From assembly GCA_047284725.1 (NCBI GenBank), contig JBJBEO010000001.1, positions 1,368,203 through 1,432,202 on the forward strand: 64,000 nt of DNA. Direction: 5' to 3'. The DNA is from Synechococcus sp. (GTDB lineage Bacteria > Cyanobacteriota > Cyanobacteriia > PCC-6307 > Cyanobiaceae). The notes beneath the pieces were generated by a model, which was not told the DNA's origin, searched no databases, and was given only the letters and a program-made list of their open reading frames with translations. The translations under genes and the position numbers were made by a program. This document shows, in pieces, positions 1 through 64,000 of this stretch (its first letter is position 1; every line of letters begins with the position of its first letter).

Positions 1-1256
1 TGCAACTGACGCACCACCTGAGCCAACACTGCTTCGACAACGGCAGTCGCTGTGTTGTGGCCCCGATGCCTGATGCGGGGCTCACCTGCCTTGATTTCTG
101 GTGCCGAGCGGGAAGCAGCTTCGAGCAGCCTGGTGAAGAGGGGCTGGCTCATTTTCTCGAACACATGGTGTTCAAGGGCAGCAAGCAACTGAGGGCCGGC
201 GACTTCGACCTCAAGGTCGAGGCGCTGGGCGGCAGCAGCAATGCCGCCACGGGGTTTGACGATGTGCATTTTCACGTGCTCGTTCCACCGGAAGGAGCGC
301 TCGAGGCCCTGGAATTGCTGCTCGATCTCGTCCTTGAGCCAGCGCTGCGCCCCGATGCTTACGCGATGGAACGCGACGTGGTGCTGGAGGAGATCGCCCA
401 ATACCGCGATCAACCAGATGAGCAGGTGGTGCAACACCTGCTGGGGGCCAGCTGTTGCAACCACCCATACGGCCGACCGATTCTCGGCTGGGAGGACAGC
501 CTGCTGGCGAGCACGCCTGAGACAATGGGGGCGTTTCATCGACGCCGTTACACCGGAGACAACTGCTGTCTTGTGGTCGCAGGCGCTGTTCCGGATGGGC
601 TGACGGAGACCATTGCCACCAGCCGTTTGGTGCAACTGCCACGCCTGAAAGGAAGCGACTCCGTTGACAGTCCTTCCAGCCTGACCTTCCAACGAGGGCG
701 CACCAGCCTCGAAGTGGAGCGCCTTGAAGCGGCCCGTTTTCTGATGGCCTGGCCCACGGCGTCAGCAGACGATCAACACCAGGTGATGGGGATGGATTTG
801 GCCACCACCCTGCTGGCGGAAGGACGATGCAGCCGTCTGGTGGCGCGGCTGAGAGAAGAGCTTCAGATCGTTGAATCCATCGACATGGATCTGACCTCCC
901 TTGAGCGTGGCAGCTTGGTGATGCTGGAGGCCTGCTGCCCGCCGGAACACATCAGCCAGGTGGAGGAAGAGGTGTTCAAAGTCCTCACGGCGTGTGCATC
1001 GGCACCAGTGCAGGAGACGGAAATGTCCCGGGGTCGGCAACTGGTCGGCAATGGTCTGCGCTTCAGCCTCGAAGCCCCGGGATCGATGGCAGCGATGACA
1101 GGTCCCCAGGCCCTGTGGCGCAGCGCCCAGGATCCCCTCGAACCCCTGAACGACCTTGGACGCTGGACTGCAGACGACCTCCAGCACCTGGTGTTCAATC
1201 AGCTGCAGCCTGACCAGGCTTTCACTCTGGTGGCACTACCCGACGAGGAGGCGTGA
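1..1256 (+). CDS. M16 family zinc peptidase, catalytic subunit (start at or just before window edge)
   Basis: HFLEH (HxxEH) motif, GGSSNAATGFD; the frame is open back to position 3. Confidence 0.9.
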   Translation, partial: QLTHHLSQHCFDNGSRCVVAPMPDAGLTCLDFWCRAGSSFEQPGEEGLAHFLEHMVFKGSKQLRAGDFDLKVEALGGSSNAATGFDDVHFHVLVPPEGALEALELLLDLVLEPALRPDAYAMERDVVLEEIAQYRDQPDEQVVQHLLGASCCNHPYGRPILGWEDSLLASTPETMGAFHRRRYTGDNCCLVVAGAVPDGLTETIATSRLVQLPRLKGSDSVDSPSSLTFQRGRTSLEVERLEAARFLMAWPTASADDQHQVMGMDLATTLLAEGRCSRLVARLREELQIVESIDMDLTSLERGSLVMLEACCPPEHISQVEEEVFKVLTACASAPVQETEMSRGRQLVGNGLRFSLEAPGSMAAMTGPQALWRSAQDPLEPLNDLGRWTADDLQHLVFNQLQPDQAFTLVALPDEEA

Positions 1257-2515
1257 TGAAACATCTGGATCTGATCCTCGACCCGATGGCCACACCAGGA
1301 GTCCTGGCTGCCAAGGCCTGGATGCGTCGCGGCAGCGGCGCTGATCCCATCGGACAACGTGGAGTGCATCAACTGCTCGGCTCACTTCTGAGTCGAGGCT
1401 GCGGACCCTATGGCCCCATGGAGATGGCTGATCTCGTGGAGGGGTGTGGCGCTGGCCTGCGCTGCGACACCAACGAAGACGGCTTGCTGATCAGCCTGAA
1501 ATGCCGCGATCAGGATGGGGGGAAACTCCTGCCGCTGATCGGTTGGATGCTGCGTCACCCCCTGTTACGGCCTGATCAGGTGGATCTGGAGAAAGAGCTC
1601 AGTCTGCAGGCGCTGCAGCGCCAGAGAGAAGATCCTTTTCACCTCGCGTATGACGGCTGGCGCTCTCTGGCCTACGGCTCAGGCCCTTACGGCCATGACC
1701 CCCTGGGCGTTGCAGAGGACTTGAAACAGCTGACACCAGAGGCTCTGCATCCCTTCGCCAACCAGCTGGAAATGGAGGGATCTGTTCTCGCCCTGTCGGG
1801 CACCATTCCAGAGTCGCTTCTCAGCCTGCTCACCGAGCATGAGGCGTTCACGAGTTCACCGCGTGACGAGGCAACAACCGAAACCTCCCCCCATGCGCCT
1901 CAGGCAGTGAACGACGAGACCAACGGCAGCCAGACGGTCTGCCTGAAGGTGCAGAAAACCGAGCAGGTGGTGCTGCTGCTCGGGCAGCCGTCACTGCCCC
2001 ATGGTCATCCCGATGATCCAGCCCTGCGCTTGCTTCAGGCGCATCTGGGCCAAGGCATGTCGAGCCTGTTGTTCCGCAGACTGCGAGAGGAGCATGGCGT
2101 CGCCTACGACGTTGGCCTGCACTATCCATCGAAGGCGGGAGCCTCGCCTTTTGTGATGCACGCAGCAACGAGCACCGAGCGGGCTGCGCTCACCCTGAGG
2201 CTGTTGCTGCAGAGCTGGGATGAGATGCACAGCGACTGCTTGTCCGATGAAGCCTTGGCCCTGGCGCGGGTGAAGGTACGAGGTCAGATGGCCCATGCCT
2301 CCCAGACGACAGGCCAGAGGGCGGAGCGACGCGCTCAGCTCAGAGGTCTCGGCCTGCCGGATGATTACGACCAGCAATCCCTCGCTGCGATGGACGCCAT
2401 GGATGGAGCTGAGCTTCAGCGCATCGCAGCCAAACACCTGCAACGCCCCCTGCTCAGCCTGTGTGGTCCTCCGGACAGTCTCAGGACTCTGGCGGCGGCG
2501 TGGGAGGCAAGGTGA
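1253..2515 (+). CDS. M16 family peptidase, non-catalytic partner subunit
   Basis: M16 fold motifs (LFRRLREEHGVAYDV) but no HxxEH; overlaps the stop of the upstream gene. Confidence 0.85.
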   Translation: MMKHLDLILDPMATPGVLAAKAWMRRGSGADPIGQRGVHQLLGSLLSRGCGPYGPMEMADLVEGCGAGLRCDTNEDGLLISLKCRDQDGGKLLPLIGWMLRHPLLRPDQVDLEKELSLQALQRQREDPFHLAYDGWRSLAYGSGPYGHDPLGVAEDLKQLTPEALHPFANQLEMEGSVLALSGTIPESLLSLLTEHEAFTSSPRDEATTETSPHAPQAVNDETNGSQTVCLKVQKTEQVVLLLGQPSLPHGHPDDPALRLLQAHLGQGMSSLLFRRLREEHGVAYDVGLHYPSKAGASPFVMHAATSTERAALTLRLLLQSWDEMHSDCLSDEALALARVKVRGQMAHASQTTGQRAERRAQLRGLGLPDDYDQQSLAAMDAMDGAELQRIAAKHLQRPLLSLCGPPDSLRTLAAAWEAR

Positions 2516-2717
2516 CGCTGAGGTGGTCGATGGGCACCAGAAAGGTGCCACGGCGAAACCGAACGGCAGCCATCTGCATCGGCCTCAAGCCCACCACTTC
2601 TCCGCATTCATCTGTCGTGACCAAATCGGGAGGACGGAGCATCGGCATCGGATCCGCCGTCTTGAGATAGGCAAGGGGTCGCACCAGTTGCACCTGATCA
2701 CCAATCGAAACGTCCAT
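2481..2717 (-). CDS. sipA: DUF3148 / NblS-interacting protein SipA
   Basis: YLKTADPMPMLRPPDLV...VRFRRGTFL signature; ATG at 2717. Confidence 0.85.
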   Translation of the reverse strand: MDVSIGDQVQLVRPLAYLKTADPMPMLRPPDLVTTDECGEVVGLRPMQMAAVRFRRGTFLVPIDHLSVTLPPTPPPES

Positions 2718-2773
2718 GAGCCCTGGGCAATCCACCTCTCCTACTGCAGGATGGGTCCAGCTGTAGTCATTCC

Positions 2774-3340
2774 GTGCGGGCACTTGCCACCTGGAGCGGC
2801 GCCCTAGCCGGACTGATGCTGATCCTGGTGGGAAGCCTGATTCCAGCAGCTCTGATCTGGCCTGGCATGCCTGTTCAGGTCCTGGCGATGCCCAGCACCT
2901 GGCAGGTCCCCGCCCTCTTGCTCTGTGCCCTGGTTTGTGGCCCACGGGCCGGAGTGATCGCAGCGACGGCCTATCTCACGGTCGGGCTTGTTGATCTTCC
3001 GGTGTTCCATGGTGGAGGTGGTCCCGGCTATCTGCTCAACCCAGGATTCGGCTATCTGGCTGGATTTGTGCCGGCGGCCTGGCTGTGCGGAAGACTGGCG
3101 CAGCAGGAGAAGATGAACGATGTCGCCCGCTTGAGCCTGGCTGCAATCGCGGGCCTGGTGATGCTTCAACTCTGTGGTCTGCTCAACCTCCTCCTCGGGG
3201 GGGTGCTTGGTCGCTGGCTGGAGCCTCTGCCGGATCTGATTTACCGCTATGGCTTGGGTCCCCTGCCCGCTCAGCTTGCCCTTTGTGTGGCAGCTGGACT
3301 CCTGGCTCACCCCATTCGCCGCCTTTTGCTGATCCAATGA
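2774..3340 (+). CDS. bioY: Biotin transporter BioY
   Basis: Hydrophobic; YLTVGLVDLPVFHGGGG...PGFGYLAGFV motif. Confidence 0.9.
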   Translation: MRALATWSGALAGLMLILVGSLIPAALIWPGMPVQVLAMPSTWQVPALLLCALVCGPRAGVIAATAYLTVGLVDLPVFHGGGGPGYLLNPGFGYLAGFVPAAWLCGRLAQQEKMNDVARLSLAAIAGLVMLQLCGLLNLLLGGVLGRWLEPLPDLIYRYGLGPLPAQLALCVAAGLLAHPIRRLLLIQ

Positions 3341-3840
3341 TGCGTATAGGTCGCAGGTTGGTTTTGCCGAGCCATCTCTCTCGCGGTCCCTTGCTGCTGC
3401 TCAGCAGCGTGATCGTGATGGTGGATCAGTTCAGCAAAGCCTGGGTACGCGATCAGTTGCAGCTTGGTGTTCCCAGTCCATTCCTACCGGGATTGCTGCA
3501 GTGGCGATGGGTGCGCAACACGGGTGCAGCCTTCAGTCTGTTCAGCGACTCCACACCAATGCTGGCGTTCTTGAGCCTGGCGGTGGGATTGATCGTTGCC
3601 CTTTGGATTTGGCGCAGTCGCCAACAACCTGTATGGCAGGGCCTGGCCATGGCTTTTCTGCTTGGTGGCACCCTCGGCAATGGCATTGATCGCTGGAAGC
3701 TTGGCCATGTGACCGATTTCATTGAACTCGTTCCAGTGTCATTTCCGATCTTCAATGGAGCTGATATCGCCATCAACCTCGCCGTGGTCTGCTTCGTGAT
3801 TGATGCCTTGAGCCGCCGCCATGAGTCTCCATCCGCCTGA
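3337..3840 (+). CDS. lspA: Lipoprotein signal peptidase II
   Basis: DQFSK, NTGAAFS, GNGIDR, VTDF, FNGAD motifs. Confidence 0.95.
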   Translation: MMRIGRRLVLPSHLSRGPLLLLSSVIVMVDQFSKAWVRDQLQLGVPSPFLPGLLQWRWVRNTGAAFSLFSDSTPMLAFLSLAVGLIVALWIWRSRQQPVWQGLAMAFLLGGTLGNGIDRWKLGHVTDFIELVPVSFPIFNGADIAINLAVVCFVIDALSRRHESPSA

Positions 3841-6016
3841 ACACTCCAGGCGGGCTCCTGGCAATGCCGTTCATCCAGCGGATCCCCATCGATGGCGCCT
3901 GCGCATTGAGCAGCAAGGCTTCGCGGATCGAGAGCTTGCCCTTGAAGGGGAGGGATATCGCCTCGGCCGTGATCGAGACCTGGAGATCACGGTTGACCAC
4001 CCGGCCGTGAGTCGAGAGCACGCGCTGCTGATCCGTTGCGGCAATCACTGGCGACTGCAGGATCGTCAGTCGACCAATGGCCTGTGGTGGAAGGGGCATC
4101 GCATCCGCGATCTCGACGTCCGTGACGGAGATCACGTGAGACTGGCGCCTGCCTCTGAAAGCGGAGCCCCGGTGCTTCACTTCATCCACCCCGCCGAACG
4201 ACTGGGGCACCAGTTGAAGCGGGCCCTGGCGATGGCTTTACTGGCTGGACTTGGTGCCGGTAGCGTGCTTCTGGCCCTGGCGGCCCTCACCGTGCCGGTG
4301 CGGGGCAGGCTGGCCACGGTGCAGGGCCCGATTGCCATCTACGACCGCGACAAGGCACCCTTGCCCTCCGGCGATTCAGGGCGCCACAGGGAACTGCCCT
4401 CCCTGGACAGCTTTTCACCGGTGGTGATCGACGCTCTGCTCAGCAGTGAAGACAACCGATTCTGGTGGCATCCAGGGGTCGATCCCATCGGGACACTGCG
4501 GGCCTTCCTGACCAATTTCAGCGGTGGCACCGTCAAGGAGGGAGGCAGCAGTCTCACTCAACAACTGGCCAGAAGCCTCTACCCCGACCAGGTGGGCCAG
4601 GGCGACACCCTGGGGAGGAAGTGGCGCGAGCTGCTGGTGGGCATCCAGCTTGAAAGCCGTTTCAGCAAAGGAGAGCTGCTGCTCAGTTATCTCAACCGGG
4701 TCTACCTGGGGGTGGGTTGGGGCTTTGAAGATGCAGCCCAGGCCTACTTCAATCGTTCAGCAGACGAGCTCAGCCTTGAAGAGGCTGCTCTGCTGGTGGG
4801 GCTGCTGCCCTCTCCCAACGGGCACGACCCCTGTTCCTTTCCCGAGCGGGCCCTGAACGCCCGCAACCGCGTCATGAACAAGATGGCCGACGCTGGTCGC
4901 CTCTCCATTGCACAAGCGCGGCAGGCACGACGTCGCCCAATCGCGCTGGCTCCCACAGCCTGCATCAACAGCGCTCGGCAACGCTCCGCACCCTTCTACA
5001 CAGACCAGGTCCGCCGCGATCTCAGCACCCTGGTGGGTCCTGATGTCGCCGCAGAAGGGAACTTTCTGATCGAGACCTACCTCGATGCAGACCTCCAACA
5101 CCTTCTGCAACAGAAACTGCAAGAACTCCTGCGCAACGCTGGAACTCTTGGGTTGACCGAAGGTGCTGCCGTGGTGCTCGACAGCCGCACCGGTGGGGTG
5201 CTGGCCATGGTCGGTGGTCGGGATTACCGGAGCAGCCAGTTCAATCGGGCCACCATGGCGCTGCGCCAACCGGGCAGCACCTTCAAGCTGATGACGTTCC
5301 TGGCGGCCCTCGATCAGGGGCTCACCCCAACCGCTCAGGTCGACTGCGGTCCTTTGCGTTGGGGCGGTCAACTGTTCAGCAGTGACTGCAGCGGCTCCAT
5401 CAGCCTCAACCACGCCTTCGCCAGCAGCAGCAACACAGCAACGCTTCGCTTGGCTCAACGCGTGGGGCTGGACCAGGTGGTGCAACAGGCAAGGCAACTC
5501 GGCATCGGAACCCCCATGCATGCTGTACCGGGCCTGGCGCTTGGCCAGAGCGAAGTACGGCTGATCGACCTAACAGGTGCCTATGCAGCCGTGGCCAATC
5601 AAGGCGTCTGGCATCAACCCAGCACAATCCGACGACTGGTGGATGCGGAGACCTGTCACGTCGAACGGCTGAATGACTGTGCCAGCTTTAACGCGACCGG
5701 TACCCACATCGCTGGCGCCCGTCAGGCCATCCCCCAGCCCCAGGCCCGCGCCATGCAGGGCATGCTCCGCAGCGTGGTGCGCACAGGCACGGGTCGCAAC
5801 GCGTCCCTCGGCGGGAATGAGGGTGGCAAAACCGGCACCACCAACGACGGCCGCGATGTGTTGTTCATTGGCTACGACCCCGGAAGGAACTGGACACTCG
5901 GTGTTTGGCTCGGCAACGACGACAACAGCCCAACCGCTGCCTCCAGTGCCTTGGCAGCCTCGCTCTGGAGCGACATCATGCGATCGGCCCGACAGGGGAG
6001 TCGCAGCACACCGTGA
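3821..6016 (+). CDS. FHA-domain class A penicillin-binding protein (transglycosylase/transpeptidase)
   Basis: FHA (GR, SREHA, STNG), TM helix, EDNRF, GGSSLTQQLA, SxxK (STFK), SSN, KTGT. Confidence 0.92.
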   Translation: MSLHPPEHSRRAPGNAVHPADPHRWRLRIEQQGFADRELALEGEGYRLGRDRDLEITVDHPAVSREHALLIRCGNHWRLQDRQSTNGLWWKGHRIRDLDVRDGDHVRLAPASESGAPVLHFIHPAERLGHQLKRALAMALLAGLGAGSVLLALAALTVPVRGRLATVQGPIAIYDRDKAPLPSGDSGRHRELPSLDSFSPVVIDALLSSEDNRFWWHPGVDPIGTLRAFLTNFSGGTVKEGGSSLTQQLARSLYPDQVGQGDTLGRKWRELLVGIQLESRFSKGELLLSYLNRVYLGVGWGFEDAAQAYFNRSADELSLEEAALLVGLLPSPNGHDPCSFPERALNARNRVMNKMADAGRLSIAQARQARRRPIALAPTACINSARQRSAPFYTDQVRRDLSTLVGPDVAAEGNFLIETYLDADLQHLLQQKLQELLRNAGTLGLTEGAAVVLDSRTGGVLAMVGGRDYRSSQFNRATMALRQPGSTFKLMTFLAALDQGLTPTAQVDCGPLRWGGQLFSSDCSGSISLNHAFASSSNTATLRLAQRVGLDQVVQQARQLGIGTPMHAVPGLALGQSEVRLIDLTGAYAAVANQGVWHQPSTIRRLVDAETCHVERLNDCASFNATGTHIAGARQAIPQPQARAMQGMLRSVVRTGTGRNASLGGNEGGKTGTTNDGRDVLFIGYDPGRNWTLGVWLGNDDNSPTAASSALAASLWSDIMRSARQGSRSTP

Positions 6017-7611
6017 AGGGCAACAAACGCCTGCTGTTCTGGGGAGGAGCAGCGCTCATCGCCCTTGTGGTGATCGGCATGGTTCTCCAGGCCATCCGCA
6101 ACCTCTTGTGGGACCTGAGCTACTGGTTGCCCGCCTGGATGGTGGGTCCTGTGCTGTTGCTGGGTGCAGCTCTGATCGTGACCGTTCTCACCCAGCTGGT
6201 CTGGCCCTGGTACAAGGGCTGGAAACAGCAATCAAGGTTGGGGGGAGCAGCCAACAACCCCTCACCGGTCGCCCCAGACACCCGTCGTCTGGCCGCCGAA
6301 CAGAGCCTGGAAAGCATCGATCGCCTCCTGGATCGACTCAAGGATGACGTGAGCCGTGAAGGGCTTCGCCAGGAGCGGGAGCGGGTGGCCCAAGAACTTC
6401 AGCGGGGTGATCTCACCGTGGTGGTGTTCGGCACAGGATCCAGCGGCAAAACATCCCTGATCCGGGCGTTGCTCAATGAAATCGTCGGCGATGTGGGGGC
6501 GACGATGGGCACCACCACAGAAACCAAAACCTATCGCTTGCGACTGAAAGGCCTGCGACGGGGTCTGCAGCTGGTTGACACCCCGGGGATTCTCGAAAGC
6601 GGGCGTGATGGACAGGAACGTGAACGCGAAGCACGCAGACGAGCCAGTCGGGCCGACCTGATGCTGGTGGTGGTGGATGGTGATCTGCGGGCGGCCGAAC
6701 TGGAGGTCACCCGCCACCTTGCGGGCCTTGGCAAACGCCTCCTACTGGTGCTGAATAAGTGCGACCTGCGCGGTGAGGAAGAGGAACGCCGCCTCCTGGC
6801 GTTGTTGCAACAGCGTTGCGCCGACTTGCTGAGCCCAGCCGATGTGATTCCCACGAGCGCAGCCCCCCAATCCGTGCCTCGGCCTGGCAAACAGCCGTGG
6901 CAAGCACCAGCAGAGGTGGAGTCGCTGTTGCGGCGACTGGCGACCGTTCTGCATGCCGATGGAGAAGAACTCCTCGCTGACAACATTCTCCTGCAATGCA
7001 GGCATCTGGGGGAAACCGGCAGGTCGTTGCTGGATCAACAACGCCAGCGGGAAGCAAGGCGCTGCGTCGATCGCTACAGCTGGATCAGTGGGGGACTTGT
7101 GGCCGCAACGCCGCTCCCAGGGGTGGACCTGCTGGGGACAGCTGCCGTCAATGCCCAGATGGTGGTGGAAATCGCCGGTGTCTACGGCGTGTCTCTGACA
7201 CGTCAACGTGCCCAGGAACTCGCCGTTTCGGTGGGGCGCACTCTGGCAGGGGTGGGCGTTGTCAAAGGTGGCGTTTCTTTGATCGGAGCTGCGTTAAGCC
7301 TGAATCTGCCAACCCTGGTGCTGGGGCGAGCCGTACAGGGTGTTGCCGCGGCTTGGCTCACTCGCATCGCAGGAGCCAGCTTCATCACCTACTTCCAACA
7401 GGATCAGGACTGGGGCGATGGAGGCGTCCAGGATGTGGTCCAGCACCACTACGACCTCAATCGACGCGAGTCAGCCCTGGAACGGTTTCTTCAATCGGCT
7501 GTCAGACGTGTGGTGGAGCCCCTGCAACGGCAGGTGCAGCGCCAGTTACCACCCCGACCAGGGCCTCGGGCGGTGGAGGACGCATCGCCCCCCTGGAATC
7601 AAGCACCGTGA
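6013..7611 (+). CDS. Membrane-anchored GTP-binding protein with DUF697/YcjF C-terminus
   Basis: GTGSSGKT, DTPG, NKCD motifs; N-terminal TM helices. Confidence 0.85.
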   Translation: MKGNKRLLFWGGAALIALVVIGMVLQAIRNLLWDLSYWLPAWMVGPVLLLGAALIVTVLTQLVWPWYKGWKQQSRLGGAANNPSPVAPDTRRLAAEQSLESIDRLLDRLKDDVSREGLRQERERVAQELQRGDLTVVVFGTGSSGKTSLIRALLNEIVGDVGATMGTTTETKTYRLRLKGLRRGLQLVDTPGILESGRDGQEREREARRRASRADLMLVVVDGDLRAAELEVTRHLAGLGKRLLLVLNKCDLRGEEEERRLLALLQQRCADLLSPADVIPTSAAPQSVPRPGKQPWQAPAEVESLLRRLATVLHADGEELLADNILLQCRHLGETGRSLLDQQRQREARRCVDRYSWISGGLVAATPLPGVDLLGTAAVNAQMVVEIAGVYGVSLTRQRAQELAVSVGRTLAGVGVVKGGVSLIGAALSLNLPTLVLGRAVQGVAAAWLTRIAGASFITYFQQDQDWGDGGVQDVVQHHYDLNRRESALERFLQSAVRRVVEPLQRQVQRQLPPRPGPRAVEDASPPWNQAP

Positions 7612-7702
7612 TCAGCAGCAGATAAATCACCCCGATCGCGACAGAAAGAGCGCCGGTGATGATGGCCACCCAGCGACCTCTCGATGATGGGGGTTGCGCC
7701 AT
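7502..7702 (-). CDS. Small membrane hypothetical protein
   Basis: Single TM helix, SRGAMRPPPPEA; coupled to the upstream decarboxylase. Confidence 0.7.
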   Translation of the reverse strand: MAQPPSSRGRWVAIITGALSVAIGVIYLLLITVLDSRGAMRPPPPEALVGVVTGAAPAVAGAPPHV

Positions 7703-9138
7703 CAGTGGAAACCCTCAACAGATTCATTCAGGATCTCAGCCAGCTGGTCGAGATGGTGGTCCTGGGTATGGGGGTTGCCCAGCACAGCCTTGAGGTGATG
7801 CACCCCTGCATACAGCGGTCTCGACAGCATCAACTGCTGATCGAGGAGATGCTGACGGGTGGTGCGAGACCAGGACTCGATCCTGGAGGCGTCATCTCCA
7901 TGGGGACAACAGGCCACGACGTGCAACGCCCCACTGCGAATCGACAACCGGCACGGATCGAGCTGGTCCTGAAGGCGCTGGCGACGCTGAAGCGCATCAG
8001 TGAGCAGCGTTGCAATTCCCTGTTCTCCAAGCTGTCGCAATCCCAGCCAGAGCTTCAGCACTTCAGCGGGTCGGGTGCCCTGCAAACCCTGCTCACCACC
8101 ATGACCTGCACCCCAGGCCGGTTCCATGTAGGGCAAACCCGTGGCAAAGGCATCAGCGAGAACGTCGCAATCGGCCACCAGCAACAGCGATGAGGTCTTG
8201 GTGATGCCGAGAAGCTTCTGGGGATTGACCGTGATCGAAGCGGCACGTTCAAGGCCAGGAAGGAGATCCCTCGACACATTCGCCAGTGCGAACACGGCTC
8301 CGATGGCCCCATCCACATGCAGCCACAGCTTGTGCCGCTCACAGAGATCAGCCAGCTCAACCAGCGGATCGATGGCACCACGCACCGTCGTGCCGGCCGT
8401 GGCCACCACGGCCAGGCAAGGCCGCTGTAGCAAGCGGAGCTGCTCAAGGCGCTGCTCCAGAACACAACACTGCATCCGACCCTGTTCATCCACAGGGATC
8501 AGCTCCAGGGCGTCAGGCCGCAATCCCATCACCCGCACCGCCTTTGAAAGCGACACATGCGCATCCGCACTGGCGATGACGACGGCATCCATGTTGTGAT
8601 CCAGCCCCTGATGGTGACGAGCCACCACCAAGGCATTCAGATTGCTGAGGCTGCCGCCACTGGCCGGCACCCCGCCTGCCGTGGGCGGCAGGCCCAGACG
8701 GGAGGCGAACCAGCAGGAGAGCTGCCGTTCCAAGCTGGTGAGGCTGGGGGAGAGTTCCTCGGCCAGCAGGTTGTTGTTCAGGCCGGCACAGATCAGATCG
8801 GCGGCAATGGAAGCGGTGAGAGGTGGTGGGTCCAGGTGTGCCAGGGCACCAGGATGGGAAGGCTGAAACGCCCCATCCATCACCAGCTGAAGATCATCCA
8901 AAAGACGACTGGCCTCAAGTCCCTGAGCCTCTGGAGCAACATCGGGCAAGACCGACAGACTGGGAAGTGGAGCGCGCCCATGGGCTTCACCAAGCCAGTG
9001 GCACAAACGGGAGGATGCAGCGTGCAGGAACTGTTCCAGCGCCGGGTCAAGCCCCTGTGGGGAGGCGAATGGAGCAAGGGGCTCGGTCGAAACAGGCTGG
9101 ACTTTGCCGACCAAGGGCTCGCGCACGGAGGCTTTCAT
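7702..9138 (-). CDS. Group II PLP-dependent decarboxylase
   Basis: AHVS, TAGTT..GAIDP, WLHVDGAIG, NPQK (PLP lysine). Confidence 0.9.
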   Translation of the reverse strand: MKASVREPLVGKVQPVSTEPLAPFASPQGLDPALEQFLHAASSRLCHWLGEAHGRAPLPSLSVLPDVAPEAQGLEASRLLDDLQLVMDGAFQPSHPGALAHLDPPPLTASIAADLICAGLNNNLLAEELSPSLTSLERQLSCWFASRLGLPPTAGGVPASGGSLSNLNALVVARHHQGLDHNMDAVVIASADAHVSLSKAVRVMGLRPDALELIPVDEQGRMQCCVLEQRLEQLRLLQRPCLAVVATAGTTVRGAIDPLVELADLCERHKLWLHVDGAIGAVFALANVSRDLLPGLERAASITVNPQKLLGITKTSSLLLVADCDVLADAFATGLPYMEPAWGAGHGGEQGLQGTRPAEVLKLWLGLRQLGEQGIATLLTDALQRRQRLQDQLDPCRLSIRSGALHVVACCPHGDDASRIESWSRTTRQHLLDQQLMLSRPLYAGVHHLKAVLGNPHTQDHHLDQLAEILNESVEGFH

Positions 9139-9187
9139 TGTCCACCGTGATGGCACATTGACCAAAGAGAGGTTTTTGGTCGACGGC

Positions 9188-9676
9188 TTGAACCAACCGC
9201 TCCACCTGTCTGAACAGCAGCAACGGCTCTGGATGGCCCGCTTGCTGCGTCGGGCGCAAACACTCGGTCACCAGGGCGAGGTTCCCGTAAGCGCTGTGGT
9301 TCTGGATGCGAAGGGACGGACAATTGGCTTTGGAGGCAATCAACGGGAACGGGACCAGGACCCCCTGGGCCATGCCGAATTGGTGGCCATGCGCCAGGCG
9401 ACACGCGTTCGCGGCGACTGGCGTTTAAACGACTGCACACTTCTGGTGACACTGGAACCGTGCCCGATGTGTGCTGGCGCTCTGGTTCAAGCCCGAGTCG
9501 GACATCTGATCTATGCGGCCAGAGATCCCAAACGAGGGGCCATGGGGAGCACCCTTGACTTGAGCAACCACATCAGTGCCCATCACCACATGCAGGTCAC
9601 AGGCGGTGTGATGGGCAGCGAAGCCAGTGCCATGCTGGCGAGCTGGTTCAAGCAGCGGCGACAGAGGTCTTGCTGA
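9188..9676 (+). CDS. tadA: tRNA adenosine(34) deaminase (start uncertain)
   Basis: GEVPV, HAE, TLEPCPMC motifs. Confidence 0.9.
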   Translation: MNQPLHLSEQQQRLWMARLLRRAQTLGHQGEVPVSAVVLDAKGRTIGFGGNQRERDQDPLGHAELVAMRQATRVRGDWRLNDCTLLVTLEPCPMCAGALVQARVGHLIYAARDPKRGAMGSTLDLSNHISAHHHMQVTGGVMGSEASAMLASWFKQRRQRSC

Positions 9677-10832
9677 ATTTGGGCAATTCAGTGTCGAACA
9701 GGTTGAGCAACCGGTCGACGTTCTCAGGGGTTGAGTTGTAGCCCATCAGGCCGATGCGCCAGATCTTGCCGGCAAGGGTGCCGAGACCGCCACCCACTTC
9801 AATGCCGTGCTGGTTCAAGAGGTGCTGGGAGAAGGCCTTTCCATCAACACCATCGGGAATACGCACCGTGGTGAGCGTGGGGAGGCGAAGAGACTCGGGT
9901 GCATGCAGGACCAGACCCATGCTCTCGAGACCCGACCAGAGTGCCTCGGCATTGCGACGGTGGCGGGCCCAGGCCTGTTCCAGGCCTTCCTCGGCAAGGA
10001 GCCGAAGCGCTTCCCGCATCCCGAAGTTCATGTTCACGGGCGCTGTGTGGTGATAGACGCGATCACTGCCCCAGTACTGGTTGAGGAGAGAGACATCGAG
10101 ATACCAGTTGGGTACCTTGTCTTTTCGCGATGACAGCTTCTCTTCAGCTCTTGGACCCATGGTGAATGGGCCGAGGCCGGGGGGGCAGCTCAAACCTTTT
10201 TGGCTGCAGCTGTAGGCGAGGTCCACCTTCCATTCATCCAGGAACAGAGGAACTCCACCCAGAGAGGTGACCGTGTCGAGCAAGAGCAAACAGTTGTGCT
10301 GACGGCAGAGATCACCAATGCCATCCATGGGCTGGCAAATCCCAGTGGACGTTTCAGCGTGAACCAGCGCAAGGATGGCTGGCTTGTGCTCAATCAGGGC
10401 CGCTTCGAGTTCTTCAAGCGAGAACGCTTCCCCCCAGGGCTTCTCCACCACACGCACATCAGCGCGATAGCGGCCCGCCATATCAACGAGGCGATTGCCG
10501 AAATAGCCCTTCACAGCCACCAGAACCCTGTCGCCCGGTTCCACCGTGTTGGCGAGGGTGGCCTCCATGGCAGAACTGCCGGTGCCGCTCATGGGCAGTG
10601 TGAGTCGGTTGTCTGTCTGCCAGGCGTAACGGAGAAGCTCCTGCACTTCAGCCATCAGCTCCACGTACAGAGGGTCGAGGTGACCGATCGGCGTCCGGGA
10701 GAGGGCTTGAAGAACGGTGGGGTGGGCATTCGAGGGGCCTGGCCCCAGGAGCAGACGGTCAGGCGTCGCGATCGGCGCAAGGGAGCTGCGATGGCACTGG
10801 TCAACCGTAGGAAGCAGGTGCTGTGTCGCCAA
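9648..10832 (-). CDS. Alanine-glyoxylate / serine-pyruvate aminotransferase (class V)
   Basis: LLGPGPS, HAETSTG, SCSQKGLSCPPG. Confidence 0.92.
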   Translation of the reverse strand: MATQHLLPTVDQCHRSSLAPIATPDRLLLGPGPSNAHPTVLQALSRTPIGHLDPLYVELMAEVQELLRYAWQTDNRLTLPMSGTGSSAMEATLANTVEPGDRVLVAVKGYFGNRLVDMAGRYRADVRVVEKPWGEAFSLEELEAALIEHKPAILALVHAETSTGICQPMDGIGDLCRQHNCLLLLDTVTSLGGVPLFLDEWKVDLAYSCSQKGLSCPPGLGPFTMGPRAEEKLSSRKDKVPNWYLDVSLLNQYWGSDRVYHHTAPVNMNFGMREALRLLAEEGLEQAWARHRRNAEALWSGLESMGLVLHAPESLRLPTLTTVRIPDGVDGKAFSQHLLNQHGIEVGGGLGTLAGKIWRIGLMGYNSTPENVDRLLNLFDTELPKFSKTSVAAA

Positions 10833-10912
10833 AGCCTGAGAAGCAGTTCGAGGCGATCAGCCTACGCAGTCGGGACTCTTCACCAGGCTTTGATTCAGGG
10901 ATTGCAACGCGA

Positions 10913-11437
10913 TCAGCGCTGACGAATATCAGAAGCAGCGAGTCCTTCAGCCATGTGATCAAACGGTTGACGGACAACTGAGCATTGTCCGATCGCGACT
11001 CCTGCAGCCACAAGCATTTCGCAGAGCACATCCGCCAGGAGCACGATGCTGCGCACAGTGGGTCCCGTAGGCACCCCAAGACTTTTGTAAGTGTCGTCGA
11101 GACCGTTCAGCACCCGCTCATTGAGGATGGTGCTGTCGCCTGCGACCAGGGCGTAACTGGCGTAGCGAAGGAAATAATCCATGTCGCGCAGGCAGGCCGC
11201 CAGACGACGCGTGGTGTAGGCGTTCCCTCCTGGCAGCAAGAGTTCTGGATCCCCCTCAAAAAGCCTCTGACTGGCTTCCCGAACAATCTCCGCCGCCTCA
11301 CGGTTGATCACCTCAACAGCCTGAAGACGCAGAGAGGCTTCGCCCAGATAGCCATCGATGCTGTCCATGGCAGTGCGATCGAGGTAGCGACCAAGCTGGT
11401 CGTAGCGACCGATCAACCCGGTGATGGCATCACGCAT
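10913..11437 (-). CDS. apcF: Allophycocyanin beta-18 subunit
   Basis: MRDAIT..., GGNAYTTRRLAACLRDMDYFLRYASYAL; divergent from glnA. Confidence 0.95.
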   Translation of the reverse strand: MRDAITGLIGRYDQLGRYLDRTAMDSIDGYLGEASLRLQAVEVINREAAEIVREASQRLFEGDPELLLPGGNAYTTRRLAACLRDMDYFLRYASYALVAGDSTILNERVLNGLDDTYKSLGVPTGPTVRSIVLLADVLCEMLVAAGVAIGQCSVVRQPFDHMAEGLAASDIRQR

Positions 11438-11580
11438 GGCGAGGGCATAGACGATGTCAGGGTGAAACGTAACACCAGCAACAAGGGCAGAACCCGGCTG
11501 GGAGCTGCGATGTGCCCAAGTTGACAGAAACGGTTACCAAGCGGCGAATGTCAAGCACGCAGGCCGGCCCAGCGAAAAAA

Positions 11581-11623
11581 TGTGCCAATTGATACAAAAC
11601 AGCCCCAAAGGCCTGTTTACGGT
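11581..11623 (+). promoter_or_regulatory. NtcA-activated glnA promoter
   Basis: TGTG-CCAATTGA-TACA (11581-11596) with A-rich flanks; TACGGT -10 box (11618-11623) 22 nt after the TAC. Confidence 0.8.
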
Positions 11624-11659
11624 CGCGCAGTCACATGAAGGTGAGCCTCTCGGGATCCC

Positions 11660-13081
11660 ATGGGTAAGACCGCACAGGACGTTCTCAGCACAATTAAGAA
11701 CGAAGGCATTGAACTGATTGACCTCAAGTTCACTGACCTGCACGGCAAGTGGCAGCACCTCACCGTCTGCGCTGACCTGGTCGACGAAGACGCCTTCACC
11801 GAAGGCCTTGCTTTCGATGGCTCATCCATCCGCGGCTGGAAAGGCATTCAGGCCTCCGACATGGCCATGGTGCCGGACGCCGACACCGCTTGGGTGGATC
11901 CGTTCTATCGGCACAAAACCCTGAGCATGATCTGCTCGATTCAGGAGCCACGCACCGGCCAGCCCTACGAGCGCTGCCCCCGCGCCCTCGCCCAGCGAGC
12001 TCTGAATTATTTGTCCAGCACAGGCCTGGCCGACATGGCCTTCTTCGGGCCGGAGCCGGAATTCTTCCTCTTCGACGACGTCCGCTACAACTCGGCCGAA
12101 GGCGGCTCCTTCTACAGCGTCGACACGATCGAAGCAGGCTGGAACACAGGACGCATCGAGGAAGGTGGCAACCTCGCCTACAAAATTCAGGAAAAAGAGG
12201 GCTACTTCCCTGTCTCTCCCAACGACACAGCCCAGGACATCCGCTCGGAGATGCTTCTGCTGATGGGGCAGCTGGGCATCCCCACTGAGAAGCACCACCA
12301 CGAGGTGGCTGGTGCAGGGCAGCACGAGCTCGGCATGAAATTTGCCGAGCTGATCCAAGCGGCCGACAACGTGATGACTTACAAGTACGTCGTCCGCAAC
12401 GTGGCCAAGAAGTACGGCAAGACGGCCACCTTCATGCCCAAGCCCGTGTTCAACGACAACGGTTCCGGCATGCACGTGCACCAGAGTCTGTGGAAGGGAG
12501 GACAGCCGCTGTTCTTCGGCGAAGGCACCTACGCGAACCTGTCGCAGACTGCCCGCTGGTACATCGGCGGCATTCTCAAGCACGCCCCTTCATTCCTGGC
12601 CTTCACCAACCCCACCACCAACAGCTACAAGCGTCTGGTGCCCGGTTTTGAAGCTCCGGTCAACCTCGTTTACTCAGAGGGCAACCGCTCTGCCGCCGTT
12701 CGGATTCCACTCACCGGCCCGAGCCCGAAAGCCAAGCGCCTCGAATTCCGTTCGGGTGACGCCCTGGCCAATCCTTATCTGGCCTTCAGCGCGATGATGA
12801 TGGCCGGTATTGACGGCATCAAGAACCAGATTGATCCAGGCGATGGCGAAGATCGCGACCTGTTCGAACTTCCGGCTGACGAGCTCTCGAAGATCGCCAC
12901 GGTTCCCGCCTCCCTGAACGGTGCCTTGGAAGCGCTGCGTGCAGACCACCACTACCTGCTCGAAGGCGGTGTGTTCACCAAGGATTTCATCGACAACTGG
13001 ATCGACATCAAGTACGAGGAAGTGCAGCAGCTGCGCCAGCGTCCCCATCCTCACGAGTTCACCATGTACTACGACGCCTGA
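11660..13081 (+). CDS. glnA: Glutamine synthetase type I
   Basis: [38 protein letters not shown]. Confidence 0.99.
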
Positions 13082-13106
13082 TCCCAGGGATCGGTGCTAA
13101 GGCCTC

Positions 13107-13137
13107 AAAAAAGCCCTCCCAATGGGAGGGCTTTTTT
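13107..13137. terminator. Bidirectional intrinsic terminator
   Basis: AAAAAA-GCCCTCCC-AAT-GGGAGGGC-TTTTTT between convergent genes. Confidence 0.9.
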
Positions 13138-13158
13138 CTGCCAAACCGAAGACGCAAC

Positions 13159-13419
13159 TCAAGCGTCGTGGCGGAGCTGCATCAAAGCACTGTCATGCAA
13201 ACGGCGTTCACGGGCATGACGACGCGACCAGGCTCTCTGCTGTGCAAGAGCACTGGCCCCGTCATCGAGATCGGGATGATCCTCGATCTGAGCCAGGGAA
13301 GCCTGATGCAACACCTCCTCTTTGCCGTGGTGGTCAGACCAGGCAACAAATTCGACAGCGGCACGGCGATGACGATCAATCACATTGCCGATACGACGAT
13401 CAGAACGCTCAACAGCCAT
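13159..13419 (-). CDS. 86-aa hypothetical protein, candidate GS-inactivating factor (gif-like)
   Basis: AGGAGG 7 nt before ATG, upstream NtcA box and -10, shares terminator with glnA. Confidence 0.7.
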   Translation of the reverse strand: MAVERSDRRIGNVIDRHRRAAVEFVAWSDHHGKEEVLHQASLAQIEDHPDLDDGASALAQQRAWSRRHARERRLHDSALMQLRHDA

Positions 13420-13449
13420 GGGGCAGCCTCCTGGAACCTGCCTCCACTC

Positions 13450-13470
13450 TGTAACAATCGCTACAGAATA
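13450..13470 (-). promoter_or_regulatory. Perfect NtcA box abutting a -10 element (repressor geometry)
   Basis: TGTA-ACAATCGC-TACA at 13450-13465; minus-strand TATTCT at 13470-13465. Confidence 0.8.
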
Positions 13471-13604
13471 TGCCCTATCTTGGAACTTCTTCACAGGTGA
13501 TGGGCGTCCCTCCCCGAAGGAATCTCCGAAAAGCGACCAGCCCACATCACACCATCGGCCATCCATCCGTTGGAATGGGCATTCCCTGATGAAGTTCGAT
13601 CGCG

Positions 13605-14669
13605 ATGGCGTCGCCCACGCTCACAGAGATCGTCTACCGCACACTGCAGCAGAGTCGCAGCCTTGCTGGTGTCGCCCACAAAGAGATCAGCACAAAGCTG
13701 ATGGAGCTGGTCGCTCCAGATGCCACACCTCAGACAGCGCCAGTGTCCACCGACATGCTGCTGCAACTGCGGCAATCCATGGCAGACCTTGAAGATCTCG
13801 ATTGGCGCGAGGCCCAACAAGGTGTCTATCCCACCAACCAGCTGTTTGACCTCCCCTGGCTGGATTGGGCAACCCGTTACCCGAAGCTCTGGCTTGATCT
13901 GCCGTCCACCTGGCACCGGCGACGTGATCGCAATGTGCGTGATCTTCCCGACGAGGTCGATGCAGCAATTTATCCCGATTATTACCTGCAGAATTTTCAT
14001 CACCAAACGGATGGTTATTTCAGTGACCACTCAGCTGAGCTCTACGATCTCCAGGTCGACATTCTCTTCAATGGCGCCGCAGACGCCATGCGACGCAGGG
14101 TCATCGCCCCCCTCAAGCGAGGCCTGCGGCATTTTGATGACCGCCCTGCCAACAGCCTGAAGGTGCTGGATGTGGCCACCGGGACGGGCCGAACGTTGCA
14201 TCAGATCCGTGGGGCGGTTCCTGACGCGACCCTGATCGGTGTGGATCTGTCCCAGGCCTACCTGAGGCAGGCCAACCGATGGCTGAACCAGGGCAGCAAC
14301 AACCTTGTCCAACTCCTGCAGGCCAATGGAGAAGCCTTGCCACTCACGGATGCGAGTGTTCAGGCCGTGACCTGTGTGTTCCTCATGCACGAACTCCCGG
14401 CCGACGCTCGCCAGGCCGTGATCAGCGAGTGCTTCCGCGTGCTTGAACCCGGTGGTGTTTTCGTGCTCGCCGACTCCATTCAACTTCAGGACTCACCTGA
14501 ATTCGAAGTGGCAATGGATAACTTCCGAAAGGCCTTCCACGAGCCTTTTTACCGCGATTACATCGGCGACAACATCGATCTGAAGCTGACGCAATCAGGG
14601 TTTATTGGCATAGCCGCTGAATCCCACTTCATGACCCGCGTATGGACCGCTACGAAGCCATCCCAGTGA
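13605..14669 (+). CDS. Class I SAM-dependent methyltransferase
   Basis: VLDVATGTG, YYLQNFHHQTDGY, VFLMHELP. Confidence 0.9.
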   Translation: MASPTLTEIVYRTLQQSRSLAGVAHKEISTKLMELVAPDATPQTAPVSTDMLLQLRQSMADLEDLDWREAQQGVYPTNQLFDLPWLDWATRYPKLWLDLPSTWHRRRDRNVRDLPDEVDAAIYPDYYLQNFHHQTDGYFSDHSAELYDLQVDILFNGAADAMRRRVIAPLKRGLRHFDDRPANSLKVLDVATGTGRTLHQIRGAVPDATLIGVDLSQAYLRQANRWLNQGSNNLVQLLQANGEALPLTDASVQAVTCVFLMHELPADARQAVISECFRVLEPGGVFVLADSIQLQDSPEFEVAMDNFRKAFHEPFYRDYIGDNIDLKLTQSGFIGIAAESHFMTRVWTATKPSQ

Positions 14670-14742
14670 TCGGCATTTGCTGACAGCCAACTCAGACAGC
14701 GCAGCAACAGCCCATAAGGTGCAATGACATCATCACCCTGCA

Positions 14743-15066
14743 ATGTCCAATCCCTTCGAGGTGCGATGGCTCAAAGGCTGGATGTTCGAAGTGGTGTTGA
14801 TGGAGGGCTTTGTTCAGGTGGAAGCAAAAGGCTTCGGGATCTGCCTGCGGTCGCCGATGGATCCGGGAGAAACCCCGCAATCAGCAGCCGATCGACTCGT
14901 GATGGCTGAAGAGAAACGGCGCCTGTCACTGCAGAGCACTCCCCCGTCGTTCAACGTCAGCCCCTGGTGGCCTGAGCCACCCACCAACCGATCAACATTG
15001 CCGGTCCAGCCCAGCGCAGACCTTGCCAGAACCACCAGCCGGAGGCCGTCGAACCCAGAGCGCTGA
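14743..15066 (+). CDS. Hypothetical protein
   Basis: ATG ORF, protein-like N-terminal 65 aa; 3' end overlaps the convergent ORF. Confidence 0.55.
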   Translation: MSNPFEVRWLKGWMFEVVLMEGFVQVEAKGFGICLRSPMDPGETPQSAADRLVMAEEKRRLSLQSTPPSFNVSPWWPEPPTNRSTLPVQPSADLARTTSRRPSNPER

Positions 15067-15271
15067 GGAGATCATTCGCTTCAGCAAGCTGCTTTGCAAA
15101 AGCTCGGCGCTGTCGTCCGCGGCGTAGTGCAGGTGAGGATCGCGTCGTGACTCCTCTTGTGGCAACAAGCCGATGATTGAGCCTGCGATTGAGTCGGAGC
15201 AGCTGGTTGAGTGTGTGCAAAAGCCCGACGGAGCGCCTTTGAGCCGAACACCTCGCAGATCGCCTTATCAC
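14957..15271 (-). CDS. Hypothetical protein with C-terminal Trp-rich helix (start uncertain)
   Basis: GWWFWQGLRWAGPAMLIGWW. Confidence 0.5.
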   Translation of the reverse strand: MIRRSARCSAQRRSVGLLHTLNQLLRLNRRLNHRLVATRGVTTRSSPALRRGRQRRAFAKQLAEANDLLSALGSTASGWWFWQGLRWAGPAMLIGWWVAQATRG

Positions 15272-15321
15272 CTCAATTCCATGCGCAGGGCTTCAGGATA
15301 GGAAGGCTTCATAGTTTCACC

Positions 15322-15576
15322 ATGCGCGCAAGCCAAACAAGCTGGCCAACCGACGCAGCTCATCGGGCTCAGGAACTGCACGAGTGCCTTCGCCTCACGG
15401 ATCGCAACTGGCATCAACTCAAAAGCGATGCGGATCGACGGGCCGCGGAATTGCTCTCAGCAGCCCTTGTTCAGTTGCTTCAAGGGGGATCTCAGGACGA
15501 TGCCTGTGCACTGGCAGATCAAGGATTGCGCTGGCTCAAGCGTGACCTGAAAGATCCAGGCTGCCCGCACCGCTGA
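15322..15576 (+). CDS. Conserved cyanobacterial hypothetical protein (DUF6439-like)
   Basis: NWHQLKS...RRAAELLSAAL...DPGCPHR. Confidence 0.75.
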   Translation: MRASQTSWPTDAAHRAQELHECLRLTDRNWHQLKSDADRRAAELLSAALVQLLQGGSQDDACALADQGLRWLKRDLKDPGCPHR

Positions 15577-16045
15577 GCTCGGAAGCTGGACGCCCTGGTT
15601 TGCGGCAAGCCACCTGCAAGCGATTGCCTCGACGACTCCAGCGCACATCGTCGAAACATTGATGAATCAGGAACAGGCCTCGACCGCGATCGGCATCCAG
15701 ACAGGCCGGTAAGGCTCCGTCTCGTGCATGAACAGCCAGACCGCTGCCTTCATCCTGGATCTGCCAAACGAGCCAGTTGGGAGTGAGAATGCGCCGGACG
15801 CGCAGACACTTGCGCGTGTCACCGCCATTGCCGTGGCGCACAGCATTCACCAGAGCTTCCTGGAGGCCCAGCTCCAATCGGCATGCTGTTTCCTCGCAGG
15901 CCACAGGTTCCAACAACAACTCCAGAAGAGGACTGAGCTGAAGCGTGGAGGGAAGGATGAAATCAGCCCAGCGGAATCGGGGCACAGAAACCAATGAACG
16001 CCACCTGTCCGGAAAGGACACCAAAGTCTGATGGCCCGACGTCAT
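15536..16045 (-). CDS. RsbW-like anti-sigma factor / HATPase (PmgA-like; start may be 15994)
   Basis: LQEALVNAVRHGN, IQDEGSG, GRGLFLI. Confidence 0.85.
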   Translation of the reverse strand: MTSGHQTLVSFPDRWRSLVSVPRFRWADFILPSTLQLSPLLELLLEPVACEETACRLELGLQEALVNAVRHGNGGDTRKCLRVRRILTPNWLVWQIQDEGSGLAVHARDGALPACLDADRGRGLFLIHQCFDDVRWSRRGNRLQVACRKPGRPASELSGAGSLDLSGHA

Positions 16046-16103
16046 CGACAGAGCAGCACTCTTTTTTGACCATAACGGCAGAGACCATCAGTGCCACCAA
16101 CAA

Positions 16104-16823
16104 CTAAGACTTTCGCCGAGACACGAGCGACGGATGGTTGAGCAGGGCGTCCATCAAACGCACCCCTCTCAGTTGGTTGATCAAGGGCATATGGCCCTCT
16201 GGGGCTGTGATCAACCAGGTGAATGCTGAGGGATAGCGAGTCCAGACTCCGTCCTGTTTCCAGCCGATCCGAGGCCAAAGCTTTTCATAGCGTCCGTCAA
16301 AAGCGGTGAGAAGCCGAGCCTGAACCGTGAAACCGAAACGGCCCTGGGAATAGGCCGTCCAGAGCCTGTCGAGCGTGATCAGATCTAGCCCTTGCATCGG
16401 AGGCACTTCACTGAAGTACACGTAGCCCCGTTTCTCTGCATCAGGTCCAGCAAGCTGTCTGAGCACACGGCTGGTGAAACGATCGGCATCCTCAAACTGC
16501 TCGGCCAGAAGATCCCTCTGGAGCGGGCTGTAGTCGATTCCAACGGCCGAAGGCGTTGAAAACCATCCATTTGAGGACCCGAGCAAGGCAGGAAGCACCT
16601 GGGGTTGCTGACGTTGAAAGACCTGGAGCAACCATCCGGCGGCCCAATCGTCTCCATCACGATCAAATCGGTCCAGGGCCGCTGGTCCAAGGGCTGCCAA
16701 CTCCTCAGCTCGCGACTCAATGGAGGAGATCAGGCCACGGCGTTGTCGCGCCGATCCTGTGGAGAAACGCTCCAGCAGCAGATCGACACTGAGGTTGGTG
16801 GAAGAGGAGAGTCCAGAAAGCAT
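16104..16823 (-). CDS. GUN4 domain protein
   Basis: DRLWTAYSQGRFGFTVQ, APEGHMP. Confidence 0.9.
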   Translation of the reverse strand: MLSGLSSSTNLSVDLLLERFSTGSARQRRGLISSIESRAEELAALGPAALDRFDRDGDDWAAGWLLQVFQRQQPQVLPALLGSSNGWFSTPSAVGIDYSPLQRDLLAEQFEDADRFTSRVLRQLAGPDAEKRGYVYFSEVPPMQGLDLITLDRLWTAYSQGRFGFTVQARLLTAFDGRYEKLWPRIGWKQDGVWTRYPSAFTWLITAPEGHMPLINQLRGVRLMDALLNHPSLVSRRKS

Positions 16824-16863
16824 GGATCGAAGCCGGCTCTCACTGGCACGGCGTTGGCCCACT

Positions 16864-17940
16864 ATGTCAGGCATGGGCGCTTCTTTGACAACCGAGATCA
16901 ACTCCTTTCGCGCCGCTCCCGGGCGTTTGGTTGATGTACGCAGTCCTGGAGAGTTTCACCAAGGCCACTGGCCAGGGGCCATCAACATCCCGTTGTTCAG
17001 CGATGAACAACGGGCAGAGGTCGGCACCCTTTACAACCATGAAGGCCGTCAGAACGCTATCCAGCGCGGCCTTGAAATCGTGGGACCATCGATGGCCAGA
17101 TTGTCTGAAGCGCTGCAAAAAACTGGTGGAGAAAGCCAGCGCCTGAGGATCTACTGCTGGCGAGGGGGCATGCGCTCCAACAGCATGGCCTGGCTGGCCG
17201 ACCTGTCCGGGCTGACAACCCTTGTGCTCGAGGGCGGCTACAAGAGCTATCGCCGCTGGGTCCTGAACCAATTCAGCTTGCCCTGGCCCGTCAGGCTGCT
17301 GGGTGGGCGCACCGGCAGCGGCAAGACCGATCTTCTGCTGGCCCTTGCCGAGCAAGACGTGGCCGTCGTCGATCTTGAAGGGTTGGCCCATCATCGCGGC
17401 AGCAGCTTCGGAGGCCTGGGCTTGCCGGAGCAGCCGAGCACCGAGCACTACGAAAACCGCCTTGCCGAAGCACTGGATGGCCATCGCCTCCAGCGCGCGG
17501 AGGAAATCTGGCTCGAAGCGGAAAGCGCGCAGGTGGGGCGATGCCGTATTCCACGCGACCTGTTTCTGCAGATGCAGGCCGCAGAGGTCTTGGAGATCCG
17601 CAGATCGGAGCAGGAACGCCTTGATCAATTGGTGGCCGTTTATGGCCATCAGGGAGAGAAAGCCCTGGCCGAAGCAACCCAGCGCATCAGTCGGCGATTG
17701 GGGCCTCAGCGCACCCATCAGGCGCTTGAAGCCATCAAACGTGGCAACTGGCACGAAGCCTGCAGGGCCATGCTCGATTACTACGATCGTTGTTACGACC
17801 ACGAGCTGGCGCAGGCGCCTGAGCGACACAGCGTGGATCTTTCGGGCCAGGCACCTGAGAGCGCTGCCCGCAGGCTGGTGAAGGAAGGTTTGGTGCAACC
17901 CGTTCGATTGAAGGGACAGTCAGGCAACGCAGATCCCTAA
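16864..17940 (+). CDS. mnmH: tRNA 2-selenouridine(34) synthase
   Basis: Rhodanese YCWRGGMRS plus P-loop GRTGSGKT, HHRGSSFG. Confidence 0.93.
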   Translation: MSGMGASLTTEINSFRAAPGRLVDVRSPGEFHQGHWPGAINIPLFSDEQRAEVGTLYNHEGRQNAIQRGLEIVGPSMARLSEALQKTGGESQRLRIYCWRGGMRSNSMAWLADLSGLTTLVLEGGYKSYRRWVLNQFSLPWPVRLLGGRTGSGKTDLLLALAEQDVAVVDLEGLAHHRGSSFGGLGLPEQPSTEHYENRLAEALDGHRLQRAEEIWLEAESAQVGRCRIPRDLFLQMQAAEVLEIRRSEQERLDQLVAVYGHQGEKALAEATQRISRRLGPQRTHQALEAIKRGNWHEACRAMLDYYDRCYDHELAQAPERHSVDLSGQAPESAARRLVKEGLVQPVRLKGQSGNADP

Positions 17941-17967
17941 ACTCCTCATTTGGCAAAGCGGACCTCC

Positions 17968-18354
17968 ATGGCAGACGAGACCAAAGCAGCCATCCAGTTC
18001 TTCCGCGGCGTGAACGAACCTGTGGTTCCAGACATCCGCATGACGCGCAGCCGCGATGGCCGCACCGGTCAGGCCAAGTTTGTGTTTGAAGAACCCCAGG
18101 CCCTCGCCCCGGAGACCCTCGGAGACATCGCTGGAATGTGGATGGTCGACGAAGAAGGCTCCCTTGTCACCCGTGAGGTGAATGGTCGATTCGTGAATGG
18201 CAAACCCTTTGCCTTGGAAGCCACTTACACCTGGAAAACAGAAGCCGACTTCGAACGCTTCATGCGTTTCGCCCAGCGTTATGCCGACGCAAACGGAATG
18301 GGCTATTCCCAAAACTCCGACCAAGATGGTGGCGGCGGCGATAACAACGGTTGA
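17968..18354 (+). CDS. psb28: Photosystem II assembly protein Psb28
   Basis: [23 protein letters not shown]...[12 protein letters not shown]. Confidence 0.95.
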
Positions 18355-19439
18355 AGTTCCCCCAATGGATCGGTCTGGCGGCGATCACCGCCTCCTGCCT
18401 GCTTCTCTGGAGCCTGCGTGACGTACTGATCCTTCTCTTTGCCAGCATTGTGCTGGCAATGGCACTCTGCACCCTGGTCGGCAGCGTCAGGAAGCGCTGG
18501 CAGATGCCACGTCCACTCGCCCTGCTCGTGTGCCTGTTGGGGGTTGTTCTTGTGGTGGGCATCGGCCTTGCCGTGCTGGTGCCCCCCTTCATCAATCAGT
18601 TCAATCAACTGTTGATGAAGCTTCCAGCTGCAGCCTTTGAGCTCAAGCAGATCGCAATCTCCACCATCAACCACATCTCGGGGATGGTTTACGGACTTCA
18701 GGGGGCAAGCGACTGGAGCGCCCGCCTCCTGGCGAATGGCCAAGCAATCCCGGATGGAGCAACACTCGCGTCTGGCTTGAGCGGTGGATTGGAAAAACTG
18801 CTCGGGCTGGCCGGCAATCTTGGCTCTGGTCTCGTTCAGCTGCTGTTCGTCGTGGCGGTGACGCTGATGGTGGCTGTGCAGCCCAACGCCTATCGCGAGG
18901 TGGCCATTCAATTGATGCCCTCCTTCTATCGGCGGCGCACCCGCGACATCCTGGCGCAATGCGGTGAGGCCCTGAGCAGCTGGATGGTGGGGCTGCTGAT
19001 CAGCTCGCTCTGTGTCGGCGTGCTTGCAGGCATCGGCCTGTCCCTGCTGGGGGTGAAGCTGGTGGTGGCGAATGCTCTTCTGGCTGGATTACTGAATGTG
19101 ATCCCCAATGTGGGCCCCACCATGAGCACGATCTTCCCCATGGCCGTGGCTCTCTTGGATGCCCCTTGGAAGTCGGTCGCCGTTCTCGGTCTCTATGTCG
19201 TGATTCAAAATCTGGAGAGCTACGTGATCACGCCATCGGTGATGCATCACCAGGTGAAACTCCTGCCAGGTCTCACCCTCACCGCACAGTTTTTTTTCAC
19301 AGTGATTTTCGGCCCGCTTGGGCTTCTGCTGGCTTTGCCGCTCGCCGTGGTGTTGCAAGTGGTAATCCGTGAAGTGGTGATCCGCGACATGCTCGATGGA
19401 TGGAAGCGTCAGCGATCCGAATTTGGATCCGTTCTCTGA
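18351..19439 (+). CDS. AI-2E family transporter
   Basis: Multi-[18 protein letters not shown]. Confidence 0.9.
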
Positions 19440-19449
19440 CCAGGAGTTG

Positions 19450-20451
19450 ATGATGAACGCCCGCACGATCCTGGCGATCCTCACCCTGGCGGTGTTGACC
19501 CTGCTGATCTGGGAACTGCGATGGGTGCTGCTGGTGCTCTTCGGGGCTGTGGTCCTCGCTGTGGCCTTGGATGTGCTGATCCAGCGCCTGCAACGCTTCG
19601 GCCTTTCTCGCCTTTTGGCTCTATCGGTTGTTTTGGTGCTGATGGTGCTGGCCGGAAGTGTGGTGATCCAGTTGCTGGTACCAGAACTGATCGGGCAAGT
19701 GCAGGAACTGAGCACCCTGGTGCCCAGCGTGATCAGCAAGCTCAAATCGCTGGTGGCCAGTGATGCCCGCCTGCAAAGTCTTGAAACCAGCCTGCCGGGC
19801 CAGATCAGCTGGGACAGGATCCAACCGGTGGGCAGCCAACTTCTCGGGTTTGCCGGTGGTGCTGCCAACGGACTCATTCAGCTTCTTCTGATGAGTCTGC
19901 TTGCGGTGCTGATGGTGCTCGATCCGAGCTCTCATCGGCGCATGGTGATTGCGGTCACGCCACGGCCAGCTCGGCCAACGATGAAGCGGCTGCTCGACCA
20001 ATGTCGCCTGGCTCTCGGGGGGTGGCTCGCTGGCATGACCCTCTCGGCCAGCTCAGTGTTCCTGCTCACCTGGCTTGGCCTGTCCTTGCTGAAGGCACCC
20101 CTTGCCTTGCTGAGCGCACTGGTCTGCGGGCTGCTCACCTTCGTACCCACCATTGGCCCCACGGCCGCAACCCTGTTGCCGTTATCGATGGCCCTGCTGG
20201 TGTCACCGACTCTGATGCTTCAGGTTCTGGTGCTTCGCCTCGTACTGCAGAACCTGGAGGCCTTTGTCCTCACGCCGATCCTGTTGCGCCGCACAGTCAA
20301 TCTGCTCCCCACAGTTGCATTGATGGCCCAGCTCAGTCTTGGTGCACTTCTCGGGCTGCCAGGCGTGTTGCTGGCGCTACCCCTCGTTGTGGTGCTCCAA
20401 GTGGGGATGGAGTTAGTCGTTGTTCGCCAGATCATGGATCGCTGGACTTAG
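19450..20451 (+). CDS. AI-2E family transporter (tandem paralogue)
   Basis: VPTIGP, QNLEAFVLTP. Confidence 0.9.
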   Translation: MMNARTILAILTLAVLTLLIWELRWVLLVLFGAVVLAVALDVLIQRLQRFGLSRLLALSVVLVLMVLAGSVVIQLLVPELIGQVQELSTLVPSVISKLKSLVASDARLQSLETSLPGQISWDRIQPVGSQLLGFAGGAANGLIQLLLMSLLAVLMVLDPSSHRRMVIAVTPRPARPTMKRLLDQCRLALGGWLAGMTLSASSVFLLTWLGLSLLKAPLALLSALVCGLLTFVPTIGPTAATLLPLSMALLVSPTLMLQVLVLRLVLQNLEAFVLTPILLRRTVNLLPTVALMAQLSLGALLGLPGVLLALPLVVVLQVGMELVVVRQIMDRWT

Positions 20452-20583
20452 CCATCGAATTCGACTGACTCGCGGCAGTGTGGGGGCGGACCGAATCCGA
20501 TGAACTGCTGGCGTTTTTGCTGCCAAGACGACAGAAAAGGAGCTTTCCCAAGTTAAGATGATTTAAGGCAAGGTTATGAACCG

Positions 20584-20724
20584 TTGAATCCGGAGAAACA
20601 GCACCGAAAGCTCGAGAAGCTTCAGCTCAAGGCTGAGGAGTGCTTGACCCGGGAAGAGGCACAAAAAATCATCCGCAAAGCTGAGAAAGCCCACCGCAAG
20701 TTGTCCAAAGGGTTCCATCACTGA
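20584..20724 (+). CDS. 46-aa basic helical small protein (not in ORF track)
   Basis: TTG start: MNPEKQHRKLEKLQLKAEECLTREEAQKIIRKAEKAHRKLSKGFHH. Confidence 0.65.
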   Translation: MNPEKQHRKLEKLQLKAEECLTREEAQKIIRKAEKAHRKLSKGFHH

Positions 20725-20879
20725 AGCCTTGTGGCTCTCTCTGCGCATCCGTCCTCAGCCTGCCCGTGGACATTCAACTGACCGCACCGTTCAGCGAAAG
20801 GACGATCGATGGTCGCATCAGAGAGACGGTGGCGGTCAGGGGTCGAATCATCAGCTTCAGCAGCCTCTTGAGCACCACA

Positions 20880-21104
20880 TCAGAGACGCGCTTTGGGACC
20901 GTAACGACGCCACAACGACGGGAACGCAGCAAGCACGACGACCGCTAGAAGGTGGTGGCTGATGGCAAAGCGAATCGAAGTGAAGGTGATGTGATCGATC
21001 AGCAATAGCAACTCCGTGCGCAGATCAAACAAAGCCAGACACAGAAGAAGCAGGGGAAACCAACGTTCCCCTCGCTTGCGAGGTGGAAGAGACTGATCAG
21101 CCAC
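20880..21104 (-). CDS. Small membrane hypothetical protein
   Basis: GTG start overlapping secF stop; two hydrophobic segments. Confidence 0.65.
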   Translation of the reverse strand: MADQSLPPRKRGERWFPLLLLCLALFDLRTELLLLIDHITFTSIRFAISHHLLAVVVLAAFPSLWRRYGPKARL

Positions 21105-22062
21105 TGGTGACAGCCCGTGAGCGACTACCGCTCCAGAGCGTGAGCAAGGACGGTGCCAGAGCGATACTCGACCAGCTGCCAACGACCACCCCCAGGGCCA
21201 GAGCGATCGAAAACCAGTAGAGCGTGGAGCCACCAAACAAGATCAGGGCCAGAAGTGGCAACAAGGTGGTGCCACTGGTGTAAAGGGTGCGGGTCAGCGT
21301 TGCCGAAACAGCACGATCGATTTGATCGGTGACCGGCAGATCACTATTTTCACGCTGCCGTTCGCGGATGCGATCAAACACCACCACGGTGTCATTGACC
21401 GAATAGCCAGCGATGGTCAGCAGCGCCACGGCGAACAAACTATTGACCTCAAGCCCGATCCAGAGTCCAAGCCAGGCAAAGATGCCACTGACGATGATCA
21501 CATCGTGAGCCAGTGCAAACAAGGCCAACACGGCATAGCGGCCGTCGTAACGAAAACTGATGTAGATCGCGATCCCTGCAAAGGCCACCAACAAAGAGAT
21601 CAGGCTGCTGGTGAGCAACTGACTGCCAAGGCTCGGACCGATGGTGTCAACCGACTGCCCCTGCACCACAAAGGGCCCTGCCACGGGTGCGACGGCGTCG
21701 ATCACAGCCTGGCTCTGGGACGCTGACAGCGTCGGCAGACGCAAGACAAGCGATTGCCCTCCATCCAGGAACTGCACACGAGCGATGTCGAGATTGGGAG
21801 TGGCCTCGTTGTTATCAGATGGCAGTGGCGCCGCCTTCAAGGCAGTCTGAACAGCATCCACCGGAAGAGGCTGACAGTCATTGCCACACTGCCGTTCCAA
21901 CTGGATCTGGGTGCCGCCGGTAAAATCAAGGCCGGGGCGAAGCGGAGCCTTGATGGAGGGGTTGGTCCAGCAGAGAAGGATGCCGGCAAGGCTGAAGCCG
22001 ACCAGGAGAAGTGAGATCCACCAGACGGTGCGACGGGATCGACTGAGGTTGAGAGCGATCAT
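21097..22062 (-). CDS. secF: Protein translocase subunit SecF
   Basis: GLDFTGG, GYSVNDTVVVFDRIRE. Confidence 0.97.
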   Translation of the reverse strand: MIALNLSRSRRTVWWISLLLVGFSLAGILLCWTNPSIKAPLRPGLDFTGGTQIQLERQCGNDCQPLPVDAVQTALKAAPLPSDNNEATPNLDIARVQFLDGGQSLVLRLPTLSASQSQAVIDAVAPVAGPFVVQGQSVDTIGPSLGSQLLTSSLISLLVAFAGIAIYISFRYDGRYAVLALFALAHDVIIVSGIFAWLGLWIGLEVNSLFAVALLTIAGYSVNDTVVVFDRIRERQRENSDLPVTDQIDRAVSATLTRTLYTSGTTLLPLLALILFGGSTLYWFSIALALGVVVGSWSSIALAPSLLTLWSGSRSRAVTSG

Positions 22063-22074
22063 GACTCGAGGGAC

Positions 22075-23550
22075 TCAGGCGGTTTGGGTGGGCAACTGCT
22101 TCTGAGGCAGAAAATTGGTGGCGCGGCGCAAACCCTGATAGCTCATCAAGAAGCGCAGCAAAGTACGGGTGCAGGTCAGGGCCGTGAACAAACTCAGGAC
22201 CACTCCGATGCCCAGAGTTGCCGCAAATCCTTTCACCAGTCCGGTGCCCAGCGTGAACAGAGCTGCGCAACTGATCAAGGTGGTGAGGTGACCATCGATG
22301 ATTGAGGAAAATGCTTGCGAGAAGCCAGTCTCGATCGAACGGATCAAGGTGTTGCCCCGCCTCAGTTCGTCCTTGATGCGTTCGAAAATCAGCACATTGG
22401 CATCAACCGCCATACCGATACTGAGGATGAATCCTGCAATTCCAGGCAGGGTAAGGGTGACGGGAATCAAGGCATAGACCGCCAGGTTGAACAGGGCATA
22501 GAGGCTGAGAGCGATCACCGCCACGAGGCCGGCCAGGCGATAAATCAGCAGCATGAAAACCGCCACCAAGGCAAGTCCTGACAGGGCTGCGATCAAACTG
22601 CGCTGCACATTTTCAGCACCGAGGCTTGGGCCAATCGTGCGCACCTGAAGAATCTTCACCGGCAGAGGCAGGGCACCTCCATTGAGCTGAACTTCCAGCT
22701 CGCGAGCGGTATCTGCATTGAAATTGCCACTGATTTCCGCATTACCACCCGTGATTCCAGCCACCTCATATTGAGAGCTGACACTGGCCTCGCTGATCGG
22801 ACGACCATCGAGAAAAATTCCCAACAGACGACCACTGCCAGCAATCGACTTGGTGAGGCTGGCGAAAGCCTGAGCCCCTTCAGCGTTGAAGGTGAGCGTG
22901 ACGGCCCACGTTGAGGTCTGATCGTTCAGACGACGTCCGGCCCGATCGAGCAACTTGCCGTTGAATGCAGCGGGCTCAAAACGAGCCGCAATGTCTGTGT
23001 TCACTTTTTCAAGCAACTGTTCCAGTTGCTCCTGTTCGTTGCCGGAAGCTCCATCAAGACCCAAGGCCTTCTGCGCCGCAGCCAGCTGCTCGTCACTCAG
23101 AACGGAGTCGGAATCATCCTGCTCTTTGTTTCTTTTCAACTCAAGAATGCTGGTGACCTGATTGCGCAGTTGCAGCAGAGTCTTGATCTCGTCTTCTGTC
23201 CCCTCCTTCTGGGCACGGAACTCAAGCAAGGCTGTCTCGCCAAGCGTCTTGGCTGCCCGGGAAGGATCCGTTTCCCCGGGCAATTCGAGAACCAATTGGT
23301 CATCACCAATGGTCTGAAGCGTGGATTCGGCCACACCCAGTCCATTGACGCGCAGATCAAGAACCGCCTTCACGGACTCCAGTTCCTTGGGCGAGATCTT
23401 GGTGATGTCACCGGCCGGCTGCACCTCGAGGAGAAGCTGACTGCCCCCGCGCAGATCGAGACCCAACTCGAGCGGGAACGTGAACAGGATGGAGCTGGCG
23501 GCAATCGCCAGGGCGAGGATGAGGGCGAACCAGCCCTGCTGTCGTGCCAT
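22075..23550 (-). CDS. secD: Protein translocase subunit SecD
   Basis: LGLDLRGG, GMAVDANVLIFERIKDE. Confidence 0.97.
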   Translation of the reverse strand: MARQQGWFALILALAIAASSILFTFPLELGLDLRGGSQLLLEVQPAGDITKISPKELESVKAVLDLRVNGLGVAESTLQTIGDDQLVLELPGETDPSRAAKTLGETALLEFRAQKEGTEDEIKTLLQLRNQVTSILELKRNKEQDDSDSVLSDEQLAAAQKALGLDGASGNEQEQLEQLLEKVNTDIAARFEPAAFNGKLLDRAGRRLNDQTSTWAVTLTFNAEGAQAFASLTKSIAGSGRLLGIFLDGRPISEASVSSQYEVAGITGGNAEISGNFNADTARELEVQLNGGALPLPVKILQVRTIGPSLGAENVQRSLIAALSGLALVAVFMLLIYRLAGLVAVIALSLYALFNLAVYALIPVTLTLPGIAGFILSIGMAVDANVLIFERIKDELRRGNTLIRSIETGFSQAFSSIIDGHLTTLISCAALFTLGTGLVKGFAATLGIGVVLSLFTALTCTRTLLRFLMSYQGLRRATNFLPQKQLPTQTA

Positions 23551-23554
23551 TGCT

Positions 23555-24538
23555 TCAGATCCCCGTACGCACCATCTGCTGAGCGGCCTCGACGATCTGG
23601 TGAGGCTGAATGATCGTCAGGTTCTCGAGATTGCCGTTGTAGGGGGTGGGGATGTCCTGGCTGGAGAGACGCACCGGCCGCTGATCGAGATCGTCAAAGC
23701 AATACTCAGTGATCAGAGCGATCAGTTCAGCACCGATGCCACCTGTCTTCATGCACTCTTCAACCACAATCACCTTGTGGGTTTTGCGGATGGAGCGCGC
23801 GATCGTCTCCATATCAAACGGCTTGAGACTGATCAGATCAATCAGTTCGGCATTGATGCCATCAGCTTCAAGTTGTTCCACGGCCTTCAGGCAATGGTGG
23901 CGCATACGGGAGTAGGTGAGGATTGTGACGTCAGTCCCCTCCTTCACCAGATCAGCCTGATCGAGCGCGCAGACGTAATCACCCGCGGGCAGTTCCTCAC
24001 TGAGGTTGTACAGGAGCACATGCTCGAAGAACAACACGGGGTTGTTGTCACGGATGGCAGCCTTCATCAGGCCCTTGGCATTCGTGGGCGTGCTGCAGGC
24101 CACGATCTTGATCCCTGGCACGGCATGAAAGTACGCCTCAAGCCGCTGGCTGTGCTCCGCTCCGAGCTGACGACCCACACCGCCTGGGCCACGCACCACT
24201 GTTGGAATCGTGAAATTGCCGCCGCTGGTGTAGCGGAGCATGCCCATGTTGTTGGAGATCTGGTTGAAAGCCAGCAGCAGGAAGCCCATGTTCATGCCTT
24301 CGACAATCGGGCGTAGACCCGTCATCGCGGCACCCACGGCCATCCCAGTGAAGGCGTTCTCAGCGATGGGGGTGTCGAGCACCCGCAATTCGCCGTATTT
24401 GTCGTAGAGATCCTTGGTGACCTTGTAGGAGCCGCCGTACTGGCCGACGTCCTCACCCATCACACAAACATGGGCATCCCTGGCCATCTCCTCGTCGATG
24501 GCTTCACGGAGTGCATTGAAGAGAAGCGTCCCTGCCAC
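23555..24538 (-). CDS. pdhB: Pyruvate dehydrogenase E1 beta subunit
   Basis: GEDVG.YGG, DTPIAE, GAEHSQ. Confidence 0.97.
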
Positions 24539-24600
24539 GGCGTTGCTGAAATCCCGGCCATGCCGGCGTCAGCGGCCAAGCTATCTCAGCCCGTGCTGAA

Positions 24601-24696
24601 TCAGCCCCCGGCTGCAAAGGTTGTGAGCAGCAACACTGACAGCAACAAGCCTGGTGAAAGCAGCAACACGAGCAGGCCGAGGTCGTTGGGGGTCAT
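24601..24696 (-). CDS. 31-aa single-TM microprotein
   Basis: MTPNDLGLLVLLLSPGLLLSVLLLTTFAAGG. Confidence 0.6.
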   Translation of the reverse strand: MTPNDLGLLVLLLSPGLLLSVLLLTTFAAGG

Positions 24697-24740
24697 CGAA
24701 TCGGCGCCTTGGGTGGCGCTATGGATCCAGTGGTGAAACC

Positions 24741-25112
24741 CTAGGCAGCATCGGGCTGCTCGCCCGTGAAAAGACTGCGAAGAAACACAAGAAACAGGCC
24801 TAGGCCGATGAAGGCGAAGCTGAAGGTGGCCAGAAAGGACATCCCGATCAGCAAGGTCTTCAAAGCTGTGGCGATGCTCTGGCCGATCTGCGAATTGACA
24901 TGGGGTGAGTGGACGGAGAAATAGATCACCATGCGCTTGCTCAACCCCAGGCACAACCAAGCAAGCACCAAACTCGTCACAGAACCGGAGAGAAAGCTGA
25001 GGGGGCCCTTGCGTGGCTTCTGATCGGAGGGTGTGGCCTTCACATCCATCTCATCAGCACTGTTGGCCTTCGCTTCAGGGAATCCTTCGATGTTGCTGTC
25101 TTGCCTGCTCAT
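24741..25112 (-). CDS. DUF3082 membrane protein
   Basis: [10 protein letters not shown]...[13 protein letters not shown]. Confidence 0.8.
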
Positions 25113-26041
25113 GCGGTCAGCTTGACCCCCTCAGGCTGAAACGAACAACTCCAGGCAGCCAGACCAGCCTGCTCAAAGGCCTCTCGGTTCGATGCCAGAG
25201 CTTGCTCAGCCGCACTCCGATCATTGAACAATGCGAAGCAACTAGGGCCAGAACCGCTCATCGCCACGCGCCGCTGGCCAGGAAGTTGCGCCAGGAGCGA
25301 CAGGGCCATCAGCACAGAAGGGGTCTGGGGAGCCACCACGGCCTGGAGGTCATTCCGCAGGGGGGGCACACCATCCGTCTGCATCGAAACCAGCCAGTCG
25401 GCACGCCTCAGAACCTGACGACGCTGTTCAAATGCCGCCTCGCCCGAGAGATAGCGATCAGCCCGCAAGCGACGACATTCGCCATAGGCCCAAGGGGTGG
25501 AGACACTCACGGTTGGATCTTTGACCAAGACCACCCCCAGAGCCGCAGCCCGGGCCGGCGTGGGTTCAAGTCGTTCGCCCCGCCCGAAGCAAAGCTGAAG
25601 CCCCCCAGCCACACAGAAGGGCATGTCGGAGCCGAGTTCCGCTGCCATCACCTCCAGCTGCCGCTGGCCGTGGCCAAGACCCCAGAGGGTGTTGAGCGCC
25701 ACCAGGGCAGCTGCCCCATCACTGGACCCCCCTGCCAAACCGGCACCAATGGGAATGCGCTTGGTCAAGTGGATGGTGGCACCAAGCTCGTTGAATCCCG
25801 AGCGGCTGCGCAACAGCTCAGCGGCGCGGATGATCAGGTTGTCGCTACCGGTACTGAGATCACCCACATCGCAGCTGAGATGAATCTGTCCATCGGCAGT
25901 GTTCTGACAGATCAACTCATCCGCCAGATCAATGCTCTGCATCACCATTGCCAACTCGTGAAAGCCGTCGGCACGCAGGCCAAGCACCTCCAAGTGGAGA
26001 TTGATCTTGGCGGGAGCAAGGACGCGAACCGTGGCCGTCAT
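25109..26041 (-). CDS. ispE: CDP-ME kinase
   Basis: [29 protein letters not shown]. Confidence 0.97.
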
Positions 26042-26045
26042 CCGT

Positions 26046-26879
26046 TCAAGGGGCGGAGTCGGCTTGATTCAAACCCCTGGCCAAAGCCACCCAGGCCTGT
26101 GGAGCCACCTCCTGCGGTCGTTGCTGCAGGCTGATTCCCACCGCGGCAGCCAGTTCCTGCAGCTGATCAGCAGGACAAACCCCCGCGAGCGTGTTGCGCA
26201 ACATCTTGCGGCGGGCGAGAAACGCTTGTTTCAAGAGCTGTTCAACGCGGCGGGCAATGGCCGGCTCCGGTCGCTGCTCCGCAGGCAGGGGATCCAGGCG
26301 AATCACCTCCGATTGCACTTTCGGCGGTGGCTTAAAGCAGCGGGGAGGCACAGGGCACACGGTGGCGCACCGGGCCAGCAACTGCATGCGCACACTCAGG
26401 GCACTGAAGCTGCTGTGGCCGGCACGGGCCCGGATTCTCTGCGCCACCTCCTGCTGCACCAGCAGCACCAGCCTCTGGTAGGGAGCATCAACCGGACGGT
26501 CCAGTCGTCCCACGAGGCGATCCAGCAACGGTCCGGTGATGTTGTAGGGAATGTTGGCGACCACCTTGGTGGCATCCGCGTTGTCGGGGAGGGTGAGGGG
26601 CACGTCGAGGACGTCCCCCTCACAGAGAGAGAAACGGGGATCAGATCCAAACCGATCACGCAAACCGGCCACCAGATCACGATCGAGTTCGACGGCATGT
26701 ACCGCTGCCGCTTGAGAACGCAGTAAGCGTTCTGTCAGCGCTCCGCGGCCTGGACCCACCTCCAGCACCCGGTCTACAGCTTGCAAGTCAGAGGCCTCCA
26801 GGATCTGATCCAGCACACGTTCATCGCGCAGCCAGTGCTGACCAAAGCGTTTGCGGGCGGTGTGACCGGAGAAGCTCAT
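26046..26879 (-). CDS. rsmA: 16S rRNA dimethyltransferase
   Basis: [23 protein letters not shown]. Confidence 0.97.
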
Positions 26880-26927
26880 GCTTCCAGCGTGAAGGATCGT
26901 CGGCCCCTCTCCACGGAGTCGATCGCG

Positions 26928-27314
26928 TTAGGGGAAATCAGGCATCCATCGCCAACGCACAACGCATGGGTGAGGAGACAGCTGTACCAGTGCGAGCACC
27001 ACCTCCAGGGTTGCTAATTCCCAGAAGGGATGCTCCATTCGCCAGCAGGCGAGCGACCGCGCCAGTCGACGCCGTTTCGCCACTCCGAACGCCGCCACAC
27101 CCCATCCATCTGGCCCGCAGCGACGTCTTGCCTTCACCTCCACCATGAGCAGGCGGGCCTGGGGACGCCCCTCCTTCACCATCACGAGGTCCAGCTCGCC
27201 GTAGCGGCAACGCCACCGCTGGGCCAGACACCGCCAGCCGCAGCTCTCCAGCAGAAACCGGACCTGCTGCTCAGCCCACATGCCCGCGTCCTGGTGATGA
27301 CCACAAGCAGCCAC
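26928..27314 (-). CDS. YraN family protein (start uncertain)
   Basis: AE...WRCRYGELDLV...VEVKAR. Confidence 0.85.
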   Translation of the reverse strand: MAACGHHQDAGMWAEQQVRFLLESCGWRCLAQRWRCRYGELDLVMVKEGRPQARLLMVEVKARRRCGPDGWGVAAFGVAKRRRLARSLACWRMEHPFWELATLEVVLALVQLSPHPCVVRWRWMPDFP

Positions 27315-27379
27315 AAGAGCACCAAGAACATCAAAGCAAGCATTCCCCAGGTGCCACGTCGTGCCGTGATTCAGCCGTC

Positions 27380-27883
27380 TCAACAGGTCTTGGGGCCAAA
27401 CCGCGCACTCACCGCTGTCACCACAAGACTGGTGGTGATTCCAAGCGACACCTCCAGAAACCGATACAACCCGACCCACCACACCTGAGCCGGATCGGCC
27501 GCCAAGACCACAATCGTGAACGTGACGCCAGCGAAGCGATAGCCGATCAATTCCAGGCGCAACAGGCCGCACAGCCAGCCAAGACCCACCATGGCGCAGC
27601 CGTAAAGCAGCACGTGCATCCCCAGTGCGCTCACCAACCAGGCACCCAGCACCACCCCCAACACCGTTCCCTGCAGCCGTTGCTTCGAGGTTGACCAGGC
27701 AGCGCCCAGCGACGATTGCATCACGATGATCGCCGAAATCGCAGCCCAGTACGACTCGGGAATCCCGATCAGTTCTGCCAGCCCATGGGCAGAGGCGGCG
27801 GCAATCGCCGTGCGCAGCGCATGCCAGAGGTGAGGCGAGGGTGGGAGAACGGCTTGCAGCACCGAAGCGTTGCACGAAGGCAC
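27380..27883 (-). CDS. FUSC / aromatic acid exporter family membrane protein
   Basis: ALRTAIAA, YWAAISAIIVMQ, RLQGTVLG, RFLEVSLG. Confidence 0.8.
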   Translation of the reverse strand: MPSCNASVLQAVLPPSPHLWHALRTAIAAASAHGLAELIGIPESYWAAISAIIVMQSSLGAAWSTSKQRLQGTVLGVVLGAWLVSALGMHVLLYGCAMVGLGWLCGLLRLELIGYRFAGVTFTIVVLAADPAQVWWVGLYRFLEVSLGITTSLVVTAVSARFGPKTC

Positions 27884-28007
27884 CCATTCTTTCGTTCACC
27901 GCTCTTGACCGCGACGCAACACACGCCCATTCAGGGGCATCGAAGCTTTGGTGGCGCTGGTGACTGCATCAAGCCACCTAGGGTGAAGCGGAGTTCTAGA
28001 TCCCTTG

Positions 28008-28484
28008 ATGCGTCGACGCCTGCTGGCTCGCCTGCTCTCCTTCCTTCTGGTGTTCGGGCTACCGCTGCAGCCTGCCCAAGCTGCCATGGATTACGCCAAG
28101 CAGGTGTTGATTGGGGCCGATTTCGCCAACCGCGACATGCAGGGGGTGACCTTCAACCTCACCAACCTGCGGGAAGCCGATCTCTCCGGCAGTGATCTCC
28201 AGGGCGCCAGTCTTTACGGAGCCAAACTGCAAGACGCCGATCTCAGCAACGCCAACCTGCGCGACGCAACGCTGGATTCCGCCGTGCTCGATGGCACCAA
28301 CCTCACCAATGCCGTGCTGGAGGACGCCTTCGCGTTCAACACCCGCTTCATCAATGTGACCATTACCGGCACTGACTTCACCAACGTGCCCTTTCGCGGC
28401 GATGCGCTCAAAACGCTTTGTGCCGTGGCGGAGGGCACCAATCCCATCACCGGCCGTGACACCCGCGACACCCTGGGCTGCTAA
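28008..28484 (+). CDS. Pentapeptide-repeat protein with signal peptide
   Basis: A(D/N)Lxx repeats, AQA cleavage site, GTNPITGRDTRDTLGC. Confidence 0.92.
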   Translation: MRRRLLARLLSFLLVFGLPLQPAQAAMDYAKQVLIGADFANRDMQGVTFNLTNLREADLSGSDLQGASLYGAKLQDADLSNANLRDATLDSAVLDGTNLTNAVLEDAFAFNTRFINVTITGTDFTNVPFRGDALKTLCAVAEGTNPITGRDTRDTLGC

Positions 28485-28951
28485 TGAGCTTCGATCCCCG
28501 CAGCATGGAGCGACTGCGGCAGTTAGGCCGTGAACTGCCGCAAGCTCTGGCCAAGCCGGAGGCCCCAGCCGCTGCCCCATCTCCCGCCAGTCGACAACGT
28601 CATCGGGTGGAAACCGAAGAGAATCCCCAGGTTCTGTTTCATGAGCTGATGAATGTCAGCGCTGACGGGACAGTGCCGGAGCATCTGCTCGCCCGCTTGA
28701 AGCAGGCTGAGCAGCAAGCCGAAGAGGAGCGCAAACGGCACAACCCTCTGCAGCCACAGACCACGCCATGTGCGGCGGGTGCCACATCAAGCAACGATGG
28801 GGTCCCCTTGCCAGCGCCCCCATCACGCCGCAGCGGGAAAGGCAAAAACACGCAGCCCCGACGCCTTCCCGTTGCCCCCGGCAGCGAAGAGGAAAGCATG
28901 TATGTGGCGTTCGGACAGCTGTTCCTGGAAGACAGCGAGGACGAGGATTGA
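28484..28951 (+). CDS. Conserved hypothetical protein
   Basis: [25 protein letters not shown]; coupled to neighbours. Confidence 0.75.
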
Positions 28952-29382
28952 ACCCTGCCCGTTGCCGAATCCTTGCGGTGGGAAAGGTCCGCAAGGGGTG
29001 GGTCCAAGAAGGCATTGCCCTTTATCTCAAGCGCCTTCCTGGGCTGACCATCACCGAACTCCGCGACAGCACACCGGACAAGGAAGCCGAGGCGATCCGT
29101 CAGGCCCTGCGCCCCGATGAACTGCCAGTGGTGTTGATGGAACAAGGGAGCACCCTTGATTCCGTGCGGTTCTCTGAGCAGCTCTCCACCTACGGCAGCC
29201 AACGACTGGCCTTCGTGATCGGCGGTGCCGATGGCATCACTGCGGAACTGAAGGCCATAGCGGCCTGGCAGTTATCGCTGTCACCGATGACCTTTCCCCA
29301 CGAACTGGCCCGTCTCCTGCTGCTGGAGCAGCTGTTTCGAGCCCAGTCGATCCGTGCCGGCAGCCCCTATCACCGGGCCTGA
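28948..29382 (+). CDS. rlmH: 23S rRNA pseudouridine-1915 methyltransferase
   Basis: [32 protein letters not shown]. Confidence 0.95.
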
Positions 29383-29457
29383 ACTGAGCAGAAATGCCCT
29401 CTGGCACCCTGCCAGGCGCCAACGCAGCATGCAGTCATCCGCCTGACGCGATGTGCC

Positions 29458-29646
29458 ATGAATGTGACGACGTTGGCTGACGGTTGCCTCCGGGTCTGTC
29501 TTGAACAGGATGGCTTTGAGTCCTGCTGCGTGGTGTCGAGTCACCATCTGGTGAACACCAAACGAGGCCAGCTGGAGCGGGCCAACCTGCGCCAAGCCGC
29601 CTTGGCGCTGGGACTGCACCTTGATCAAGGTCACCGGCGTGGGTGA
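29458..29646 (+). CDS. 62-aa hypothetical protein
   Basis: ATG ORF; VCLEQDGFESCCVVSSHHLV. Confidence 0.6.
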   Translation: MNVTTLADGCLRVCLEQDGFESCCVVSSHHLVNTKRGQLERANLRQAALALGLHLDQGHRRG

Positions 29647-29718
29647 ACCAGTCCTTCCCACCAACCCATCGTTGGCTCCAAGGGCCACGCAACGGATGAC
29701 GTCTCTACCGTCTGCCAG

Positions 29719-30168
29719 TCAGCGCGTTTCGGTCTCCATCCAAGCCACCACCGCACGGCAATGGGCGATGTAATCCGCCGCGGGAAGGACGGCTCTGGCC
29801 TGCGCTGTCTGCCAACTCACCACTTCAAAATCACACTCTTGCAGTCCCTTGCGATGGATCAAGGTTGGGGATCGCCAGAGCTCCAGATCCGACGCAGCAT
29901 CCGCCTGCTTTCCCCCGAGCAGCAGCAGTGGCACAGGCCGCAACGCCTGGCCGTCGTAAGGATCGATCCCCTGACAGACATGGCAGGCCGCATCAATCGC
30001 TGCCATCGCTTGATGCACTCGGAACGCGGCCCCACGCTTGCGAGCACGCTTGGTGATCAACACGGCAAGGCGATTGATCATGCGGCCGTAAGCACTCGGT
30101 TCCAGGGTCAGCCACCGCGGCGGCCGCGACAGATGGAGAGTGATCGGCTGGTCCTGCTGCGCCGCCAT
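29719..30168 (-). CDS. Hypothetical protein, degenerate HNH-like
   Basis: G.DPYDGQ.L ... PTLIH ... FEVVSWQT ... YIAHCRAV. Confidence 0.6.
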   Translation of the reverse strand: MAAQQDQPITLHLSRPPRWLTLEPSAYGRMINRLAVLITKRARKRGAAFRVHQAMAAIDAACHVCQGIDPYDGQALRPVPLLLLGGKQADAASDLELWRSPTLIHRKGLQECDFEVVSWQTAQARAVLPAADYIAHCRAVVAWMETETR

Positions 30169-30577
30169 CCCTGCGAACAGCGTTTGAAACGACAGCCTTA
30201 ACTCTGCCTGGCGCCCTCATCAGAGCGGCGATGGCGTTCAACAGGTCGAGACGGCGTCCCTCCCCTGTGCAGAAGGCTTTCGCCATAACGCGCCACCAGA
30301 GGACAATAGGCCTGAAATGGAGGCTGGTTGTAGGCGTAGGTCGCGAACTGTTCAGCGGTGGCAAGACAACAAGCCGGGCCACACTCCGGCGCGCCGTAAC
30401 GGGGACACACACCCATGGTCTTCTCCCTAGCTACCTTCAGCCTTACCGATCCGCTAGCCAGCACTGATGAAAGCTGCGTGAGAGCTTGCTGGAAAAACGA
30501 ATGGAACGGATCAGCACCTCTCTGGAAACCTCAAACCATCGGACACCCATCCATCAGAACGACCCCATTGGATGGAC

Positions 30578-30769
30578 TCAGTCCGCGTGGATCGATTCTC
30601 CGACCTCTGACCGCAACCAGACGGGGCGCTCCGGGCGTGGATGACGCCAGGCCAAGCTGAGCAACGCCTGGATCACCCGGGGGCTGGGGGGGATCGCACA
30701 GGACGGTGATCCGGACTGCACAGGGAACATCGACGACTCAGACGGTGTTGGCATCACTCCAACCTGCAT
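30578..30769 (-). CDS. 63-aa hypothetical protein
   Basis: AGGAG just upstream of ATG. Confidence 0.45.
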   Translation of the reverse strand: MQVGVMPTPSESSMFPVQSGSPSCAIPPSPRVIQALLSLAWRHPRPERPVWLRSEVGESIHAD

Positions 30770-30906
30770 CGCTCACTCCTGTCTAAGAAGAACCTCACTG
30801 AGATCCATGAGCGCAAACGCTCAATCACCAGACGCTTTTAAGTATTCCTTCTCAAGCATCCTTGTCACGATGGGAAGAGGATGGCCGCAGCCGGAGCTCA
30901 CTCACC

Positions 30907-31092
30907 ATGCGCATGCTCAGAACCTCCTCCGGACTCACCGCTGACTTCATGTCCGGAGGACGCTTCCGCATCTGCGACGCCAACCTTCACTGCTATGTGG
31001 TGAATGACCGGCAGACGGCCTATCGCGTTGTGGCCGATGCCGAGACCCGCGGAATCTCCCTCGATGATGCCCTGGCCGACCCCGAAGGCTGA
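30907..31092 (+). CDS. 61-aa hypothetical protein
   Basis: ATG ORF, FRICDANLHC; host-like codon usage. Confidence 0.55.
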   Translation: MRMLRTSSGLTADFMSGGRFRICDANLHCYVVNDRQTAYRVVADAETRGISLDDALADPEG

Positions 31093-31149
31093 TGGCGCTG
31101 CAGCCAGGGCCGGCTTCTCCCCACGACGGGCAGCGAGAAAGAGGGACGT

Positions 31150-31548
31150 TCAGACCCGCCATGGCCTGAAGGTCACTGGCTCAAACTTGGCGAGACTGAC
31201 AGACCAGGTGCGTACCGCGCTCGTCTGCAGACCTTGATGGAAGGCCGCGGTGTCACCCGTCTCGAGCCATGCCGCTTTCAGGACCGGTAGAGCGTCATTC
31301 AAGCGCTCCATTGACAGCTCCACCAGGAGCAGACTGCCCACACCCGCCGCCCGGCGCAGATCACCATCGTCACTGCGCTGCCAGACCCGCACCAGCAACT
31401 CCAGCACCACCTCCTGGGCCATCGCATGGGGAGCCTCGTCGACGGGTTCACCGGCATCCACCGGCAGGCTCCGCCCTCCCAGGGGCATGGCACGGACACC
31501 ACCCTGATTGATCAACGCCAGAGCAACCAGATACGGGGCATCAGCCAA
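31150..31548 (-). CDS. Conserved picocyanobacterial hypothetical protein
   Basis: APYLVALAL...PLGGRS...LELLVRVWQRSD. Confidence 0.7.
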   Translation of the reverse strand: MADAPYLVALALINQGGVRAMPLGGRSLPVDAGEPVDEAPHAMAQEVVLELLVRVWQRSDDGDLRRAAGVGSLLLVELSMERLNDALPVLKAAWLETGDTAAFHQGLQTSAVRTWSVSLAKFEPVTFRPWRV

Positions 31549-31613
31549 GACGGTCAAGCACAGCGAGCTGCCATCGTCCCCCACAGGGGCGCACCGCAAC
31601 ACGCCAACCGGCA

Positions 31614-31627
31614 AGAACAGATGTACT
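31614..31627. promoter_or_regulatory. Cyanobacterial LexA (SOS) box upstream of umuD
   Basis: AGAACAGATGTACT; reverse AGTACATCTGTTCT fits RGTACNNNDGTWCB; overlaps TACTAT -10. Confidence 0.8.
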
Positions 31628-31637
31628 ATTACGTCAA

Positions 31638-32084
31638 TTGGTGGTTTGCAGTTTGGAGCTACAAAACACACCGTTACCCCTGCGGTCGGAGTGTCAGCGC
31701 TTCGTGCTCCCCCTCGCCGATGGACGCGTGGCCGCCGGTTTCCCCTCACCGGCGGATGACTACGTGGAGGTGGGGATCGACCTCAATGAACAGTTGATCC
31801 GAAACCCTTCGAGCACCTTTTTTCTGCGCGTCAGCGGTGACTCGATGACCGGTTCCGGCATTCATGATGGCGACCTGTTGGTCGTCGACCGCAGCCTCGA
31901 TCCGAAGCCGGGCCGGGTGGTGGTGGCCGTACTGGATGGTGCCTTCACGCTCAAGCGCCTGATGCGTGATCAGCGGGGACTGCATCTGGAGGCTGCCCAT
32001 CCCGACTTTCCCGTCCTGGAACTCCACCACGGCATGGAGGTGCAGATCTGGGGTGTCGCCATCCACGTGATTCACCCGCTCTGA
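31638..32084 (+). CDS. umuD: UmuD-like S24 peptidase
   Basis: AAGFPSPADDY, VSGDSM, FTLKRL. Confidence 0.93.
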   Translation: MVVCSLELQNTPLPLRSECQRFVLPLADGRVAAGFPSPADDYVEVGIDLNEQLIRNPSSTFFLRVSGDSMTGSGIHDGDLLVVDRSLDPKPGRVVVAVLDGAFTLKRLMRDQRGLHLEAAHPDFPVLELHHGMEVQIWGVAIHVIHPL

Positions 32085-33358
32085 TGCCCCGGGCCACGGC
32101 ACTGATCGACGCCAACAATTTCTACGCCTCCTGTGAGCAGAGCCTCGACCCCGCTCTGCAGGGAAAGCCAGTGGTGGTGCTGTCCAACAACGATGGCTGC
32201 ATCGTGGCCCGCAGCGCCGAAGCCCGTGCTCTTGGCATCGCCATGGGAACGCCTTTTTTCCAGGCCCGACGCGAACTGGAACGGCTCAATGTGGTGGTGC
32301 GCAGCTCAAACTACGCTCTCTACGCCGACATGAGTCATCGGCTGATGAGCCTGCTGGAGTGCCAGGCGGAAGAGCTGGAGATCTATTCCATTGATGAAGC
32401 CTTCGCCTGCCTCAGCCGACCGGCCGATGGAGACCTCAGCGCGTGGGCAAAACAGCTGCGAGCCCGCATCAAACAGAATCTAGGTTTGCCCATTGCGGTG
32501 GGGCTCGGCCAGAGCAAAAGCCAGGCCAAACTCGCCAACCAGCTGGCCAAGCGCATCCCGGCCCACGCCGGCGTGTTCGATCTGGGCCGATGCCCGGACC
32601 CCGACCTCTGGCTCGAAGCGATTGCCATCGAAGATGTGTGGGGAATCGGCCGCAAGCTGTCCCACTGGTGCCGCACGCGGGGGGTCACCAATGCCCGGGA
32701 GCTGCGTGACATGCCCACCGGGGTCCTGCGAGCGAAGGCAGGGGTCATGGGTTGGCGGCTGCAGCAGGAACTCCAGGGCCAGGCCTGTCTCCCCCTGGAT
32801 CTGACACCCGCTCCCAAACAGGAAACCTGCGTGAGCCGCAGTTTCAGCCGACCGATCACAAGCCTGAGCGAACTGCAGCAAGCGATTGCCACCTATGTGG
32901 TGCGAGCCGCCGAAAAACTGCGCCACCAACAGCAACGGGCTGGAGCTCTCACGATTTACACCCGCACCAGTCCATTCAGTGCTGGCTTCTACAGTCGTTC
33001 CGCCAGCCTCCAACTCGACCTCCCCAGCAACGACACCAGCGTGTTGCTGAAGGCGGCGTTACCTCTGGTGAGCCATATTTTTCAGCCCCACCGGCAACTG
33101 GCCAAGGCAGGTGTGCTGATGCAGCACCTCCGCAGCAGCCACCAGCTGCAGCATCACCTGCTCGCCCCCTGCGATCCCGTGCATCAGCAGCGCCGCGAGC
33201 TGCTGATGGCCACGATTGACCGGCTCAATCACCGCTATGGCCGTCATGCTGTGGCTTGGGCCGCTGGCGGACTCGCCCCGAGCTGGAGGATGCGCCGGGA
33301 ACGGCTGGGAGGCGCCACCACCACCCGCCTCAGCGACGTGCCGATCGTGCAGGCCTGA
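32084..33358 (+). CDS. umuC: Y-family DNA polymerase V subunit
   Basis: DANNFYASCE, VVLSNNDGC, YSIDEAF, W.MRRE. Confidence 0.95.
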   Translation: MPRATALIDANNFYASCEQSLDPALQGKPVVVLSNNDGCIVARSAEARALGIAMGTPFFQARRELERLNVVVRSSNYALYADMSHRLMSLLECQAEELEIYSIDEAFACLSRPADGDLSAWAKQLRARIKQNLGLPIAVGLGQSKSQAKLANQLAKRIPAHAGVFDLGRCPDPDLWLEAIAIEDVWGIGRKLSHWCRTRGVTNARELRDMPTGVLRAKAGVMGWRLQQELQGQACLPLDLTPAPKQETCVSRSFSRPITSLSELQQAIATYVVRAAEKLRHQQQRAGALTIYTRTSPFSAGFYSRSASLQLDLPSNDTSVLLKAALPLVSHIFQPHRQLAKAGVLMQHLRSSHQLQHHLLAPCDPVHQQRRELLMATIDRLNHRYGRHAVAWAAGGLAPSWRMRRERLGGATTTRLSDVPIVQA

Positions 33359-33384
33359 GCATCACAGCCGCGCAACAACGTGAC

Positions 33385-33681
33385 TCAGCGGCCCCAGATC
33401 AACTGAATCTCACCGGAAGCTTTCGACAGCAACAGCACCATGCCCTCCGCATGGGCATTGAGGCCGGTCTGCTCCCGCAACAGAACGGTGCTGGCGAGGG
33501 CCACACCACAGGTGTCGGCAAACAACACCGGCAATGTTGCCGGCCCGCCGCTCATGCCCTGCAGATCAAGGGCCTGCTGAACAGCGCGCTTGGAGCGGTC
33601 CAGCCCCAGGCGTTCCACACAGGTGGGCCAGAGATCGTTGACGGGTTTGAAAGCGGAGAAATCAAACGACAAATCCACCAT
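33385..33681 (-). CDS. Conserved hypothetical protein
   Basis: ATG overlaps upstream stop; host-like composition. Confidence 0.7.
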   Translation of the reverse strand: MVDLSFDFSAFKPVNDLWPTCVERLGLDRSKRAVQQALDLQGMSGGPATLPVLFADTCGVALASTVLLREQTGLNAHAEGMVLLLSKASGEIQLIWGR

Positions 33682-33931
33682 CAGGCTGAGGCCTCCGGCA
33701 GGGCATTGCTGATCATTTCAGCCGTGACAGCGATGACTTCCAGAGCATCGTCATTGTCGAGATAGGCCTCGAAGGAGGCAAACCGCTCGATATGGGGATC
33801 AGCCCCGGCAACAGCACAGGCGGACGCCCAGTCGTTGTCGTCGGGCTTGACGGCGGCAAACGCCTGAAGGGCCTCCTCCAGATCACCGCCATCACCGATG
33901 CCCTCACCGTGCCAGATCGCTTCGAGAAAGG
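33669..33931 (+). repeat. 263-bp direct repeat, copy 1
   Basis: Identical by eye to 36752-37014 (offset 3083). Confidence 0.95.
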
Positions 33932-33935
33932 TCAT
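33681..33935 (-). CDS. 84-aa acidic hypothetical protein (duplicate copy, MTFLE...)
   Basis: Encoded within repeat copy 1. Confidence 0.7.
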   Translation of the reverse strand: MTFLEAIWHGEGIGDGGDLEEALQAFAAVKPDDNDWASACAVAGADPHIERFASFEAYLDNDDALEVIAVTAEMISNALPEASA

Positions 33936-34132
33936 GCCACACAGCAAGTAACGATCCAATCAGTTCATGACATCAAGTTAACGCCAAATGAAGGACCGCA
34001 AAATAGGAAAGAAGAAATCCAGGATCAAACCAAGAAGGCGACAGCCACCAAAAAAGCGTCAACCTCTCACCGTTCGCTAAGGCTCCTCTTAGGAAGCTCC
34101 AACGCAAAAACACAAACGCAGGGGAAAATGAG

Positions 34133-36598
34133 TTGGAATGTGAAAATTTTTTCATGGAAAACCTGACTGTGATGGATTGCCTGCGGAGCATTACATTCAT
34201 CATTCCGGGGTCAGGTACCTCTCCAGATGTAGAGGTTTATGCATACGAAGGAACAGGGGAGGACGAAGGAAAGATATTTTTCTCCGTCAAAGTTGTTGAA
34301 GGCAGCGACTTAACGGCCGATTTGTCAGGATTTTTCTTTAACCTGAATGATTTTTCAGGTGAACTATCTTCCTTGGTAGCGACTGGAGAAAATATCACTG
34401 AATTTGCAACAGGCAATGTAATCGACCTTGGCAACGGTGCCAATATGAGAGGTGGCGGCCGCAAAGGCTATGACTTCGGATTAGAGGTTGGCAAATCTGG
34501 AAGAAGGAAGGAAGATGTTGATGATATTCAAGAAATTAGCTTCACTCTAGAAGGCGGTGAAGGAGAATTCCTCACACTTGATGACATTGCACAAGTTGAG
34601 TTTGGAGTCGTTCTGAAAAGCACAGATGAATTTCGCGAAGGATCCGCAAAAAACACTTTCATTGCACCTGCAGCACCCGACGCAAACGACGATTCCTATG
34701 ATGTTTTTGAAGATGGAGCTACAAGCTATGAAGACCCACTCGAAGCAGCACAAGGCATCGTATTCAATGTTTTGAATAATGATACCGATGCTGATGGAGA
34801 CATACTCACAATTACTGGCTTTAACTCATTAGCGCAATATGGAACGCTCGAAATTATCGATGGTGACGATGCAGACAGTCTTGTAGGCGACGCAATTCTG
34901 TACACGCCAACAACTGATTTAGCGACATTAGATATTGACAAGCTGCTTGTTGACACATTTGAATATTGTATCCACGACGGCAATGGAGGGACAGATTTTG
35001 CAGAAGTGACGATCAACTATAAACCTGTTGCCGATGTGCCAGAGATCAATTTTTCCCTATCAACATACGAAGTTGGTGGACTCGTCTCCGCCAATCAAAT
35101 TCTGATTTCCATTACAGATTCAATTACTGATGATGACTTCTCAGAATACTTCAAAACATACTCACAAAATCTTCTTGAGCTTCCAGCTGGGGTTTCTCTT
35201 GATTTTCTAAGCACCAATTATGATGGCACACTTCCCAGTGCACCAATCACATCAGAGTGGTTGCTCACGCTCGATGAAGAACAAAGTTACGACTTTGACC
35301 TGCAGTTCACAGGAACCTCATTTGAGTATTTTGGATTTGGATCAGACACGCCTGATTCGCAAGAGGGTTTTTCAGATTTAATCGCGATCGATTATGTTTT
35401 CAACTCCACGGAAACAAGAGTCGAGTTTGAAGCCACCGATCAAGATATCTGGGGGACGGGAGACAATTTTGAATTTTCAGACGACCAATTCATCGGAATT
35501 GAAGGAAACTGGGATACACCATCAGACGGAGCTCTTTATTTCAGCTCGCAAGGAAATGTAAGGATTGGATTCGATTCCAGCCTCGAAATCAATGGTGGCT
35601 CCATTGACGCAACGACAATCTATGATATTACAGCAGAATCCCAATACAATAAAACCTTAGATTTCTTGCAGATCAACACTTTCGCAGAGGCTGTTAGTAC
35701 AAGTTTTCAAACCACCAGTCCTAGTGGTGCATACGATCTAGACTTCATATTTGACGTCTCAATCAGCGCCACTGCAGGCGTGAATATAACTTTGCTAGAG
35801 ACCGAACTAGGAGATGTGGCAATCAATGAATCAATCAGCATTAGCACCCCAGCTGCATTTGCTGACAATGTAATTGATTTGATTGAATTCGACTCAACAC
35901 AAGTAACTCCTGTTGAGATACCAATCGCCGGTGATTTAGCGTTAGCAACACTTGCTTGGCCTCAACTTTCGGTCGAAGGTGAAGATTCAGGAAGTATCGC
36001 CCAGGAAGAGGGAGCTAGCAACAACTTTCTGCAGTTTGATTTAGATCTCGACGAAGCCGCAACAAAGCTATTTGGGCTACCTGTCAATATTATTGATCCT
36101 CCAAGAACGAATCTTGGACCGGCTTATTTTGATGTTCAACTTTTAGATGTTGACGTCAATGCTGGATTAAACTTCCTGCAAGATTTTGAACTCGAAACGC
36201 AAAGCCTTGATGGCAAGATAGTGTTTGAGAATGGCGCTGAGGTAGATTTCATCATTGGCGAGAGCCTCCAGTTTGCTAATGCATCCCAATACGACTCCAA
36301 TTTAGATGGGAACGTTGAGTACGATGTTATTGTCAACCCCAATTCAACTCTCGAAAATGACACGAGTGTTGGCTTCAACCTTGGCTTTGAGATAGAGGGT
36401 CCAAGTGCAGAAATTGGATACGAGATCGACAATCCATTCAGCTTTTTAGCTGGCCCAGAATCCTTCTCAGGAAGCACAACATTGGGTCCATATGGAACAT
36501 TTGATACTTCTGTAGGTGTTTTTGACCTTCCTGTCTACAATGAAGATGCTTTTGCCTTTATCTTTGAAGAGTCCACGATTGCTGGCCTGTCGGCATAA
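34133..36598 (+). CDS. Large acidic cadherin/Ig-like (Big_9-type) domain protein, AT-rich, probably horizontally acquired (start may be ATG 34154)
   Basis: PDANDD..., NVLNNDTDADGDILTI, YTP, DTFEY.IHDGNGG..FAEVTI; D/E/F-rich beta composition. Confidence 0.8.
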   Translation: MECENFFMENLTVMDCLRSITFIIPGSGTSPDVEVYAYEGTGEDEGKIFFSVKVVEGSDLTADLSGFFFNLNDFSGELSSLVATGENITEFATGNVIDLGNGANMRGGGRKGYDFGLEVGKSGRRKEDVDDIQEISFTLEGGEGEFLTLDDIAQVEFGVVLKSTDEFREGSAKNTFIAPAAPDANDDSYDVFEDGATSYEDPLEAAQGIVFNVLNNDTDADGDILTITGFNSLAQYGTLEIIDGDDADSLVGDAILYTPTTDLATLDIDKLLVDTFEYCIHDGNGGTDFAEVTINYKPVADVPEINFSLSTYEVGGLVSANQILISITDSITDDDFSEYFKTYSQNLLELPAGVSLDFLSTNYDGTLPSAPITSEWLLTLDEEQSYDFDLQFTGTSFEYFGFGSDTPDSQEGFSDLIAIDYVFNSTETRVEFEATDQDIWGTGDNFEFSDDQFIGIEGNWDTPSDGALYFSSQGNVRIGFDSSLEINGGSIDATTIYDITAESQYNKTLDFLQINTFAEAVSTSFQTTSPSGAYDLDFIFDVSISATAGVNITLLETELGDVAINESISISTPAAFADNVIDLIEFDSTQVTPVEIPIAGDLALATLAWPQLSVEGEDSGSIAQEEGASNNFLQFDLDLDEAATKLFGLPVNIIDPPRTNLGPAYFDVQLLDVDVNAGLNFLQDFELETQSLDGKIVFENGAEVDFIIGESLQFANASQYDSNLDGNVEYDVIVNPNSTLENDTSVGFNLGFEIEGPSAEIGYEIDNPFSFLAGPESFSGSTTLGPYGTFDTSVGVFDLPVYNEDAFAFIFEESTIAGLSA

Positions 36599-36624
36599 TT
36601 TATTTAACACCAAAGTAAAGATTG

Positions 36625-36654
36625 CCCTCCTTGGCTTTGCCATGGAGGGTTTTT
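36625..36654 (+). terminator. Intrinsic terminator of the acidic-protein gene
   Basis: CCCTCC-T-TGGC-TTT-GCCA-T-GGAGGG-TTTTT. Confidence 0.8.
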
Positions 36655-36751
36655 ATTTCAAATTCAATTTTGACCTCTGATGAATGGATGAAATCATTGC
36701 CATAAAAATGCAATAACGCCAGCCATAGTTATAAGTGAAAGACATTGCCAA

Positions 36752-37014
36752 ACAAATCCACCATCAGGCTGAGGCCTCCGGCAGGGCATTGCTGATCATT
36801 TCAGCCGTGACAGCGATGACTTCCAGAGCATCGTCATTGTCGAGATAGGCCTCGAAGGAGGCAAACCGCTCGATATGGGGATCAGCCCCGGCAACAGCAC
36901 AGGCGGACGCCCAGTCGTTGTCGTCGGGCTTGACGGCGGCAAACGCCTGAAGGGCCTCCTCCAGATCACCGCCATCACCGATGCCCTCACCGTGCCAGAT
37001 CGCTTCGAGAAAGG
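36752..37014 (+). repeat. 263-bp direct repeat, copy 2
   Basis: Identical by eye to 33669-33931. Confidence 0.95.
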
Positions 37015-37021
37015 CCGTCAT
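36764..37021 (-). CDS. 85-aa acidic hypothetical protein (native-context copy, MTAFLE...)
   Basis: Downstream of dnaG, same strand. Confidence 0.75.
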   Translation of the reverse strand: MTAFLEAIWHGEGIGDGGDLEEALQAFAAVKPDDNDWASACAVAGADPHIERFASFEAYLDNDDALEVIAVTAEMISNALPEASA

Positions 37022-37162
37022 GATGCAGGGGGTCAGAAAGGAAGGCAGACATGGCAGAGACCATGCCGCCACCATCATCCGACCGCACGTCCAACGTTCA
37101 AGAGCAGGCCAGCACAGGAGGCAAGCCGAGGAGAATCAATCCGGCTCCCGGGGGGAAGCCCC

Positions 37163-39244
37163 TCATGCCGCAGGAGGCAGGACTTCACCAGGGGGAGCCT
37201 GGCTGGTGCTGTAGCCGGCACAACGCTGTTGATCGAGGTGAGCGATGTGCTTGCGCTCGCTGTAATACAAAGCCTGAAACCGCAGGGCATCGGTGTTGAG
37301 ATCTTCAAACAACGTTTGGATCCGCTGCTCGATATCAATGTTGGCCAGCGCCTGGGGTTGATCCTGCTCTTCCGCAATCAACGAGGCGATGCAACGCTCA
37401 AGGGTCTGCAAACGCTGCCCACCCCAGGCTTCGAGCAGGTGACGACAACGCTTGAGGCTTTTTTGGCGCTCGAGCATGGCCGCAGTGCCCCGGAGTTGCT
37501 GCATCGGATTCGCCAAGGCAAGCAACTGCAGTTCACCGGGCTCCAGCAAGGGGGTCAGTCGTGACACCAAGGCACTGTTCTCGAGCAACAGCTGATCGGT
37601 CAGCAACCGCGGCAGGTCAAGGTCTGCCAGTTCATGGCCTTCGTCCTGACCGCGACTGACCGCCTCGAGGCGTCCAGCCCCGATGTTGGTCTCCTCAAGA
37701 TCCGTGAGGGCGGCCCAGAGCAGTCGATGGTGCTGGAGCGCGAAATCTTCCAGTTCCCTCTCGCGCAGTTCACGCCGGATGGCGCTGCGATGAGATGGGC
37801 AATGGAGGTACAACCGCAGGATTTCCGCCTCGGAGCGCTCCCGCTGGCTGGATTCTCCGGGTTGTTCAAACCGCGCCGATCGGCCGTGCCAGCGCTGACC
37901 TTTCACCTGCTGACGCAGGTCTTCCTCCAACTGCAGGGCCAGCCGCCCTTGCCCGCCACTGAGTCGCTCAGCCACCTGCTGCAGATAGTGGGTGCGCACG
38001 GCCGATGGAGGCAATTTGCCCAGCAGCTCCACCAGGGCACTCACCCCCTGCTGGAACTGATCGGCCTTGTTCAAGTCACGGCCCTCAAGCACCTGCTCGA
38101 TCTGCCAGTCGAGCCACAGGGGTGCCTGATCAAGCAACGCCCGGTAGTCCCCTGGACCATGCTCCTTGAGGAACTCGTCGGGGTCCTTGCCGGAGGGCAG
38201 GTGAAGCACACGCAACTCCAGCTGACCCTGCAGAGCCAGTTGCTCCACTTCACCGATGGCTCGATTGGCGGCTCGGACGCCAGCGCCATCGGCGTCGAAA
38301 TTGAGCACGATCCGTTTGCCATCACTGCAGCGGCAGAGCTGCGTGATCTGCTGGCTGCTCAACGCCGTGCCCAACGCGGCCACAGCATTGGTGATACCAG
38401 CGGCGTGAAGGGCAATCACATCGAAATAGCCCTCCACCACCACCGCCCGATCGTCTTTGCGGATGGGATTGGCGGCCCGATCGAGACCGAACAGATGCTT
38501 GCCTTTTTCAAACACCTCCGTCTCCGGAGAGTTGAGGTATTTGGGCTCGCCGCCATCAAGGCTTCGGCCACCGAAACCAATCACCCGGCCCTGACGGTCG
38601 CGGATCGGCACCATCACGCGATGGCGGAAGCGGTCGTAAAAGCCATGACCGCCTTTACGTGGCACCACCAACCCTGCAGCTTCCAGCAGCTCAGGGGACA
38701 ACCCCTCCACCTGCTGTAGATGGTTGAGCAGACCATCCCATTGGTCAGGGGCATACCCCAGCTCAAACGCCTCCAGGGTGGCCTCGGTCAGGCCCCGGTC
38801 GTCCCGTAAGTACTTGAGGGCAGCCTGTCCGGCCTGCGAGCGCAACTGGGTTCGAAACCAGCCTGAAGCCAGAGCGAGAGCCCGATGCAACGTCTCTCGA
38901 CGTGACAGTTGCTGACGCAACCGCTCCTGCTGAGGCCCATCAACCGTTTCAACCGGCAGCTGATATTTCCGCGCCAGTTCCAGCACCACGTCGCTGAAAC
39001 TCTGGCGCTGCAGTTCCATCAGGAACTTGATGGAGTTGCCTCCGGCGCCGCAGGAAAAGCAGTAATAGAACTGCTTGGCAGGGGACACCGTCATGGACGG
39101 TTTGCTGTCGTCGTGAAACGGACAAATGCCGACGAACTCACGGCCCTTCTTCTTGAGCACCACGTGCTCTCCGACCACATCAACAATGTCGGCCCGTTCC
39201 TTGACGGCGTCGATCGTGCGGGGGTGAAGACGGGGCATCGCCAT
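37163..39244 (-). CDS. dnaG: DNA primase
   Basis: CPFH...CFSC zinc finger, KYLNSPET, VVEGYFD, NFDADGAG. Confidence 0.98.
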   Translation of the reverse strand: MAMPRLHPRTIDAVKERADIVDVVGEHVVLKKKGREFVGICPFHDDSKPSMTVSPAKQFYYCFSCGAGGNSIKFLMELQRQSFSDVVLELARKYQLPVETVDGPQQERLRQQLSRRETLHRALALASGWFRTQLRSQAGQAALKYLRDDRGLTEATLEAFELGYAPDQWDGLLNHLQQVEGLSPELLEAAGLVVPRKGGHGFYDRFRHRVMVPIRDRQGRVIGFGGRSLDGGEPKYLNSPETEVFEKGKHLFGLDRAANPIRKDDRAVVVEGYFDVIALHAAGITNAVAALGTALSSQQITQLCRCSDGKRIVLNFDADGAGVRAANRAIGEVEQLALQGQLELRVLHLPSGKDPDEFLKEHGPGDYRALLDQAPLWLDWQIEQVLEGRDLNKADQFQQGVSALVELLGKLPPSAVRTHYLQQVAERLSGGQGRLALQLEEDLRQQVKGQRWHGRSARFEQPGESSQRERSEAEILRLYLHCPSHRSAIRRELRERELEDFALQHHRLLWAALTDLEETNIGAGRLEAVSRGQDEGHELADLDLPRLLTDQLLLENSALVSRLTPLLEPGELQLLALANPMQQLRGTAAMLERQKSLKRCRHLLEAWGGQRLQTLERCIASLIAEEQDQPQALANIDIEQRIQTLFEDLNTDALRFQALYYSERKHIAHLDQQRCAGYSTSQAPPGEVLPPAA

Positions 39245-39326
39245 GGCCCCATTCTGCGAGACCCTGCTCTCAACGGTGGAGGAGGGTGCGGTGCCAGGGT
39301 TGGCTCCAAGATGCCCGCCCCTACGG

Positions 39327-40226
39327 ATGCAACCACTGCTCAAGGCCATCCGGGGACGTCAATCACCAGAGGAATGGCGCGCCTGCGGTTGTCTGATTCT
39401 TTGCGCGCTGGCCTTCAGCCTGATGACGGTCTGCGTCAAGCATCTCGGCGGGGCACTGCCAGTGGCGGAAATCGTGTTCGTACGCTCGTTGATCAGCATC
39501 GCGATCACCCTGGGGATGCTCCACCGCGCCCAGGTCTCACCCTGGGGACAACGGCGAGGCTTGCTGCTGGTTCGCGGCGCCCTTGGCACCACAGCCCTGC
39601 TGTTTTTCTTTGAAGCCCTGGCGCGTCTTCCCCTGGCAGCCGCCACCCTGCTCCAGTACACCTATCCGACACTCACCGCCATCAGTGCCTGGTTGCTGCT
39701 CGGCGAACCGATCCGCAAACGCATCGGTTTGGCGGTGTTGCTCGGCTGGCTTGGGGTGATGCTCGTGGTGCAGCCTGATTGGATCGGGAGCTCAGTGGCA
39801 GGTCTACCGGCCATGGCCGTGGTGATCGGCCTTGGTGGTGCTCTGCTCACGGCCCTGGCCTACGTGAGCGTGCGCCAGCTCTCAGCCAGCGAACACCCCC
39901 TGGTGATCGTTTTTTATTTTCCGTTCGTCTCCGTACCGGCAACGCTGCCGTTCTTCTGGGGAGAAGCGGTTTGGCCGACGGCCATCCAGTGGATCTGGCT
40001 GCTGGGCGTGGGCTTGTTCACCCAACTTGGCCAGATTTGGCTGACGGAAGGGCTGGCGGCTCTGCCTGCTGCACGCGCCACCTCAATCAACTACGTGCAA
40101 GTTGTTTTCGCATCACTCTGGGGGGTGCTGTTCTTTGCCGAAGCGGTCACCGCCACGGTGGTGCTTGGCGCCGCCTGCGTGTTGGGGGCCACGCTGATCA
40201 GCCTCAGTGCCCGTCAGGCCCGTTGA
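39327..40226 (+). CDS. DMT/EamA family transporter
   Basis: Two EamA-like halves, about 10 TM. Confidence 0.88.
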   Translation: MQPLLKAIRGRQSPEEWRACGCLILCALAFSLMTVCVKHLGGALPVAEIVFVRSLISIAITLGMLHRAQVSPWGQRRGLLLVRGALGTTALLFFFEALARLPLAAATLLQYTYPTLTAISAWLLLGEPIRKRIGLAVLLGWLGVMLVVQPDWIGSSVAGLPAMAVVIGLGGALLTALAYVSVRQLSASEHPLVIVFYFPFVSVPATLPFFWGEAVWPTAIQWIWLLGVGLFTQLGQIWLTEGLAALPAARATSINYVQVVFASLWGVLFFAEAVTATVVLGAACVLGATLISLSARQAR

Positions 40227-40340
40227 GCCGGCCTGAGCACGACAGCTCCACCGCACGACAACACCTCGCGCAGTTAACGCCTGATGCCGCGATCCAGCGA
40301 TTCCCCATTCGGCATCCGCGGCGAACACCCAGCTCGTCGT

Positions 40341-40784
40341 TCAGGCCTGATCAAGGGGCAATGGATAGGTCACCCACTCCTGGCCACCGGTTTCCGTGGT
40401 ACCGACGGGTTGGGCCAGACGCCAGCTCTCACCCCGTTCGCCACGTTCAAGGAAGAGCTCGAAGGGACTGTCGACTCTGACGCGATCGCCCGGCAAGCGC
40501 CAATCGAAACGCCCCGTGAGGTGGAGACCTCGATGATCGGCAAGGCGCATCGCCCCCTGCTCCTCCACGCGCACCCGACTGACATCAGGAAGCCCTGCCG
40601 CCTCGAGATCCAGCGACTGGGCAATGGCCGTTTGCGTCAACTGAATCTGAAGACCCAATGCCTTCAGCAACACGGCACGAGGGGGTTGATCAGGGCCGGA
40701 GCAGGCCGTCATGCCGAGGCCAAGAAGCACCACGCAAACCAGAGCGACCCCATGTTGAATCCAGCGTTTCAGGCGGGGGGGCAT
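40341..40784 (-). CDS. Putative lipoprotein
   Basis: Signal peptide with lipobox MTAC. Confidence 0.7.
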   Translation of the reverse strand: MPPRLKRWIQHGVALVCVVLLGLGMTACSGPDQPPRAVLLKALGLQIQLTQTAIAQSLDLEAAGLPDVSRVRVEEQGAMRLADHRGLHLTGRFDWRLPGDRVRVDSPFELFLERGERGESWRLAQPVGTTETGGQEWVTYPLPLDQA

Positions 40785-40835
40785 GACGAAAGGGCTCGAC
40801 AGGTCAGGCAGCATGGAAGCAACGAGAGCAACCCC

Positions 40836-41486
40836 ATGATCGGTTGGCTGCAAGGGGAGCGCATTGACACCTGGTCTCAAGGTGGTCGAAAAGGCCTCGT
40901 GATCGCTTGCGGCGGCGTGGGCTACGAGGTTCAACTTACTTCTGGTCAACAGACAAGGCTGGAGACGGAGAGCCGCTGCACCGTCTGGATTCATCAGGTG
41001 CAACGCGACGATGGCACCAGCTTGTACGGCTTCGTTGAACGTCAGGAACGGGATTTGTTCCGGACCTTGATTGGAGTGAATGGGGTGGGTCCACAGATGG
41101 CCTTGGCCCTGCTCGAATGCTGTGGCGCCTCAGCGCTGGTTGAGGCGATCGTGGAAGGAGATCTGCGGCGCCTCACCCAGGCCCAGGGGGTCGGCAAACG
41201 GACAGCCGAGAGGCTTGCGGTGGAACTTCGCGATCGTCTCAGTGGCTGGCGTTCACCGGCACCGGATGCCCTGTCACTGGTGGACCGCACCGACCTGAAG
41301 ATGCTGCCGATTCAGGGCGATCCCCTCGAGGAACTGCAGCAAACCCTGGAAGCCCTCGGATACGAAGATCTTGAAATCCGGCGAGCGATGCGAGCCGTTG
41401 CCAATGCTGATCCGTCACCTGACCCTGATGATGCCGATGCCTGGTTACGACAAAGCCTGCGCTGGCTCAGTCAGGCATCGGCTTGA
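40836..41486 (+). CDS. ruvA: Holliday junction branch migration protein RuvA
   Basis: MIGWLQG, GGVGYEV, GVNGVGP, GVGKRTAER. Confidence 0.97.
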   Translation: MIGWLQGERIDTWSQGGRKGLVIACGGVGYEVQLTSGQQTRLETESRCTVWIHQVQRDDGTSLYGFVERQERDLFRTLIGVNGVGPQMALALLECCGASALVEAIVEGDLRRLTQAQGVGKRTAERLAVELRDRLSGWRSPAPDALSLVDRTDLKMLPIQGDPLEELQQTLEALGYEDLEIRRAMRAVANADPSPDPDDADAWLRQSLRWLSQASA

Positions 41487-41541
41487 GGGGACCGTGACGA
41501 GGTAAATTGGTTGTTTGCACTGTCAGGGCCAGACGCCGCGC

Positions 41542-41811
41542 ATGTCGCTCGATACCACTCAGAAGCAGCAGCTGATCAACACCCACCAGACCCACGCCAC
41601 CGATACAGGATCGGCTGAGGTTCAAGTGGCCATGCTGACCGAGCGCATCTCCAAGCTCAGCAGCCACCTGCAGAACAACATCCACGACTTCTCCTCCCGT
41701 CAAGGGTTGCTGAAGATGATTGGCCGCCGCAAGCGTCTTCTCAGCTACGTGCGCAACAAGAGTGAGCAGCGTTACAGCGATCTGATCGGCAAACTGGGCA
41801 TCCGCGGCTGA
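41542..41811 (+). CDS. rpsO: 30S ribosomal protein S15
   Basis: [25 protein letters not shown]. Confidence 0.98.
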
Positions 41812-41836
41812 TTCGCCGCTTTCCAACGTTCCAGTC

Positions 41837-42250
41837 ATGGCCGATCAACGCAAACCCCTGCCGTTTGAACCCCGTCGATCGGTCGACGCAGCCAACCCGA
41901 CGAAAGGTGTGGCCCGGTCGCGAACCACCTCCCAGCCCATCCCGAAGGCTGTTGCCAATCGCATGGCACGCCGTGTTGCCATCGCAACGGGCGTGCCTTC
42001 GGTGATGGGTATGGCTGTCTTTATTGTCAGCTACGTACTTGTCTCCCGACAAATCCTTGAGATTCCACCAGGTATCACACTGGTGAGTTCAGGAGCTTGC
42101 TTCCTGCTTGGTCTGGTGGGCCTGAGTTATGGCGTGCTGTCTGCCAGCTGGGAAGCCCAGCCCGGCACTTTGCTCGGCCTTGAACACATCAAGCCCAATC
42201 TTCAACGGATGCGCAGTTCAATCAAGGCCCAGAACAGCAGCAGCACGTAA
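41837..42250 (+). CDS. PAM68 family protein
   Basis: IPKAVANRMARR, GLSYGVLSASW, LLG. Confidence 0.9.
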   Translation: MADQRKPLPFEPRRSVDAANPTKGVARSRTTSQPIPKAVANRMARRVAIATGVPSVMGMAVFIVSYVLVSRQILEIPPGITLVSSGACFLLGLVGLSYGVLSASWEAQPGTLLGLEHIKPNLQRMRSSIKAQNSSST

Positions 42251-42288
42251 CGGTGCCTGTTCATCGCAACGACATCACTCAACACAAA

Positions 42289-45200
42289 TCACGTTGACCC
42301 TGCTCCACTGAAAACAGCCTGGGTGCTGGCCACAAAAGCCTGCTCCTTCAGGTAACCAGCTGCGTCATCGGCATTGCGAACGCAGAATTGTGGACCAAGG
42401 CGGACGTAACGAACATCGGAGCCGTGTCGCACCGACGCCACCACCGGCACGCGCACTCCCAGTTCATCCTGCTCAGGGCGATGAGCCTGCAGGCACTCCC
42501 TCAGTTTGTGCTGAACAGCAACATCACTGGCCTGATCAGGAGCCAGCTCCACCAACAGCAGGCGCAGGTCATCAATCGCACGGCAGTCATCGACGATGAG
42601 CTGCACACGCTCATCACGACGATCGACTGCAGCCCACACCAACAAGCGGGCCTCGGCCATCAGATGATCGGAAAGACGTGCATAACTCTTGGGGAAGACA
42701 ACAGCTTCACAACTGCCGGTGAGGTCTTCAAGGGTGAGAACTGCCATGCGGTCACCCTTGCGGGTGGTGACCTGGCGATAGTCACTCACCATGGCAATCG
42801 CACTCACTTTGGCCTTATCCGCCTGTTCTTCGAGGCTGCCGAGACCAATGGGAGCCAACCATTTCGCCTGCGGCGTGAGCTGCTTCAGGGGATGATCCGA
42901 GAGATAGAAACCAACGAGATCTTTTTCTAGGCGCAGTTTCTCCGTGGGATGGTAATCAGGCACCGGTGACGCCTTCGGAGCCATGCTCAGGTCATGACCG
43001 GTGTCGCCCTGCGGCGACGACGCCGCTGCCGCTATCAGGTCGAACAGATTGCCCTGGCCACTCTCACGGTCCTTCGCCCGAGACGATGCCCAATCCAGCA
43101 ACAGCTCAAGATCAGCCACCAGCTGGGCCCTGTTGGCCTTGGGTTCCAATGCATCGAGGGCACCGCAGTGAATCAATGATTCCAGACTGCGACGATTCAT
43201 GACCGATGACGGCAGGCGGTCACACAGGTCGGCCAAGGACTCGAACGGCCCATCCGATTCACGACTCGCGATCAAATGACGGATGGCACCCTCACCGAGA
43301 TTACGAACGGCAGACAGACCGAACAGGATGCGGGTTCCAGTGGGCGTGAAATCAATTCCCGAAGCGTTGACGTCAGGAGGCATCACCTCAATGCCCATGG
43401 CATTGCAGTTGGAGATGTAGCGCTGCACCTTGTCGCTGGCACCGGCATTCACCGTGAGCAGCGCCGCCATGTAGGCCACTGGGTAATGCGCCTTGAGGTA
43501 GGCGGTTTGATAAGTCACCGCGCCATAGGCGGTGGAATGGCTCTTGTTGAAGCAATATTCCGCAAACAGCACCATCTGATCGAAAAGCTCGTCTGCGACC
43601 TTCTGATCCACGCCTCGTTCGCTGGCTCCTTTCACAAAGATGCTGCGATGTTTCTGCATCTCAGACACCTTTTTCTTACCCATGGCCCGGCGCAACAGAT
43701 CCGCTTCACCCAGCGAATAACCCGCCAGATCCTGAGCGATCTTCATGATCTGCTCCTGATACACCATGATCCCGTACGTCTCCTGGAGGATCGGCTCAAG
43801 GGCCTGATGGGCAAAGTCGATCGCCTCACGACCATGTTTTCGGTTGATGAATTTGGGGATCAGGCCGGCATCGAGAGGACCTGGTCTGTACAGAGCCAGA
43901 ATTGATGAAATGTCTTCGAGCGATGAAGGTCGCAGATCCCGAACGATCTGGCGCATTCCACTAGACTCGAGCTGGAAGATTCCCTCGAGGTCACCCCGGG
44001 CAAGCAGAGCGAACGTGTCGGCATCCTGAGCAGGAAGCTTGTCGGGATCGATGCGCTCTCCGAAGTTCGTTTCCACGAGCTCAAGGGTTTTATCGATCAT
44101 CGTGAGGTTCTTCAACCCAAGGAAGTCCATCTTCAGGAGTCCCATCGACTCCACGTCTTCCATGAAGTACTGGGTGATCACCTGACCATCGTTGTTGCGC
44201 TGAAGGGGCACCAGCTCATCCAGCGGATCAGCAGCAATCACCACACCGGCGGCATGCACCCCGAATGTTTTGTTGGTGCCTTCAATCCGCATGGCCATGT
44301 CGACCCAGCGCTTCGTGACCGGATCACTGAGATATTTCTCACGGAAATCCGGATTCGGAGACTCTTCCCCGATCATTGCGGCGAGCTTGGCAGGCTTGCC
44401 GCGCGCCACCGGGATCAGTTTGGCGAGCCGGTCTGCGTCGCCGTAGGGAATATCGAGCACACGGGCCACATCCTTCAGAACCGCCTTCGAGGTCATGCGG
44501 TTGAAGGTGATGATCTGAGCCACCTTGTCGTCGCCGTAGCGACGGGTGACGTAGTCGATCACCTCGCCACGGCGCTCGATGCAGAAATCGGTGTCGATAT
44601 CAGGCATCGACTTCCGTTCGGGGTTGAGAAAGCGTTCAAACAGCAAGCCATTGCTCACCGGGTCGATGTTGGTGATCCCGAGGGCATAGGCCACCAGAGA
44701 TCCAGCAGCCGACCCCCGCCCCGGACCCACAGGAATACCCTGTTCCCGGGCGAAGCGGATGTAATCCCACACCACCAAGAAATAGGTGGGGAAGCCCATC
44801 TGCTCCATGATCCCGAGCTCGTAGGTGAGACGCTCGCCGTACTCGTTGTTGATCGCTTCATCCGCTCCAAGGCTGAGGCGATCACGCAGACCCTGCTCCG
44901 TCACCTCCTTGAGATAACTCACCGGAGTATGGCCATCAGGAATGGGGAAGCGTGGCATCTGGTAACGCCCGAGGATGTCGTAGTCCTCAACCTTGTCGGC
45001 GACCAGGGCTGTTGTAGCAATGGCCTCCTGCACAACGGAAGGGTCGAGATGATCGGCAAACAGCCGCCCCATCTCCTCCTCGCTACGAATGAATTCGGTG
45101 CCGGTGTAGCGAAGACGCTTCTCGTCGGTGATCAGTTTGCCGGTGAGCACACACAACAGAGCATCGTGGGCCTCGACGTCATTGCGGGTGAGGTAGTGGG

Positions 45201-45825
45201 CATCGTTGGTGGCAACCAGGCCGATGCCCAACTCCTTGGCAATCTTGACGATCTCCACATTGACGATCCGATCCTCCTGAGAGCCGTGATCCTGGATCTC
45301 GAGATAAAAGTCATCGCCGAAGACACCTTGGTACCAACGGGCCACGTCCCTGGCCACGTCAGGGCGGCCCCGCAGAATCGCCTGGGGGATCTCCCCGCCA
45401 AGGCAAGCGGTGGCAATGATCAGCCCCTCGCTGTATTGCTGGAGGAGATGCTTGTCGATGCAGGCACGGGAAAAAATGCCACGACCCCGCATGCCACGAA
45501 GATGACTGATGCTGGTGAGCTTCACCAGGTTGCGATAACCGATGGCATTTTTGGCCAGCACCACCAAGTGGTAGCGGCGCTCCTTTTTCTGTTGTGGGTC
45601 ATCGATCGACCCATTCACCACATACATCTCATTGCCGATGATCGGCTTGATGCCTGCGCCCTCGCACAACTTGAGGAGCTCAACGGCTCCGTACATCACC
45701 CCGTGATCGGTAAGCGCCAGGGCCGGCATCCCCAGCTCCTTGGCCCTCTCCACCATCTGCGGCAGCTGTGACGCCCCATCCAGGAGGCTGTAGTCACTGT
45801 GGTTATGAAGAGGGACGAATGCCAT
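42289..45825 (-). CDS. dnaE: DNA polymerase III alpha subunit (contiguous, no intein)
   Basis: [29 protein letters not shown]. Confidence 0.98.
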
Positions 45826-45914
45826 GGCCCCAGATTAGGGGGCCACGCAAGATAGAGAGAAGCTCGACTGAAACAACCCCAGATATGGGGTGCACCCGAG
45901 CTGCGCTGACGGGA

Positions 45915-47378
45915 TCAGGCGGGGATGAAGGCTCCCTGGGGACGGGTCGCCATCACCTGGGCCGCCTGCTCGTATTGGTGCGCCACCTGGAGCAATCGCG
46001 ACTCCTCCAGCACGTTGCCGATCAACTGCACGCCAATGGGCAAACCAGCGGAGTCAAAACCGCAGGGGACGCTGATGGCAGGCAGGCCGGCCAGGTTGGC
46101 TGGGATCGTGAGCAGATCTGCCAGGTACATGGCCAGAGGATCATCGGCGTGGGCCCCCTGACGGAACGACGTGCTGGGGGCCGTTGGGGTTAACAGCACA
46201 TCCACCTGCCCGTAAGCAGCATCAAAATCACGACGAATCAAGGTGCGCACTTGCTGCGCTTTCTTGTAATAAGCATCGACGTAGCCAGCCGAGAGGGCGT
46301 AGGTACCGATCAGAATGCGTCGCTGCACTTCACTGCCGAAGCCTTCGGCACGGCTCCGGGCGGTCATGGCCGCCAGGCTTTCAGCATCCTCAGCGCGAAA
46401 GCCATATTTGACGCCGTCATAGCGGGCCAGGTTGGCTGAAGCTTCCGAAGGCGCAATCACGTAATACGTGGCAATGCCGTCGGTGAAACGGGGACAACTC
46501 ACATCCACCAACTCGGCTCCCAGAGCCTTGAGCTGCTTGGCAGCGGCCATCACAGAGGCCTGAACATCCGCAGCCAGTCCATCCTGCTCAAAGCACTCTT
46601 TCACCAGACCCACCTTCAAGCCCTTGATCGGCTTGGCCAGGTCAGCGCTGTAATCAGGTACAGGCGCTTTGAGAGACGTGGAATCCCTTGGATCATGACC
46701 CGCCATCACCTGCAGCAATTCAGCCGCATCCGCCACATTGGTGGTGAACGGGCCAACCTGATCCAGGGAGCTGGCAAAGGCCACGAGGCCATAGCGGCTG
46801 ATGCGGCCATAGGTGGGTTTCAGACCCACCACGCCACAGAATGAGGCCGGCTGGCGGATCGACCCCCCTGTATCGGAGCCAAGGGAGGCCATGCACTCCC
46901 CTGCGGCGAGCGCCGCTGCACTGCCACCAGAGCTACCTCCGGGGACATGCTCAGGATTCCAGGGGTTGGCCGTGGGACCGAATGCAGAGGTTTCGGTGGA
47001 GCCGCCCATGGCGAACTCGTCGAGATTGGTCTTGCCGAGCAAGACGGCCCCCGACTCCCACAGACGCGTGGTCACCGTCGACTCATAGGGAGGAACGAAA
47101 TCCTCGAGCATGCGACTGGCGCAGGTGGTGGCGACACCCTTGGTGCAAAGGTTGTCCTTAATCGCCAGAGGCACACCCGCCAGGGGAGGCAAGGATTCAC
47201 CGGCGCTACGGGCAGCGTCAATCCGATCGGCATCAGCCCTGGCCCGTTCAGCCGTCACCTCGAGATAGGCGTTGAGACTCGGTTCAACGGCGGCGATGCG
47301 GGACAGGTGATGGTCCGTGAGCTCTCGGGCGGATACCTGGCCGCTCTGAAGTTGCTGACGCCACTCGGCGATCGCCAT
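45915..47378 (-). CDS. gatA: Asp/Glu-tRNA amidotransferase subunit A
   Basis: [32 protein letters not shown]. Confidence 0.98.
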
Positions 47379-47409
47379 CGACAAGGTCTGCTACTCAGCA
47401 GCGACGCTA

Positions 47410-47658
47410 TCAGCCGTCGTCAGCTGTCAGGGTGAAGGGCTCGCCACGACGGCAGCGAACCAGCGTGTGGCTGAGATGTGCTGGCGCTTCTGACGACACG
47501 TCGTCGAGGAACACGGGGAGTTGCTTCAACAGGCTGGAACGGGTCACAAAAGGACCGAACCAATAGGTGGTGTCGGGTCCCTGGGTCTGAACCCGGGCCC
47601 ACCAAGCCAGACCAAGACCGTTGGCGACACTGCGCAGCGGCCTGTTCAGGAGGCCCAT
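47410..47658 (-). CDS. DUF1816 protein
   Basis: GLAWW..V.T..P..TYWFGPF. Confidence 0.85.
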   Translation of the reverse strand: MGLLNRPLRSVANGLGLAWWARVQTQGPDTTYWFGPFVTRSSLLKQLPVFLDDVSSEAPAHLSHTLVRCRRGEPFTLTADDG

Positions 47659-47736
47659 CAGGGGAGGAAGCAGATAAAGGCATTGTGCCCTGTTTCCTCT
47701 CCAGCTGACGAAGGACGTTCCGGGAGTGGCGCGGAC

Positions 47737-49488
47737 TCAGAGTTCAACGCTGTCGTTGAAAGAACCTCCCGGCGTCGACGTGGCACCCGTGGATGTGGGA
47801 TCAAGACCAAGCGCCAGGTCAGGGGTCTCAACGGGGGTCGCAATCTCAGGCTGCAACTCGACTGCCGCATCGCTGTCCGCTGAAGAGTGCATCGCAGGCG
47901 CAGGGGAGACTTCATCGATCTGCACCGACTCAGAACGGTGCCCGGCTGCCGTCGCCAGCGCACCACAACGCGGCCGCACGATCGGTGGCGATGGAGCCTG
48001 TCCCTTGAGATCTTTCATCCAGCCACGGCGCGCCACCTCGTAGAGGCACATGGCCGTCGCAACCGATGCATTGAGGCTGGGCGTGACACCGCGCAACGGA
48101 ATCCGAATCAACTGATCACAGTGGCGCCTGGTCAGCAGCGACAACCCCTGCCCCTCAGAGCCTGTCACCACCACCAACGGTCCATCCAGATCAGCCTCAG
48201 GAAGCGTCACATCCCCCTCTTCTGCCAGACCCACCACCCGGTAGCCCGCATCCTTCAGCGTTTCGAGGGAACGGTTGAGGTTGACCACACGGGCGACGGG
48301 AAGGTGCTCAAGCGCACCGGCAGCCACCTTGGCGACGGACCCGGTGAGACCGGCACTGCGACGTTGTGGCAAGACAACGCCATGGGCACCCAATGCCTCA
48401 GCCGAGCGAACAATGGCCCCCAGGTTGTGCGGGTCGGTGAGGCCATCGAGAGCCAGCAGCAAGGGGGGTTCTCCCAACGCCGCACACCCTTCCACCAGGG
48501 AGGGCAGGTCCAGAGTTTCGGCAGAGGCCGTCTGCAGAGCGATGCCCTGGTGCACTGCGCCCCCTGTGAGTTGTCCCAAGCGAGCCCAGGTGACCTCCTC
48601 AACCAGAACACCCGAGGCCTTCGCCTCTCTCAGCAGCTGGAGGAATTTGGGGGAACTGCGGACTTCGGGTGTGCACCAGATGCGATGAATCGGACGTCCT
48701 GCCTCGAGCGCCGCCTGAGTGGCATGGCGCCCCCAGAGCATGTCATCGGCCTGAGCGTCAGGAGAATGGGCAAAGTCCTCACCCTGACTGGAGGCCTGAT
48801 CGAAGGAACCTCTGGCCTCATCCCGATGCCAGTTGCTGCGACGGGCCCCAACGCGGCCATCCTGCCGCTGACCACGGAAACGTTCAGGGCCTGAGGAACC
48901 GGCGCGAGCGGAACGATCCCCTCCCGGACGGTTGCTCCGATTGAATCGATCTTGACTGGAGAAACGGTCCTCCCGCTGAAAGCGACCGCCGCGCGCAGAG
49001 CCGGAGGCACGTTCTGAACGTGAGTCGGAAGCAAAGCGGTTGTCACGATTGAACGACCCTTCCTTGGAAAAACGACCACCATTGGAAGGCTGATCCTCGC
49101 GGCCGAAGCGGTTGCCGCGATCGGAACGATCCGACCTCGCATAGCGACGGTCGCCTCCAGACGCGGAGTCCCGATCAAATCGAGAGGCGCGGTCGAAACG
49201 ATCGCCGCGACCTGGGCGGGCCTTTCGATCAAAGCGCCCGTCACGGTCAAAACGGTCCTTGTGAGTCGAGCGGCTTGTCCGCTCTCCACGCCCGCCACGA
49301 TCGAAACGATCATCGCGATCGAAACGGGCAGCGCGATCCGAGCGGTTGTCTCGATCCGAACGGCCTTCGCGCTCAAATCGGGTCCGGTAGGGACGTCCGC
49401 CGCCGCCAGAGCGTCCTGCACCAGAGGAGCGTCCCCCTCCATAGGAACGGCCATCACCGGACGAGCGGCGATCAGAACGGAAACTCAT
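47737..49488 (-). CDS. rlmB: 23S rRNA Gm2251 methyltransferase with long N-terminal low-complexity extension
   Basis: DPHNLGAIVRSA, GSEGQG, SLNASVA. Confidence 0.95.
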   Translation of the reverse strand: MSFRSDRRSSGDGRSYGGGRSSGAGRSGGGGRPYRTRFEREGRSDRDNRSDRAARFDRDDRFDRGGRGERTSRSTHKDRFDRDGRFDRKARPGRGDRFDRASRFDRDSASGGDRRYARSDRSDRGNRFGREDQPSNGGRFSKEGSFNRDNRFASDSRSERASGSARGGRFQREDRFSSQDRFNRSNRPGGDRSARAGSSGPERFRGQRQDGRVGARRSNWHRDEARGSFDQASSQGEDFAHSPDAQADDMLWGRHATQAALEAGRPIHRIWCTPEVRSSPKFLQLLREAKASGVLVEEVTWARLGQLTGGAVHQGIALQTASAETLDLPSLVEGCAALGEPPLLLALDGLTDPHNLGAIVRSAEALGAHGVVLPQRRSAGLTGSVAKVAAGALEHLPVARVVNLNRSLETLKDAGYRVVGLAEEGDVTLPEADLDGPLVVVTGSEGQGLSLLTRRHCDQLIRIPLRGVTPSLNASVATAMCLYEVARRGWMKDLKGQAPSPPIVRPRCGALATAAGHRSESVQIDEVSPAPAMHSSADSDAAVELQPEIATPVETPDLALGLDPTSTGATSTPGGSFNDSVEL

Positions 49489-49502
49489 GAACGGAACGGG
49501 GG

Positions 49503-49910
49503 CTATGACAGGTCGTTTTCGGTCTCCTCCAGTCGATCCAGCAATTCGGCAAGCCGGGCAGGATTCTGTAAAAAGAGCCAGCCAACCATTGTCTCAAATC
49601 CCGTGGCTCGTCCATAGACGGAGGCCTCGCCGCGGCGGGGGCCACGACCAGCCCGGTTGCGACCACGCCTGACCAGATCCCTTTCCAGATCTGACAGATG
49701 GGACTCAAGGCGATCAAGCACCGCAGCCTGAGCATCAGCCTTCACTTCAGCCACGACAGCTTTATGCAGGTCATCGGCTCGCCCTGGACGGCGGCAATGC
49801 CTCAAACGCTGATGCAGCTCCCAAACGGCATCACCCAACCACGCCAGCTGAAGAGGACCCAGGTCGTCGGCACCTCCGCGCCCTGGTTGGGATCGAATCC
49901 AGTCGCTCAA
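49503..49910 (-). CDS. mrnC: Mini-ribonuclease III
   Basis: LAWLGDAVWEL, RRGRN, ATGFETMVG. Confidence 0.9.
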   Translation of the reverse strand: MSDWIRSQPGRGGADDLGPLQLAWLGDAVWELHQRLRHCRRPGRADDLHKAVVAEVKADAQAAVLDRLESHLSDLERDLVRRGRNRAGRGPRRGEASVYGRATGFETMVGWLFLQNPARLAELLDRLEETENDLS

Positions 49911-50272
49911 GCCGCCAGCTTGGTCAACGCACTCTCCAGATCGGGCACGAGATGAAGAAACTCCTCGAGCCTTACCAACTTCACGGTTTGAGCAACACGG
50001 GCATTGCCCACAACCAGGAAACTCCGCTTGGCGTCATTGCAGTGCTTGGCCAACTGCACCATGGCGCCGAGACCGGAGGAATCAAGGAAATCGATCTTGC
50101 TGAGATCGATCACCAACGCTGAGGTATTCGCCTTGAGAACGTCGGTGACGTACGTCAGAAACTGTTTCTCGGAGTAAGCATCGAGCTGTCCGGTGAAATG
50201 AAACAACAGACAGTGGTCACGCTGCTCAAAGCCACCACGCAGAGAAACAGTGAGTCGCTGCAGTTCAGTGAT
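49907..50272 (-). CDS. STAS domain anti-sigma factor antagonist (probable non-AUG start)
   Basis: GQLDA, IDLSKIDFLDSSGLG. Confidence 0.85.
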   Translation of the reverse strand: MTELQRLTVSLRGGFEQRDHCLLFHFTGQLDAYSEKQFLTYVTDVLKANTSALVIDLSKIDFLDSSGLGAMVQLAKHCNDAKRSFLVVGNARVAQTVKLVRLEEFLHLVPDLESALTKLAA

Positions 50273-50336
50273 GGAACCAGCCCCCCTCAGGCGTGTTGTG
50301 CCGAAGTTTAGAGAGACTGAAGCAGCTGGACCACCA

Positions 50337-51479
50337 TCAGCGACGTTCTGCCATGAGAGCAGCAAAACGGGAGAAGTGGTGGTCGGCGTCGTGGGGGCCG
50401 GGGCTGGCTTCCGGGTGGTATTGCACACCAAACACCGGCTGGCTGCGATGGGCCATCGCAGCCACGGTCCGATCGTTGAGGTTCAGATGGGTCACTTCCA
50501 CGGTCTCAGCTGGCAAGGAAGCCGCATCGAGCGCAAAGCCATGGTTCTGGCTGGTGATTTCCACCTGCCCGGTCGTGCCGCAGGGGTGATTCAAACCGCG
50601 GTGTCCAAAGGCGAGCTTGAAGGTGGAGCCTCCTAACGCCAATCCGAGGATCTGGTGGCCGAGGCAGATGCCGAAGAGAGGCAGCTGTCGCTGCTCCAGA
50701 AGGCCTTTGGCCAGAGCAATGCCTCCAACAACAGCGGCAGGGTCTCCGGGACCATTCGAAAGGAACACCCCTTCAGGCGCATGATCGAGCACCTCCTCAA
50801 GGGAACTGGACGCCGGCAAGACGGTGACCTCACAGCCATGGCCGACAAGGCGATCGAGGATCGCACGCTTGATGCCGAAATCGATTGCAACAACCCGGTA
50901 GGGCTTGTCGGGACGGGCCTGAAGACGTTGATCAAAGGCCGCTGCACAGGCCGAATTCCAGACGTAGGGCTCTTTCGTGCTGACGGTGTCAGCAAGGTTC
51001 AGCCCCTGCATCGACGGTGCAGTGTTGAGGTCCTCCAGCAGAGCCTGGGGGGAACGTCCGTCGGAGCTGATCACACCATTCATGGCACCTGCATCCCGGA
51101 GGTGACGCACCAGTGCACGGGTATCGATGCCATGAATGCCGATGACACCGTGCTGATCCAGCCATTCCGCCAGTGTCTGGCTAGATCGCCAGTTACTTGG
51201 CAGCGGGGCCAGTTGACGTGCGATCAAGCCTCTGGCGTGGGGTTGATCAGCTTCCTGATCTTCCCCATTGACCCCCGTGTTGCCCAACTCGGGGTAGGTG
51301 AAGGTGACCAGCTGACCTGAATAGCTCGGATCCGTCATCACTTCCTGATATCCAGTCATGCCGGTGTTGAACACCACCTCCCCCACCACGCTGCCGCGAC
51401 GTCCACAGGCCAAACCTTCGAACACGGTGCCATCGGCGAGCACCAGCACCGCAGAGGCTTTGGATTGGGCGGAAGTCAT
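50337..51479 (-). CDS. carA: Carbamoyl-phosphate synthase small subunit
   Basis: [34 protein letters not shown]. Confidence 0.98.
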
Positions 51480-51513
51480 GGACACGCAGACCCAGAAACA
51501 ACGGTTCGTCTTC

Positions 51514-52560
51514 TTATTGTTCCTCCCCGCCGCGCAGCGCCGTGCTGAGGCGCTCAAGGCGCTGCCAGGGATGCCCCTGAGCAAGACAGACGAGCGCCTG
51601 CTGAACCCCCTGCTTGAGATCCGGCTCAACTCCAGCCACCCAGAGCACCAGAGCCGTGTTCAAGGCCACGACATCCTGCTGAGCCCTGGTGCCACGACCC
51701 TGCAGCACTGCTTCAAGAATGGCCTGGTTCTCGTCCAGATCCCCGCCCCTGAGTTCCGCCAGTGGCGCCAACTGCAAGCCCACATCAACGGGGTTGATCC
51801 AGTCCGAGCGCAGTTGGCCCTTGTCGAGAATGCGAACGGCATTCGGCCCCTCAAGCGACGCCTCATCCAGCCCTCCGGCACCGTGCACCACAACGGCTCT
51901 TTCCTGACCCAGTCCCTGTAAGGCTGTGGCCATCGGATCGAGCAGGTCCTCCCTGGCCACACCCAACACCTGACCATTCGGGCGCAACGGATTCACCAGC
52001 GGCCCCAGGAGATTGAAAACCGTACGCACCCCGAGGCTGCGCCGCAACGGCGCCAGATTCACCAACGCCGGATGCCATGCAGGCGCAAACAGAAACGTGA
52101 GGCCAGCCTTGGGTAGCGCCTCCACCACCTGAGCCGCAGGGGCTGTGAGCTGCAGGCCAAGGGCCTCCAGTACATCGGCGGAGCCGACCTTGCCGCTTGC
52201 ACTGCGGTTGCCATGCTTGGCCACCACCGCACCACAGGCGGCCGCGGTGAAGGCAACGGCGGTAGAAATGTTGAACGTGTCAGCACCGTCTCCGCCAGTA
52301 CCACAGGTGTCGACCAGAAACCCATCGGGGCGAGGGCCGGGCAGAGGACATGCCTGGCGAAGCACCCGAGCCATCGCGGCCAGTTCCGTGCCTTCAGTTC
52401 CCCGAGCCCGGAGAGCAGCCAGAAACCCTCCTGTCTGAACCGGGGTGAGTGCCTCCTCAAGCCAGGCCTGCATGAGTGCTGTGGCCTCACCATCCGAGAG
52501 TCTGTCGCCCTGCAGAAGACGATCCAGCAATTGGGGCCAGGACACAGAGTGATTCGCCAT
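51514..52560 (-). CDS. trpD: Anthranilate phosphoribosyltransferase
   Basis: [26 protein letters not shown]. Confidence 0.97.
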
Positions 52561-52742
52561 GGGTTGACAGAAAAAAACCCGGGTGCAGAGCACTCCGGGC
52601 CAGGTGATGGGGACAACGCCAATATCCCTTAAAAATCGGCGTCTGGCCAGGCGGCTCTGATTTTTCAGCAGCCTGCTGAAAGGCCCTGCCGCCACTGGAG
52701 ACGAGGGCCAGTGCCTAGGTTGAACGCTGCGCTCGCCCATGG

Positions 52743-54494
52743 ATGGCCGCTTTCCGTCTTGATCTGATCGGTCGCTACCTGCGCCCCCATCGCCGCACCG
52801 TGCTGCTTGGCGCCGTGGCCCTTGTGATCGTCAACATGCTCAGCGTGATGATCCCCATGGAAGTCCGCCGGGTGATCGACGAACTGCAGCCTGGTTTCGC
52901 GATCAGCGATGTGCTGCGTCAGGCCGGGTGGATCGTGTTGCTCGCCAGCACGATGGCCGTGGTTCGCTTGATGTCCAGGCAGCTGGTCTTTGGTGTTGGC
53001 CGGCAGGTGGAAGTGGAATTACGGCAGCGCCTGTTCGATCACATGCTTCGACAGGAACCAGGCTGGGTGCAGGAGACCGGCAGCGGCGAAGTGATCAGCC
53101 GGGCCACCAGTGACGTTGAAAACATCAGACGCCTTCTGGGCTTTGCGGTGTTGAGTCTCACCAACACAGCATTGGCCTATGCCTTCACCATCCCGGCCAT
53201 GCTGGCCATCGATCCGGGACTGACAGTGGCAGCCATTGCCGTCTATCCCGTGATGCTGGGCACGGTGCGCCTATTCGGCGGCAGGATGATGCGTCAGCAA
53301 CGACGCCAGCAGGAGCATCTGGCTGGACTGAGCGACTTGATCCAGGAGGATCTCTCTGGGATCGCCGCCATCAAGATCTACGGCCAGGAAGCACAGGAGA
53401 AGGTCGCCTTTCAAGAGCGGAACCGCAACTACCGGGATGCCGCCATTCGTCTCGCTCGCACCCGCAGCACCCTTTTTCCTTCGCTTGAGGGAATGTCTTC
53501 GCTGTCTCTGCCACTGCTCCTGGCTCTTGGCAGTGGCCAGCTGCAGGCAGGCACCCTCAGCATCGGCGGACTGGTGGCCCTGATCCTTTACGTGGAAAGG
53601 CTGGTCTTTCCCACCGCCCTCCTTGGATTCACCCTCAACACCTTTCAGACAGGCCAGGTGAGCTTGGAGCGGGTGGAGGAATTGCTCGAGCGGCGTCCCT
53701 TCATCACTGACCCCCCCGAACCCAACCATTTGAACCAACCGGTTCAGGGGCGCATCGAAGCCAGAAATCTCTGCATCCGCTACGACAACAGCGAGAGAAA
53801 AACGCTTTCAGGCCTTTCGTTTGTCATCGAGCCTGGAGAACTGGTGGCCGTCGTCGGCCCCGTTGGTTGCGGCAAAACCACCCTGGCCCGGGCATTGGGA
53901 CGCATGGTGAACGTTGAGGAAGGCCAGCTGTTCCTCGATGGCTGTGATCTCACCACGCTTCGTTTGCGTGATCTGCGGGAACACGTGGCCCTGGTGCCCC
54001 AAGAGGGCTATCTCTTCACCAACTCGTTGGCTGACAATCTGCGCTACGGCAACCCAAGTGCGGAGATCGCCAAGGTTGAGGCAGCCGCAGAACAGGCTCG
54101 CCTCATGGATGATGTGCGTGGTTTTCCGGATGGATTTGACACCTTGGTGGGTGAACGCGGAATCACCCTCAGCGGCGGACAGCGCCAGCGGACGGCACTG
54201 GGCAGAGCCCTGCTGATGACCTCTCCGATCCTTGTTCTTGACGATGCCCTGGCGAGCGTTGACAACAACACCGCTGCAGCGATCCTTGCGTCGATCCGCC
54301 AGCAGCGGCAACGCACGATTGTGATGATCAGCCACCAGCTTTCAGCGGCTGCCGCCTGTGATCGCATCCTTGTGATCGAGCAAGGATGCCTCGTCCAGGA
54401 AGGTCACCACAGCACCCTGGTCAAAGAAAACGGTCTGTATCGCCGGCTCTGGGAACGCGAACAAGCGTCGGAACGTCTCGAAGCAGTGGCCTGA
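52743..54494 (+). CDS. ABC exporter, fused permease/ATPase
   Basis: [21 protein letters not shown]. Confidence 0.93.
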
Positions 54495-54543
54495 TCCGCG
54501 ATTCATGGCTTAGCTGAAACTACTGTTCAATGGTTGACGAGCC

Positions 54544-54792
54544 ATGGCGTCTTCCAAGTCCTATCTGGTGCGTTGCACCCTCACCTTCGGAGATATCTAC
54601 ATCCAGATCCTGGCCTGGATGGCTGTGATCTTTGTCAGCCTCGCCGCAGGCCTCGCATTGATGGGGTCAAGCAGGCCCTTGTTCGCGCTCGTGGGGGTCG
54701 GCCTGATCTTGGTTCTGAGCCTTCCTTTCCTTCTCTTCGCCTTTGTCACAACGCTGCTGAACCACATTCAGCTGACGAAACCTTCGACATAA
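54544..54792 (+). CDS. Small membrane protein (2 TM)
   Basis: CTLTFGDIY.QI..W, LLFAFVTTLLNHI. Confidence 0.75.
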   Translation: MASSKSYLVRCTLTFGDIYIQILAWMAVIFVSLAAGLALMGSSRPLFALVGVGLILVLSLPFLLFAFVTTLLNHIQLTKPST

Positions 54793-54980
54793 CGACGACT
54801 GCTCACCCCAATCGTTCTGACCTGAGGACCGGCAGGTCTTCAGAACTTCATTGAATCAAACTGAAACGACTGGGAGAAGCTCAAGCCGGATGGATTGAGC
54901 ACCAGCCGCAACCACCAAGAGCGAACCGAAGCACCTCACTCCACCACAGATGAGCAGGATTCCTAGGGTGAGCCTTGAGA

Positions 54981-55709
54981 ATGAATGCTTCCATGTTGCC
55001 TTCCTGGTTGACGGGTCAATCCTCTTCAGATGCAACCAAAGGCGATGACAGGCATGCGGTGCTGGGAACTGCACTGAAGGGGCCCTTGATGGACGATCAA
55101 GAGGAAGCACTGTTTGCGTGTGGTTGCTTCTGGGGTGCCGAAAAAGGGTTCTGGCGTCTTCCCGGAGTGGTGACAACCGCCGTCGGGTTTGCCGGCGGTC
55201 AGCTTCCTGACCCCAGTTACAACCAGGTCTGCAGTGGTCGCACAGGCCACACGGAAGTGGTGCGAGTGGTTTGGAGCACGCCTGCCATTGATTTCAGCGA
55301 TCTGCTCAAGCTGTTTTGGGAATGCCACGACCCCACACAGGGGGACCGTCAGGGGAATGACCGCGGCAGCCAATACCGATCAGCGATCTACACCACAACC
55401 GAGCGTCAACACGCGTTGGCCGTGGCCAGCAAAGCGGCCTATGGATCAAAGCTGACCAGGGATGGGTTCGCTGCAATCACAACGGAAATCAAGGCCGATC
55501 AGACGTTCTATCCCGCTGAGGCCTATCACCAGCAGTACCTGGCCAAGCCAGGCAGTCGCCCCTATTGCTCAGCCATGCCCACAGGGGTTCTGCTCGAGGC
55601 CTTCGAGGGCGCCGACTACAAGTTGTCCCCGAGAGTCTGGGATTTCTACGATTGGTCGATCTCCCACTGCGTGCTGAGGGGTGACAACAGTCCGATCAGC
55701 CTGGCATGA
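54981..55709 (+). CDS. msrA: Peptide methionine sulfoxide reductase A
   Basis: GCFWG, GHTEVV, QYRSAIY, AEAYHQQY. Confidence 0.95.
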   Translation: MNASMLPSWLTGQSSSDATKGDDRHAVLGTALKGPLMDDQEEALFACGCFWGAEKGFWRLPGVVTTAVGFAGGQLPDPSYNQVCSGRTGHTEVVRVVWSTPAIDFSDLLKLFWECHDPTQGDRQGNDRGSQYRSAIYTTTERQHALAVASKAAYGSKLTRDGFAAITTEIKADQTFYPAEAYHQQYLAKPGSRPYCSAMPTGVLLEAFEGADYKLSPRVWDFYDWSISHCVLRGDNSPISLA

Positions 55710-55867
55710 AAACACCGTTTCCCGACTGGCTGGTGCTGACGACGATCCTCCTCACCCTGTTGGTGGTCTTTGCGCTCGCCTTCAGCCTCAGGCCCAGTGA
55801 CCCAGACGGACCTCCCTTGCTTTGGCGCACCACGCCACCCGAACGCGGAGACTCTCTTCAGATCTGA
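55706..55867 (+). CDS. 53-aa single-TM protein (not in ORF track)
   Basis: ATGA overlap with msrA stop; MKTPFPDWLVLTTILLTLLVVFALAFSLR... Confidence 0.6.
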   Translation: MKTPFPDWLVLTTILLTLLVVFALAFSLRPSDPDGPPLLWRTTPPERGDSLQI

Positions 55868-55932
55868 CCACCGCTACTCCGCAACACAGCAACGTGCTGC
55901 CAAGGTGAACACTCTCTTCATCTGCCTGCTGT

Positions 55933-56283
55933 TTGCCTGCACCACCCGAGCCACAACAACAGCGGCGCCGGCTTCACCCGCTCCCCAAAGGTCTGGTGGA
56001 GCTTTACGGGCTCCTGGCAGTGCTCGTGGTGCTGATTCCTGAATGGCTGGCGGATGGCACCCTGTCGATGGACATCCGCAAAAGCGGTGATTCCATGCCG
56101 ATGACCACGCGGGCCTGGCGCACCCTGCCGGAATTGCAATTGGCGTCGATGAGCCTCAGTGAGCTGCGTGAACTGGCCAGACGCTGGCGAATCTGGGGTT
56201 ACAGCAGCGACCCCCGCGACCACCTCACCCAGCGCCTGCTGCATCGCGTTCGCCGTCAAAAGAGAGGGCGACATGCCTTGTGA
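55933..56283 (+). CDS. Conserved hypothetical protein
   Basis: LHPLPKGLVELYGL..VLVVLIPEW. Confidence 0.7.
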   Translation: MPAPPEPQQQRRRLHPLPKGLVELYGLLAVLVVLIPEWLADGTLSMDIRKSGDSMPMTTRAWRTLPELQLASMSLSELRELARRWRIWGYSSDPRDHLTQRLLHRVRRQKRGRHAL

Positions 56284-56297
56284 TAACTTCGTTCTGC

Positions 56298-56371
56298 CGG
56301 GGCGTAGCGCAGCTTGGTAGCGCACCACTTTGGGGTAGTGGGGGTCGTGGGTTCAAATCCCGCCGCTCCGA
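56298..56371 (+). tRNA. tRNA-Pro(GGG)
   Basis: Cloverleaf CGGGGCG...; anticodon loop TTGGGGT; GTTCAAATC; no encoded CCA. Confidence 0.97.
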
Positions 56372-56396
56372 TTCCGTCCACCTGATCACCCCAGCG

Positions 56397-56427
56397 AAAG
56401 TTCCTCCGAAGGAGGAGCTTTTTTTTT
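56397..56427 (+). terminator. Intrinsic terminator after tRNA
   Basis: AAAGTTCCTCC-GAA-GGAGGAGC followed by a T-run. Confidence 0.9.
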
Positions 56428-56431
56428 GCCT

Positions 56432-56770
56432 TCAGCTCTTCGTCTTGCGATGGGTGGGAGGTTGCGGTTCAGAGGACTGTTGATGCGCGCACGTCAGTCG
56501 GGTTGAAGCGGCGTAGCCTTTCAACCAGCGATTCACGCGCACCCGCTGAGAGGGAGGAATCTCGCCCAGAATCTGGGAAAGCTCCAGGGCTCCAAGCCGC
56601 TTGAGTTCTCTCACATCCACATGCCATAACTGTTCCGCCTCACGGATCAGACGCGCCCAGGTGCGCACCTGCTGCCACATCTGCAGTCGCAGCCTGGGTA
56701 GATCACCCTGCACTCCACTGGAGGGGCAGGGCTTTCTCCGGCGATGGATCTTGTGAGGTAACGCAGCCAT
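56432..56770 (-). CDS. Conserved hypothetical protein
   Basis: WQQVRTWARLIREAE.LWHVDVR. Confidence 0.65.
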   Translation of the reverse strand: MAALPHKIHRRRKPCPSSGVQGDLPRLRLQMWQQVRTWARLIREAEQLWHVDVRELKRLGALELSQILGEIPPSQRVRVNRWLKGYAASTRLTCAHQQSSEPQPPTHRKTKS

Positions 56771-56848
56771 GACACCAGCCTGAAGAGCAAACGGCCATGC
56801 GCCTCAAACCTTCTGGGAGGCTTCCAAGTGATGAAGCAAATCCTGTGT

Positions 56849-57709
56849 TCAGGAAGCCAGCTGCAGGTCTGATTCGAGCTTCTGAACCGGGAATTCAAGC
56901 GCTTCAGCTTCGCGAACACTGAGGCGGCGTGTCCAGGCTCCAGGAACAGGGTCATTCCAACGGAAACCAGCTTCACGGGCGAGGTGACGCTGGTCGTAGC
57001 TCACTTGAGCTTTGAACAGGGCACGAGGTTCAAGACCCAGACGCACCCGCTCCTCAAGATCCTCACAACGACGAAACACCTCGGCGAGGTAAATGCAATC
57101 CGTGAGAGCGCGGTGGGCGGCCCAGACGGGAATCTCATAGGCCAGTGCCAGATCCCTCACCGATGGCCTGGCTCGCAGCTGACGGTCCTCTGGCCAGCGC
57201 ATGTCTTCCATACTGCACAGCCAGGGCTTGGTGATGGCCGGCAAAGGACCACGGCCAAACCACTGGCGATCGAAGGCAGCGTGATGGGCGACCACCACAT
57301 CGGCTGACTCCACCAGAGCCTCGAAATAGACCAGAGCCGCTTGCCAGGGCTGCGGCCGATTCGTGGCTGCAGCAGGAATGTGATTGATCGGTTCTGCAGG
57401 ATTGTCTGCAACGGGCAGAAGAAACGACAGCTGAGCCAACACCTGACGACTGGGCAGATCAAACAGAACAACGCCCACCTCAAGACAACTGTTCGATCGC
57501 GCATCCAAGCCTGTGGTTTCCGTATCCAGGATCAGCAACGTGGACACCGCCTCCGCAGGGGTTGCCTGACGATCCATGTCCGTCACGTCCTTCAGGCTGT
57601 CTGTGCTGTCGATCAAAAGGGGGTCAGGCTGCTGCCCGGCCGCTGACGGGGTTGCAAATCCCGTCAACGAGAGCAGATCGAGTTGACCGGGAGCGGACTG
57701 GGCCTCCAT
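56849..57709 (-). CDS. DEDDh 3'-5' exonuclease (DnaQ-like)
   Basis: ILDTETTGL, AHHAAFD, AHRALTD. Confidence 0.9.
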   Translation of the reverse strand: MEAQSAPGQLDLLSLTGFATPSAAGQQPDPLLIDSTDSLKDVTDMDRQATPAEAVSTLLILDTETTGLDARSNSCLEVGVVLFDLPSRQVLAQLSFLLPVADNPAEPINHIPAAATNRPQPWQAALVYFEALVESADVVVAHHAAFDRQWFGRGPLPAITKPWLCSMEDMRWPEDRQLRARPSVRDLALAYEIPVWAAHRALTDCIYLAEVFRRCEDLEERVRLGLEPRALFKAQVSYDQRHLAREAGFRWNDPVPGAWTRRLSVREAEALEFPVQKLESDLQLAS

Positions 57710-57835
57710 TCAGATACCTTCGCCGAGGTCCCCATTCTCAGCTCTGCTGTCTAGTCCTTGTCCGATCAGGAGGGTGGCCCTCGACCTCTCACCACAGTCT
57801 CTAGGGTGCCTGCCATTGAATCCTTGGAGCTGGCG

Positions 57836-58297
57836 ATGCCCCTCAGCGTTGGAGATCAAGCTCCCAACATCAGCCTTGAAGATCACAATGGCAACACCTG
57901 CGCGATCGGTGACCGTGCTGGCACCGCCCTGGTGCTGTTTTTCTACCCCAAAGATGACACGCCGGGATGCACGGCCGAAGCCTGTGGCTTCCGCGATACC
58001 TACGCCGATCTCAAACAACTGGGAGCTGAAGTCTGGGGCGTGAGTGGCGATGACATCGTCAGTCATCGGCGCTTTTCTGAGCGCCATCAGCTTCCGTTTC
58101 CTTTATTGAGTGACACCAACCAGCAACTGCGTCGGGCCTTCGGTGTTCCCAAAACCCTGGGATTGCTTCCCTCACGCGTCACCTACGTGATTGACGGCAA
58201 TGGCACGATTTGCCATGTCTTCAACAATCTGCTCGATGGACCCGCCCATGTCAGAGAGGCCATGCAGGTGTTGCAGTCGTTGCCATCCCAGGCATGA
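57836..58297 (+). CDS. Peroxiredoxin (BCP/PrxQ)
   Basis: FFYPKDDTPGCTAEACGFRD. Confidence 0.95.
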   Translation: MPLSVGDQAPNISLEDHNGNTCAIGDRAGTALVLFFYPKDDTPGCTAEACGFRDTYADLKQLGAEVWGVSGDDIVSHRRFSERHQLPFPLLSDTNQQLRRAFGVPKTLGLLPSRVTYVIDGNGTICHVFNNLLDGPAHVREAMQVLQSLPSQA

Positions 58298-59046
58298 GCA
58301 CTTGGCGCCGATTCGGCGACTGTTGGTGCCTCACACCGCGTAGGCCGAGAGGAATCGTTGAATTCCTGGGGGGAAGCTACCTGGCGGCCACCCCTCAGCT
58401 CAGCTATCGACGCCTGCTGGAGGGGTTGGCAGATCGGGAGTTTGCCATTCATGCCTGGAGTTACGTTCCGGGCTTTGATCACCAGCTGCAGGCACGACAA
58501 GCCTGGAGTTCCCTGAGGGAGTGCCGCACCAGATTGCAAGACCGATTGGGAGAACGCCTGCCGACCCTCAAGTTGGGGCACAGCCTGGGCTGCAAACTGC
58601 ATCTGCTAGCTCCGGATGGCGGCCGCAGCGGTCTTGGGTTCATCGGCTTGAGCTTCAACAACTTCACCGCCGACCAATCCATCCCCTTCCTGGGGGCCAT
58701 GGCTCCGAGCCTTGGGGTCAACACCGAGTTCAGCCCAAGCCCTCAGGAAACGCTGCGACTGATCCAGCGCCACTACTTGCAGACACGCAATCTGGTGGTT
58801 CGCTTTGGCAATGACCAGCTCGATCAAAGCCCGGATCTGATCGCCGCCCTGCAGGCAAGGACTGACGATGCCAGTGAACTGTGTCAGCTTCCTGGTGACC
58901 ACCTGACCCCCGCCAGCGCAGGCTTGCGCCGCCAGTTGTTGGGCGATTGGGCTGAAGGAGAGGAACGCCAGCGCCAGGTGGAGCAGCTGCACACCCTGAT
59001 CGTCGACTGGGCTTCAGGGAACCCATCCGTCGCACCAGCCAGTTAG
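58294..59046 (+). CDS. DUF1350 alpha/beta hydrolase-like protein
   Basis: FLGGSY, GHSLGCKLH, EFSPSP, GDHLTP. Confidence 0.85.
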   Translation: MSTWRRFGDCWCLTPRRPRGIVEFLGGSYLAATPQLSYRRLLEGLADREFAIHAWSYVPGFDHQLQARQAWSSLRECRTRLQDRLGERLPTLKLGHSLGCKLHLLAPDGGRSGLGFIGLSFNNFTADQSIPFLGAMAPSLGVNTEFSPSPQETLRLIQRHYLQTRNLVVRFGNDQLDQSPDLIAALQARTDDASELCQLPGDHLTPASAGLRRQLLGDWAEGEERQRQVEQLHTLIVDWASGNPSVAPAS

Positions 59047-59250
59047 GCAGCAGCAAGAAACCTGGTCACCGATCGAACAAGGCCTCCAGCCAATGGATCA
59101 ACGCAGGCAATCACGCTCCGACCACGAGCACACGTCAACGCGAATCAAGACCGCAACGCCTCCAGAAAACTGCACAACAACAAAAACGATGGTTCAATGC
59201 GCCAGCCAGGAAACGATTGATACAGTTAAAGCCATCGCCGACCTCAAAAA

Positions 59251-59721
59251 ATGAGCAACAATAACCACCAAATCTTGTTGCAAATTGCGCAGTTGATCGC
59301 CCTCAGTGATGGCTCAATTTCCAACGCAGAGGAAACAATGATTCTCGAGCTGCCGCAACGCTTAGGGCTCGATACCACAAGCATCGCCTCCGAGCAGACC
59401 AACCTCTCACTTGCTTCCCTAGGGCGTTCATTGCAAGAGCATGGTGATCGATGCCTAGCGGCGAAGATTGCTTGCCTCGTCGCAGGGGCATCACGGAATC
59501 CAGGCGATCAAAGCGAGATCAATGCTGATGAACGCGCCGGTTACCGAGAATTGATCAACACCCTCAACCTCAGCGAAGAGGAACTCGCCGAGATCGAATG
59601 GTCAGCCAAAGAACAGTTGAAGCAGGGGAAGACTTTGCTCCAACATCTCGGTGATGCGTTGTTTGGAGCCGGAAGATGGCCCGACCCAGCTCTGATGGGC
59701 CCAGAAATTCCCGGCCTGTGA
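59251..59721 (+). CDS. TerB-like hypothetical protein
   Basis: IALSDGSISNAEE and INADER motifs. Confidence 0.65.
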   Translation: MSNNNHQILLQIAQLIALSDGSISNAEETMILELPQRLGLDTTSIASEQTNLSLASLGRSLQEHGDRCLAAKIACLVAGASRNPGDQSEINADERAGYRELINTLNLSEEELAEIEWSAKEQLKQGKTLLQHLGDALFGAGRWPDPALMGPEIPGL

Positions 59722-59723
59722 GA

Positions 59724-61706
<1,983 letters not shown>

Positions 61707-61847
61707 CCAGAGGAGGGCTAAAGAGGAGGCTCGCCATTGGCCTGAGCCCTCCGCAGAGTAGTGAGCACATCCCTTCCTTCGAAACACTGCTTCGCAACTC
61801 GTCGCCGAGGTGAGAGGGTGGAGAACACTGCACGTTGACGCAGGCAG

Positions 61848-62525
61848 ATGACGACGCCAGCGGCTTGTCTGTTTGATCTCGATGGGCTGCTGCTCAACAC
61901 CGAGCCGTTGCATGGTGAGGCCTGGGCAAGGGCCGCTGCCCATTTCGGCACACCTCTACGCGCCGACCAACTGCTCCAACTGCGCGGCCGCCGACGCATG
62001 GACTGCGCCGATCAGGTGGTGGCCTGGATTGACGCAGACATCAACCGCAACGAGCTCCTGGCGATTCAACAGCCGATCGCTCGCCGGCTACTCCCCACAG
62101 CAGCAGCCAACCCCTGGGCAGAAGCTTTAGTGACGTGGTGTTCGGGCCACGGCATTCCCATGGCGCTGGTCACCAGCAGCGCGGCAGATTCAGTCGCTTA
62201 CAAAACAACAAGTCATCCCTGGATCAATCAGATCTCCACCCGCGTACTCGGGGATGACCCCGACCTCCAGGCGGGAAAACCGGCCCCGGATCCTTTTCAG
62301 CTGGCAGCCCACCGACTCGGAGTCGAAGCGAAAGACAGCTGGGCGTTTGAAGACTCAACCGCAGGGAGTGTCGCTGCCCTCGCGGCTGGATGCAAGCTCT
62401 GGGTATTAGCCCCGGAAAACACTGTCAGCCTTGATTGGACTGCATTGCCCCAAACCAATCAATGGACACGGATCGGCAGTCTTCACGACGCACTGAAGGC
62501 CCTGATGATCAGTACAGGCGGCTGA
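61848..62525 (+). CDS. HAD family hydrolase
   Basis: [19 protein letters not shown]. Confidence 0.9.
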
Positions 62526-63480
62526 GCACAAATTCAGGAAGTTCCCAGAGGGCCCTGCGGCAAGGGGAGTCAGGTAGCCACTCCAACGACTCGCGCGCTT
62601 CGCGCGCAAAGGTTTCGGCCAAGGCCCTGCTGCGCTGGATCGCCTCAGAGGCACGCACCAGTTCGAGAGCCTGCTCGAGATCCCCCTCGGCGCTGAACTC
62701 TCGTTCAATCAAACCCGCCAACGACGGCTGTTCCTCCAGGGCATAAAGAGCGGGGGCAGTGAGATAGCCGCTGGCAAGATCACTGGCGGCAGGCTTGCCA
62801 AGCTGCTGGTCGCTGCCAGTGAAATCAAGGATGTCGTCCACCACCTGGAAGGCCAAACCGAGTTGACGACCGAAGTGGTAAAGGGCATCGAGCCGCTCTG
62901 GTGATTGCTCGCTGAGGACACCTGCGGCACGAGCGCTGTTGGCGATGAGAGAAGCCGTTTTGCAGTAACTCTTCTCGAGATAGGTTTCAAACGACTGGCC
63001 AGTGTCGTAGCGGAAAAGCCCCTGCTTCACTTCACCATCTGCCAGATCCATGATGACGCGGCTGAGAAGCTTCACCACCTCGAGGTCATCCAGATTGGCG
63101 AGGTGCCAGCTGGCCTGAGCGAACAGGAAATCTCCTGCAAGCACTGCAACTCGGTGGTTGAAGCGGCTGTGAACAGTGGCGACTCCACGCCTGGTGGATG
63201 CCTCATCCACAACATCGTCATGGACCAGTGAGGCGGTATGGATCATCTCGGTGATCTCAGCCAGCCGCCGATGACGTGCGGTGAGCTCACCATCGGGCGC
63301 CAGAGCGCGAGAGATCAGCAGAACAATGCCGGGGCGGATTTTTTTACCGCCGGCACTGAACAGGTGCTCCGCCGCGGCCTGGAGGATGGGATGCCCCGCA
63401 CCGATGAGACTGCGAAGATCACTGAGAAGTGTCTCGAGGTCGAACTCGACCGGCTGCAACAGCTCAGTGACAGTGGCCAT
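62509..63480 (-). CDS. sds: Solanesyl diphosphate synthase
   Basis: GGKKIRP, HDDVVD, FQVVDDILD. Confidence 0.93.
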   Translation of the reverse strand: MATVTELLQPVEFDLETLLSDLRSLIGAGHPILQAAAEHLFSAGGKKIRPGIVLLISRALAPDGELTARHRRLAEITEMIHTASLVHDDVVDEASTRRGVATVHSRFNHRVAVLAGDFLFAQASWHLANLDDLEVVKLLSRVIMDLADGEVKQGLFRYDTGQSFETYLEKSYCKTASLIANSARAAGVLSEQSPERLDALYHFGRQLGLAFQVVDDILDFTGSDQQLGKPAASDLASGYLTAPALYALEEQPSLAGLIEREFSAEGDLEQALELVRASEAIQRSRALAETFAREARESLEWLPDSPCRRALWELPEFVLSRLY

Positions 63481-63520
63481 GGATCCCCTCGGTGCGGCGA
63501 TCCTAGAAGGCCCAGGCCGG

Positions 63521-64000
63521 CTATCGCAGGGTGACGGCCTCGACCCGGGGACGGGATCCAAGCCAGGGCGTGGCGCGCAAGGCAAATCCGTCGGGATCCG
63601 CCGTGACGCACAACCTGGTGCGGGCCAGAGAGAGAGGTTGATCGGGTTGCGCCGGTTCAGGTGCTCCGAGCAAGGCATCAAGCTGACGGGCCACTCCTTC
63701 GGCTGGATCGATCAGGCGAATCTCCGGCGGCAGCAGTGAGCGGAGGAGCGGTTCCAGCAGGGGGTAATGGGTACACCCGAGGATCACAGCCTCCACAGAG
63801 GCTTCCAACAGAGGAGCCAGGTAATGCAGAGCTTGCTGGCGAAGTTCCTGGCTGGCGAGATCGCCCCGTTCGATCAGAGGCACGAACGTGGGACAGGCCT
63901 GCTGCACCACGAGGGTGCCTGGATTCAAAGCTTCAATGCTGGCGCGATAAGCACCGGAGGCCACCGTGGCGGGAGTGGCCAAGACGCCGACCCGCGATTC
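63521..64000 (-). CDS. murI: Glutamate racemase (5'-truncated by window edge)
   Basis: GVLATPATV, ILGCTHYP. Confidence 0.92.
   Translation of the reverse strand, partial: ESRVGVLATPATVASGAYRASIEALNPGTLVVQQACPTFVPLIERGDLASQELRQQALHYLAPLLEASVEAVILGCTHYPLLEPLLRSLLPPEIRLIDPAEGVARQLDALLGAPEPAQPDQPLSLARTRLCVTADPDGFALRATPWLGSRPRVEAVTLR

Follow-up and report, generated by a model that had tools for sequence, protein, structure and literature searches.

We have identified here a small Synechococcus gene that lies convergent with glnA and carries a perfect NtcA box upstream of its start codon, and whose reading frame and box are both conserved among its relatives. The gene is located in a 64,000-nucleotide stretch of genomic DNA (hereafter the window). 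In our judgement the best overall explanation of the locus, to which we assign a probability of roughly 0.45, is that the gene encodes an NtcA-repressed two-helix protein that acts on nitrogen assimilation and has glutamine synthetase (GS) as its likeliest target. When nitrogen is scarce and 2-oxoglutarate is high, NtcA would bind the operator, block RNA polymerase and silence the small gene, and in the same condition would activate glnA, whose box has the spacing typical of activation. With abundant ammonium NtcA would dissociate, allowing the small protein to be translated from an mRNA with a short leader and a strong ribosome-binding site. Its arginine-rich C-terminal helix would then bind a second protein involved in nitrogen assimilation. 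GS would be the single most likely partner, making the small protein a functional analogue, and no relative, of the GS inactivating factors (IFs) IF7 and IF17.

A substantial part of the primary production of the ocean is due to marine Synechococcus and its relatives. With its NtcA operator and a position corresponding to that of gifA in Nostoc, the conserved small gene is a concrete and testable candidate for a nitrogen-excess regulator in this group. If the GS interpretation were true, an unrelated inhibitor encoded next to glnA would act when ammonium is abundant, in organisms that are held to lack IFs. Even if GS is not the target, the locus offers a clean example of a predicted NtcA-repressed promoter in the group and defines a new small protein family.

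The glnA gene of the window (11660..13081, plus strand) encodes a type I glutamine synthetase of 473 residues, which a phmmer search aligns with the Synechocystis GS structure (PDB 3NG0) over residues 1-472 (E 6.8e-216, 720 bits). Its promoter region (11582..11623, plus strand) contains an imperfect NtcA box, GTG-N8-TAC (11582..11595), separated by a 22-nt spacer from a TACGGT -10 hexamer (11618..11623). This arrangement suggests the canonical NtcA-activated layout, the activated class II geometry being described in PMC8092223 as a box centred near -41.5. Downstream, 26 bases past the glnA stop codon, begins a perfect intrinsic terminator hairpin (13107..13137) that serves both strands and is common to glnA and the small gene. 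Its folding energy is -29.5 kcal/mol on the minus strand and -27.2 kcal/mol on the plus strand (z -4.35 and -4.61), a stability equalled by none of 200 shuffled sequences. On either strand the stem is preceded by A-runs and followed by T-runs, and models of leader RNAs match it on both strands with their terminator portions.

The small gene occupies 13419..13159 on the minus strand and specifies 86 amino acids followed by a stop codon. Its ATG is preceded at a distance of 7 nt by the Shine-Dalgarno sequence AGGAGG (13432..13427, minus strand), and the G-rich positions 35-37 of this region, counted from the start of the NtcA box, are kept in a matrix of 51 aligned loci. On the far side of the box, and divergent from the small gene, lies the gene for a class I SAM-dependent methyltransferase of 354 residues (13605..14669, plus strand; Pfam Methyltransf_25, 1.5e-20), for which no NCBIfam model scores over its cut-off. 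A further conserved block is present at 13560..13585 (plus strand; loci L001-L030), 25-45 nt before the methyltransferase start, with a minus-strand consensus near CCATTCCAAnGGAT; in the window it forms the palindrome GGAATG-GG-CATTCC. This block is probably the methyltransferase's own promoter or leader.

The 86-codon frame is present and open in all 36 of the other genomes of the genus. In a comparison of 50 orthologs, at 40-85% identity, the frame is open in every one and the differences fall most often in the third codon position (0.351, 0.372 and 0.588 for positions one to three). A profile search across the family detected the gene in 51 of 151 genomes, representing 21 of 64 genera. The search gave no hit in the Prochlorococcus-like genomes listed (1.3-1.8 Mb) or in some genera with genomes of Synechococcus size, and the gene was absent from all 24 genomes examined from other families of the class. 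Because the frame is open and conserved, the substitutions are biased to the third position and the relatives are confined to this lineage, we are highly confident that the ORF is a real, lineage-restricted gene, confined to picocyanobacteria of the Synechococcus/Cyanobium type. In a large protein collection the small protein has 14 relatives at 65-97% identity, all unnamed or annotated as hypothetical. Our full-text literature searches found no description of the gene, and we regard it as previously uncharacterised; we claim no novelty for the box itself, which the NtcA-regulon predictions for marine Synechococcus (Su et al. 2005, 2006) may list.

The box upstream of the small gene (13464..13451 as read on the minus strand, and readable in both directions) has the sequence GTA-N8-TAC. 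A perfect box is found at this place in 51 of 54 related loci, the exceptions being L042, L053 and L054. In the 51 loci the six contact bases are invariant and the N8 core varies, and since the contact bases are fixed while the core drifts the element reads as a protein-binding site. It thus has the hallmark of an NtcA-regulon member, a conserved GTA-N8-TAC near the promoter. The mere occurrence of such boxes carries little weight taken alone, the window holding two perfect copies against 0.61 expected and 13 of 100 shuffles reaching two. The second copy (14640..14653), inside the 3' end of the methyltransferase gene, acts as an internal control: it is kept in only one of 48 loci and is probably a chance match. 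The preliminary description of this DNA, which had been made from the letters of the sequence, was accurate in recording the 86-residue frame next to glnA, its ribosome-binding site at that spacing, the perfect box and the bidirectional terminator, and the conservation across Synechococcus that it proposed to check is borne out by the genomes of the genus.

Conservation also ties the box to the small gene and not to the methyltransferase. We retrieved the methyltransferase locus from five genomes that do not have the small gene, and in four of them glnA directly precedes the methyltransferase. None of these four spacers (105-494 nt) contains the box. Since the box accompanies the small gene in 51 of 54 loci and is found in 0 of 4 spacers from which the gene is missing, it belongs to the small gene, and NtcA control of the gene is very likely. 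We also examined seven other perfect boxes of the genome (downstream of them lie genes for endonuclease III, a carbamoyltransferase, NarM, acyl-ACP reductase and L14, and two without a match), but the genes were assigned by crude gene calls and the set gives no useful calibration.

The position of the box relative to the promoter bears on the direction of regulation. Our favoured -10 element for the small gene is CAGAGT (13451..13446, minus strand; CAGAAT in most relatives), which shares its first base with the end of the NtcA box. A hexamer of the form xAxxxT overlaps the end of the box in this way in 45 of 51 loci, and AGAAT follows the box exactly in 35 (individual bases A47, G43, A50, A44 and T45 of 51). 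A candidate start dinucleotide, CA, lies 7 nt past this hexamer (13439..13440, minus strand; box positions 25-26, with C in 34 and A in 40 of the 51 loci). Initiation near 13439, as this conservation suggests, would give a leader of 20 nt. As the conserved hexamer overlaps the end of the box and the CA follows 7 nt further on, the box would extend from about -25 to -12.

The preliminary description had instead placed the -10 element at TATTCT (13470..13465, minus strand). That sequence does lie directly upstream of the box as described, but it is weakly conserved, ATTCT being exact in only 7 of 51 loci, though the left flank of the box is A/T-rich. With this hexamer transcription would start inside the box, a layout that we rank second and that has parallels in the same genome, where TATAAA, TATGAA or TATTTC lies shortly before a perfect box at three genes for DUF4278 proteins. 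At two of these, which carry glutamine-II riboswitches, TATAAA or TATGAA is followed by six bases, the perfect box and then the riboswitch; at the other, the fourth DUF4278 gene of the genome, TATTTC is separated from the box by one base. The third riboswitch gene is arranged differently, as box-AGAAAT-GGGG-TATACT. At all three glutamine-II riboswitch/DUF4278 genes a perfect box covers or immediately precedes the start, and so it does at the fourth DUF4278 gene, whose leader is riboswitch-like. The four loci lie near positions 387143, 797576, 1527267 and 1723212 of G000:C1 in this genome, and two of them are near-identical copies.

With either -10 layout the box, conserved in 51 of 54 loci, overlaps the candidate promoter element, and NtcA would sit on the core promoter of the small gene. 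This is the position described as repressing for gifA, gifB and pirA (Klahn 2018, PMC6212724; Bolay 2021, PMC8092223). Activator geometry on the small-gene side, sought as TA-N3-T 20-24 nt past the box, is found in none of the 51 loci. These features point to a gene that is probably repressed rather than activated by NtcA, and the predicted opposite control of the convergent glnA and small gene is well supported in silico.

Upstream of the box is a further motif, GTGAAG (13489..13494, minus strand), whose distance to the box is 14 nt in 23 of 51 loci, 24 nt in four (the window among them) and 13 nt in one. The 24-nt spacing is one helical turn longer than the 14-nt spacing. In the surrounding region (13480..13500; loci L006-L059) the motif is often the second copy of a direct repeat, (T)GAAG-N5-(T)GAAG, with GAAAG ten bases further up. 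It may possibly be the site of a second regulator, at about -55 to -40 from the candidate start.

The small protein matches no Pfam or NCBIfam family at E values up to 10. AlphaFold2 predicts a pair of long helices (residues 13-46 and 57-85) connected through a conserved H-P-D loop, with a mean pLDDT of 78-83 and a pTM of 0.36-0.37; the low pTM would be in keeping with a hairpin dependent on a partner or on another copy of itself. The two halves of the family alignment match one another (hhalign probability 94.9%, E 4.8e-8, against 1% for a reversed control) and so represent an internal tandem repeat, with the pattern W-x3-H ... L-H ... L running along one helical face. Charge is unevenly distributed, the N-terminus and second helix being basic and the middle of the protein acidic. 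Across 54 members the median pI of the C-terminal 30 residues is 11.7, with five R+K to two D+E (medians), and R67 is kept in 52 and R83 in 51 of them. Over its full length the protein is not markedly basic (pI 6.0-11.9, median 9.29). Searching the model against the PDB with Foldseek gave no matches. A wide VIA-align search returned only generic coiled coils (Z up to 5.5), below the noise level of that tool for helical models, and a PDB sequence profile search returned one chance match (E 1); both were set aside. On the model, the small protein represents a new family of helical hairpins built from a tandem repeat, the C-terminal helix being rich in arginine.

The C-terminus of the small protein had been likened in the preliminary description to the core of IF7, and the protein interpreted as a divergent IF. 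Neither claim survives profile comparison. An alignment of 50 family members was compared by hhalign with 18 IF17-like proteins from other cyanobacteria, which consist of DUF4278 plus an IF7-like C-terminus, or with the IF7-like last 68 residues of these proteins, and gave a probability of 0.1% (E ~0.5). The best ungapped profile segment against the IF7-like region scores 11.2, where the shuffled mean is 12.6, and 718 of 1000 column shuffles are as good. DUF4278 (PF14105) is not detected in the small protein at E values up to 10, nor in any of the 54 members at E values up to 1, under conditions where positive controls reach 7.7e-23 and 2.3e-20; Pfam has no model for the IF7-type GS-binding region. 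By these comparisons the small protein stands outside the IF7/IF17 family. The alignment with IF7 is a compositional likeness only, of arginine, histidine, glutamine and alanine in a helix, and it is in composition alone that the 54 members have an arginine-rich basic segment like that of the IFs.

The closest analogy for the locus is with gifA of Nostoc sp. PCC 7120, which encodes IF7 (IF7A). As described in PMC11288750, gifA is convergent with glnA, an arrangement that the preliminary description had correctly cited for Nostocales, and has an NtcA site in repressor position. Opposite regulation to glnA is known there and predicted here, and in both cases the product is a small protein with an arginine-rich helix. 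The two systems differ in that the proteins have no sequence or profile similarity, in that the Synechococcus genes are separated by a strong two-way terminator, and in that in some relatives islands of 3.3-17.2 kb lie between them. Because of this terminator and these insertions, Nostoc-type antisense read-through is unlikely to be a conserved function here. PMC11288750 describes the tail-to-tail gifA arrangement as seemingly exclusive to Nostocales. Among 29 other cyanobacterial glnA loci we observed three IF17-like genes (DUF4278 plus an IF7-like region), one in each of two genomes of a single non-Nostocales genus, where it is tail to tail with glnA, and the third elsewhere, in tandem upstream of glnA; the genes lie at 3177..3800 (minus) of L131, 770..1246 (plus) of L135 and 3335..3766 (minus) of L109.

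The gene also resembles gifB, which encodes IF17, and the genes for DUF4278 'IF17-like' proteins of marine picocyanobacteria described in PMC6212724, in having an NtcA box on or near the start, a small product and an expected expression under nitrogen excess. Unlike the DUF4278 group it lacks DUF4278 (0 of 54 members) and a glutamine-II riboswitch, has a predicted leader of only ~20-31 nt, and is expected to adopt the two-helix tandem-repeat fold. Neither a glnA nor a Glutamine-II riboswitch is found in 12900..13800 at E values up to 10, the three Glutamine-II copies of the genome being elsewhere. PirA (Ssr0692) is, like the present protein, small and confined to cyanobacteria, and the NtcA sites of its promoter are described as compatible with repression (PMC8092223). 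PirA differs in being reported in the same source as absent from marine picocyanobacteria; the likeness drawn here is one of size, distribution and promoter.

The idea that the small protein inhibits GS rests on analogy and is, taken by itself, tentative. In its favour are the resemblance of the locus to the Nostoc glnA/gifA pair, the presence of IF17-like genes tail to tail at 2 of 29 glnA loci, the arginine-rich helix, the recurrence of NtcA-boxed small-protein genes in this genome, and the reported lack of the known factors from the group. Against it, the constant neighbour of the gene is the methyltransferase, glnA is separated from it by islands in some relatives, a 73-residue homolog is unlinked to glnA, several Synechococcus-like genera and all of the small genomes searched lack the gene, and the genome already carries published IF17-like candidates (DUF4278 with riboswitch). 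The residues of Synechocystis GS that we take to be the contacts with the IFs (E419, N456 and R459) map to N, Q and R in the GS of the window. These residues are uninformative here because, according to section 2.3 of Bolay 2018, IFs bind GS through arginines and the GS contact residues co-evolve and are not conserved.

IF7, IF17 and PirA are reported missing from marine picocyanobacteria in PMC6212724 and PMC8092223, and GS regulation in this group is called unclear in PMC6316151 (section 2.7). Against this background it is conceivable, though distinctly speculative, that picocyanobacteria of the Synechococcus/Cyanobium type evolved an unrelated GS inactivating factor as a convergent replacement for IF7/IF17 and that it was lost again in Prochlorococcus.

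The same promoter evidence would serve equally for an NtcA-repressed regulator of nitrogen excess with another target, such as PII, PipX, NtcA or an enzyme like N-acetylglutamate kinase, which would make the protein an analogue of PirA. The reported absence of PirA, a small NtcA-repressed PII binder, from these organisms (PMC8092223) leaves that niche open too, and adjacency to glnA is loose within the genus, glnA lying within a 1.5-kb flank of the small gene in only 14 of 30 loci (some of which are cut by contig ends). There is nothing in the data specific to PII or another such partner, and the place beside glnA appears ancestral, being kept in 17 of 25 loci of other genera; we consider this alternative improbable. 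The convergence with glnA noted in the preliminary description thus holds for the window, while strict adjacency is not general, as these counts show. In five of five complete genomes in which glnA is missing from the 1.5-kb flank it remains convergent at a distance of 3.3-17.2 kb, across a stretch of variable genes.

Insertions recur at the glnA/small-gene junction, a hot spot for them in genomes G016, G009, G002, G024 and G015 (for example positions 1..1500 of L006 and of L024). Among the inserted genes are one for a repeat protein and one for a small protein of secreted appearance; the small gene keeps its place next to the methyltransferase. In one genus, with genomes of 2.2-2.4 Mb, there is a divergent two-repeat homolog of 73 residues (2896..3117 of L136, plus strand; 2937..3158 of L137, minus strand) that has no NtcA box, glnA or methyltransferase nearby and adjoins a gene for a small secreted protein rich in glycine and valine.

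The constancy of the methyltransferase, which adjoins the small gene and diverges from it in all 30 loci of the genus and in 22 of 25 loci from other genera, and which remains attached to it when islands split both off glnA, raises the alternative that the small protein is the regulator, substrate or subunit of this enzyme and that glnA is merely an old neighbour. In four of the five genomes examined without the small gene, the methyltransferase nevertheless adjoins glnA and so can do without the small protein. In the one genus with a divergent homolog, that homolog is located elsewhere, and neighbourhood alone is weak evidence; we judge a partnership with the methyltransferase to have a rather low probability.

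It is less plausible again that the box is mainly an activator site for the methyltransferase and that its overlap with the small-gene promoter is secondary. On the methyltransferase side 7 of 51 loci, all of one clade, do have TA-N3-T at 21 nt from the box, and a conserved CTTCAC is found at a spacing of 14 nt in 23 of the 51. The activator geometry is missing from the other 44 loci, the window included, no box precedes the methyltransferase in the four genomes without the small gene, and the separate conserved block close to the methyltransferase start is ~100 nt from the box. These observations favour assigning the box to the small gene.

Histidines are frequent in the family (median eight per member): of 54 members, 51 retain H31, 53 retain H48 and 50 retain H75. 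D50 and E23 are conserved too, and each repeat contains an H-x-H-E-x-x-L-H-like stretch. A metal-binding or redox-active helical hairpin with an indirect link to nitrogen might account for these residues, but no more than 25 of the 54 members retain the symmetric H38 and H68, the conserved histidines would be far apart in the hairpin model, and no metal-binding family is matched, leaving this explanation a slim chance beside that of a protein acting on nitrogen assimilation.

That the ORF is untranslated and the locus yields a small RNA or nothing, as the shortness and lineage restriction of the family and the lack of any proteomic evidence seen by us might suggest, is very improbable given a frame open in all 50 orthologs despite their divergence, the excess of third-position differences, a conserved ribosome-binding site and residues conserved along helical faces.

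Contigs from cDNA libraries are compatible with transcription of the small gene and are no proof of it. Two contigs from one study cover the ORF without differences (13138-13420 and 13139-13428), but the two runs behind them are flagged 'probably DNA', and any of the contigs described here could be DNA carry-over. A third, from a second study (13163-13401), has six differences and a depth of 6.2, compared with mostly hundreds over glnA in the same run (up to ~990 per bin). The contigs end at 13420 and 13428 and restart at 13489 and 13600, and the terminator is uncovered; such gaps prove nothing and we have not used them as evidence.

The confinement of the family is evident also from a full scan of 1.84 billion cluster representatives, in which the matches form only 68 clusters at 50% identity and the true ones are all 55-150 residues long. 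The ESM Atlas held nothing for the small protein, and a tblastn search of phage genomes gave no match to it. One apparent match of 627 residues with seven matching stretches (P0073) was rejected as a family member, being a spurious match to an unrelated repeat. Another cluster representative, P0077 (136 residues), combines a FolD-like C-terminus with the family's first repeat and is most likely the product of a frameshift or an assembly chimera, and no true fusion.
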